64,000 bases of DNA from Anolis carolinensis. Taxonomy: Eukaryota. Within the stretch, counting starts at the first letter, position 1, and each line of letters starts with the position of its first letter. The position numbers and the translations under genes were made by a program. Under the pieces are notes generated by a model that saw nothing but the letters and a program-made list of their open reading frames with translations, was not told where the DNA came from and searched no databases. The stretch covers positions 224,727,971-224,791,970 of the forward strand of contig NC_085843.1 in assembly GCF_035594765.1 (NCBI RefSeq), in the 5' to 3' direction. Positions 1 through 64,000 of the stretch are shown here, piece by piece.

Positions 1-9416: not shown

Positions 9417-11656
9417 AGCTAAAGGGACAAAAGTGGGCAGCAGCTTTTACATATAAGCCACTACTGGTAAACATATTAGTGCTGGAGGAAATTCTTGATC
9501 TAGTCTAATAAATGGATGTGGGTATGGGATCAATAAAATGCTGAAATACAGCAAGTGTGAGAATTCAGTTCAGTAGCTGGTGTTTAATACAGTATATTAT
9601 ATGTAGCATGCCAGGAAACCATTGATTCTGTTCAAACTACTGCCAGTAGATTGAAGTTTGCATACATAGCCTAAATGAGCTGTTTCTCCTTTCTATTCTT
9701 TTATTTCATTAGACACAAGAACTGACAAAAATTCCTAGAACAATTACTGTATATTTGGAATGTCTATTTTGTTATATTGGTATTTATAGACATTTAAAAG
9801 TTTTGGATGATATCACAATGAAATATAATCTTTTCATTCATCACATACTATTTCCGTTATTTGTTAAAGATATTTTTCACCCATTGTGACTCTGTTTAAT
9901 ATGATATTGTTAAATACCATCAAAGCTATTAATAATGTATTTATAGCCCAGAACTACTGGGTAGATGGAAAACTCTGTCTGAGACTGCCACTCAGATTGG
10001 ATGCCCCTGCCTCTCCAAACCAAAGGAATTTTGCCTTACTTTTCAAAACACAAGAGACTCACTCACAAAGCCTATATTTGGCCACATGTGAAACAGCGAA
10101 GAATTAATGCTTGCTAGCTCACACCAGAGACACAGTTTATCAAAGTTAGTCAAGTTCCTTTTGAAAGCAGCATGCCCATTGCCCACCATAGTGTTCGCAA
10201 AACAATTGTTGGCATCACTTGTTACATTGTTTTAAAAGCACTCCTTGTGTTATTTGTTGTGTGGCTTGATGCTTGTTCTTTATGTTTCATTGCTTATTTT
10301 GATGGGGAAACTTGAAACGTTCTTGACAAAACACCATTAAAATGTTTCCAAGAAGCTTTTTTACTTTTGTTAGGTAACTTATCTGCTGAAATTGTAACCT
10401 TTTAATCGCAATGCCTTGCTACTGAGCTGTAGCTTATCCAATAGGATTTCCAAAGCCTCAGTGCAACAAGTGTAGTTTCTACAGAACCTGATCTGAAGTT
10501 TTATTGGTGACAGCTTAGTTGAATGTACCTAAAATCTGGATCCAATACATAGTGTAGTTTGAAAACAGATAGTGACAACTGGTACCTTCTATGCCATTGG
10601 GATAGTGAATCCACTCTGCTTTTTAGTTTGGAGCTATTCAAAAGGATATATCTATTTCTCAAAATATATCCAGCACCATAGATATCTCCTTTAAAAACCA
10701 ACCCATTCACATGGAAGTCACCTCTGTCAACATCCGAGCCACACTATAGATTGGCTATAAATATTTTTCTTAAATAACCAGACTTATATCCAACTGGACG
10801 TGTTGTAAGGTAGCTATCTGTTATTTGAGCAATAAAGAAGAAATCATAGCCAGCTTTGAAGATCTAAACACTTCCACACAAGTAATATTCATGTCACAAG
10901 TTTAACGGGAACTCACAGTTATTGCTGGAATAAACTGGGAGATCATGCATCCCTTGTGAACAAGGGACACACATGACAAACTGTACTTCCTGACCACTGG
11001 GAGGATTGGAGCACTATCCTTCTTGAAGGATCATTTTTATGATCCATAGTCCATGTGCCTCGTAATCTGAAAGGTGTAGAATGAGATTCATTAGTGAAGA
11101 TTTAAGATGCTAAGCTCTATTATTTGTACCTAATGTTCTCAAGCAAACAGAGCAGAGCGGGAAGAACACGTCTAAAGCTAAGAAATCAGCCCTCCATGGG
11201 TACTTTCCTGTAACATGAACATCTTCATTGCTGTAATCTATAGCAGCTCACAACTGTGATAAACCTAAGATTTTATAGATTCCTTTGTTAGAACACCTTT
11301 TAAAAGAAACAAGTCATAGAGGCTGTGTGTCATCCAAAAATATATATAAGGCACTTGGCCCTGCTTAAATTATTCATAGGGAAAAGAAAAAAGCCAATTT
11401 CCATATATGACGTCAACAGAATACCTAGGGGAAGTTGTAAAATATGAATAGAATACTGATCTAAATGTCAGAAATGTATCCATAATTTAAGGCTGCGCCC
11501 ATCTCTCATAGACTTCAATCATATGTCTTACCAGGGAAAGGTTTGCCACAATTCAAAGAATTGCCTCCAAACTAAAGTTCCGTCATTATTCAGAGATGTG
11601 CTGACTGTAGGGCCTTAGAAATAGACCAAAATTTATTGTGCCAGAAAAATTGGTCT

Positions 11657-11855
11657 TGGAAAAGATCATGATGCTGGGGGAAATGGAAGGAAAAAGGAAG
11701 AGAGGCCGACCAAGGGCAAGATGGATGGACGGTATCCTTGAAGTGACTGGCTTGACCTTGAAGGAACTGGGGATGGCGACGGCCGACAGGGAGCTCTGAT
11801 ATGGGCTGGTCCATGAGGTCACAAAGAGTCGGAAACGACTGTGTGAATGAAGAAG
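11657..11855 (+). mobile_element. RTE-clade (BovB-like) LINE 3' end
   Basis: EKIMMLGEMEGKRKRGRPRARWMDGILEVTGLTLKELG...GLVHEVTKSRKRL*, (GAA)n tail. Confidence 0.85.
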
Positions 11856-11990
11856 CTGGCTAACCTGCCCAGCAAAAACTTCCTGTTGGCTGATGCTACT
11901 GATCAACCAGCAAAAGCATCTGCCTGAATAATAGATCTGCTATCTGATTGCAGTTAGCAAAAAAAACCAGGAAAGGGCAAAGGAACCAAA

Positions 11991-12173
11991 NNNNNNNNNN
12001 NNNNNNNNNNNNNNNNNNNNNNNNNNNNNNNNNNNNNNNNNNNNNNNNNNNNNNNNNNNNNNNNNNNNNNNNNNNNNNNNNNNNNNNNNNNNNNNNNNNN
12101 NNNNNNNNNNNNNNNNNNNNNNNNNNNNNNNNNNNNNNNNNNNNNNNNNNNNNNNNNNNNNNNNNNNNNNNNN
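11991..12173. other. assembly gap (183 N)
   Basis: Run of N. Confidence 1.
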
Positions 12174-13162
12174 AAAGTTGTATAAGGCAATCTATACATT
12201 TTCACAGTTAGTTGGTCACATCTTCAGTGTTTCCGAAGAGAACTCAGCAACTTGATAATATAGTCATACAGACTGATAATTGGGTTCATACTTTATTTTG
12301 CATAGTTCAATAATTACAAGGCACACATCATGTTCTACATCTTCCCACTCATATAAAGTTTACACAATCTTTTTTCAAAGCCAACTCCAAAAAGCCATAG
12401 GAAATTTTGTTTTCCCTGTGGATGCATTCTGATTGAATGTCTTCATTAACTCCTTGATAGCTACGTTAGGTTTACAGTGCTCCTACTGTTCTAGAAATCC
12501 TGCCTTATCAAACAGAGATGAGAGTTGGATGGGATGGTTGGTTAACTATCACCATGAGGTAAGTGTGCCATCTTCACTATATTGTCACAGCTTCCCAACA
12601 GATTTATATCATACCAACCTCACTGAACTCCTATGAGGTGAAAAAAAATGTACATCTGTGCAATAAGCTTTTACCCGCCCAGTTTTAATTATACAAGTGA
12701 AGATGACGGCGTAGGCTCCCAGATATGTGACTTGCTGGGCTTAAACTTAGTTGTGTGCTCTGGGAAGATTCCCCCTTCCATAATGCAAAGAGTCAAACAC
12801 ACAAAACATAATATGGAACAAAAAGGCTACAGCTTTATTGTTTAATAGTTGTGAAGGGGTTTGGCCCAATAACATGGATCCCAGATCCAAACACTGGCCA
12901 ACCCTTGAGATAACAGGAAAAGAAGCACATGGGTCTGTTTCCCAATGATAATTTCTCTGCCACCAGGTGGTACTATAAAAACACCTGAAGCTGAATTGGG
13001 GACAGATCTACCTCCACCCCACACATAAGGAGACCCCTTTACTATTACCAATGTCCATGGGGTATGTTAATCCATATTTCAGATCAGGACCCATGCCAAC
13101 CATCTTTCCCCCCAAAAAGGTTGTGACAATACTGGAAGCAGATATATTACATATGAATAGAA

Positions 13163-13815
13163 TGCTGTAACAAACCATTATAGAGAGTGTTGTGGATTGC
13201 TCTTCTGATTCTGAGGGAGAAGGAGGACAGGTGGTTGAAGAGGCAGCACTTGGGGATTTGGGGTTAAGTGGTGAGGAAGAAGAGGAAGGAGGAGAGGTGA
13301 CAGATATGGCAGAGATCCCTACTTTTCTGGAGTGACGAAGGGAGAAAGAAGTCAGAAGGAGATCAGCTAGGCTAGCAGAGAAAATGCTGAACAATCAGAC
13401 CTCGTCCTAGGGTCAGCTGTGCTGGGAAGCTCAGGGCTATAAATCAGCATCAAGGTTAGGGGCCAGTGCTGGCAGCAACTGACTTACTTTTGAGGGAGTG
13501 TCTGTTACCAGCACCATGCCTAGCGTGGAATCTCTAGAGCCTCCTGTTGTTTGCAACTTGTAAGCCTGTATATCAAAGATTTTATTTGCTATCTACTGTG
13601 AAGACTTCTGTTTTCCGTTTGCTTAAAATCTCTGTGTTATCATCAAAAACTTTATTTACTGTCTGCTATGAAGACTTCTGTTTTACGTTTGCCCTGAAGA
13701 CCATGCAATATCATCAAAATTATACTTTCTGTTTTTTTATTTGCATTATCTTTATTTCAGTTAAAGTAAAGCCTTTTTTATTTGCTTTCACTTGTGTCTA
13801 AGGCTGTTTCTGACA
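13163..13815 (+). mobile_element. solo LTR (653 bp, probably gypsy-type)
   Basis: TG...CA ends. 5-bp TSD TAGAA (13158-13162, 13816-13820). TATAAAT at 13438-13444, AGTAAA poly(A)-like signal near 13765, T-rich R/U5. Confidence 0.85.
13180..13410 (+). pseudogene. decayed U3-encoded acidic microprotein with RRRSARLA motif
   Basis: IESVVDCSSDSEGEGGQVVEEAALGDLGLSGEEEEEGGEVTDMAEIPTFLE*RREKEVRRRSARLAEKMLNNQTSS*. One internal TGA (13333-13335) fits CGA>TGA decay; the first codon ATA may be a decayed ATG. Confidence 0.5.
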
Positions 13816-14818
13816 TAGAATTGAACAGGGAGAGGGTGGGTGAGACGGTGCTCAGCAAGCAACTGCTGAGAGCTCTCCCGGGCAGTTGCGTAAATGGTAC
13901 AGCACCCAACCAGTGTGAAGCACTTTGATCAGGCCCCCCTAGCCAATGAGATTGAATCATGTGCTATATCTTTGGCTACCAGTGCCCACACACTCCATCC
14001 CCAGCTTAGCAAAGCACTTGAAACTTAGAGAGAGACGCATGCCACCAGAAAGAGGAAATGTTGATCAGAATGCTCCAGACAGCTTCGCCCCATAGCCTCT
14101 CCGGTTTGTGGTTTGTAAACTGAAAAAATCATTTATAATCAGCAATTGTGTTTACGTGTGTGGTTTTACCATTTAACTAAAATATTAAAGCAGATACCAT
14201 GGAAAATCTGTATGCTATGACTGCTCAGTGGGAGTAAGTATCAACTCAGTGGTACTGATCTCCATGACATTTCTTTTTCGTATCAATCTCAACAATACTT
14301 GACTGCAGAGGTTACAGTCTTCTATCAAGCTCTGGGAATAGGCTGTATTGAATTCAATATGTCTTACTTTTAAGTTGATATGTATAAGATTGCATTGTAA
14401 ATCTTGGCCACTTCATCCAAGCTGAAACCGAATGTTATATAGGAGATAGGAACCTAAACTCAGAACAAAACAATGTTTTAAGGCCCCATCCCACAATACA
14501 ATAAGGTCTCATCTGTGTTATTAGTCCACGTAGTCTCCAATCATGTGCTTGCAAAGGTTTACGAACATCTTCAGTGAAAAAATGAAATACTATACTCAAG
14601 TATTTTTACAATAAGGAACATTGTACACACACTAATCAAATTCTTTGCTACTAATATCATCAAAATCCTAAGTGATCTACTGCTGCCTTTAAAATTGATA
14701 ACAGCTTTATGAAATGTTATAGAAATAAGAATTCAGTCTTTTTAGACTCACTGCAGCCCTCTTTACACAGGTCAGATTTGCCACTCTTTAGATTTTCATA
14801 AGCAACTTAATCTATGAC

Positions 14819-15883
14819 TGGGTTGTTGTGCATTTTCCAGGCTGTATGGCCATGTTCCAGAAGCATTCTCTCCTGAAGTTTCACCCAAATCTATGGCAGG
14901 CATTCTCAGAGGTTGTGAGGTATATTGGAAAACTAAGCAAAGAAGGTTTATGTATCTGTGGAGGGTTCGGGGGGGGGGGGGAAGGAACTCTTGTCTGTTG
15001 GGAGGCAGTGGGAATGTTGTAATTAATCACCTTGATTAGCATTAATGGCCTTGCCAGCTTCAAGGTCTGGCTTCTTCCTGACAGGAGGAGTCCTTTGTCG
15101 GGTAGTGTAAGCTGCCCCTGATTAATTCATGTCTGGAATTCCTCTGTTTTCAGAGTGTTGTTCTTTATTTACTGTTCTGATTTTAGAGGGGTTTTTTAAT
15201 ACTGGTAGCCAGATTTTGTTCATTTTCATGGTTTCCTCCTTTCTGTTGAAATTGTCCCCATGCTTGTGGATTTCAATGGCTTCTCTGTGTAGTCTAACAT
15301 GATGGTTGTTAGAGTGGTCCAGCATTTCTGTGTTCTCAAATAATATACTGTGTCCAGGTTGGTTCATCAAGTGCTCTTCTATGGCTGACTTCTCTGGTTG
15401 AGTTAGTCTGCAATGCCTTTCATGTTCCTTGATTCGTGTTTGGGCAATGATGCGTTTGGTGATCCCTATGACTTGTCCACAGCTGCATGGTATACGGTAG
15501 ACTCCTGCAGAGGTCAGAGGATCCCTCTTGTCCTTCTCTGAATTCCAGACATGAATCAATCAGGGGCAGCTAACACCTCCGAACAATGGTTTCCCCCAGA
15601 CAGGAAGAAGCCAGGCCATGAAGCTGGAAAGGCCATTAATGCTAATTAAGGTGATTAATTACAACATTCCCACTGCCTCTCAACAAACAAGAGTTCTTTC
15701 TCCCCCCTGGACCTTCCATAGATACATAAACCTTCTTTGCTTAGTTTTCCAATATACCTCACAACCTCTGAGAATGCCTGCCATAGATTTGGGTGAAACA
15801 TCAGGAGAGAATGCTTCTGGAACATGGCCATACAGCCCAGAAAGTGAACAACAACCCAATGATTCTGGCCATTAAACCCTTTG
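14819..15883 (-). mobile_element. Penelope-like element (Poseidon type): 3' pLTR + GIY-YIG endonuclease + inverted pLTR copy
   Basis: ORF 15122-15559 contains SAGVYRIPCSCGQV-IGITKR...RIKEH...SAIEEH...REAIEIHK...NFNR. Arms 14819-15141 and 15540-15860 are inverted copies. Confidence 0.93.
15122..15540 (-). pseudogene. GIY-YIG endonuclease domain of Penelope ORF (5'-truncated)
   Basis: GVY motif present, the Y of YIG is deleted, conserved R and E/N residues of the GIY-YIG fold present. Confidence 0.88.
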
Positions 15884-15894
15884 AGGGTAATGTG

Positions 15895-16241
15895 AGCGCT
15901 TTCCCCCACCGCTTCTCCTTCTCTTCCTTGGCAGCGAGGGCTCCCTCTTGCTCCTCTGCCCAGGAAGGGAAGGACAAGGAGAGAAGGCGAGCGCTTTTCC
16001 CTCCTTCTCCTTTCCTTCCTCAGAGGAGGCAGCTCCCTCTTGCTCCTCCGCCCAGGAAGGGAACAACAAGGAGGGAAAGGCCAGCAAGCATCTTTTCCTC
16101 CTTCTCCTTCACACAGCACTCTCCTTCCTTGGCAGAGGAGGAGGGAGCAAAATAAGTCATCCCCTGAAAATAAGACCTAGGGTGTCTTTGTGGGGAAAAA
16201 ATAATATAAGACACTGTCTTATTTTCAGAGAAAATATGGTA
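15895..16241. mobile_element. truncated Tc1/mariner-superfamily MITE with GC-rich internal repeats
   Basis: Right end AAAATAAGACCTAG...ATAAGACACTGTCTTATTTTC...GGTA matches the right TIR region of 52173-52580. Repeated GCTCCCTCTTGCTCCTC(T/C)GCCCAGGAAGGGAA units. Confidence 0.7.
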
Positions 16242-16329
16242 TAACTTCTCATTCTATCCAAGTCCTATATTATGCATTCACTCACTGGAATCTAGATCTG
16301 TTTTATAAGTATGTAAGTAATCCTTGAAA

Positions 16330-17170
16330 ATAGTGACCTATGGGACTTCCATGGAGTTGCTATGGACTCACAAGATTGGTTCCCTTAAGAGTTGAGGGGA
16401 CCAATGCTTAGAGTTTCTTAAAAACCCCGAAATGAAGAATTGTTGCGTCTAAGGAAGCCCCCCAACGGATAGTTTAAATTAACTTCAGAACTTAAAACTT
16501 ACACAATTAAAAAGTGAGTTGGATCAACTTTTAAAATGAGACCACTCTGAACTAAATATTACTAAAAGCTTTTTATGAGTATAAGAACTAGTGCTGTGGA
16601 ATTGTCTAAGAGACTTTAGGAGACCAATTTAAAGTGTGGAAGATCAGCAGAGAAAGCAGTAGTTTATATTGCTTAAATGATAAAAGGATTGAATTGTTTT
16701 ACTTTGAAGTCAGGGGAAGCCTAGTGGGAAGAAAAAAATATCTGGAACGAGAAACCAAACAAAAATCTCTAATCCATTGTACTATCAAGTGAAAACAGAT
16801 AAATTGACAATCCTGACTAAGGACAACACAACAGAGAAATCTAAGCACAATTGGCAATCGGTTGTTGCATATTTGCGAGATTATTGGAGTAGGCCATCAA
16901 TTATAGCAGTTTAACAATAGCAAAAATTGTTAATTAGAAGTAAGCTTATGTTATCTAGCTTGAAAAGAAATAAGATAAAGTTTATATTGTAGGAAACAGT
17001 TTAAAGGACAAATGTTACTATTATTCAGTGTGTTGGACACCAAGCCCTGTTTTTTCCCTACTATTTTGTTTTAATTCTTTTAGTATTAGTATGTTAAAGT
17101 GGTTTGTAGTTAACTATATTAAAGCTTATGTTGGTTTTATATAGTATAACATGGTTTGTGTGTTTAATAA
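16330..17170 (+). mobile_element. probable old L1-clade 3' fragment
   Basis: A-rich sense strand with broken coding-like stretches, T-rich 3' UTR and AATAAA near 17166. No diagnostic motif is intact. Confidence 0.4.
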
Positions 17171-17174
17171 AATT

Positions 17175-17500
17175 GGAGCCCTTAGTGGTGAAGCAGATTA
17201 AACTGCTGAGCTGCTGAACTTGCTGACCGAAATGCTGGCGGTTCGAATCCGGAAAGCGGGGTGAGCTTCCGCTGTTAGCCCCAGCTTCTGCTAACCTAGC
17301 ACTTTAAAAATATGCAAATGTGAGTAGATCAATAAGTACCACTTCAGTGGGAAGGTAACGGCGCTCCATTCAGTCATGCCATCTACATGACCTTGGAGGC
17401 ATCTACGGACAACGTAGACTTCAGCTTCAAAATGGAGATGAGCACCAACCCCCAGAGTCGGACATCACTAGACTTAATGTCAGAGGGAAACCTTTACTTT
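17175..17500 (+). mobile_element. Sauria SINE (Squam1)
   Basis: GGAGCCC...GCTGAGCTGCTGAACTTGCTGACCGAA...GGTTCGAATCC (B box), CCCAGCTTCTGC..AACCTAGC, tail AGACTTAATGTCAG..GGAAACCTTTAC. Confidence 0.93.
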
Positions 17501-17771
17501 TAAATAAAATACAGGCTGATATTTTCCACTGAAAGCTAGATGCCTTGCCTACATTCCTATTACATTCTCTTCTATGTCTACTTTGTTTGATTTTTAATCA
17601 ACGTAGTTAATTATTTCTCTAAATGAAACACTGTAGATAGCAGCTTTGATAATTTATGTTTAAAAACAGAATTTAGCTTTTTCATTGAACTAATTCAATC
17701 AGCATTACCTAATCATTTGTAATAACTAGATTTGGGGACTTTGGACCAGTTTTGATTGGGTTTTCTACAGT

Positions 17772-17910
17772 CCCTCCCACACAGCTGTATAAAATCCACA
17801 TTGAACTGGATTATATGGCAGTGTGGTCTCAGATAATCCAGTTTAAAGTAGATATTGTGAATTATCTGCCTTGATATTCTGGGTTATATGACTGTGTGGA
17901 AGAGCCCTAA
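17772..17910. mobile_element. Harbinger-type MITE remnant
   Basis: CCCACACAGC...ACTGTGTGGAAGAGCCC followed by TAA. Internal AACTGGATTAT/ATAATCCAGTT inverted repeat. Confidence 0.6.
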
Positions 17911-18149
17911 GATTTGGAAACTCAAACTTTTGGACCCACAGTCTTTAAGGTATAAGCAAACAACTCCTCATTCTTGACCAGACTTTTTCCTAGAGAACAT
18001 GATCCTTTTGGCTTTACTGCTTCACCACATGTATTATCATCTCACTATATCCTCACTGAGAAAGATAAAAAGTGCCCAACCTAATTCATTTAATTTATCA
18101 TTTACTTTAAACCCCATTTTTCTTTAAATACAATATGTGTAAGATAACT

Positions 18150-18597
18150 TGGTGTTGCCTCCAAAAAATCCTGCAAATCTCTTGGGAAGACAGGCAGACA
18201 AATGTCAGCATGCTGGAAGAAGCAAAGACCACCAGCATTGAAGTGATGCTCCTACACCTTCAACTCCACTGGATTTGCCACATTGTCCAATTGCCCTATC
18301 ATTGTCTCCCAAAGCAGTTGCTATACTTCCAACTCAAGAACAGGAAACATAATGTTGGTGGACAAGAAAACAGATTTAAAGATGGGCTTAAGGGAGAAAC
18401 GTGCCAAGAAGAAGGCGTATCAAGCCAACCCTGACCGGGACCACCTTCCACCTGGAAACCAATGTCTTCAGTGCGGAAGAACATGCAAGTCAAAAATATA
18501 TCTCCACAGCCACCTATGCATCTACCACCAAGACACTACACTTGGAGGGCCATCATCCTTGGGCTACGAGGGATCGCCTAAGTAAAGTAAGTAAGAA
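18150..18597 (+). mobile_element. RTE-clade LINE 3' end (second RTE family)
   Basis: CLQKILQISWEDRQTNVSMLEEAKTTSIEVML..QLHW..H...LPKQLLY, C-terminal CxxC...HxH finger, (TAAG)n tail. Confidence 0.85.
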
Positions 18598-20027
18598 AAC
18601 TACGGCAGAGAAACAAACAATACAGCTCTTTTTATGACAGGAACGAAATGGCCATAGCAGTACAGAAATCTAGGCAAGGAACCAAGAGTTGTTGGCAATC
18701 TTCAGATCTGTTGTCCAAAATACAAAACCACTGGACTATCTGCCTCTCTTTGGCTCTTAAGCAATACAAAGTCCTGCTGACACTAGTCTTTATAACTCTA
18801 GAATTTGTGGCCAGATAAGGCCATTTTGAACTTCAACTCTCAGAATCCTCAGCCAGCATGGTTAATGGTCAGGAATTGATGCTTAAACCACCTGAATAAG
18901 AAAAGGTTGAGAACCATTGGACAGGAGTACCCAGGGGTTTGACAGAACATTTAATAATGTTAGCAACAATTCTTAAAGTATGAAGTGTTTCTACTCTGAG
19001 AGATTGTTTATTTTGGACTTTTCTTGCTGGAGGAGCTACCATATATAAATGCCCTAATTCTTGATAGTGATGCGCTGCTTGATTAGAGATCCTATGGAGG
19101 TCATCCATCTATCCCTCACAGGAAATCAGAGTCCTTCAGTGTCTATAACACTCAAGCAGATAGATCATTTTAATCTTCTCTGTGTGTGTTTCTTTAAAAA
19201 ACTGGGGTTGTGTGTTTTGTTTCAGGGTCTGGAGAAATTAAAGCACTGGTATCATTCCAGTCCTCCAAAACACTTCTGCTTCATCCATCCAAAGCTAAAT
19301 TCAAGTTTAAATCCTTTCTTCTCCTATTAACTGTCTTTAGAAAAGTGGCAATAACAAATGGGAGAACATCTCACTCTAGGCTAATGGAAGTCTGGTGCCT
19401 CATTCATATGCTTTCTCAGTAGACACACAGCCAAGGCAAGTTTTTAAAAAAAATACTTTGAGGAGCAGGAACATGTCTGCAGTGGAATGAATGGTAAGAA
19501 GATAATAAATTTCCCTGAACAACTTCCTTCCTTCATTGAAAATCAAGCAAAGCTTTGTTCAATTACTTAGTTTTTGTTGATGTTGTTAAGAAAATTGTCC
19601 ATGGATAATTTGCTCATTCACGGCTCTCTTTTTTTTCCCCTTATATTACTTCTCTGGTCTTTTGTGTCTGTTTTAAAGATGGTGTTGCTGGTCAGAATAA
19701 CTTGTAATAAATTACTTTTGTCCTAAGCATTTCCAGTCTTGCACTGCTAATCATGTATTGACTTGCTCCTCAAGCATTGAGCTGGATAGTGCTTCCATTA
19801 CACTTGGCTCTAGCACACCAAATCTTGAGGTGGCTTTTAGCCAGTTCTCACCTCGTTTTCCTACAATGTCTCTCTCAAGATACAATTACTAAAGTTTCTG
19901 GAAATAATTGGAGAAAAACATAAGAGGGATGAAACTCAAGAAATTATGTGGCAATTCTTTCCCTTTAAGGATGCAATCATCTACACATTTACCTGGAAGT
20001 AAGTGCTGCATATGGAGAGCTTCAATG

Positions 20028-20240
20028 TGTTGTAGTATTTTCATTGTTCAACTATGAAGCTGGAGACCAGGATCTGAATCCCCACTCAACTATGGAAATC
20101 TGTGGGGTAGCATTTGGGAAGTCACACAATCCTAGCCTCAAAGAAAAGCAAAGGCAATCTCTCTCTGAATTTTTTTGCCAAGAAAATTTCTTGATAGGTT
20201 TGCCTTCAGGTCTCCATAAACCAGAAGTGACTTGAAGACT
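20028..20240 (+). mobile_element. older tRNA/CORE-type SINE
   Basis: Same family as 8148-8372. Confidence 0.7.
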
Positions 20241-20269
20241 CATAGCAAAAGGTGCCATCAAGCACAAGC

Positions 20270-21075
20270 ATAGAATCACAGAGTTTGAAGAGACCTCATG
20301 GGCAATCCAGTCCAACCCCCTGTCAAGAAGCAGGAAAATTGCATTCAAAGCACCCCCAACAGATGTCCATCCAGTCTCTGCTTAAAAGCTTCCAAAGAAG
20401 GAGCCTCCATCACACTCCGGGGCAGAGAGTTACAGGGCTGAACAGAACTGAGAAAGTTCTTCTTAATGTTCAGGTGGAATCTCCTTTCCTGTACTTTGAA
20501 GCCTTTGTTCTGCGTCCTAGTCTTCTGGGCAGCAGTAAACAAGCTTGCTCCCTCCTCCCTATGACTTCCCCTCACATATTTATAAATGGCCATCATGTCT
20601 CCTCTCAGCCTTCTCTTTTGCAGGCAGGCCCGTAGCCAGGATTTTGCTTCGGGGGGTGCTGGGATTTTGCTTCGGGGGGGGGGGGGCTGAGTCTGGGTGA
20701 GGAAGGATCTACCCTAGCAAACCTTTTGTATCATTACCCCAATACCCCCATGCATATGGGATATATTGAGCATGGTGATCAAATCATGATATGAATAAAC
20801 ACAACAGTTTAAATAATAAATGTAAGGTCTTCTCGCGGACCACTCTGAGAATTTTGGGGGGGGGGGCTGAAGCCCCTCAAGCCCTCCCCCCCACCGGCTA
20901 CATGCCTGTCTGCAGGCTAAACATGCCCAGCTCTTTCAGCCACTCCTCATAGGGCTTGTTCTCCAGACTCTTAATCATTTTAGTCGCCCTCCTCAGCTTG
21001 TCAATATCTCCCTTCAATTACAGTGCCCAGAATTGGACACAGTATTCCAGATGTGGTCTGACCAAGGCAGAATGA
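20270..21075 (-). mobile_element. CR1 LINE 3' portion, interrupted by a hAT MITE
   Basis: ORF 20345-20596 (MIAIYKY..LFTAA..RTQNKGFKVQERRFHLNIKKNFL..PSLEAFKQRLDGHL-type) and ATTCTAT-type tail. Confidence 0.92.
20625..20908. mobile_element. non-autonomous hAT element
   Basis: TIR CAGGCCCGTAGCC / CAGGCATGTAGCC (11/13). 8-bp TSD TTTGCAGG/TCTGCAGG. Confidence 0.88.
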
Positions 21076-22453
21076 GCCTTACTTTTAGATACACAAAGAC
21101 AGGGCTACATTGTTGCAAAGGTGCAAAGAAGACATGTCAGCAAATGTACTTCTGCCACTTCTGCACCTTTCAAAATGCTTCTGAATTGTACAGGACTCCT
21201 TCATCTTGTTATTTGAGATGTCATGACCTGCTATTTCACTGGCAGGTGTGGTCTCTTCATTTCCCATCATTACTTCTCATTTAGAACATCCTTGTTCTTT
21301 TAAACCACCTGCATTTAATGGCTGGCAGAATTCCAATAAGCATGTGGCATAATCCAGGCAGTACCTTGGGGCTGAATAGAATCTAAAGCTATCAATATGA
21401 TTACTGTTATATCTCATTATCTCTTTTCTAAATCAGTTACAGTCCTTGTCTTCGAAATGCCTGTCCTCTAGGCAACCAAATCGCTTTCCTCTATAAATCT
21501 CACCTTAACTACATTTGGTCCGGAAGCCTTCCTTTCCTGCCCTCTCTAGAAATGATTTCTGTTCTGAAGCAGTTAAGATAGGTATCCAAAATATCTGGTT
21601 AAGATAACTGAATTGGCTGGTGATGACCTTTTTAAAATGGGATGGTAAAGGGCACAGTGTGTGCAGAATTCCATTATCACTCATAGAACAAGGAAAGCCT
21701 TTATGTTGCCACTTTAAGACTCCACGGTCGAATGTCTCCTTGATCCTATGGTACTGTAGCATTATGACTTCATTCAAAGAGGAAAGCTGTGCTTCAAAGA
21801 ACTATGAAACTATTTCCAAGAGCTCAAAAGATCTTTAGACATGTTCTTTTCAATTAGGTCACTACAGACCTAATCCAGCAATGGCCAGAATTCACTAAGA
21901 TAATGTCGAATTATGAATGTGTGATGGATTCATATAAACCCTATGTAGTCACTGTTTTAGGGAACAACTCTGTGTATGTGTGTATTGCCTGTTGATTTAT
22001 AGCAATCCTCTGAATTTCATAGGATTTTATTAGGCAAGGAATACCCAGAGGTGGTTGTGGCAGTTCACAATTTGTTACCTTTATAATTGTAGTGTGCTGC
22101 TTAAATCTATAGGCTTGTACTATAGGCTTGGTCCCTCTTCATCATTGCAAAATAAATAAAGATAACTTCATTATTTTTAATTGGATACTTCCCAGCTGTG
22201 GGCCCTTCTGTCACTCCCAACATTGTATGGTAAAAGCTAATGAAAGAATGTACTTAAGTTTTACACAGATGCCTCAATATCAGGACCTGTACAAGTAACT
22301 TTTTGTACTATTATATCAAGAATCCCATACCAGCATGGCCAATAAGCATTTGACTCTGCAGGTTAATTTTATTCACTGCCTTTTAGTTTGGATTCTTTAT
22401 GTTTTTGGTTTTTAATTAGTGTTGTAACTATGTTTCAACTGTTCATTTATTTC

Positions 22454-22920
22454 AGTGGTATCCAACCTGTGGTCCATGGACCATTAGTGGTCCCCAAGAA
22501 GTAAAATATGGTCCACAGCCTCACTGTTACTACACCGTTACAATGAGAGCAACTGGTCTTGCAAAACCCTTTTTATAGTGGTGAGGCAATGGGGATAATG
22601 GGTGGGGAGAGGCTGACTATCCACAAAAGGCCTGACAATAAGTCTCCTGACTGCTGCTTCTCCTCCTCCCTCCCTCCCTCCCCCTGAGCGGAGCCGTTCC
22701 ATGTGGCGCCTGGAAATAGGGGCACCTTGCTGTCTTCATTTTTAGGACTGTTCCTGGCGTTATTTGGGGTGCTGATTCAGAAAATTGCATTGAATAGACC
22801 ACATCAGCTCTAGATTATTAAATATGATTTTCTGTGAGCGAGCAGATGACTACTGAATGGCATATGTTCTGTATCAGAAAACAGAGCTGATGTGGTTTAT
22901 TCAATACAATTTTCTGAATC
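22454..22920 (+). mobile_element. hAT-type DNA transposon fragment
   Basis: CAGTGGTATCCAACCTGTGGTCC terminus. Internal ~38-bp inverted repeat (22774-22812 vs 22883-22920). Second terminus not found. Confidence 0.6.
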
Positions 22921-23434
22921 TGTTATATGGGAATAGTTTCCTAAATTGAGCAGGAAGAATAGGAAGTGGGAAATTTTAAAAGCTCCTTAAAATGTATAAT
23001 GTACCAAAATACATGGTGTGTTTGAAGAATTCTTTTCCAAGTTCTTCATCTCTCTTATGTTGAGCACAAGCCTTATTTTGTTTCTCATACAAATGTATGT
23101 GCGCTTACACACACACATGCACACAAAAATAAACCACAGTGAGATTTCAAGTTTGTCACTATGCGAGCTTTTCCTCAAGTTTGTTCCTCTTTTGTGCTAC
23201 CATTCAGTAATGGAAGCACAGATTGCTAAGTGGGTAGTGTTCTCTGCAGCTCACAAACTCTACTGTTGCACATACACATGTCAGAGCTGCTTCAAGGCAT
23301 AATAATAGACCCACTGCTCAGTTTGTGGAATGCCTTCATAAAATAAAAGTCTACATCAGCAAATGACCAAAGAAGCCACCTCGGATGTAACCCAGAGGCT
23401 AAAAAATTGCCTCCATAAAATATAGCCTCTAGAA

Positions 23435-23566
23435 CAGTGGTTCTCAACTTGGGATCCCCATATGTTTTTGACCTACAACTCCCAGAAATCCCAGCCAGTT
23501 TACCAGCTGTTAGGATTTCTGGGAGTTGAAGGCCCCCATCTGGGAACCCCAGGTTGAGAACCACTG
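23435..23566. mobile_element. palindromic hAT-type MITE
   Basis: TIR CAGTGGTTCTCAAC. Perfect 8-bp TSD CTCTAGAA (23427-23434, 23567-23574). Confidence 0.93.
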
Positions 23567-23587
23567 CTCTAGAATATTGATCTAGCA

Positions 23588-23710
23588 CAGTGGTTCTCAA
23601 CATGTGAATCCCCAGATGTTTTGGCCTTCAACTCCCAGAAACGCTAACAGCTGGTAAACTGACTGGGGTTTCTGGAAGTTGTGGGCCAAAAACCCACAGG
23701 TTGAGAAGCT
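23588..23710. mobile_element. palindromic hAT-type MITE (more degraded copy)
   Basis: Same family as 9282 and 23435; right end decayed. Confidence 0.8.
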
Positions 23711-23964
23711 GATGAGCTGTTGCTGATGACTCTTTGTCAATTTCAACAACAAAACAAAACTTTCAATAGTAGCATCCTTAAATCTTAAGGCTTGTTTCAC
23801 ATTCCATTCCATGCAAAATGGACCAAATCCAACAAGTTCCCTGAAGACAAGTGTTGTTGATCAGTGCCATATACATATATTGTCGAACTGTCATATATAA
23901 TTCTGCTTAAAACTGGCTTCATAAATGTGTATTCTATACATATGTATTTTTACAGGCAAATACG

Positions 23965-24048
<84 letters not shown>
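23965..24048. repeat. (GATA)n(CA)n compound microsatellite
   Basis: Direct reading. Confidence 0.95.
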
Positions 24049-24049
<1 letters not shown>

Positions 24050-24746
24050 CAGTAGAATCCTATTAATGGCACACAAAAGTGTACCTTTTTTAAAAAATTA
24101 TTTTTTATACTTGCATCAACTACATTCAATATAAATAGTATACAAAATAATGTGCATTTTACAAACACTTAGACCTACCACCTAGGCCTGAACAAGTATC
24201 ATTTCCTTTGTCTTAAATATATAAATAATCAAGTAAAGAAATGTCATATCCAGAATTCATTAAATACACATTAGAGAGTAACAAGAGAAAACAATACAAC
24301 TTTGTTAGACAGGACAAAAGTATACCTTAAGCTTATCTCCATATATGTGTTGGGGGGGGGGGGTTGGTCAATGGGGAGGCTTGTATTATTTTCTCTGTCT
24401 GCAGTGACCAAAATCCTCCCTGGATCTACCATAGCTCATTGCCACCATTTTGTGTCTAGTGGAGAATAGCTGGGATTGTAGAAATATCTGGCTATGTCTC
24501 TGCAGCTAGATTGGAAATTATTACATCAGCTGACAAAATCGCAGCAGACCTCAGAGAGGACACAGTCAAACACTTCAATGATTTTGACACACCAACACAC
24601 AATATTGATGGGGGGCTTCAGTTCCTCTGTGGGAAGTCTGATGGATGGTAAATAGTGTAATTCTAGATGCAGAACTACTATATTGTATCGAGTCATCCAA
24701 AACTGTGGCCCAGTTTTGGTAACTTTGCAAATAGGTAAAAGGAAAA

Positions 24747-25050
24747 GGGACCCCAGTGGTGTAGTGTGTTAAAGCGCTGAGCTGCTGAGCTTGCGGACCA
24801 AAAGGTTGCAGGTTTGAATCCGGGAAGCGGAATGAGCGCCCACTGTTAGCCCCAGCTTCTGCCAACCTAGCAGTTCAAAAAACATGCAAATCTGAGTAGA
24901 GGTACAGCTCTGGTGGGAAGGTAACGACGCTCCATGTAGTCATGCCGGCCACATGACCTTGGAGGTGTCTGCAGACAACGGCGGCTCTTTGGCTTAGAAA
25001 TGGAGATGAGCACCAACCCCCAGAGTCAGACACAACTGGACTTAACGTCC
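24747..25050 (+). mobile_element. Sauria SINE
   Basis: Colinear with 17175-17500; tail truncated. Confidence 0.92.
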
Positions 25051-26769
25051 TATGTGGATTTGTATAGCGTATCTTAATTATAGCATGGATTAGGCCAAGA
25101 GTACAGACAGTGCACAAGGAGAACATAAGGAATGGACAGATAAATGGTGAGTTCAGCATAGACATATAGAGAAGTGCTATTTTTGTGAGATGATACCAAT
25201 ATACACATATTTATTTATTGCTGCAGATTTCCATGGTTCCAAATGTAACAAGTCTCATAACTTTCAGTGTCCCTTATTAAGGATTGCAGTTTGGATTCAT
25301 GTGCAGATTAGTTTCATTTGCAGTTTGGACTCAGAGCCAACAGCAACAAAACAAAAGAATAACTTTCTTTTTAAAACTTGCCTGTGCAAAAAAAAAATGC
25401 ATAGGGGTGAGGATGGATGGGGTAAATATAGCATTGTGAGTTAAAGTTTAACTTCTATTAATAATACCTTTATTGGGTCTATCCAGTCCATGCCTTTTGG
25501 TGTATAGGATATTAATTGCTGTTTTTCAGTGCTGATCCAGAATTCAATGGTCTTGGTTGTTCTCTGTCCCAGGAACATTTTGCCGGAGTTTGTGGGAAGT
25601 GAAATTGTTTGTAAAATTCCATACGTTCAATCCTCCTCCTTCTGCCATTCTATCCTTCGTATCCATCATCCACCCTTGTGCAATTGCATTTTCTGTGACT
25701 TTTGTGCCAATCGAGCAGAAAACAAAAAACACATTGACTCCTTTTCAATTGTAATTCCTCATATTTTCAGCCCTCTTATCCCTTGATCGCACCCCTGGCA
25801 TGAGAAGAAATGTAGCCTATTTTGTCGAGTGGCAGAAAAAAACTGAAGAGGGAAAGAACGTGCCAAGCATCCATTTCGCAGTCACTTCTGCTATGCTGGC
25901 AAGCTGACATATCAGGAGCTTTGGGATGATGGCACTCTCTTCTCCTCTTCTACCTTCCTTTAGCATTACAGTTTTAATTAAGCCCTTTATCACATTGCTC
26001 ATATTTCAGAATTGTGTATTCCCTTACTGAATATTTAACACAACATTCTTATGAACTTCTTCTCACTGATTTTGATTATAGTCTTACTCCCATCAAAGTA
26101 TGTATATATGTATAATCTTAGTTATTTGACTAAAGCGTCTATCTTTATAAAATGACAGAGAGCCTATTCAAGATCCACTACATGTCACTTGATATTACCA
26201 AGGTTCGTGGAGAAGATTAATGTTTATTTCCAGCCTCAGGATCTATGGCTTCATTCATTTTATTTTTATAGACAGTCCCCGAGTTTGGCTTAATTTCTTT
26301 ATGTACAATCCTGTTGTTGCTGAAAGTGTCACAAACATGAATGTAGTTTTTTATTATTTCCACTTGAAGATGAAAATCACTATAAAGAGCTCTCTCACAC
26401 ACACGCCTTAGAAGCACACCTTGTAATAAACCAGCTATTTTGTCCCTGGTGCTTTTAGCTTCCCACTAGATCCTTGGCTACCTTGTTCAATTTATCAGTT
26501 GTTCCAAACATGAAATATGTTAACCAGATGGCCATCGTCTGCAGACTATTTATTTTATTGATAATTATGCTTAAACTAACACAGTATTTATTTACTTATC
26601 TGATATGTAGCTGGAAGAACCTCTGCATCTGGGATGAAAGGGGCAAGTTGCTATCCATCAAGGTAAGTAACCTGAGACATTATATGTTCCCAGCACACCT
26701 GTATCTCGCTGGGAGCATTATTATGATTATTTTGTGATAATAAAGAATCACAATAATACCTTCCAGAAT

Positions 26770-27320
26770 GTTTTTGAGTGTTGAACTAGGGCTCGGGAGA
26801 CCAGGATGCAAATTCCAATTCAACTATGTAAACATTCTAGGTGACCTTGGACAAGTCACACTCTCAGTCTTAGGATGGTTCTACACTGCAGCTCCAAACC
26901 AGTATGAAAAAACAGCAGGGAACCAGGAAATGTAGAGCCACCAGATCACGTAAGTCTTTTTTGGAGATAATTTCTGGGAGCAAGGAGGACAACCATCCCA
27001 CCTCCCTGGGCTGTCTAAACTTGGTGAGCACACAATGGCCGTGGGGCAACAATTCAAGATCCTGCATAGGGATCCTGGATAGCTGTTCCCAGTTCCCCAA
27101 AACACTGAAAGATTTGAATTCTGAAGCAGGACCTTTAAACTGGTGTGCAGCCGCATTGTATGGATTTACGCAGACTAATGTGACTCTACACTGCATTATT
27201 TGGCAGTGTAGAAGCATACTGAGAAGAAGACAATGGTAAATCTCCCCCGAATAAATTTTGCCAAGAAACCCCTGTGATAGGGTACCCATGGATAGGAATT
27301 GATCTGAAGGCACAAAATAA
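26770..27320 (+). mobile_element. older tRNA/CORE-type SINE split by a Harbinger-type MITE
   Basis: 5' half 26770-26870 (GGAGACCAGG...GTGACCTTGGACAAGTCACACTCTC), 3' half 27220-27320 (TTTTGCCAAGAAACCCC...GAAGGCACA). Confidence 0.75.
26873..27219. mobile_element. PIF/Harbinger-type MITE
   Basis: TIR GGATGGTTCTACACTGC / GTATGCTTCTACACTGC. Flanks TTA/TGA (3-bp TNA-type TSD). Confidence 0.75.
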
Positions 27321-27504
27321 CAGTAACTATAAAGCCTTTTGAATGCAACCCAATACTCTATGGTGTACTGTAGGTTTCATTTAGACATTACGTTTCTAAA
27401 CAAATCTCTAATAGTTACAATTTTCTCTCGAAGAGTTGAAAGTTGTTGTTGTTGTAAGCCTTCAAGTCAACTTTATGACAACTCAAAAGTTATTTTCTTA
27501 TCAA

Positions 27505-27650
27505 GTTTTTTTAGAAAGGTTATTGCCCTCCTCTGAGACTGTGAGAGTGTGATTTCCCTAAAAGTCTGCTAATGGTTTTTATGGCTAAATTGAGATTTGA
27601 ACCCTGGTCTCCAGAGTCATAGTCTAATGCTCAACCAGCTAGATCATGCT
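27505..27650 (-). mobile_element. older tRNA/CORE-type SINE fragment
   Basis: GATTTGAACCCTGGTCTCCAGAGTCATAGTC is the reverse of the family head. Confidence 0.65.
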
Positions 27651-27957
27651 GTATGTCAAAGAATTTGTACTAATTCCAAAAGAAACCCTGACGAACTGCA
27701 CAAAACACACTAATGATTAGTCCAAGAATTCTCTCTAACGATTGTGAACATTCTGTGGCAGAGAGCAAGCCTGAGCTTCAATAATATAAGTACTCGAGAC
27801 CCTTACAAATGTTTTTCCGTGAACACTAGTCATTAATTACGTTTCTGGAACATTATTTATTAGAACCAATTTTTGCAGGAGTAACCCAAAGATTCAAAAG
27901 CCATTTATTACTGTTACATCTGAAAAGTCTTAAAAGAAACGATCTGCTCTCCTGGTT

Positions 27958-28150
27958 AAATAAATAATAAATAAAACTTTATTTATATCCCGCCACCATC
28001 TCCCCACGGGGACTCGGGGCGGCTTACATGGGGCATTGGCCCAAACAACATAAGAACAAAATATAAGCAACACAATAAATCACAATATAAAAAGATAAAA
28101 CAATAATACAATATATCAATATAAACAACAATACAAGATAAAAATTTCAT
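27958..28150 (-). mobile_element. L2-type 3' tail fragment
   Basis: Reverse reads TGTAAGCCGCCCCGAGTCCCCGTGGGGAGATGGTGGCGGGATATAAATAAAAG. Confidence 0.7.
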
Positions 28151-28450
28151 TTAAAACACATAAATGGTAAGACCGTAATAATATGGTTCTCAACCATAAC
28201 TAAATTAGTTACTTTATCATCATGAGACATGGCATATGAACCATGAGATATTGCTCCTCAGCCATCTGAAATGAAACCATACACCAATATACTTATAAAT
28301 GTAACTAAAACATTGTAGTAGTATAAGCTAGAAGAGAAGATGATAAATAAATAATGTATCTGCTTCTTAGCTATTGAGAAAAGGAATTATTAAAAAGCTC
28401 ATTTGTAATCAGTTCTGAGATCTGCTACAAAGGACTTCATCCCATGGCCT

Positions 28451-28686
28451 TGTGACTTGAAGGTTGGGTTGCTGACCTGAAGGCTGCCAGGTTCAAATCC
28501 CACCCGGGGAGAGCGTGGATGAGTTCCCTCTATCAGCTCCAGCTCCATGCGGGGACATGAGAGAAACCTCCCACAAGGATGGTAAAACATCAAAACATCC
28601 GGGCGTCCCCTGGGCAATGTCCTTGCAGATGGCCAATTCTCTCACTCCAGAAGCAACTCCGGTTGCTCCTGACACACACACAAAAA
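28451..28686 (+). mobile_element. tRNA-derived SINE with Vingi-like 3' end
   Basis: B-box GGTTCAAATCCC. Ends GTTGCTCCTGACAC+A-rich, like the Vingi terminus GCTTCTGACACG. Confidence 0.8.
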
Positions 28687-30337
28687 ATCCCATGGGATAA
28701 ATAAAGCACTTGGGATTCCTGTTGTTCCCTTAAGATTCACAAGGCCCCATTTTAATATTAAGTGGTTGATTTTCCTATCTCAACACATGGTTTCCCTATT
28801 TCCGCTTGCTTTTCTAATTATCCATTTACTTCCCCATCATATGGGAGACCATTTTCTCCTCCCACTGTCTCCTCCCCCATTTTTTGGATATTACATTTTC
28901 TCTTTATAAGTATAGATAGTGCTCAATTCAAAAGGTAAGTCCATTTAATTTATGTTTAAAAAGAGATATAAATTACCGTTCCTTCCTCCTCGGTCCCAAA
29001 ATAGTAATGGTGGAAGAAAGGAATCAATACTGCCCATCTCGGCACCTTCCTCTATAATGATATCATCATTATGTTTACAAGTACATAAAGGGGAATTCCC
29101 ATCACATGGTAAATTGGATGTTTTTACACATCTCTACATGGGGAATTGAAAAATAAGTCAATTGCCATTCAACATAGGAAGCACAGGGGGGAATATACAC
29201 TTTAGAAATGGCAAATTACCTGAACCCACTGTACAAGCTTGCATCATGTGATAGACTCCATCGGTTGTCATTTCCTAAATGTGTAGAAACACTGGTTTTA
29301 TTGCATATGACGAAGTCCAAATAAATAGAATTTAAGTTTTAATGTAATGTGATTTAGCATGGAAGGTAGAAATATCTGTCTTACATTAAATAAGTATGTT
29401 GTTCAAGATGGAAGCATCATGATATAGAACAGTATGGAGAGCCAAATTATCTTTCTTTCCTTTGTCTGTAAAGCTGCTGCTGACAATAGTTTGTATCTTG
29501 CAGTCTGAAAGGAAGACATATGATCATATGCAGACAGCAAGCATAAATCCTATTATGTCAACAATATATAATTAAAAGGAATTAGTCTTAATGGGAACAA
29601 ATTGTGTTATGAACAAAGACAAGTTTTATTTGTGTAATATAAGTATCATGATAGGAGCTAAAGAACAGAACAATGCACATTATTAGGAGTTTTGTACTAC
29701 TTAGTAAAGCTCAAAGAATAAAACTAATGACTCAGTAAGTTTTCTTTAAAGAGCTTTAGCTCCATCTGAATCTTATATTTTAGACTCATCAGTCCACACT
29801 ATTTTACCAAACAGCTGACTGATGGAAATACTTAAAGCCTAAATTCAGTTGTTAATCCCAACCCAATCAAAACAATGGCATCAATGAACTTATCATTAAG
29901 GATCTCATCACATTAAGTGCCTATACATGGTTGATAGTGGAGGGATTCACCAAGCATTGAGACAAATCCATGGGGCAGAGGGGGAAATCCGTCACCGCAC
30001 ATCACCCACAGTGACGCCTTCCCCATCACACGGGGGAAAACGTCACTGTCTGGCTTACCCCCATGCTGACCCCGTTGCTGGCAACATGAATTCGGGAAGC
30101 CTCCCATGTTCTCCTTGCTCCATCATAAGACACTTCCAGCATAGTTCGGAAATGGAGCCCCACAGGAAGTAGCTGTGCATCGTTTGATAGGATCCAGTGG
30201 GCTTTGTCCCCAAACTCTGCTGGAAGTGTCCTAAGACGGGTAAGAAAGCCCGTGTGATGAAGTAGTTAGTGTTAATTTTTCAACTTCCCATTTATTCAGT
30301 TAGATGATTTAGTTCAGACAAACAATGGAAGTGAAAT

Positions 30338-30460
30338 CCTCTGAAGACGCCAGCCACAGATGTAAGAGAAATGTCAGGAGAAAATGCTGCTAGAACACGG
30401 CCATACAGTTTGGAAACCACACAACACCCCAGTGATTCTGGCTATGAAAGCCATTGAACA
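30338..30460 (+). mobile_element. Penelope pLTR fragment with hammerhead-like core
   Basis: CCTCTGAAGACGCCAGCCACAGATGTAAGAGAAATGTCAGG..., homologous to 15765-15883. Confidence 0.8.
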
Positions 30461-31744
30461 TAAATTGGAGTCACTTTGAAAGTTAGAAATATAGGAAGTT
30501 GCCTTATACAAAGCCAAATAATGGACCATTGGTCTATCACAGGTGTGTGTGTGTGTGTGTGACTAAGTTAGCCCTTCTAAAAGGTGAACTGCTTCTCTTA
30601 GAGCCTTCTGGTAGAGGTAATTAAATATTTCTGTTTAACTAGAAAAGGATAAACCAAATGCTCCATATTCATGAATTGCATTCATGTTAATTATGTTCAT
30701 ACCTAGCTTGGCCTTCTCATTAACAAGTTTTAGACTGTCTGGAGGATCAATAAAGGCTGTTTCGTCAGTGTAAAAAATGTAAAAGTGTTGTGAGCTATAG
30801 GGAACAAGGCACCATCAACTCCATGAAATACTGTGATGTTTTTCCAGCAACTTATGTCATAAGAAATTATTAAATTGTGACATCTGGTGCAGCAGCATTC
30901 TGATTATTTAATGAAGCATTAGATCAGATTTGCTTACTACTTATATTTATGTTTTATCCAGCATCCCTGAAGCAAACTCATCTTGTCACCATTTGGACTA
31001 TGGTTGAAACCTTTTCTTAATTAGAGAGAAAATAGATGATATATCATTATCATCATGTATAAATTATACAGCAGGCTAGGGACTTTATCATACCAACACA
31101 CTGTGCTGTAACAGTCACATTAGTATAGATAATAGATGTATACTAAATATGTTCGATATTGCACCTCTTCAGTAGTGCAATTGTACTAGTTCATAAATCC
31201 ATGGTGCCACAATCAGTCTTTCATACACCTTCGCAACCCCATTTCCCTGCACCATTCTCTTCCTAATGTGCCCTACAGTCCATTTATTGTTGTTATTGCA
31301 CACTTTTAGAATTTTAGAAAAGATATAAATAAAAGAAATCCAAAGCAATGACCTGGAGAGTATCAAGGGTAGAGTTGGGAGAGGAGCATCCAGCCCACCC
31401 ATCGGGCATTCCGACACAGAAATGGAAGGAACCCATCACATTATGGTAGGTAGTGAGAACATAGTGGGAGGGAGAGCTATTGACAAGTTTTAGCCACCGA
31501 TAGATAGAGATAAGAGAATCATGCAACAGAAGCAAATCAGTCATGGAATACATACAGTGTTATGTGACAGGGACCATCACCAAAGTTGATGGTATAGCTG
31601 CAATTCTAGTTTGTCCGCCTCATGTGATAAAGCTCCAAAACCACATTTTCAGGTCCTTATTTACAGATGAAATAAAAAACCAAATAAAATGTTTCCAATA
31701 GTTGTGCCCAACTAAATCCATGTAGGTAGATGCCAGGAGCCTTG

Positions 31745-32540
31745 GGCACATGCCTTCTATCTAGTATCCAAAATACACAAACCAGTAAAATACCTAGAGG
31801 CCCATTATATTATGAATCAGCTCCATCACTATCTAGTATCCAAAATACACAAACCAGTAAATATCTAGAGGCCCATTATCTTAGGAACTGGCACCATTAC
31901 TATATGAATATATGGATTCATTTTTCAGACCATATGCACTCAGTGCTCCAAGTTACATGAGAGATACAATTTTTTGAGGAAAAATTCAAAGTGTCCAAAG
32001 CCTTCATCTTAGCCAACATAGAGGGATTTTCCATTAACATCCCACACAAAGACAGGTTAGAAGCCATTGCTTCTGACAGAACAACTGAACACCCAATCAC
32101 CAACCGGTGTGTACTCATTCATTATCACTTCACGTTTGTTAATAATATCCATCTTAAGATTAGTGGCACTGCTGTGGGCACTCATGTGGAACCACAGGAG
32201 GAAAACATATTCATGGATGTTCTAGGTCATCCATGGACTCTTTTTTCAAACCATATGCACTCAATGCTCCATGAGAGATACAATTTCCTTCAGAATTTCC
32301 AACAAAGGTTCAACAAAAGTCCAACAAAAGTTCACCCTAACATCAACGTGAGTCTAGAACACTCTGCACTGTGGTCTCACTTTTTTACACCTCTGTACAA
32401 CTAAACAATGTACATATACACACCATGTTATATCAATATTCCATGATTGCTACACACCCAAAACAAACCACCAAAACAATTGTCTAGAATCAAGCCCTTT
32501 GATGAAAACGGCATCTACCGGTATTTGGATCCATGAGAGA
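31745..32540 (+). mobile_element. old Penelope-like element RT fragment (family distinct from 14819-15883)
   Basis: YLVSKIHKP/PII..GT (cf. PLE YLLPKIHK..RPII), INIPHKDRLEAI, HFTFVNNIHLKISGTAVGT..EP..ENIFM. Confidence 0.75.
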
Positions 32541-35500
32541 GAAACTACATTCATGAATTCATGAGCATTTTTAAAATTATAAACACCATGTAATGGTTTC
32601 TGCGAAAATGACCATATAAAGCTTTGAATGTGTTTAATATGCCATTTAACTAAACACGTTAAATCAGATAACATTCAGATTATTTCTGGAAAACCCACAT
32701 CACTCGTACTCTTGATGCAAGAGAACAAATGGCAAAAAAAAACCTGACATTAAAAATAGCAATACACTAAACCAGTGACAGAATACATTATTCTTCAAGG
32801 ATACTATAGAGATGTCTGTTATGGAACAAAGCCATTACAAAGGAAGGCTGGAAAGAAAGATAGATGAATTGGGGTATTATCACAAATGAGGTCTATCCTC
32901 AAAGCCTTAAACAGGGACAATAACTTCTAGTGTATCACACACATGTAATTATTTCCATTAAAGCTATGTACGCATAAATATCCTTCTCCATGAAAATTCA
33001 TTATCTGTTTATTTTCTTCCTTTTGTCCCCAGTATATCTTCATGTACTTTAAAGACAAAGTTATTTATGTACCGTTCATGTGGTTCACATTCTTGCACTT
33101 GTATAAGTATGTGTCTACTAAGGCTACTCTTCACCCTCTCCTTCTGAATAAGTATACTGTAGTCCACATTATGCTGAATTAACTGGTATCAAAGATTCCT
33201 TCTTTTTATTCAGAAACAGACTAACAAGGTTATTTCTCTGAAGATTCCACAATGATTTGGAATGAGAGATTTGCATTGCAGTACTTATCTATATAGTAGC
33301 TGAAACACTTTTAAGAGGAACGTAAACAAGTTATCCTTTCACGCTGTCTTCTCTGCCAATTTCAGTATACATAACAGCAGTAGACCCAATGCAACACTGT
33401 TCTGGTTGGAAAGTAGCTGTGAAGTATGCCAAGAGCAATATCACAACTTCCAATTAGTGCGATGCCAACACAACTTCTAGTGTCTATGGACAATGTTGGA
33501 TGCAGTCCTATGTAGATTCATAAATATGAGTCATGAAGCCCAAAATCACCAGTTGTTAGGACTGAAAAATGAATGTAGTGCTTTCACCCTCTTAATTGGA
33601 TTTGAAAAAAAGTAGAAGCAAAACCACAATTTCCAATTACAAAGTTCAAAAGATCTGTAGAATGCTATATTAGAATGACAAGCTGTCCATTGAAACCATA
33701 TCTTGGATGTTTTTGGTAGTCCCAAATAGAGTTAAATTAATGGGATTAAATTAAGTGTGGGCTCAACATTGCTCATTTTGGGTTATACAAACAGCAAATG
33801 AACATTCTGACCAAAGGAAGAAGGTGGACATTGAGTCATCATCCATGAAAGTTGGATTTTCATTACCAGTTTACAAATATCAGAACGTACATAAGATTAC
33901 TTTTGCAACTATAGTTGCCCAGGTCTCTCAAACAAGATGGCCACTGTCCATGCTGGCTGGAAGGTTTAAGGAGTTGTAGTCCAAAACGTAATTTTGTAAA
34001 GCTCTGGCAAATATTTTGCAACACTTTCAAAAACACAACTCTAATTCTATGATTGTGTAGCAAGCTATCAGTATTATTTTATTCTACTTCAAAATAAAAT
34101 ATAGCATGCCTCTAAATTACATTCGTGAGGACCAATTGTGAAATAATGCTATTGTCCAATTTTTAAATTATATAGTCATTTAAAGCAGCTACCATGGGAA
34201 ATGGAAAGCTGACCTAGATAGGCTTTTGGAGTAAAGCTGGATCTTATATTTCTGTAACATTACTCAATGTTTCTTCGTATTTCCCAATGCTATTCTTTTT
34301 CAGTAGCTTTCTGGCCATAACTTTCCTTCCTACAGCTCTAAAGAATAGCCACAGTTGCTCAAACGGCCTTTTCCTTTTGTGCAGGCTCAGCTGCCTCCAT
34401 GTCAATTATAGGTGCCCATGGGAAGAGCACTTGCTCCTTAGCTCACTTTCTCGCTGCCTAGAGTTTTTCCTTTCTCCTGAGGCTCATTTTAGTTATACAG
34501 TGCCATGTTGAGAAAACTGCTTGACAACTCAGAAATCATTAGGTCAGGAAAGTCGGGGAAGGGAGCCCCTTTGCACAAAACGTATATTTCACACATATCA
34601 GCATTTCTCAACCTGTAGGCTGAAGACCATTCACTAGACTAATCCTTTTGCATTTGCATTTGGTCCCCTGAGTTACTGCAGATCCACTGCCTCTCACAGA
34701 AAAGAGGGATGAAAGAAACTGGGAGTGCAAAAGTTACAAGTTCACCGTGGAAGGCAAGTGAGATGGGCAAAATTACTCTGAGAAGCTTTTAGAAAATGGG
34801 GGAAAACAACATGAAATAAAAAGTCCTCTGGATCTGAAAATCCTATCTTAAATGATGAGGCTTACCTCCAGACCAGAGCAATCTTTGTACCTAACATGAG
34901 GACAACAAAACCATGGTACTCATTAGTGTAAGTAAATTCTCAGCTCTCTCAAAGAAGCCTTGAGGGGAGAAAGTCTGAGAATCCTGATACACATCATTTC
35001 CATTTTCAAACAGTGAACTAAGACTTCTTTTCATAATAATGACATATAATTACTCAAAAAGCATGCATAATCTATTACATTGGCATTACTGAATGACACT
35101 GTTATCTTTATCTGAAATATTTTAGAGGGGCCATCTAAAAAGGGTGAAAGAGAAAAAGTGTGACAAAGGATAGAATTAGTATTGGTTTAACTGTGATAAA
35201 TGATAACAAGAGAGAAGAGCATTAATGAAAGTCTCCCAAATATAGTTTTCTTTTAAGTGTGGTCCCTATAAATAACAATTATCGACCAACTGAAGAAATA
35301 ATGACACTAGACACAAGATATAGGATAAAAGAAAGACAATTTTATTAATTGTCACCTATTTTTAAAAAAATTAGTTATAAGTAAAATGTAACCTTGGTGT
35401 GGGAGCAGTAGGTTTCACCGAGTAGGTTTCACAAACTTCCCCGAGTCAAAATACCATAGGCTCAGAAAGGAACCCAGGAAAACTTCAAGTTGCTCCTAAG

Positions 35501-36393
35501 ACAGCTATGAAACTTGAAGGCTGATCACACGGTGTCTATCCTCAAATCACATGTCCCCTGGAGAGAGCAAAAACACAGAGACCAGCCCCAAAGACAGTAC
35601 TTTCCCCACCTCCTGATTGCATGATACTCAGGAACAATTACAGATTTTCATTCTTCATCAGATACATGCCCAGAGGTGCTTACCAAATTCACACCTCCCT
35701 CCAATACCTCCCAATGAGGTCATATTTAGCCAATTGTCAAGTTCTCCATGACAATGTAGGGCAGACAACTGTAATAAAGGAGAGGAAATCCCACCTAGGC
35801 CTGAAGTAACCAGAAGATTTATACTGAAATGATGCAGGATGGTGGGTTTACAAATTACAAAGAGGGAAAGAGGGAGGCGGAACTATCCTGCATATCAGGA
35901 CACTCCTGCTAGTGCGCTGATTCACCTCCTCTCAATTCACTAAGAGGATTCTGTATCATATTAGCTGCTGCATAGATTTGTATGTGTAAAGTTTTGCAAC
36001 ATAGATCACAATATTGTCAGGTATTTCTAAGACCTTAGCAAAGGGCTGGAAAGTTTCTCCATGCAGAAATCCTGCCAGGATCCAAGCACCCTTCTGTGCA
36101 GTGTAGGAGTTGTACTGCAGAAACAACACAGACACTAAACACAGTTGTTATTTCCAAATGCAGGAAGGCTTTATCTTCAAAAGTTACAGAAAATATTTAC
36201 AGCTATACAAAATATACACTTTCTCTATCTCTATATACCTCATATGGATCACCATCATCTGTCCATCATCACCATCATCTAGCCACTTGCTTAGTTATGG
36301 TGTCACAGCATTTTACCATGTGACTAGGCCTGAGTGACTCAGCCATTTACCATTTTAATATGCCAGGTAATTTTGCAAATCTTGACAATAAGT

Positions 36394-37095
36394 TGTGACG
36401 GCGCTAGTGGCGCCATCTATATGTTGGAACTATAAGTTTCAAGATTTGAATTGTTGTATCATGCCTGATTTTGCCCTTACCCTGTAAATGTAGTTGGATT
36501 GGTTATTTATATCTGTCAATCAATGTTGTTTGTACCTGTTATATTGCTCACTCAGCAAAACTGTTTGGCTCCACCTCTTCCTGGAGTAGGACTGTGTTTC
36601 CTCCTTTTCATTCCATCAGCAAGTTCTCTATCGGATGGACGTGAAAGAGAGGCTTGGCTCAAAAAGCCCTTCAAAAGTTACCTCTCAGCACCAATTCTGA
36701 GGTTCTTACCCTTGGGACTCACACTTCATGTTCAGGGCCAACCTGAACAACGTTGAGGAGTCTCAAGCGCCTTCACATCAGTCCTTTGGCAACAGAGGAA
36801 GACTCTTGTCTTCAGATATAGGTCATTGGACTGAGGCTGAGTTTGCTCCGGCATTCACAGCCAGAGAAAGAGGGATCTGGACAAGCTTCATGGACTTAAA
36901 CAATCAAAGACTGTAATGTATATTTTCTTTTACCCCCTTTGTGAAGAATAAACCCAGTTTTTGAGTTAACTACAGTGTTTTGGTCCTTGGGAGTTCCAGT
37001 TTCCCTAAAGGAGGGCAAGAAGCAATCCCCTGGGGAAAGATGTCACGTCCATGCCTCTTTCACTAAGAGTTTACAGCCCCAGGCGCGACGGCACA
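36394..37095 (+). mobile_element. solo LTR (702 bp; gypsy or ERV, class undetermined)
   Basis: TGTG...CACA ends. 5-bp TSD TAAGT (36389-36393, 37096-37100). AATAAA near 36947. Confidence 0.88.
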
Positions 37096-37254
37096 TAAGT
37101 TGTGACCACTTATTTTAATTTGGGGAATACGTTTTGCAGGAAAAAAGCATTTTGACTCCTTCTTTCCAGTAATAATTTGGCATAGGGAATTTATTCCATG
37201 TTGCTAATTTCCCAAGTGTACCCAATATGAGAGGGGAGATTTGCTTATATGTCT

Positions 37255-37255
<1 letters not shown>

Positions 37256-37306
<51 letters not shown>

Positions 37307-37490
37307 ATGCCTTCAAATTGTTTCCAACCTATGGCTATCTTAACATGAACTATCACAGTGTTTTGTGGGCTGAGTGCATGTAACTTGCCCAGGGTCACCC
37401 AATGGATTTTCATGGCCATACAGGGATTCAAATTCTGGTCTCTATTGTCATAGTCCAATACTCAAACTAATTTGTCACACTGGCTCTCAG
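37256..37490 (-). mobile_element. older tRNA/CORE-type SINE with (CAA)n tail
   Basis: (GTT)n at 37256-37305, then reverse TGCCTTCAA...ACTTGCCCAGGGTCACCCA...GATTCAAATTCTGGTCTC. Confidence 0.75.
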
Positions 37491-37551
37491 ATAGAATAGA
37501 TTAGACTAGACAGATAGATGCGGTTTAAGTATTGGATTATGATTCTCTATA

Positions 37552-39140
37552 CAGTGGGGGGGGGGGGGGGTATTTAGTCAGATACCAATTGTACAAGTTC
37601 TCCCACTTAAAAAGATGAGAGAAGCCTGTAATTGACATCATAGGTAGACATCAATTATGAGAGACAACATGAGAAAACACATCCAGAAAATCACACTGAT
37701 TTTTCACGAATTTATTTGCAAATTATGGTGGAAAATAAGTATCTGGTCCATAACCAAAGTTAATCTCAATACTTTGTTATATATCCTTTATTGGCAATGA
37801 CAGAGGTCAAACATTTTCTGTAAGTCCTCACAAGGTTGGCACACACTGTTGCTGGTATGTTGGCCCATTCCTCCATGCAGATCTTCTGAAGAGCAGTGAT
37901 GTTTTGGGGCTGTCACTGGGCAACATGGGCTTTCAACTCCCTCCAAAGGTTTTCTATAGGGTTGAGGTCTAGAGACTGGCTAGGCCACTCCAGGACCTTG
38001 AAATGCTTCTTACAAAGCCACTCCATTGCCCTGGTGTTGTGCCTGGGGTCATTGTCATGCTGAAAGACCCAGCCACGTTTCATTTTCTGTGACCTTGCTG
38101 ATGGAGGGAGGTTTGCACTCCAAATCTCACGATACATGGCCCCATTCATTCTTTCATGTATATGGATCAGTCACCCTGGTCTCTTTGCAGAGAAACAGCC
38201 CCAAAGCATGATGTTGCCACCCCCATGCTTCACAGTGCTCTTTGGATGCAACTCAGCATTCTTTCTCCTCCAAACACGACGAGTTGTGTTTCTGCCAAAC
38301 AGTTCTACTTTGCTTTCATCTGACCATATGACATTCTCCCAATTTTCTTCTGAATCATCCAAATGCTCTCTATCAAACTTCAGTCGGCGCCAGACATATA
38401 CTGGCTTAAGCAGGGGGACACACCTGGCTCTGCGGGATCTGGGTCCCTGGCGGCATAGTAGTGTGTTACTGATGGTAGCCTTTATTACGTTGGTCCCAGC
38501 TCTCTGCAGGTCATTCACTAAGTCCCCCCATATGGTTCTGGGATTTTTGCTCACCATTCTTGTGATCATTTTGACCCCATGGGGTGAGATCTTGCGTGGA
38601 GCCCCAGATCGAGGGAGATTATCAGTGGTCTTGTATCTCTTCCATTTTCTAATTATTGCTCCCACAGTGGATTTCTTCAAACCAAGCTGCTTGCCTATTG
38701 CAGATTCAGTCTTCCCAGTCTGGTACAGGGCTACCATTTTGTTTCTGGTGTCCTTCGACAGCTCTTTGGTCATCACCATAGTGGAGTTTGGAGTGTGACT
38801 GCTTGAGGTTGTGGACAGGTGTCTTTCATACTGATAACAAATAGGTGCCATTACTACAGGTAATGAGTGGAGGACAGAGGAGCCTCTTAAAGAAGAAGTC
38901 ACAGGTCTGTGAGACCCAGAAATCTTGCTTGTTTGTAGGTGACCAAATACTTATTTTCCACCATAATTTGCAAATAAATTCATGAAAAATCAGACAATGT
39001 GAATTTCTGGATGTGTTTTCTCATGTTGTCTCTCATAGTTGAGATCTACCTATGATGTCAATTACAGGACTCTCTCATCTTTTTAAATGGGAGAACTTGT
39101 ACAATTGGTATCTGACTAAATATCCCCCCCCCCCCCACTG
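37552..39140 (-). mobile_element. Tc1 (DD34E, IR/DR type) DNA transposon, near full length
   Basis: ~200-bp TIRs (37552-37750, 38941-39140) starting CAGTG, TA on both flanks, inner direct repeat GGTGGAAAATAAGTAT(C/T)TGGTC, transposase inside. Confidence 0.97.
37766..38779 (-). pseudogene. Tc1 transposase, disrupted (frameshift/stop near 38171, stop at 37913, small deletions)
   Basis: [14 protein letters not shown] (paired-like HTH), [53 protein letters not shown], ends ANKGYITKY*. Confidence 0.95.
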
Positions 39141-39697
39141 TATATCCTAATGTGTGTGAGGAATAGAAGATGGGTAGATGGAATAGAAAAAGATACCCGG
39201 ATATACATCCCAATGCAGTAGAGAGCTCCTAATTTGTTTCTGCAAAATCCTGGGGAAATAATAACCCCACAGTATAAGGTAAAAGGTTACATATTGATGC
39301 CCTAGATATTTATATACTCATTTAGAAAATGAAATATGTATTAATACAAAGTTGTCTGAAGGAGAAAAAAAAAACATCTTGCAACCAGAACACTTTCCAG
39401 CTCCGAAATCCATATATATCATGCAATATTCTGACAGTCTGTTGCTTTCATTTCAACACAGTACACAGTGATCCCCCTCCTCCCTAGTCAAGTTACTTCT
39501 TTTTCAAAGTGGCATTAGGAAGGAACAAGCAGTACTTAAAAACTGTATCCAGATACCTGTTTATGCAGATTAACTGATGGCCTCAAAATAAAACTAGCAG
39601 GAAGAAAGGGCTAAGGTGGCCAAGCAGAATTGGCTCAACAGGAGAAGGAATTATCTTCATGGAGGTCTACCAGCTCTCAGCTTTCCCGTGCCTCTGA

Positions 39698-40340
39698 AGG
39701 TTACTCCAGACAGGGCCCAAAATGCGGGCTCTGTCGGACTTTACTTGGATGCATCCAAACAATGCCTCCAGTAAAAGAGAATTAATTCAGGGTTTACCTG
39801 CTTTGTCCTGAACTAATTGGCTACCCCATTAGACCTAGACCTTCCTGAAAGACCCAGGTCTAATTGAGTATAAGGCCTGTGGGGACCTCATCTCGGTTCT
39901 TCAGCTCCATGAGCCTGGAGAACAAAGAAGGGCACCCAACCCCGTCCCCAACCCCCCCAACCCCTTAAATTAAAGAAAGCTTACCAGGTTGCCATGCTGC
40001 TCTTCTGGCAGGCCTCATAGCACATAGAAATGATGTGCCAGGAGGTGGGGGTGAGGAGGAAAATCGCTCCCCCACCTCCTGGCACATCATTTCTATGCAC
40101 CAGGAGGCCTGCTGGAGGAGCGGCATGGCAACCCGGTAAGTTTTCTTTTATTTTAAGACCTTTTTTGGGGGGAGGGGGTGAGCTCCTGCACTCCTGATGG
40201 TTACCTGGAGGGCATGGAATCACACACACACACTGGAAAAGCCTGCATTTTTGGGGAGGACGTAGGGACTCAAACCCATCGTGAAGCAGGTTTCTTAAAC
40301 CTGTTACTGCATGGGTTTAAGTCCTGTTTGGAAGTGCCCT
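39698..40340. mobile_element. degraded Harbinger-like non-autonomous element
   Basis: Ends resemble each other in inverted orientation (TCCAGACAGG / CCTGTTTGGAAGTGCCC). Internal inverted repeat CATAGAAATGATGTGCCAGGAGGTGGGG / CCCCACCTCCTGGCACATCATTTCTATG. Confidence 0.55.
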
Positions 40341-41904
40341 GAGACAAAACAATGTGCTCTTATTTATGGTCATCAAAATGCCATTAAGGCCAAAGAGATG
40401 GCTCTTTTTGTCTTGTGAGTCTTTTTCACAGACAATCAATTTAATACATATGGCAAAGAGCAATGTCCCAGTTTGCTATGCTTGTTTGCAAGAGATTATA
40501 CATGCTCAATTACCTGGCACAGTTCAATGGGCAAAGCTCTTCTACTGAAATATTAGCCCTAAATTAAGCTGAGAAATGTTGTCATGCATCAGCCCAATAT
40601 GCATAAAGCAGGGTGGGGGAATCTCTAAGAATCGTGCTGCCATACCCTGGCTTGAACTGGTTGGCTGTATCCTGTCCCTTTCCTAATCTCTACAATGCCA
40701 GATTGAAATGTTTGTCTACTGAGACTGTGTCTTATTACAGCCATAAAATGAACCCTTCCCTGCTGTTTCTGTCCTTTAAAGGACTGAGTTGAGTTCTTGA
40801 ATAAGCATTCTTGGGTCAGCTTCAACCCAAATGTGCAAAATGTTCATGAACTGGGCAAAGATCACAAGATTTGTATTTGACTCCACAAATGCTAAAAAAT
40901 GTACAAATTCATATGCCTAAATCTGATTGCCACTCAATTACTAGTATACCCACTGGACTCAAATGCAGAATGATGGATTAACTTTATATAAATCCTGTGG
41001 ACTCGCTGGGATTAGCAATTAAATTCAAGGCATGGGATTCAGGAGACACTTTGTTCACATGAAGCAACAAGAACATAAAAACTTTTGGACAAGGAAAAGA
41101 TGGAAAACAAAAAGACCACTTCTCATTGCATAAGGATTAATCTTCAAAATTTATTTTGGATATTTCACATTATGCTTTGGTTTCATGTAATTTCTCCCCT
41201 AATTTTCCAGAGATGTTTTAGAAACATCTACAGCGGTATTTTTCCCGTTACAAATGTCTGAAAGCTATTTTAACACACTAGAAAACCAGAACAGTGATCA
41301 ATTAATGGTGTCTACAACAAACTCCACTTTTTAAAAGCACTAAAAATTTTAAGATTGGTTTGTGCGGCTTCTTGAGCACAGGGCTCTATAATATTGAATG
41401 CTTTTTCTTTCTTCCATTAGTCAATGGCAGGTGGAATTACTTAGCAAACAGCACTGATAGATTGGCAATTCTCTCTTCTGTTCAGGGACATCATGCAGGC
41501 ACAGTTGCACAGCTGCCTAAAACCCGTGTCAAAATGCAGATGTTCAAATAATTGCTTTATGCATATTCCTTATAACATGTGAAGAGGGAATCTATTCACA
41601 TATGTTCCCTTTGGTGAAACGTGCAATTTGCAGCTGCCAGTAATTTTTCAGGGATCTCACTTCCAGCTGAGAATCTCCACTCAATATGACAAACTTATAG
41701 ATTACCTAAGTAATCACATGTGGGGTCAGAGCTTTTGAAATCTTCACTATCAGGTGCGTCAAATCTTAGTGTGCATCTTCACTGTAGAATTAATACTGTT
41801 TGGCACTATTTTAATTCTCATGGTTCAAGGCTATAAATTCCTGAGATCTGTAATTTAGTGAGGTACAGAAGACTAAAGTTCTTATGAAACTACCACTCCC
41901 ATAT

Positions 41905-42115
41905 TATTTATTGTATCAGAAGTGAACCGAGAGTACAATTGTAATGCATTTAATAACACAAAGTTAAAAACTTGGCATTATACTAAATGTCCTTTGACTA
42001 GGAGCTGGCCACTTGGAGTGCCTCTGGAGTTGTTATAAGCAGCTCCTCCATTGTGCATGTGGCAGGGCTCAGACTGCATTGAAATAAGTGGTCTGTGGTT
42101 TGTCTTCTCCACTCC
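41905..42115 (-). mobile_element. Vingi LINE 3' end (second copy)
   Basis: QTTDHLFQCSLSPATCTMEELLITTPEALQVAS; colinear with 8685-8915. Confidence 0.8.
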
Positions 42116-42550
42116 CATGATTCCATAGCATTGAGGCATAACAGCTCAATGATATTAAAGTGCAATAATCCTGCATTATAAACACAGCCCTCAATTGTAC
42201 ACATATATACACCTACTCGGATAGAATGCTCACTGAACTTCATAGGTCTTACTTTAGAGTCCTTGCTCTTTTCAATTTCAGGGTTTTAGTTTTTTGCATT
42301 AAAAATTTCTCACATACTGATTTTGATCAATGGTGTTAATTATTGTTTTATCCTCTTTCGTTATTTCTGTGTAAGCCTCCCTGGGCAGATATTGGAGCAC
42401 GCACATTTCTTCTGGAGCTGGCAAACCCCAAAGGCAGTCCACAAGTTTCCTTCCTAAACAAATAATGTCACCAATAAATAAAACCAACTTCACATAGTTT
42501 AAGCAGTAAAGTGGCAGAGTTGTGTACACACAATTCACTTTTAGGATATA

Positions 42551-42873
42551 CAGTAGAGTCTCACTTATCCAAGCCTCACTTATCCAAGCTTCTGGATTAT
42601 CCAAGCCATTTTTGTAGTCAATGTTTTCAATATATTGTGATATTTTGGTGCTCAATTCGGAAGTACAGTAATTAGAACATTACATTACTGCGTATTGAAC
42701 TACATTTTCTGTCAAATTTGTTATATAACATGATGTTTTGGTGCTTAATTTGTAAAATCATAACCTAATTTGATGTTTAATAGGCTTTTCCTTAATCCCT
42801 CCTTATTATCCAAGATATTCGCTTATCCAAGCTTCTGCCGGCCCGTTTAGCTTGGATAAGTGAGACTCTACTG
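42551..42873. mobile_element. pogo/Tigger-type MITE
   Basis: Perfect 24-bp TIR CAGTAGAGTCTCACTTATCCAAGC, TA flanks, repeated TTATCCAAG subterminal motif. Confidence 0.93.
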
Positions 42874-43042
42874 TAACTGTGTGGAGTGACTGGTTCAGAT
42901 TTCTACCAGCATGATCATGATTCTATATGTCACAGAAAGTAGCTATTAAACATTCTGGAGTTATTTCCACATAGTTTATAATGCACTGGATTGTTCGTGC
43001 CTGAGCTTGCATCACACTTGTGATTACTTATGTTACTGTGTT

Positions 43043-43100
43043 CGGCCAATTCTCTCACTCCAGAAGCAACTCCGGTTGCTCCTGACACGAAAAAAAAACA
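43043..43100 (+). mobile_element. 5'-truncated Vingi-tailed SINE
   Basis: GGCCAATTCTCTCACTCCAGAAGCAACTCCGGTTGCTCCTGACACG+poly(A). Confidence 0.8.
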
Positions 43101-43971
43101 ACAAAAAACTGTGTTCCACATTCTTCTTTTTTTCCTTTTTTTTTTGTTCTGTAAACAATGTGAAACACAACATCAAAGTTTAGGATGCTGTTTTTGCACA
43201 GCTTCATGTTGTTCTGACTTGTGAAGATTCCAGGGCAAACCTGCCACGATATTTCCTTCTCCATAGTTGTTCAAAGGGAATTTGCCTCTCCCTTTGTCTT
43301 CCTCTGAGAAGCAAAAAATGTGACTTGCAGGCTTTCCATGCAGGGGTTCAACTAATTCCTGAATTTTGGAATATTACTTGACAAGATTAACTCCTTGCAC
43401 TATCCATTCTAAGCTCTCACCAAATATTCATTACTGTTAACATTATTTCTTAAACTACACTGGACAATGTGATATTTGCAATGTATTATTTCCAAGCTCT
43501 GCCTAACATCATTTTCACCTAATACTTAAGTTCATCAACGTTTCAAGAATTAATGTTCATGTCTTGTTGTCAGGACTTGCTGTCTTCCATTATGCAAGGA
43601 GATAAAGCTTTCTGAGATGATAGAAGCCAAAGGGCAGTGGTGCAATTCTCCCCCAGTTACTCCTGAGCCTCATGGTCTTATCTGTCTGGGAAGACAGAAT
43701 ATTATACGAACATTTATATGGTCTCCATACCATCACAAAGGAACCTTTGTATGGTCCTGCACATCATGAAGTAACCTCAAGCGCTCAGCCTGCAGGGTGA
43801 ATTGCCAGTCCAGTCAGTTTCTGTGTATTGAAGAGGAAGGTACCATTTTTACAGGGTAGGAAATGTGTTAAGCTGCCCTACTTCTAAAAAGAGTAGTTGG
43901 CATAGAGTGGGGGGAAAGGAGCACTTAATGTTGCCACTCACTATTAAGTATTTTAATAGTTCACATTTTAC

Positions 43972-44280
43972 AGAATCATAAAGTTGGAAGAGACAACAAA
44001 GAGCACAGCAGTGAAACCCCCCACCATGCAGGAAAATACAATAAGGCACTCCCGACAGATGGCCACCCAGCCTCTGCTTAAAAACCTTCAAAGAAGGAGA
44101 CGCCACCACACTCCTAAGCAGCATATTCCATTGCTGAACTTCTCTTACTATTAGGAAGTTCTTCCTAATGCATAGGTGGGATTTCTTTTCCTGAAATTTG
44201 AATACATTGCTCCATGACGTACCCACCAGAGCAGCAGAAAACAAACTTGTTCCCTCCTCAATGTGACATCCCTTCAAATA
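43972..44280 (-). mobile_element. CR1 3' end
   Basis: KGCHIEEGTSLFSAA...IRKNFLIVREVQQWN.L.RSVVASPSLKVFKQRL. Confidence 0.88.
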
Positions 44281-44281
44281 T

Positions 44282-44560
44282 TATTTATTTATGTATTTAT
44301 TTATTTATCTTATTTCTATCTCAAAGAAATTACCTTATTTCTACCCCAGGCTTTTCTCTACCCTGAAGGGGACTCAAGGCGGCTTACATATGGCAACCAT
44401 TAGATGCCTTAAAATACATACAGAGACTTAAAATCAATTAAATTTAAAATTAATACATATTAAACATCTAAGGCATTACATTCAATATTAAAATAACATC
44501 ATCCAAAAATCATAGTCCAAGGCTGTTCCGTCATTAGTTACTCATAATTCCAAGTCTATT
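44282..44560 (-). mobile_element. L2-type 3' tail fragment
   Basis: Reverse reads TGTAAGCCGCCTTGAGTCCCCTTCAGGGTAGAGAAAAG with (TAAA)n tail. Confidence 0.6.
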
Positions 44561-44894
44561 ATTGGACACTGTACAGAGTCCAGTGACTCTGATGTTAAAG
44601 CAAAAGTGGATCCATTTTGGGTGTTATTATGAACTTAATTCAAGGTGCTTTACTGTCTCTCCAAAACAGCTTCTGCACCTTGGGAAGCTCCTTCAAAGTT
44701 CAGGATACAACCCAGAGCAGATTCACTACCTCGCTGACAGTGGGATTCCCATTTACTTCCAATTGAGTCATTTGAGATCTGGCTGAAGGGAATATACAAA
44801 ATAAAGCAAATGTTTCTACGGTTTCTCAGTAATTCAATCTGGTTAGTGCTAGTTATGTGCACTAGTAATTCTGATTTTTTTAGATACTGGAATT

Positions 44895-45018
44895 TAAACA
44901 TGGCTATTATGTCCCCTCTCAGCCTTAATTTCTCCAAGCTAAACATACCATAAGCTGCTATTCACAGAGCTTGGCTTCTAGATTTTTTACCATTTTGGTT
45001 ACTCCTCTCTGGACACAG
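44895..45018 (-). mobile_element. CR1 fragment
   Basis: MFSLEKLRLRGDIIAMFK. Confidence 0.75.
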
Positions 45019-45803
45019 GGTTGAGAAGTCTGCTGTAGCTGCTGGAGAAGAGGCCTGAACATCTCCAATCAGCTCTTCTGTTGCTGGCTTTGGGACTCCT
45101 TGTGAGCAGACTGCAGCCCCAGGCCCTTTAAAGTTGGGTGTGACTCAGGACTTCCAAGGGGGAGTGTAGCTATAAAGCTGAGTCCATAAGGCCTGGGTGG
45201 ACTTCAATTTTAATCTGTTACATGTATTTGTAGAATATTATCTCTGGGTGGATACTGGTCACTCTGGGACTGTTACAACAGCTGGTGTTGAGAAGGACTA
45301 GGTAGCAGTGAGAGGGCTACCAAGAACTATCTAGTTGACTACAAAGCAGTCCCCTGGAGCTGCTTTTAGGGGGCTGCTGGACTAATTGGATGTCTATCCC
45401 TACCCAACGGTCAAGAAATGGTTGCACTTTGTCCTCTGCCCCAAAGCACTTTACAGCTATGCTATGGTACTTTAGTTCAATTTGGCCCCTCCAAAAACCT
45501 GGTGGTTCATTTTATTTTATTTCATTTTATTTTTATTCACTTTATGTTTTTAATGGGCTTTTATGGTTAATGTAATTTACTGTTTGCATAATGTCGATTT
45601 TACTGTGTTTTATTCATTGTAATATGTTTTTAATTGTTGTACTTGTTTACTGTTTTCGGGCCTCTGTCCCATGTTAGCAGCCCCGAGTCCCTGCAAGGGG
45701 ATGGTGGGGGGATAGAAAAATAAAGTTACTTACTTACTTACTAATTGGCCTGATTGACTGGGAATACACCCATTGACTGTGTGTTAAGTGTTGTTATATT
45801 AAT

Positions 45804-46922
45804 TGTTATGGTTGAGCCTTATGGCTCTGATACTGGGAGACGTGGTCGTAAGACTCCTCGGGAGTCAGATACTCTCGAGGAGCGAGAAAGGAAGCGGCTG
45901 CGGGATATCTTTGCAGAACCATCTGACGAGGATTCCTTTGAGGGTTTTACTGAGAGAATGGAGGAAGAGATGGTTGGCTCAGAGGAGGATGACATGGAAT
46001 GGACTCGTGTGAGGGAGGATTTGGGTGCCACTGGCAATGATAGTATGGAAGGCGATTGGGGACCTTCAGGATTAGACCCGTGGACAAGCTGGAGGGATGG
46101 GACGGGATCCACAGCTGGGGATGCTGTGGGGCGTAGTCAAAGGTGTTTCAGTTCTGATGAGGAAAGTGATGAGGAAACGCCTGGAATTAGGGTAACAGCT
46201 GATAGTGATGAGGAGCTGTAAACTGGCATAAAATGGGGTTTGGAAGCAATGGCTAATTGCGTTGGGCAAGGTAATCTGGACGAACGCTTGGGCTCTGTGT
46301 GGGAAATTCCTGAAGACGGGTGTGATTCGTTTGCTGACTACGTAAGTTACCAAGGACACTGGGCATAGACGGCGGGAGGAACTGTGTGGGCTTTTGTTGT
46401 GCAACCTGTGCTTAATCTTAATAGCTTGGACCTCCGTCGTCTTCTTGACGGACGCCATCTGTTTATTCTGGACTGACTGACTGACTGACTACGGCCTCGG
46501 ACTCTCCTTCCTGTGATTATCGTTGGACCTGGTGAACTACAAACGTCTGTACCTGCCTTACGACCTTCGGACCGGATTGGAACTTCGCTAACCGCTTCTG
46601 CCCTTGAATGCTGCGTTTGTATCTGGAAATTGCTTGCTGTGTGGAGGAGTAACCTCTTAGTTACTCAAACATAGCTTTTGTATTCTTTTGAACCTTTTGT
46701 TCACCAGCTTTTGTTTGTTTTAGTTCCGGGCTGAAGTAAGCTTTTTTGGTTTAACCCGGATTAAACTCCGGTTTAATCCGGTTTATCTTTTGAACGTTTT
46801 CCTTGTGTCTTTTTACTTTTAAGGCCAAGGTTTGCCTAGCCCTTGTCTTTTACGGGCATTTTTGGTTCTGTAACTCCAATAAACTTTGTTATATCTTATC
46901 TTGTGGCATTCTGTCCTTGACA
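45804..46922 (+). mobile_element. solo LTR (1119 bp, probably gypsy-type, CpG-retaining so probably young)
   Basis: TGTT...GACA ends. Perfect 5-bp TSD TTAAT (45799-45803, 46923-46927). CATAAAA TATA-like at 46227-46233, AATAAA at 46878-46883. Confidence 0.93.
45808..46221 (+). CDS. putative LTR(U3)-encoded 137-aa acidic protein with basic N-terminal patch and DIF..SDEDSFEGF motif
   Basis: ATG at LTR base 5, uninterrupted frame, stop just upstream of the TATA-like box. The track start at 45754 lies outside the LTR and is not used. Expression not shown. Confidence 0.6.
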   Translation: MVEPYGSDTGRRGRKTPRESDTLEERERKRLRDIFAEPSDEDSFEGFTERMEEEMVGSEEDDMEWTRVREDLGATGNDSMEGDWGPSGLDPWTSWRDGTGSTAGDAVGRSQRCFSSDEESDEETPGIRVTADSDEEL

Positions 46923-47129
46923 TTAATCTTATAATTTGTCTTTCAGGTTTTTTCTTTTTTGCTCTTGATAGTTTGTTTGTTCCCTATTGTTGTTTTTAAT
47001 TCAATGTGTCTGGAAACTAGGGCAGCAATAGAAGTTGTGCGGGCAGAAGGAGGTATAGTGATGGCAGGGGAACGTGTCCTCATAGAGGAAGGTGAGGAAA
47101 TTGTATAGGATGGAGAGAAAGGATGCACA

Positions 47130-47520
47130 CTAAGGTCCACTGAGAGCTATCTGCTCCAACCAGCCAGAACCTGACTGGCAACCATCATCCAAAGGAACTT
47201 TTCACTGGCTGCCCCAAGACTGTGGAACAACCTGCCAGAAAAACTCTGACAGCTAAATGAGCTATCGAAATTTTAAAACCATGTGAAGACCTATCTCTTC
47301 CGGTAGGCCTACCCAGACAGTCTTTAAGCATGAATTTTAAATGTGTGTCCTGTGTTTAATCTCTATTTTGTGAATTTTAATATGTCTTTTATAGAGATAC
47401 ATTTTGGTGTGTAGCTTTTATAGAGGTACATTTTAATATGTGGTGTTTCTGCAGTTTTTATGTGTTTTAATTGTTCTATAACCCACCTTGAACCATGAGG
47501 AGAGGTGGGTAAGAAATAAA
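47130..47520 (+). mobile_element. L2 LINE 3' end
   Basis: RNFSLAAPRLWNNLPEKL..F..HVKTYLF, then 3' UTR and (AAT)n tail. Confidence 0.8.
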
Positions 47521-47541
47521 ATAATAATAATAATAATAACA

Positions 47542-47588
<47 letters not shown>

Positions 47589-47592
47589 CATT
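47518..47592. repeat. (AAT)n-(ATT)n microsatellite
   Basis: Direct reading. Confidence 0.95.
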
Positions 47593-48899
47593 ACAGCTTG
47601 TAAATCTGGACACAGTATTCCAGTTAAAGTCTGACTAAAGCAGAATAGAATGGAGTTCTGACTTTTCTTGACCCATACAGACACTATATGCCTATTGATT
47701 CACCCTACAGGATTGTAAATACAAAGTTGATAATAGCATTAGATCACAGTCTAATAAGCAAGAAAGCATACATTCTTTGTTCACTCTGTATAAAATGCAC
47801 TGATTTCATGTCACTCTTTGCACCTATATGCAAGAATATGAGCTTTGTAGGTGCAAGACATGGCAATACAGGGAAAACAATAAAACATCTAACATCTTGC
47901 TAAAACATCCTCAAACCATTGTCTTCTTTGTTGCTTGCTGAGCTGATGTCTGTACAACTCAGCATTCATCCTCATATAAAAGAGTACTCAAAATGTTTTT
48001 ACTTAAGCACAGTTGTAGGAATGCACTTTATCAGTCTCCATTCATTCAGGATATAAATCCATTAAATTCTTGTTTTCAAACCAGACACCTTCCTCAAAAG
48101 AAGGCTAGTTCATTTTAAAATAAAACTTTGAGCTCTCTCAAGTCATACGCCAGATTTTGAATTCACCTTTCTGAAATGAATTCCAAGCAGGTAAAAAGAA
48201 CAAGATTTAATTCCTGGGGAAATAAACCCCCTTTTCTATGTACACAAAAGTTATAACTAAGTCAGTGATAAACTTTCACATACCAAAACCACAATGTAGA
48301 AACAGGAAGGCACAAATACAATAGGCAGGTGATCAAAGGGCTGCCTTCCTAAAGAAAAGATAGACACCACATGGAGATTTTCAGTTTACAAGCCCTGCTG
48401 TCTTACTGTTTCCCTGCCTAGTGATAAAAGATAAACCTGCGGATTCCCATCCACTGCAGGTCTGCATTACATTATTCAGTCAAGTCGTTTTCACAGCAGG
48501 AGAGTACAATGTAATGGCAAAACCGAAACAAGTTAATATCAGAGGTTTCAGAGAGGGAAAAGATGAAGGTGCACCTACCTGGGAATAAGGGGATGAAAAG
48601 ATTGTATCTTGCAGTTCTAGTGAAATTCATCAGTACCTTCTATTTCTTTGTCCAAGGCATTCCATTGAACCATAATATTGGATTTTCTTTCATATTCTGA
48701 CCATACCTGGGTGAAGTCAAATAAGAAATTATTTGAATCTCTGAGTTCTTCAAAAGAAATCTCCATAAGGCTTCAGATGTTCAGTTTCCATTTACTCTAC
48801 ATTATATAGGTTGAGCACGCCTAATCCAAAATACTCCAAAATTGTCCACAGGGGTGCAGAGATAGGGGACATTGTTTGCTTTCTGATGGTTGGGTTCTT

Positions 48900-50780
48900 T
48901 TTCTATAATATTCACTCCAATCCTAGATCATGGCCTTCGATTTCCAAAATACTGTCATCTATTTGCAAAATCCATTCCTTCAACTGCACAAGACAATATG
49001 ACTTATGGTGCAGTTTTATTCTGGAAAATCTCAAAACACTGTCTTTGGGCCTCATCACATTGATAAGGTCCCATGTTCCAGTTCGGCAGTCTCTTTGGCG
49101 AATTGACGGGGCAATCCTGTCAGACAGATCCAGAGATTTCTTTCTGCCACTGCTTGAAGAATATTACATTTCTTATAATAGAAATACCCTTATAATGGGA
49201 ATCATTTCAAAATACAATAATAGTCTTAGCAATGCATTGATTCATTTTCCGCTTCTGAAGACATATTTTAAGTCAATGATTTTATTTATCACAGTTCACT
49301 TTAAAGTAGGAACATGCCCCAAACAGCTTAATCTTTTAATTTTCATTGAATCCAGTGAAAGATCATTTCCATAGGCCCTCAACTTATACAGCCTTTTTTC
49401 AAATCCTCACTCCACAAATTCCGTCATTTTGTCTGTGATCACTCAATAAGGTCTCCATGGCTGGAATGAAAAACAAAAATGAGATGGGACATCCTTGTCT
49501 TGTTCCCTTTTGTATTGCAGCCAGAGTTGTTGCATTGTCATTTACCAAATCCAGACTTTTTGAGTATAATGTTTTTATAGCCCAGATAATATTTTCTCCA
49601 AAGTTCATTCTCTCCAAGAAATATTGTAAAATGCTTTCTCTGCAGCCAGAAAAACCAAAACAATCTTTTTTTTCTTATTCTGATGTTCCAAATACTCAGT
49701 AATATTCAGGACAGTTCTTATATTACCTCTTAATTGACTTTTTGGCAAAAAAAAAACACCCCACTTTGATCCTCATTAATATTCTGGGAGATATTCTTAC
49801 TCAATGTTTGCCAAAATAGTGGTTAATGTCCTAAAGTCATTGTTTAATAATGAAATAGGTCTGCAGTTCCTTGTTAATGTTTTGTTTGCATAATCTTTCT
49901 GAATGACTGTAATATGGGGATTCCTCCAAGAATCCAGCATTCACCTTTTCTATTAGTCTATCAAATACCATTTTAAATAGTTGAAGTAATTTGTTTTTGA
50001 ATTTCTTATAATATACTGCACATGGTCCATCTAGATCTGGAGCTTTTCCAACTTTGGTCTTTTTGATTGTCTCAGCAATCTCTATTGCTGTCATAGGTTC
50101 ACTCATAATCCCTCACATATAAACCTCTAAAGTATTCCACAAAAGATTTTAATATGTTCTTATTATTCATTGCATACTGATTTCCCTTCCTAAGCTTTGT
50201 GATAGATTTCTTAATCCTATCCTGCTTCAGTTTGTTGTAAATCCACTGTCCAGGTTTATTCCCAAGTTATACTTGTTTGGCACTCAGTTTTTGCACTACA
50301 AATGGTAAAAACCACTCTTGCAATAACTTAATATTGTATGGAATCTCTTTGTTAAACCATTTCTTGAGTTTCCATTCTAGATTTTATAATTCCAGAAAGA
50401 AATTTGTTCTTTTTTTAAAGCTTAGAGCCACATTTTATGCCTGTCTCCCAAACTACTGTTGGGTCTGTTTTTATGTAAATTCAGTTCAATAAGTTACTCA
50501 AATCTTTTTTTTACAGTGCTATAATATTTCATTCTTCAGAAACACATATTAATAAACCTTCATATGAATTAAATTATCTCTGATTTCAGAGTTATCATGG
50601 TGGGATTTCATGATCTTTCTTAATTATTTTGCTGAATATTAATCGTTGTTAGCTGGAATAAGAAACTCCATTCCAGTTCCCCGTAAAAATCAGATTTTGT
50701 CCAGTTTCGATGTATTTTAATAAGTTTTCGATAAACACATTTTGACACTCAATTTGAACTGAACAATTATATATCTACCA
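48900..50780 (-). mobile_element. L1-clade LINE ORF2, heavily degraded (linker and RT region)
   Basis: IAETIKKTKVGKAPDLDGPCAVYYKKFKNKL and IQKGTRQGCPISFLFFIPAMETLL motifs; multiple frameshifts; boundaries approximate. Confidence 0.8.
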
Positions 50781-50807
50781 TTTTCATCTTGAAATATCAG
50801 TTTAGGC

Positions 50808-51030
50808 CAGTGGTTCCCAAACTTATTTGGCCTGCCGCCCCCGTTTCAGAAAAAATATTACTCAGCGTCCCCTGGAAAGGGGGCGTGGCTTAGAGGGGTG
50901 GGCGTGGCTCCTGCTCAAGAGGGCGGGGATGAGCCTCTCCCCTAGTCCAAGATGCAGGGCTGGGAGGGGGAGGTGGGCGGGGCCACAAATGGGCGGGCAG
51001 GACTGGGATGGGTGGAGTTATGAGCTTTCC
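50808..51030 (+). mobile_element. hAT-type element 5' fragment with G-rich tract
   Basis: CAGTGGTTCCCAAACTT terminus followed by repeated GGGGCGTGGC/GGGCGGGG. Confidence 0.6.
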
Positions 51031-51540
51031 CAACCTTCAGATTTAAATATTATGACCTCTTCACATGTGCCACTGGAATCACCACGGATCGTGGCGATTC
51101 CAGCAATACACATCTGGAGGCATTGAGAACCCATCACCCTATGCCCTGCGCTATATCACCTGACTCACATGTTCCCATCCCATGCCACCTGGCTTTGCCC
51201 CATTGATCTAAGGCAACGCGGGAAGCCTCCCATGTTGCTGCCACCACAGCATGCACTGGTTTGCCTTCTCCTTTGAGATGCCCCACCAGAGCCCCACTGG
51301 AAGTTGCAGTGAATCGTGTAATGGAAGCCAGTGGGCTCCGTCTTAAAGGAGAAGGCAAACAAGCACATGCTTCTCCCCCATGTGATGAGGTTGTTAGTAT
51401 ACTGAATATTTAGAAGTACCTTCCAGTGCATCTTACTCCCAAGTGAGTATGCACAGACTCATCAACCCTCATTGTCTTAATATTTCTTCTCACGTGATAG
51501 TACATTCCTGGTTGGCCATTCCAAAGGAGGCCCAATTACA

Positions 51541-52030
51541 GGGCCGGGCCGTGGCACAGCTGGTTAGTAGTCAGCAGCAATAAATCACCACTGACCGTGA
51601 GGTCATTGGTTCGAAGCCCGGGTCGGGGTTAAAGTTCCCAACCATTAATAGCCTAGCTTGCTATTGACCTAAGCAGTTCGAAAGCAGACGTGTCTGAAAG
51701 TAGAAAATTCTAGGTACCTCTTAATGCAGGAAGGTTAATTTAACTTAATTTATGACATCATAAAAAACTGCCAACAGCATGTGAAGAACATGAGGAAGTA
51801 CTACCTTCAAAAGGACCCAGTGTCACAGTGGATGATGAAGCAGCAGCTCCCCCTGTGGCCAGAATCGAGCATACCCTCATGAAGCCGGAAGCTGGAAAAA
51901 TGTTAAATAGTCTTTATTTGTCTGTCTGTTTATGTCGTATATCTGATAATGGCATTGAATGTTTGCCATGTATATGTGCATTGTAATCCACCCTGAGTCC
52001 CCTTCAGGATGAGAAGGACGGAATATAAAT
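51541..52030 (+). mobile_element. tRNA-derived SINE with L2-type tail (Anolis SINE2-like)
   Basis: A-box-like TGGCACAGCTGG, B-box GGTTCGAAGCCC, L2-like CCCTGAGTCCCC...GAGAAGG stem, (TAAA)n. Confidence 0.88.
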
Positions 52031-52172
52031 ACTGTAAATAAATAAATAAATGGGAGTATTGGTTGTACAGCTTTGCCAGATCACTTTGTTGGGGTAAGTC
52101 TGCCCATGTAGCCTAATCTTAGGTGGGATCTTGAACTGCCCTCCTCCCAATTCCAGGGTCCCCATTTAATTA

Positions 52173-52580
52173 CCCTGTTTCCCCTAAAATAAGACATCCC
52201 CAGAAAATAACACCTAGTAGAAGTTTTGCTGAATTGCTAAATATAAGGCCTCCCCCAAAAGTAAGACCTAGCAAAGGTTTTGTTTGGAAGCTTGCCCGCC
52301 AAACAGAACACCAGACCATGCAGGATTGGTAAATGTATGTACCATAGGGTGTTGTACATGGAAATAATGGTAGTAACAAGAAATTATTGATAGGATTTAC
52401 AGCTTGTCTGGTTATGCTGGTTTGTGATGACAATATAATGTTCTTTTTTTTTTTTTTGCTCAACAATAAATGTGAATTCTTCTTCATGGAAAAATAAGAC
52501 ATCTCCTGAAAATAAGACCTAGAGCATCTTTGGGAACAAAAATTAATATAAGACACTGTCTTATTTTCGGGGAAACACGG
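52173..52580. mobile_element. Tc1/mariner-superfamily MITE
   Basis: TIR CC(C/G)TGTTTCCCC(T/G)AAAATAAGACA, TA flanks, repeated AAAATAAGAC motif. Confidence 0.9.
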
Positions 52581-53084
52581 TACCATAGAATATTTTGCAA
52601 TGCAATGCATGTAAGAGATTACTTTTCATTTCCCATTTTGTTCCACTGAAATGAAAGAAAAACTCGATTTTTGTTCTTATGGGAGGAATAAACAAACAAA
52701 GCTGCAAAAAAAATCCATTAGGCAGAAAGTTAGAATACAGTTAGGCAATTTAAGCACCACAAAACAAAGAAACACAAAATCAGTCGACTGTCAACTGGGA
52801 CATAAACCTTCATTTTCGCATACCAAGATAAAGTAATATGCGGGCTCTCTAGCCAATTTCCATAAACATTTAAATCACAAACAAATAAAAATCAAAGTTT
52901 ATTATGAATTTCATTGCTTTTAGCTGAGTAAACTATACATGCTTCATTTCTACTTTCCTGTGTTTCTTTTACCCCCTCAGTTTAGTCTTAATCATTACAA
53001 GCAGTTCACTGGCATGCTGGAAAAACCTCAATCTGGAGGATCTAATTAGAAGCTAACATGAAGCCTATTTGGTGTGCACGTATA

Positions 53085-53413
53085 CAGTGTTCCCTCACTA
53101 CTTCACGGATTCGCTGTTTCGTGGTTTTTCAATAAACTCTAAAAGACTATTATAAATCATAAAAAAATACAATTTACAGCCTAAGGAAGGGAGGAAGGAG
53201 AAGCCGAAGAGAGAGAAAAGGAGCCCAAGCGGCAACAGGAGGAGAAGGAGGCAATTTATCAACACATGATTGGTTGATAAAGACTTAAAATAGTATATAA
53301 CTACTAAAATAATGTATAAATATTAAAATAAATATAGGGCCCCTACTTTGAGGATTTTTACTTATTGTGGGTGGTCCTGGAACCTAACCCCAGTGATAAG
53401 TGAGGGAACACTG
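53085..53413. mobile_element. pogo/Tigger-type MITE
   Basis: TIR CAGTGTTCCCTCACT, TA flanks. Confidence 0.9.
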
Positions 53414-53564
53414 TACTCCACATATGAAAGCATGCTAGACTTTCCCACCAGGTCTATTGTCTTTTTTCTTCAGACACGAATGTCACACATCTGAAAGCTG
53501 TTGTATCTGCATATGTTCCAGGACTCAGTACAAAAATCCTGATGCTCTGACTCACTGGAGACTC

Positions 53565-53722
53565 TCATAGAATTCTTGAGGTGAAAGAGACCAAAAGAGT
53601 CATCCAATCCAATCCAAAGCACTTTTGATAGTTGACCACCCAACCTCTGTGTATAAACCTTCCAGGAAGAAGACTCGCATTCCAAGGCACTTTATTACAC
53701 TGTTGAACAGCTCTTGTCATCC
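53565..53722 (-). mobile_element. degraded CR1 3' end
   Basis: RAVQQCN..., QRLGGQLS and ATTCTATG tail on the reverse strand. Confidence 0.65.
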
Positions 53723-54881
53723 AAGTCTCCTCTTGAGACCAGTTTTTTAAAAAAAATGATAAAATTCTCAAGCTGCTTCCAAATGTGAGAGGGGGAACAA
53801 GGCCTCTTGGTAGACTTACAAGGGGTTAATTGCTGTAGGAAAAATTGCTGTAGGAAAAATCATATTCCAAAGAGTAACCAAAAATTGCTCTTCCTTTCTG
53901 CCATAACGTCTCACAATACTCCTCGTTTGTGTTCTTCTAGCACATTGTGAGATATTAAAATGGCAGCTTTCCAACAGTCCTGGGCTTGTCGAACTATATG
54001 TATGGTATATATAATTTATCTTGGGGAGAGAAGATAAGACAATGTTCAGTACTACTGATGTGCTAACAGCTGCCCAAGAATGCCAGGTGCTGAGAAATTC
54101 CAGGCTGTTATAATATTAGACAGATGCAAGATTAATCCTCTTGCAGTCAAATTGGCAAAGGCCGAAGATTTTAAAGTGACTGTAGCCAAAATACTTGAAA
54201 ACCTAAGGGACTGCAAAGAGCAATGAGTAGTATTTTCATTAACATGGCTTTTGGGAACAACAGCTCATTTTCAAATAAATTATTATGTACGAACAGGCTT
54301 TTGGCAAACCATAGCATTAAAAGAATATATTTCATGGCTGAGTTACACACATCCCAGCTATCCTCATTTGGCTGATACAGTCTCAATTAATCCTCTGTCA
54401 TCCAATTTTCTCAGCTACTTTTAAAATATCCCAGTTTCTCTCTTCTTTCTCCCTCCACCCTCAACTTACTTTCTCCCTCCAATCTCAACTTACTTCAACT
54501 GAGTAATGCAAATTAGTTCTCACACAAATAACTCATCAGTGGGGAGAAGAGATGAATCTGTCCTTTCCAGTAGGCTCCACCAAAAGCAAACTGCTACAGG
54601 CTCTCCTGGCTTGTGTGTTCTTCCATATTAACATGATCTTAAGTACATTTCGTTTTCATTTGTGACATGTTGTAGGATATGGAATTAAGTGTTAAGATAA
54701 GTTTGTTTTACATTGATTATAATTGATAGGAATTTATTCATTCTGCATGTGTAAAATCTATACGAATCATTGGCTACAAGCTACTCATAAGAACATATAC
54801 TTCAGAAGCATGAGGCTGTGCAGGTTCATGTCCCATGTCTACAAACAGAGTGGGGAAATTTTCCAGTTGGAAACTAAAGAA

Positions 54882-55003
54882 CAGGCATGGGCAAACTTCA
54901 GCCTTCCAGATGTTTTGGACTTCTACTCCCACAATTCCTAACAGCCTGCTGGCTGGAAGTTAAAATCCAAAACACCTGAAGGGCCAAAGTTTGCCCATGC
55001 CTG
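54882..55003. mobile_element. palindromic hAT-type MITE (CAGGCATGGGCAAACTT family)
   Basis: 17-bp TIR CAGGCATGGGCAAACTT. A half copy is at ~62810-62907. Confidence 0.85.
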
Positions 55004-55190
55004 CTCTAGAGTACCACAATCACTTATTGAATTGAACACTGGATGGGATGAACCATTCAGTGTTCTATAGTCATGGTAATAGTCTATGTCTGTTCAAAGA
55101 ATTCCTTTTCCCTCTTGCTGCCTTAAAATCCTACTCCACGTTGTTAAGAAATCCTCCAGAGCCGATTTTCAGAACTATAATAGATGGTAG

Positions 55191-55395
55191 AGGAGCCCCC
55201 AATAGTGCAGCAGATTAAACTGCTTAGCTGCTGAACTTGCTGACCAAAACATCGACGGTTTGAATCCAGGGAGCAGGGTGAGCTCCTGCTGTCAGCCCCA
55301 GCTTCTGCCAAACTAGAAATTCAAAAACATGCAAACGTGAGAAGATCATGACATGACTAGACTTAATGTCAGGAGAAAACCTTTACCTTTACCTA
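55191..55395 (+). mobile_element. Sauria SINE, internally deleted
   Basis: Head and (ACCTTT)n tail present, central ~130 bp missing. Confidence 0.88.
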
Positions 55396-55539
55396 ATAGA
55401 CAGTAGGGTTTGGGGAGGGAAGAGATCCTGATTCCACTGGAGAATGCAGTAAAGTTTATCAGAAGTATATTGTTGCATTGTAGCTTAAGTTTGACTTGTC
55501 TTTTAACAATGTCATTTCCTGGACAGAGATAATATTGCC

Positions 55540-56010
55540 ATTGTGATCCTTGGACAGGTAATCTCTCAATTAGACTACTGCAACACACTTGACATGGGAC
55601 TACATCTGAAGACAATTTGGAAGTTGTATCTGGTAAAAAAAATGTAGCAGCTAGGCTTCCAAACGGAATGCCACATAAAAACCATATAATGCAGGAATTA
55701 AAGGAATTGCACTGCTGGCCAATGCACTCCTGATCTGAATTCAAAGTGAGAGTGATTACTTTTAAAGATTATAATAATTTGAGGCTTCAAGATTTGAAGG
55801 AGCAGCTTTCTAGGTATTTGACTATCTGAAGAAAACCTCCTTTATGTTCCAAGAGTTGGGGAAATAAATGGTGTGAGGGCATGAGAAATTGTCTTCACTA
55901 CTGTAGCACCACATTTATGGAATTATCTCCTCTTAGAAACCTGAGGGGCAGAGATGTTGGTGTGTGGCATAAATTTAAAACATGGCTGTTGAGAGCCTTT
56001 GGTGCCAAAT
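55540..56010 (+). mobile_element. old L2 ORF2 3' fragment
   Basis: LDYCNTL..GL.LKTIWKL, KELHCWP, VAPHLWNYLL remnants. Confidence 0.7.
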
Positions 56011-56496
56011 GATTCTGTCTAATTTGCATATGTAGATGGTTTTTACATTGTTACATGATAGTTTGATACTTTTCGAACTGTAACAAGTATCACCTATTAA
56101 ATCATTTTAATCTATATTGTACGCCATGTTGATATGCTAGAATATAGGCCAAGCAATGCATATTTTCATAATTTTTTTTAAATGAAATAAGTTCACTACA
56201 AACATTGCTGTTATTTATGCACAGTATTCCCAGCTGCGGAGCTAAAAGTGATGCTGTAACATGACACTGTTTTGCAAGCCACATTTTCCCAAGCAGCAAT
56301 GTGTTCCAGGACAACTTAAGAGATTCAACAGCCAAATGAGCACTGAGTCCTGCAGATTCATGGTGTTTCTTAAATATATTTTTATTTAAAAACATACAGG
56401 CAAATAAACACAGCACCGTGGGATGTTTATTATCAAAAAGGGTCCAAGATTTGGAAGCCATCCAAACAGTTTCCTCTACATCAGAGTTGGAGGGAT

Positions 56497-56795
56497 TTTT
56501 TTGTGTGTCAGGAGCAATGTGAGAAACTGTAAATCACTTCTGGTGTGAGAGAATTGGCCATCTGCAAGGAAGTTGCCCAGAGGACGCCCAGATGTTTGTT
56601 TGTTTTTTTATGTTTTTACCATTCTTGTGGGAGGTTTCTCTCATGTTCTCTCATGGAGCTGGAGCTGATAGAGGGAGCTCATCCCCACTCTCCCTGGGTT
56701 GGATTCAAACTGGCAACCTTCAGGTCAGCAACCCAACCTGTAGTTCATCAGTCCTGTCAGCACAAGAGTTTAACTCACTGCGCCATCGGGGGCTC
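56497..56795 (-). mobile_element. Vingi-tailed tRNA-derived SINE
   Basis: Reverse complement of the 28451-28686 family, including the tRNA head. Confidence 0.82.
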
Positions 56796-57153
56796 CTTAT
56801 CAAAGTTGGAGTGTGTGTGGGCCATTGATAGCCAACTGTTGCATGAGCCACATCTTGCTCAGCTGATGGATTATTGGTCCTCCAAAAAGTGCTGAATGAA
56901 TACTCCCATTTTCCTTGACAATTGGCCATGCTAGTGTGTTGGAAATGGGAGTCCAGCAGCAATTGGAGGGTTCTTACCCTACAACATCCGAAGTGTGCAT
57001 CTTTTCCACCAACCTCAAAATCCATTTTCTATCTAGTCTATTTCACAGAAATAGATGACAGTGAGGGGGAAGAGGGAAAGGGGGGACAAATAGATAGATA
57101 TGACAATAGATAGAAAATAGTGCAATTCTGCTTTTTGCCGGTGAGTATAAAAG

Positions 57154-57455
57154 GGTGATGCCGGGGGTTAAACCACTGAGCTGCTGAACATCCTGACCGA
57201 AAGGTTGGTGGTTCAAATCCGGGGAGCGGGGTGAGCTCCCACTGTTAGACCCAGCTTCTGCCAACCTAGCAGTTCCAAAACATGTAAATATGAGTAGATG
57301 AATAAGAACTGCTCTGGCGGGAAGATAATGGCGCTCCATGCAGTCATGCCGGCCACATGACAACGCCGGCTCCTTGGCTTAGAAATGGAGATGAGCATCA
57401 ACCCCCAGAGTCGGACATGACTAGACTTAATGTCAGGGGAAACCTTTACCTTTAC
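57154..57455 (+). mobile_element. Sauria SINE
   Basis: B box GGTTCAAATCC, body and ACCTTTACCTTTAC tail. Confidence 0.93.
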
Positions 57456-58344
57456 TGAAATTGTATAAACTTTATTTCCATGACTCAGTTGGAGCTTGCA
57501 TAATCTTAAAAGTTAAATTAAGATCTTAAAAGTTGGAAACCCTAGAGATATAAAAATGTTCCTATATAATGCTTGCCAGTTGGATACTGCTGATTAAACA
57601 CAAACGAAGATATTTGATTTTCTTTTCAGTGTTCAACCAACAACAAAGAAAAAAATATATAATATTTGAAATTGCCTAGGAAATAGGGAATGAGGATAGA
57701 AAAGGCAGTCCTAGTTGTCATCTGTGCAAAGCAATAATAATGCCAATCATCTTCTTTTCCTACAATATAGCACAAAATAGCACAGAAGGTAAGAGAGATT
57801 TTGTCCTGAATAGTTGAGGTTCTGCCTATCTCTAGTACACATTGACATGGGTAGTACAACATCTCCTGAACTATATAAACAGACTTAGCTAATACAGTAG
57901 TAGGGAATGCTACTGTAGCAGGAGACAGCACTGGTATTAGATATATAAATTGTAGGCCATCAAACAAAAGGCTTATCAACTAAGGATGTTATCACACCAT
58001 GTTATTAAAGTGATGCATTATTCTTTTCAGCCTTATCACTCAACATTAACACTCTCACGTTGTTGCATTGGGAGTCATTGAAAAGTTGGATTTTTGACTG
58101 TGGAAGTAATCTGTTAATGACCTATTTTCCCACAACAAATCTGTAAACATTCTTGGTTCAGATTTCTCATAGTGCTTTATTTCATTAATGATCCATTAGT
58201 GTGCACAGTGTGAATGTGGCCAGGTTATCCCTCCCTCGAGGATTTTGAAGGAAATCACTGGCAGAGAAGCCCCAGATCAATTCTGGTGCTCTGATGAGGA
58301 AGATGTTATGTTTAAATCCCTCTAAGCCCCCTTATGACTTCTGT

Positions 58345-58346
58345 TT

Positions 58347-58382
<36 letters not shown>
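58345..58382. repeat. (GTT)n microsatellite
   Basis: Direct reading. Confidence 0.95.
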
Positions 58383-58383
<1 letters not shown>

Positions 58384-58519
58384 GTCATCATTATGTTGTT
58401 GCACACCCTACTGTCATAGCCTCGTGCCATTGTAGCACTATTACAGCTACATTTATTTTTTTAAAAACAAAGGATGAACCAAACACAAAGTGAGAAACAG
58501 GATAAAGGAGTGGGCAATG

Positions 58520-59192
58520 ACACCATTGATGGCAATAGTGGACAACAAGTTAAACGTGAGCCAACAATGTGATGTGGCAGCTAAAGAAACTAATGGGATT
58601 TTGGCCTGCATCAATAGGAGTATAGATCCAGGGAAGTCATGCTACCCCTCTATTCTGCCTCGGTCAGACCACACCTGGAATCACACTGTGTCCAACTCTG
58701 AGCACCACAATTGAAAGGAGATGTTGACAAGCTGGAAGGTGTCCAGAGGAGGGTGACTAAAATGATCAAGAGTCTGGAGAACAAGCCCTATGAGGAGCGT
58801 CTTAAAGAGCTGGGCATGTTTAGCCTGCAGAAGAGAAGGCTGAGAGGAGACATGATAGCCATGTATAAATATGTGGGGAGAAGTCATAGGGAGGAGGGAG
58901 CAAACTTGTTTTCTGCTGCCCTGGAGACTAGGATGCGGGACAATGGCTTCAAACTACAGGAAAGGAGATTCTACCTGAACTTTAGGAAGAACTTCCTCAC
59001 TGTGAGAACTGTTCAGCAGTGGAACTCTCTGCCCCAGAGTGTGGTGGAGGCTCCTTCTTTGGAAGCTTTTAAGCAGAGGCTGGATGGACATCTGTTGGGG
59101 GTGCTTTAAAAGTGATTTTCCTGCTTCTTGGCAGGGGGTTGGACTGGATGGCCCATGAGGTCTCTTCCAACTCTATGATTCTATGATTCTAT
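58520..59192 (+). mobile_element. CR1 LINE 3' portion
   Basis: IVDNKLNVSQQCDVAAK, ORF 58711-59109 (LEGVQRRVTKMIK..YEERLKELGMFSLQKRRLRGDMI..FKQRLDGHL), (ATTCTATG)n tail. Confidence 0.95.
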
Positions 59193-60381
59193 TAAAGGGA
59201 AAAAAACATCTTAAAGTACAAATGCTGCAAGAGCACAACACAGACCATCAGCAATCAGCTATCTTCACAAAACTTGCTGGAGCAGATTTCAAACAGAATC
59301 ACAAAGCATAAAGGAATGGTATCATAAGGCCCTAAATCTCATCATTTCTTCTGTTTTCTGATGTTCTAGTTCACCTTAGGGTTGCTATAGGTAAGAAATG
59401 ACTTAACAGGACAACACAACAAATGTTCAATAAATATGTAGTACAAAAAGTGTACTACATAAGTCAGTGATTAGCAGGTTAGCTACATAATATTATTTTG
59501 TATTTTTAAAATATGCACAAATATTGGAGAAACCACTTAGCATAAGATGTATAAATCTTAAAGTTAAATGATATACTCTTTTACTACATGAATAGACAGC
59601 TCTAAGGGTTTCAGTACTGTCTCTTGAAAAATGGTTTTGATTAACTAGATATGTTCCCTAGCTATAAACAGTCTGTCCGTAATAGGATTTTGCCCCTAGG
59701 ACAGACTCACTGTGTTTGATGATATTAAGGGTGGGGGTGAAAAAAAAACTATGGTTCCATTAAAAAAGGACCGTGGCTATATTTGGAAGTCTTTCTATAT
59801 AAAGCTGTTTGTGTAGTTCTTTGCTCGCTACATGGGCTATACTTACATGCATGCTCATATAGACAAAAAGAGAGGGGTTTCTAATATCAATCCACTGTAA
59901 AATAAAGATTATAGCTGGCATTCTGTCAGTGAGTTGTGATGGCATAGTTGACCCTGTAATTGTTCAGAAGGTCTGTTTTAATCACACCATGACCAAAATC
60001 CACCCCAAGAGATAATATTTCCCGCATGCAAGCCCCACTTCTAATATAGCCATCTCTGTATTGGGAGAGAACAGAAGGAACAGCAGAGATACACCCAAGT
60101 ATTTCCTTTAGTCGAACATAATGTGATAATGTCATTCTCAGGAACCTTCCAAAACACATAGAAGGTTCCTGATGATGCATGTTGTAGTGCACCAAGGAAA
60201 ATAGCTAGACGACATGTGTCTGCTGCTCTCATCACTCTCTGCCAACATAGAAATGGCTATTCTGGTAGGGCTGACACACGAATAGATGGTTTGAGGGTTG
60301 CAGCAGGAAATGTGTCATAGCAATGTGCCAGAGACATGTTTCCCTATAAAGGATCTCAGCCTATATTTTAAATAAGATGGG

Positions 60382-60635
60382 ATTTTTTACATGTCAGGAG
60401 AGATGTGATAAACATCAAGTTGCTTTTGGTGTTAGTGAATTGGCCATCTGCAAGGACATTGCCTAGGGGATGCCTAGATGTTTTACCATCTTGTGGGAGG
60501 CTTCTCTCATGTCCCCGCATGAGAAACTGGAGCCGACAGGCGGGAGCTCACCCCACTCCCCAGATTCAAACTGCCAACCTTTCAGTCAACAGTCCTGCCA
60601 GCACAAGGGTTTAACCCATCGTGCCTCCAGGGCCA
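60382..60635 (-). mobile_element. Vingi-tailed tRNA-derived SINE (older copy)
   Basis: Homologous to 56497-56795. Confidence 0.78.
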
Positions 60636-61404
60636 ATGGTGAACTACTAAGATAGTTAACTTAGTAGATGGCAAAGATGGTGAACTACTAAGAGCCCTCA
60701 CCATTAGCTATGTTGCCTATGGTTAAGAATTGCAGCCCAACAATAACTGGATTGCCACACATTTTCCATCTTGGAACAAAGTATGCATGCAACAGGTCTA
60801 AGCAACAATCTTGCCATTTGAAGAAGTTTCAGAACCGGGCCATACAAATCCTTCTACTCAAGTAGTCAACGCATCCGTAGATGCGTTTTGCAAAAACCAG
60901 ACATGCAAAAGATGCACTAACTGGCACAGTCATGTTTTTACCAGCTAGTGTCTCTTCCGAGTCAAACTTTGTGCAAGCATAAAATTTTTGAGTGTTATGT
61001 TTTTCTTTTTGGTACCCATTCCAATTTCAACCCAAATCTTCCTATTAACTTTGCTTTGATTGAGGTCAAAGCTAGCCATGCTATGAATCCCTTGTAGCTT
61101 CTCCAGAATAACTGTGGGGGCCTTTTCAGGAAAATCAACTTTAAAAAGCAAGGTGGACCCTCCAAGATCTTGGATTTCCCAGCTAACCTCCAGAGACTAC
61201 GGCCAGATGACTTAAAGCTATATATTTATAAGTAAATTATATTTTTAAAGTATACTTTCTTATTGGAGCTACTTTGATGTTTCCTTGCAAAGTACATGGT
61301 TCTGTATGCACACAGTGGAAACACAGTTATGCCACTGTTCATATCTGACAAATGTGTAAATTTGTCACCATATGGAAAAATGAAATAGTCATCAGGTTCT
61401 AATG

Positions 61405-61480
61405 CTCTTCTTCTTCATTCACACAATCATTTCCAACTCTTCGTGACCTCATGGACCAGTCCATGCCAGAGCTCCCTGTG
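61405..61480 (-). mobile_element. RTE (BovB-like) 3' terminal fragment
   Basis: Reverse complement of the 11785-11855 region. Confidence 0.78.
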
Positions 61481-62734
61481 CTAATGCTATAGAAAGACAA
61501 ATGACATAGGTGAGGCTGAGCATATCCCAGCCTGTGATCAAAACACAACTTGTTCAGACCATGAGCTGCCAGTGATTTGATCAAAATAAACCATTGAGAA
61601 ACTTTAACCTAGACACATACAATCTGCTGTTCTCTGCATGTTTTATACTATAACCATTCTTGACCTTTGGCCATGTCATCCAATACTGATAGGAACAGTA
61701 GCCCAACAAGTCTGGAAGGCATTAGCTTACTCATCCCACATATACGATACAGTTCAGAATCATTTTATATCAGTGCTATAAAATAGCTTGCATATTATAA
61801 CCCAAAAAAATCCACAAAGGCTTTTGTGTGCTCATTACGCAAACGTCTGAGAATATTGGCTTTCCTTTCCGCCAGCTGTGCACAGTAGGAAACCTCTGTT
61901 GAGATCTCATTTTCATAAGATGTCATTTCAAAATTTGAGCCTTAGACTCCTGTTGCTGATCCCAGAGTAAATCAGAAGTCATTTCCATTATGTCCAAGGG
62001 AGTTGCTTTGTTATCAAGCAAATTTGAAGACTCGAAAGCAGAGATGTGCCAGGAAAATATACAAGGCAGAAGAAATCAATTGCATACGAGCAGATATAAT
62101 TACACTGTAAAGCCCTTTTAATATTTTTCTCCATGTTTTCTAGAAGGCAATAATGAACCTGGTCCCTTTTCGTTTGAGTTGTAAGTAAACCAAATCACAG
62201 GAAAGAAATTGCAGGAAACCAAACCTTTAGGGTTTTGAAATCAAAATGTTTTCAGCTGCCTTTTTTTCTACATACAATGGCAGCAGTTGATACAGATGTA
62301 CCATTTTCTCACTGTCTACCCACTTGGGCAATAGCATAACATTGATAAACTCCAGTGGCTTATGATGAGATAGAGAAAGCAAATGATAATTGTATGAAGT
62401 GCCCTGCATCTAAAAATTCAAGATATGCATCAGTTATGAAAAGAGTGAAACTGTAGCCTATATTTTAGAATAGGGGTTCTCATTTTTTTTCAGCTGCAGA
62501 GCCCTTTCTGAAGCAAAAGTTTCTCATGGAGCCCCAAGAAATGCTTATATTATATATTATATTATATATTAGATATAATGTAGATATATCAGGCATGGGC
62601 TGGGCAATTGGCAGATGAATGGAGGGTGTTTGTGTGATCTAATTCACAGAGTGCAAAAAAAGGAAAGAAAAAACAATACAATATTTAAAATGAAGAACAA
62701 TAGTAACTAACATAAACCTAAAATAACAAAAACC

Positions 62735-62907
62735 CCAGAGGCCATCTAGTCCACCCCCTTCTGCCATACTTTAAAAACACAATCAATGCAACTCCAACAG
62801 ATGGCCATCCAGCCTCCAGGTGTTTTGGACTCTCACAATATTGGCTGTTAGTAATTGTGGTAGTTGAAGTCCAAAACACCTGGAGGGCCGAAGTTTGCCC
62901 ATGCCTG
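62735..62907. mobile_element. CR1 3' fragment abutting half of a palindromic hAT MITE
   Basis: GGCCATCTAGTCCA...CAGATGGCCATCCAGCCTC joined to CAGGTGTTTTGGACT...GTTTGCCCATGCCTG. Confidence 0.65.
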
Positions 62908-63644
62908 CTCTAGTGTGATGAAGTCCATGGTTTCTTGGTGTAAGATAGGACTTGATACATGCAGTCAGAATGAATTTGTACAAAAATACCTTATATACTC
63001 ATGAATAAATCAAACCATTTTAGTCAAAAATAAAACCAGACAACCTAGGTTGATTTATCCATGGGCCAATACAAGTACAGTAACTTATTACTTATTTCTT
63101 ATCCCAAAAAGGATCCAGCCCCTTATCTGAGTAAGGTGACAAAAGGCAAGAGCTAGGAGAACCTAAAAGTACTGATCCCCTCTGCACCATGGCACTGCTT
63201 CTGGCTTTTTTAAATGCCAGCAGTGGTGACTGGCTCTCTGAGTTAGCATTACTGCTTTCTTATCTCAGCTGAACAACTCTCAACTTGTACACAGGTCATA
63301 TCAAAATCCATAATGACAACAACTTATACATAAGTATATACAGTAATTTGAAGAAGCAAACTTTTGTAAGAAAGCACACTTCTTTCTTCTTGAGCTTTTG
63401 CTATGCAGGCAGGCTGAATATATTACAGCCCTTGTATCCATTGGGAATATGTTCCAAAATACGCATACATGCCATGGATGCCTGAAACCACAGATAATAG
63501 TAAACACTAGATTTTGATTATACTTGGGCTGGAAGCATACCATAGAATACCACTGGAGACTTAGGATACCTACCTATCAACACTTCTAGGAGAGAATACT
63601 TTTTAGAGCATGAACGAGTCCACAGATAATGGAGTTGCACTATA

Positions 63645-64000
63645 TATTTATTTATGTTATTTATTTATTTACAGCATTTATATTCCACCCTTCTCACCCT
63701 AAAGGGGACTCAGGGCAGATCACAGAACACATATACAGCAAACATTCAATGCCAGACAGGACAGACAACAGATAGAGGTATATATATAGGCATTTTCCCA
63801 TCTTCGGTGTCCTGGAGGTTGTACTCAATTCCTGCCACAGAGGGGTGCTGTCACTCCTTCCTCCATGTCAAAGAGCCTGATCCCAGACTTCCTCCTTTCT
63901 TTGATCGCTGACATTTTCTGGTATTTCCTTTTTATGGTGCCATGAAATACCTCCACTCTTAAGCGGTACCTAATTTATCTACTCACAGCACTTTAAGTGG
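63645..64000 (-). mobile_element. L2-tailed SINE (Anolis SINE2-like), runs off the right edge
   Basis: Colinear with 5446-5760. Confidence 0.82.

What the first reader, a model, noticed from the sequence alone, without database searches (positions are those of the whole stretch)
45808..46221. Solo-LTR ORF encodes an apparent mimic of the LEDGF-IBD / TFIIS-N-domain interacting motif (DIFAEPSDEDSFEGF)
Seen: the intact 137-aa ORF reads RKRLRDIFAEPSDEDSFEGFTE (motif nt 45904-45948). It is preceded by basic patches (RRGRKTPR, ERERKRLR, possible NLS) and followed by CK2-type acidic serines (SEEDD, SSDEESDEE, DSDEEL). Established: LEDGF/p75 IBD partners (MLL1, CDCA7L/JPO2, POGZ, IWS1, ASK) use a helix plus acidic linker plus FxGF motif enhanced by CK2 phosphorylation. 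The same motif class binds TND domains of transcription elongation factors, and lentiviral integrase uses the IBD to target integration. From memory (must be verified) the CDCA7L N-terminus reads ADIFNAPSDDEEFVGF, with the same spacing as here. Inference: the retroelement recruits LEDGF/HRP2 or elongation factors through a stand-alone adaptor peptide.
Basis: partly seen in the sequence, partly recalled or inferred. Interest (0 to 1): 0.85.

Follow-up and report, generated by a model that had tools for sequence, protein, structure and literature searches.

The report
Lizard retrotransposon integrase with LEDGF-ligand mimic
This is the tail end of the integrase gene of a young lizard retrotransposon, left behind in a solo LTR; it carries a conserved short motif that likely binds the host chromatin tether LEDGF, which HIV also uses, and would steer insertions into active genes.

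Summary
The ORF and motif are real, but the ORF is not a stand-alone gene. In full-length copies (a Tf1/sushi-type Ty3/gypsy family) one open Pol frame runs through the integrase SH3 domain and the PPT into the 3' LTR and ends with these 137 residues. The ORF lies in U3, upstream of the inferred transcription start at 46259.

The motif aligns without gaps to the JPO2 ligand in PDB 6EMO (10/20 identical, E=0.79). FxGF is intact in 57 of 59 distinct copies, and the motif is under purifying selection between three subfamilies. A second clade, mostly from Podarcis, carries one or two such motifs after a degenerate chromodomain. A profile built only from element motifs finds the MLL1 ligand as one of two PDB hits (E=3.3).

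Against: an active sister family keeps the helix and acidic linker but lacks FxGF, and insertion bias is untested.

Verdict: an integrase tail that probably mimics a LEDGF/HRP2 ligand (about 65%) and may target insertion (about 50%). Six literature searches found no report of this.

The parts
45799..45803 (+). left target-site duplication (TTAAT)
   Evidence: sequence
45804..46922 (+). solo LTR (1119 bp, TG...CA) of a young Ty3/gypsy family ('family A', subfamily A1)
   Evidence: 40 of 40 scored hits at 96-100%, 3658 candidates; 16 of 30 A1 loci are solo with a 5-bp TSD, and LTR pairs of 4 fetched elements differ at 1-3 of about 1155 bases
45808..46221 (+). 137-codon frame: the C-terminal tail of Pol/integrase encoded in U3; orphaned in this solo LTR
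   Evidence: (1214-aa frame in L033 ends with it), (PR-RT-RH-IN-SH3 domains; P0003, P0004)
45838..45861 (+). basic patch RRGRKTPR (possible NLS, inferred); RRGRK is kept in sister families B and B'
   Evidence: sequence
45874..45912 (+). predicted helix, residues 23-35, ending in [IL]F: the putative TIM anchor helix
   Evidence: helix 122-133 of the 236-aa model, its most confident block (pLDDT about 69) in a poor single-sequence model (mean 44); pN 0-0.03 over residues 13-28
45913..45936 (+). 8-residue acidic linker with a CK2-type S/T-D-E-[DE] site (S39; Thr in subfamily A3)
   Evidence: PMC9987994 gives a linker of 8-16 residues
45937..45948 (+). FxGF (F44-E-G-F47)
   Evidence: intact in 57 of 59 distinct copies; absent from sister families B (0 of 30) and B'
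46075..46095 (+). DPWTSWR: a W-x-x-W segment also kept in families B and B'; function unexplained
   Evidence: (pN 0-0.02 over residues 93-112)
46227..46233 (+). TATA-like CATAAAA, 32 nt upstream of the inferred start
   Evidence: role inferred
46259..46269 (+). 11-nt self-priming sequence complementary to the element's PBS; inferred 5' end of the transcript (start of R)
   Evidence: 13 of 13 parsed 5'-LTR junctions; changes on both sides keep the 11-nt pairing in family B' (8 of 8)
46878..46883 (+). AATAAA polyadenylation signal
   Evidence: role inferred
46923..46927 (+). right target-site duplication (TTAAT)

Best explanation
The ORF is the C-terminal tail of the integrase of a young, chromodomain-less Ty3/gypsy retrotransposon, read through the PPT into U3 of the 3' LTR, and its helix-acidic-FxGF segment likely binds the TND/IBD of host LEDGF/p75 or HRP2, which would tether the integration complex to H3K36-methylated transcribed chromatin. 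Shown: the Pol read-through, the position in U3, the missing chromodomain, purifying selection, and the same kind of motif in a second clade. Inferred: the transcript start; binding to LEDGF/HRP2 (about 65%); phosphorylation of S39 by CK2; use for insertion targeting (about 50% overall); and that the motif replaces the chromodomain as the targeting device. The copy in this window is an orphaned U3 remnant and is probably not expressed from its own promoter.
For: (1) L033 has one 1214-aa stop-free frame with protease, RT, RNase H, integrase and SH3_Tf2-1 domains, then a linker of about 30 aa and the 137-aa tail; no chromodomain is found. UniRef P0003 and P0004 agree. (2) The tail sits where relatives carry a chromodomain: 67 of 127 parsed tails matched a rough chromodomain regex, and 26 of 153 proteins were not parsed. 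(3) The best natural PDB match of the 29-mer is the JPO2 M1 ligand of LEDGF in 6EMO, ungapped, 10/20 identical. (4) A 7-row profile of element motifs returns 2 of 177,635 PDB sequences at E<=10; one is MLL1 in 3U88, aligned over its helix-linker-FxGF. (5) Codons 29-48, one copy per subfamily: pS 0.71/0.39/0.54 against pN 0.04/0.05/0.10; Fisher p 7.5e-7, 1.3e-3, 3.7e-4 (the three comparisons are not independent). (6) A well-supported clade (100/99) of Podarcis elements plus P0017 and P0028 carries 1-2 F-x8/9-FxGF motifs just after chromodomains that lack the first and third cage aromatics; these motifs lie upstream of the PPT, a different position from family A's. (7) The host has PSIP1 with a near-identical IBD (22/24 in the first IBD exon) and an HDGFL2-like locus. 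(8) PMC9987994 says FxGF matters specifically for LEDGF and HRP2.
Against: Both PDB matches are below significance: E=0.79, among 5 de novo proteins of similar score, and E=3.3, ranked behind an unrelated HGPRT. The profile missed 6EMO and the other ligand fusions listed, and one Podarcis motif alone found only CylK. Sister family B', also chromodomain-less and with long open Pol frames, has the helix and acidic linker but no FxGF in 4 of 4 tails read in frame. Family B lacks FxGF and the aromatic anchor in 30 of 30 LTRs. Family C has only acidic-x-GF. So FxGF is dispensable in this lineage. Selection covers the whole tail: residues 13-28 and 93-112 are as constrained as the motif. One Podarcis copy has lost a GF (P0185). 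The conservation counts come from best-scoring copies and are biased. Insertion bias was not tested.
Confidence: 0.5

Rival explanations
1. The tail is selected as a disordered NLS-plus-acidic-phosphosite region with other motifs (W-x-x-W, acidic-W), and the FxGF likeness is incidental.
For: The basic patch, helix, acidic Ser cluster and W-x-x-W are shared by families A, B and B', while FxGF is not. FxGF arises in 0.9% of shuffles. The PDB E-values are not significant.
Against: All four anchor positions (F, F, G, F) are invariant across the 7 aligned motifs from two clades whose integrases are only about 44-48% identical (rows were chosen for having the motif). The motif is duplicated in tandem in the second clade (shuffle p 6e-4 for P0017 and 7e-3 for P0187; 0.02 and 0.08 for the single-motif tails). 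It survives in a Ser/Thr-linker variant with the same spacing (P0090, P0197, P0198). Two different LEDGF ligands were retrieved from the PDB.
Confidence: 0.25
2. The motif is a real TIM but serves something other than site choice, such as stabilising or retaining integrase on chromatin, stimulating integration, or engaging another TND protein (TFIIS, IWS1, ELOA, MED26, PPP1R10).
For: Family B' has an FxGF-less helix plus acidic linker, the form that many TIMs take (PMC9987994). This suggests a general TND contact to which FxGF is an add-on.
Against: The tail occupies the place of the chromodomain, and C-terminal integrase motifs in Ty1 and Ty5 are targeting domains (PMC7459421). FxGF points to the H3K36me readers.
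Confidence: 0.17
3. One reading: the LTR encodes a stand-alone 137-aa adaptor translated from its own ATG, for example in read-through transcripts entering solo LTRs.
For: The ATG has G at -3 and +4 and is kept in subfamilies A1-A3 and in family C. There are many solo copies, and NCBI gene models fuse upstream sequence to the tail (P0009), so incidental translation is possible.
Against: The frame is continuous with Pol and lies upstream of the inferred promoter. The ATG is within the LTR's terminal bases and is Val in families B and B'. Pol read-through explains the selection without a separate gene.
Confidence: 0.08

Closest known systems
Host TIM/IBM ligands of the LEDGF/HRP2 IBD (JPO2/CDCA7L M1, MLL1, IWS1, POGZ; Drosophila JIL-1)
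   Same: Helix, 8-residue acidic linker with a CK2-type Ser, then FxGF; same spacing as JPO2 M1; the element profile aligns to MLL1.
   Different: Here it is carried by an active selfish element's integrase, not a host gene, and binding is unmeasured. POGZ is transposase-derived but domesticated (recalled; 6EMP is listed).
Lentiviral integrase with LEDGF/p75
   Same: The same predicted host tether and outcome, gene-body integration (PMC9987994 passage).
   Different: HIV integrase binds the IBD through its folded core and N-terminal domains (recalled). This element would use a host-like linear motif in a disordered tail.
Integrase C-terminal targeting motifs: Ty5 TD-Sir4, Ty1 TD1-AC40, MLV integrase-BET
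   Same: A short motif in the integrase tail, next to basic NLS-like patches, that tethers to a host chromatin factor (PMC7459421 passages).
   Different: Different partner and motif; encoded inside the LTR; vertebrate Ty3/gypsy.
Plant CRM chromoviruses with the CR motif (CHDCR)
   Same: Loss of the canonical chromodomain linked to the gain of an unrelated targeting module at a different position (PMC6317226 passage). Its extension into the 3' LTR is recalled.
   Different: No sequence relation was tested. CRM elements target centromeres; this motif predicts active gene bodies.
Tf1/sushi group (V-clade) chromoviruses
   Same: Gypsy domain order, SH3_Tf2-1, self-priming PBS; groups with chromodomain-bearing squamate elements.
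   Different: No chromodomain; Pol runs 137 codons into U3.

Membership tests
Ty3/gypsy, Tf1/sushi group | gag plus pol in PR-RT-RH-IN order, with LTRs and a TSD | tested here: met
Ty3/gypsy, Tf1/sushi group | self-priming PBS complementary to the LTR rather than a tRNA | tested here: met
   11-nt complement in 13 of 13 junctions; compensatory changes in family B', 8 of 8. tRNA complementarity was not searched separately.
Chromovirus (strict sense) | chromodomain after the integrase SH3 domain | tested here: not met
   No Pfam Chromo hit in the 1214-aa Pol; only about 30 aa between SH3 and the LTR. It groups with chromodomain-bearing elements at 90/89 support, so loss is inferred.
TIM / LEDGF IBD-binding motif | obligate anchor helix with hydrophobic residues | tested here: inconclusive
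   Helix predicted at residues 23-34 in a low-confidence model; [IL]F conserved.
TIM / LEDGF IBD-binding motif | acidic linker of 8-16 residues with a CK2-type S/T | tested here: met
   8 residues; S/T-D-E-[DE] in all three subfamilies. Phosphorylation itself was not tested.
TIM / LEDGF IBD-binding motif | FxGF (optional in TIMs; typical of LEDGF/HRP2 ligands) | tested here: met
   57 of 59 distinct family A copies; absent in sister families.
TIM / LEDGF IBD-binding motif | physical binding to a TND | not testable with these tools
   Needs a binding assay; see Tried and rejected for the one prediction job.
Integrase targeting domain | insertion sites biased towards the tether's chromatin | not testable with these tools
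Stand-alone LTR-encoded gene (sag- or nef-like) | own transcript and reading frame separate from Pol | tested here: not met
   In frame with Pol and upstream of the inferred start.

The most novel reading that the evidence does not exclude
Squamate Tf1/sushi retrotransposons have, possibly twice independently, swapped a heterochromatin-reading chromodomain for a host-mimic TIM in the integrase tail (once upstream of the PPT, once inside U3). They would converge on the LEDGF/HRP2 tether of lentiviruses by the host ligands' own binding mode. One lizard genome holds the natural series: intact chromodomain (family C), FxGF-less TIM (family B') and full TIM (family A).
Probability: 0.4. Interest if true: 0.82.

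Novelty: new variant of a known kind. Interest (0 to 1): 0.62.

Why it matters
Host tethers are known for only a few integrases, and I know of none for a vertebrate Ty3/gypsy element (own knowledge). A canonical LEDGF-ligand mimic in one would be a second, independent route to the tether that lentiviruses use, and a case of a mobile element copying the TIM itself. The TND review cites only lentiviral integrase under viral mimicry. The idea is cheap to test: a peptide binding assay, and an intersection of the many young insertions with gene annotation, with sister families lacking FxGF or keeping a chromodomain as controls in the same genome. It would also show U3 acting as coding space where targeting motifs evolve.

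Tried and rejected
Complex prediction: the residue 21-55 peptide against the lizard IBD, supplied as the two stop-free halves of a processed PSIP1 pseudogene. It gave 'no answer' (score 0.19, mark 0.34, controls not folded) and is no evidence either way.

RNA: no RNA holder was listed on record. Four runs guessed to be RNA, contigs only, covered the whole element and showed no start sites; the joints listed do not link R/U5 to the tail. This is uninformative.

Other searches and tests: Pfam on the ORF gave only a chance PAS_9 hit. The ESM Atlas gave no usable hit. Three look-ups of earlier scan findings returned nothing. Whether family A and the Podarcis-type clade form one clade is unresolved (polytomy; AU p=0.43), so one or two origins both remain open. 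The first 68-row tree was only the quick tree.

Flawed scripts: the cage-residue counts came from a mis-anchored regex and are not used; cage statements rest on the printed sequences. The P0186 row was mis-cut and is dropped. The flank-GC comparison parsed only 5 family B loci (p=0.50) and is no proxy for gene bodies.

Family B internal region: pattern searches failed twice; looser patterns found the related family B'. No internal region of family B proper was found.

Rejected readings: a host gene or exon (no host-gene ORF stood out among window ORFs of 110 aa or more, by eye only), and an ERV-type accessory gene.

Full report
Observation. The 137-aa ORF at 45808-46221 and the motif at 45904-45948 are as described. 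They lie in a 1119-bp solo LTR (45804-46922, TG...CA) with a 5-bp TSD. The closest named proteins are from Anolis carolinensis, so the host is inferred to be an anole. The family is large and young: 40 of 40 scored hits at 96-100% among 3658 candidates, and the LTR pairs of four fetched elements differ at 1-3 of about 1155 bases.

What the ORF is. The first homologue search returned a 192-aa protein with an integrase SH3 domain fused to the motif. Full-length elements explain this. In L033 one 1214-aa stop-free frame holds protease, RT, RNase H, integrase and SH3_Tf2-1 domains, crosses the PPT and ends with the 137 residues. L031 and L034 have the same layout with a frameshift in pol. After the 5' LTR the PBS is complementary to 11 nt at LTR position 455-458 in 13 of 13 parsed junctions. 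A sister family has changes on both sides that keep the 11-nt pairing in 8 of 8 elements (these were picked by the PBS pattern, while the LTR side was free). Self-priming marks the Tf1/sushi group (PMC6317226, passages); that the priming bases are the transcript's 5' end is recalled from Tf1. With a TATA-like box 32 nt upstream and AATAAA at 46878, the start is inferred at 46259. The ORF is therefore wholly in U3: translated from the 3' LTR of genomic RNA as the integrase tail, and not transcribed by the promoter of a 5' or solo LTR.

Is the motif a TIM? PMC9987994 (part 1 of 6 and passages) defines a TIM as a helix, an 8-16 residue acidic linker often phosphorylated by CK2, and an optional FxGF that matters for LEDGF and HRP2. 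The tail has a predicted helix at residues 23-34 (weak model), an 8-residue linker with S-D-E-D, and FEGF. A 29-mer search of the PDB gave 6 hits at E<=10: five de novo proteins and the JPO2 M1 ligand in 6EMO, ungapped, 10/20 identical, E=0.79. After removing 10 duplicate hits from overlapping loci, 57 of 59 distinct copies of three subfamilies keep FxGF. One further frameshifted copy, L019, was not counted but keeps it. These are best-scoring copies. Between subfamilies the whole tail is under purifying selection (pS 0.29-0.41, pN 0.08-0.14), as are codons 29-48 (pS 0.39-0.71, pN 0.04-0.10; Fisher p<=1.3e-3). Two other segments are equally constrained.

Recurrence elsewhere. Of 153 stored proteins, 127 tails could be parsed; 67 matched a rough chromodomain regex and 6 had FxGF: three family A, two of another clade, one in fused host sequence. 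That other clade (Podarcis muralis by name, plus unnamed P0017 and P0028; 100/99 support) carries one or two F-x8/9-FxGF motifs directly after the chromodomain and before the PPT. It includes a Ser/Thr-linker variant with the same spacing. Its chromodomains lack the first and third aromatic cage residues, whereas family C of the own genome has all three and only an acidic-x-GF in its LTR-encoded tail. A profile of 7 element motifs returned 2 PDB sequences: an HGPRT and MLL1 from the LEDGF complex 3U88, aligned over its ligand motif (E=3.3). Only some ten to twenty of 177,635 sequences hold such ligands (my estimate), so two different ligands surfacing in two searches is unlikely by chance, though neither E-value is significant and a third search found none. 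The host receptor is present: PSIP1 IBD exons and an HDGFL2-like locus.

Against. Family B', the chromodomain-less sister with long open Pol frames, keeps the basic patch, the helix ending in an aromatic residue and the acidic Ser linker, but has no FxGF. This holds in 4 of 4 in-frame tails among 9 fetched regions; two more were frameshifted, and three showed no parsed tail. Family B LTRs lack FxGF in 30 of 30. FxGF is thus not needed for success in this lineage; it is either an add-on in family A or was lost. Whether family A and the Podarcis clade share one origin is unresolved; the different position relative to the PPT favours convergence (inference). Insertion preference could not be tested.

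Mechanism. Shown: the integrase is made with a 137-aa U3-encoded tail in place of a chromodomain, and the tail is selected as protein. Inferred: the helix and FxGF dock in the two IBD pockets, the phosphorylated linker meets the basic patch, and LEDGF/HRP2 carry the integration complex to H3K36-methylated chromatin. I put binding at about 0.65 and targeting at about 0.5.

Known kinds and novelty. It works like Ty5 TD, Ty1 TD1 and the MLV BET-binding tail (PMC7459421, passages) and parallels the chromodomain-for-CR-motif swap of CRM elements (PMC6317226, passages). The predicted partner is that of lentiviruses. I also read passages of PMC7835958, PMC6877644 and 10.1101/2021.07.27.453949. Tesina 2015 and Sharma 2018 were seen only as reference entries, and no supplements were read. 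Searches for this combination (listings only) and for lizard chromoviruses showed no report of a TIM in a retrotransposon integrase. The library lacks most subscription papers and Repbase records. Verdict: a new variant of a known kind, interest 0.62.

Noticed in passing
L069-L098 (family C); a solo-type copy in the window at about 2064-2318, minus strand: A chromodomain-bearing gypsy family with many open frames of about 1256 aa also reads Pol into the 3' LTR. Its tail has an acidic-x-GF half motif and ends in an RRSxR basic motif that resembles the nucleosome-binding core of HMGN proteins (recalled, untested).
   Followed up: partly
window 45988-46095; L151, L153-L155; P0017, P0186: Acidic-Trp motifs (residues about 61-68) and a W-x-x-W segment (residues 90-96) are conserved between families A, B and B'; acidic-Trp also occurs in the Podarcis tails. 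Possible second linear motifs (kinesin-light-chain or LIR-like, recalled); unexplained.
   Followed up: no
G000:C4:80.495-80.527 Mb (L004-L006, L011, L012, L028, L031, L032): A cluster of near-identical family A elements in both orientations, some in tandem sharing one LTR (PPT before and PBS after the same LTR).
   Followed up: partly
L035 (G000:C2:143718346-143718648): Processed pseudogene of PSIP1/LEDGF with one stop inside the IBD.
   Followed up: partly
P0024 (Rhineura), P0041 (Vipera), P0017, P0028: Pol read-through across a PPT-like stretch into acidic, basic-ended tails appears across squamate elements, suggesting a clade-wide trait (inferred from protein sequence only).
   Followed up: partly
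L033:9070-9900: Host exons (spectrin-repeat-like, by eye) lie within 2 kb of a full-length family A element on the opposite strand; a single anecdote, not evidence of targeting.
   Followed up: no
window 38064-38950, minus strand: Tc1/mariner-like transposase fragment, by eye.
   Followed up: no
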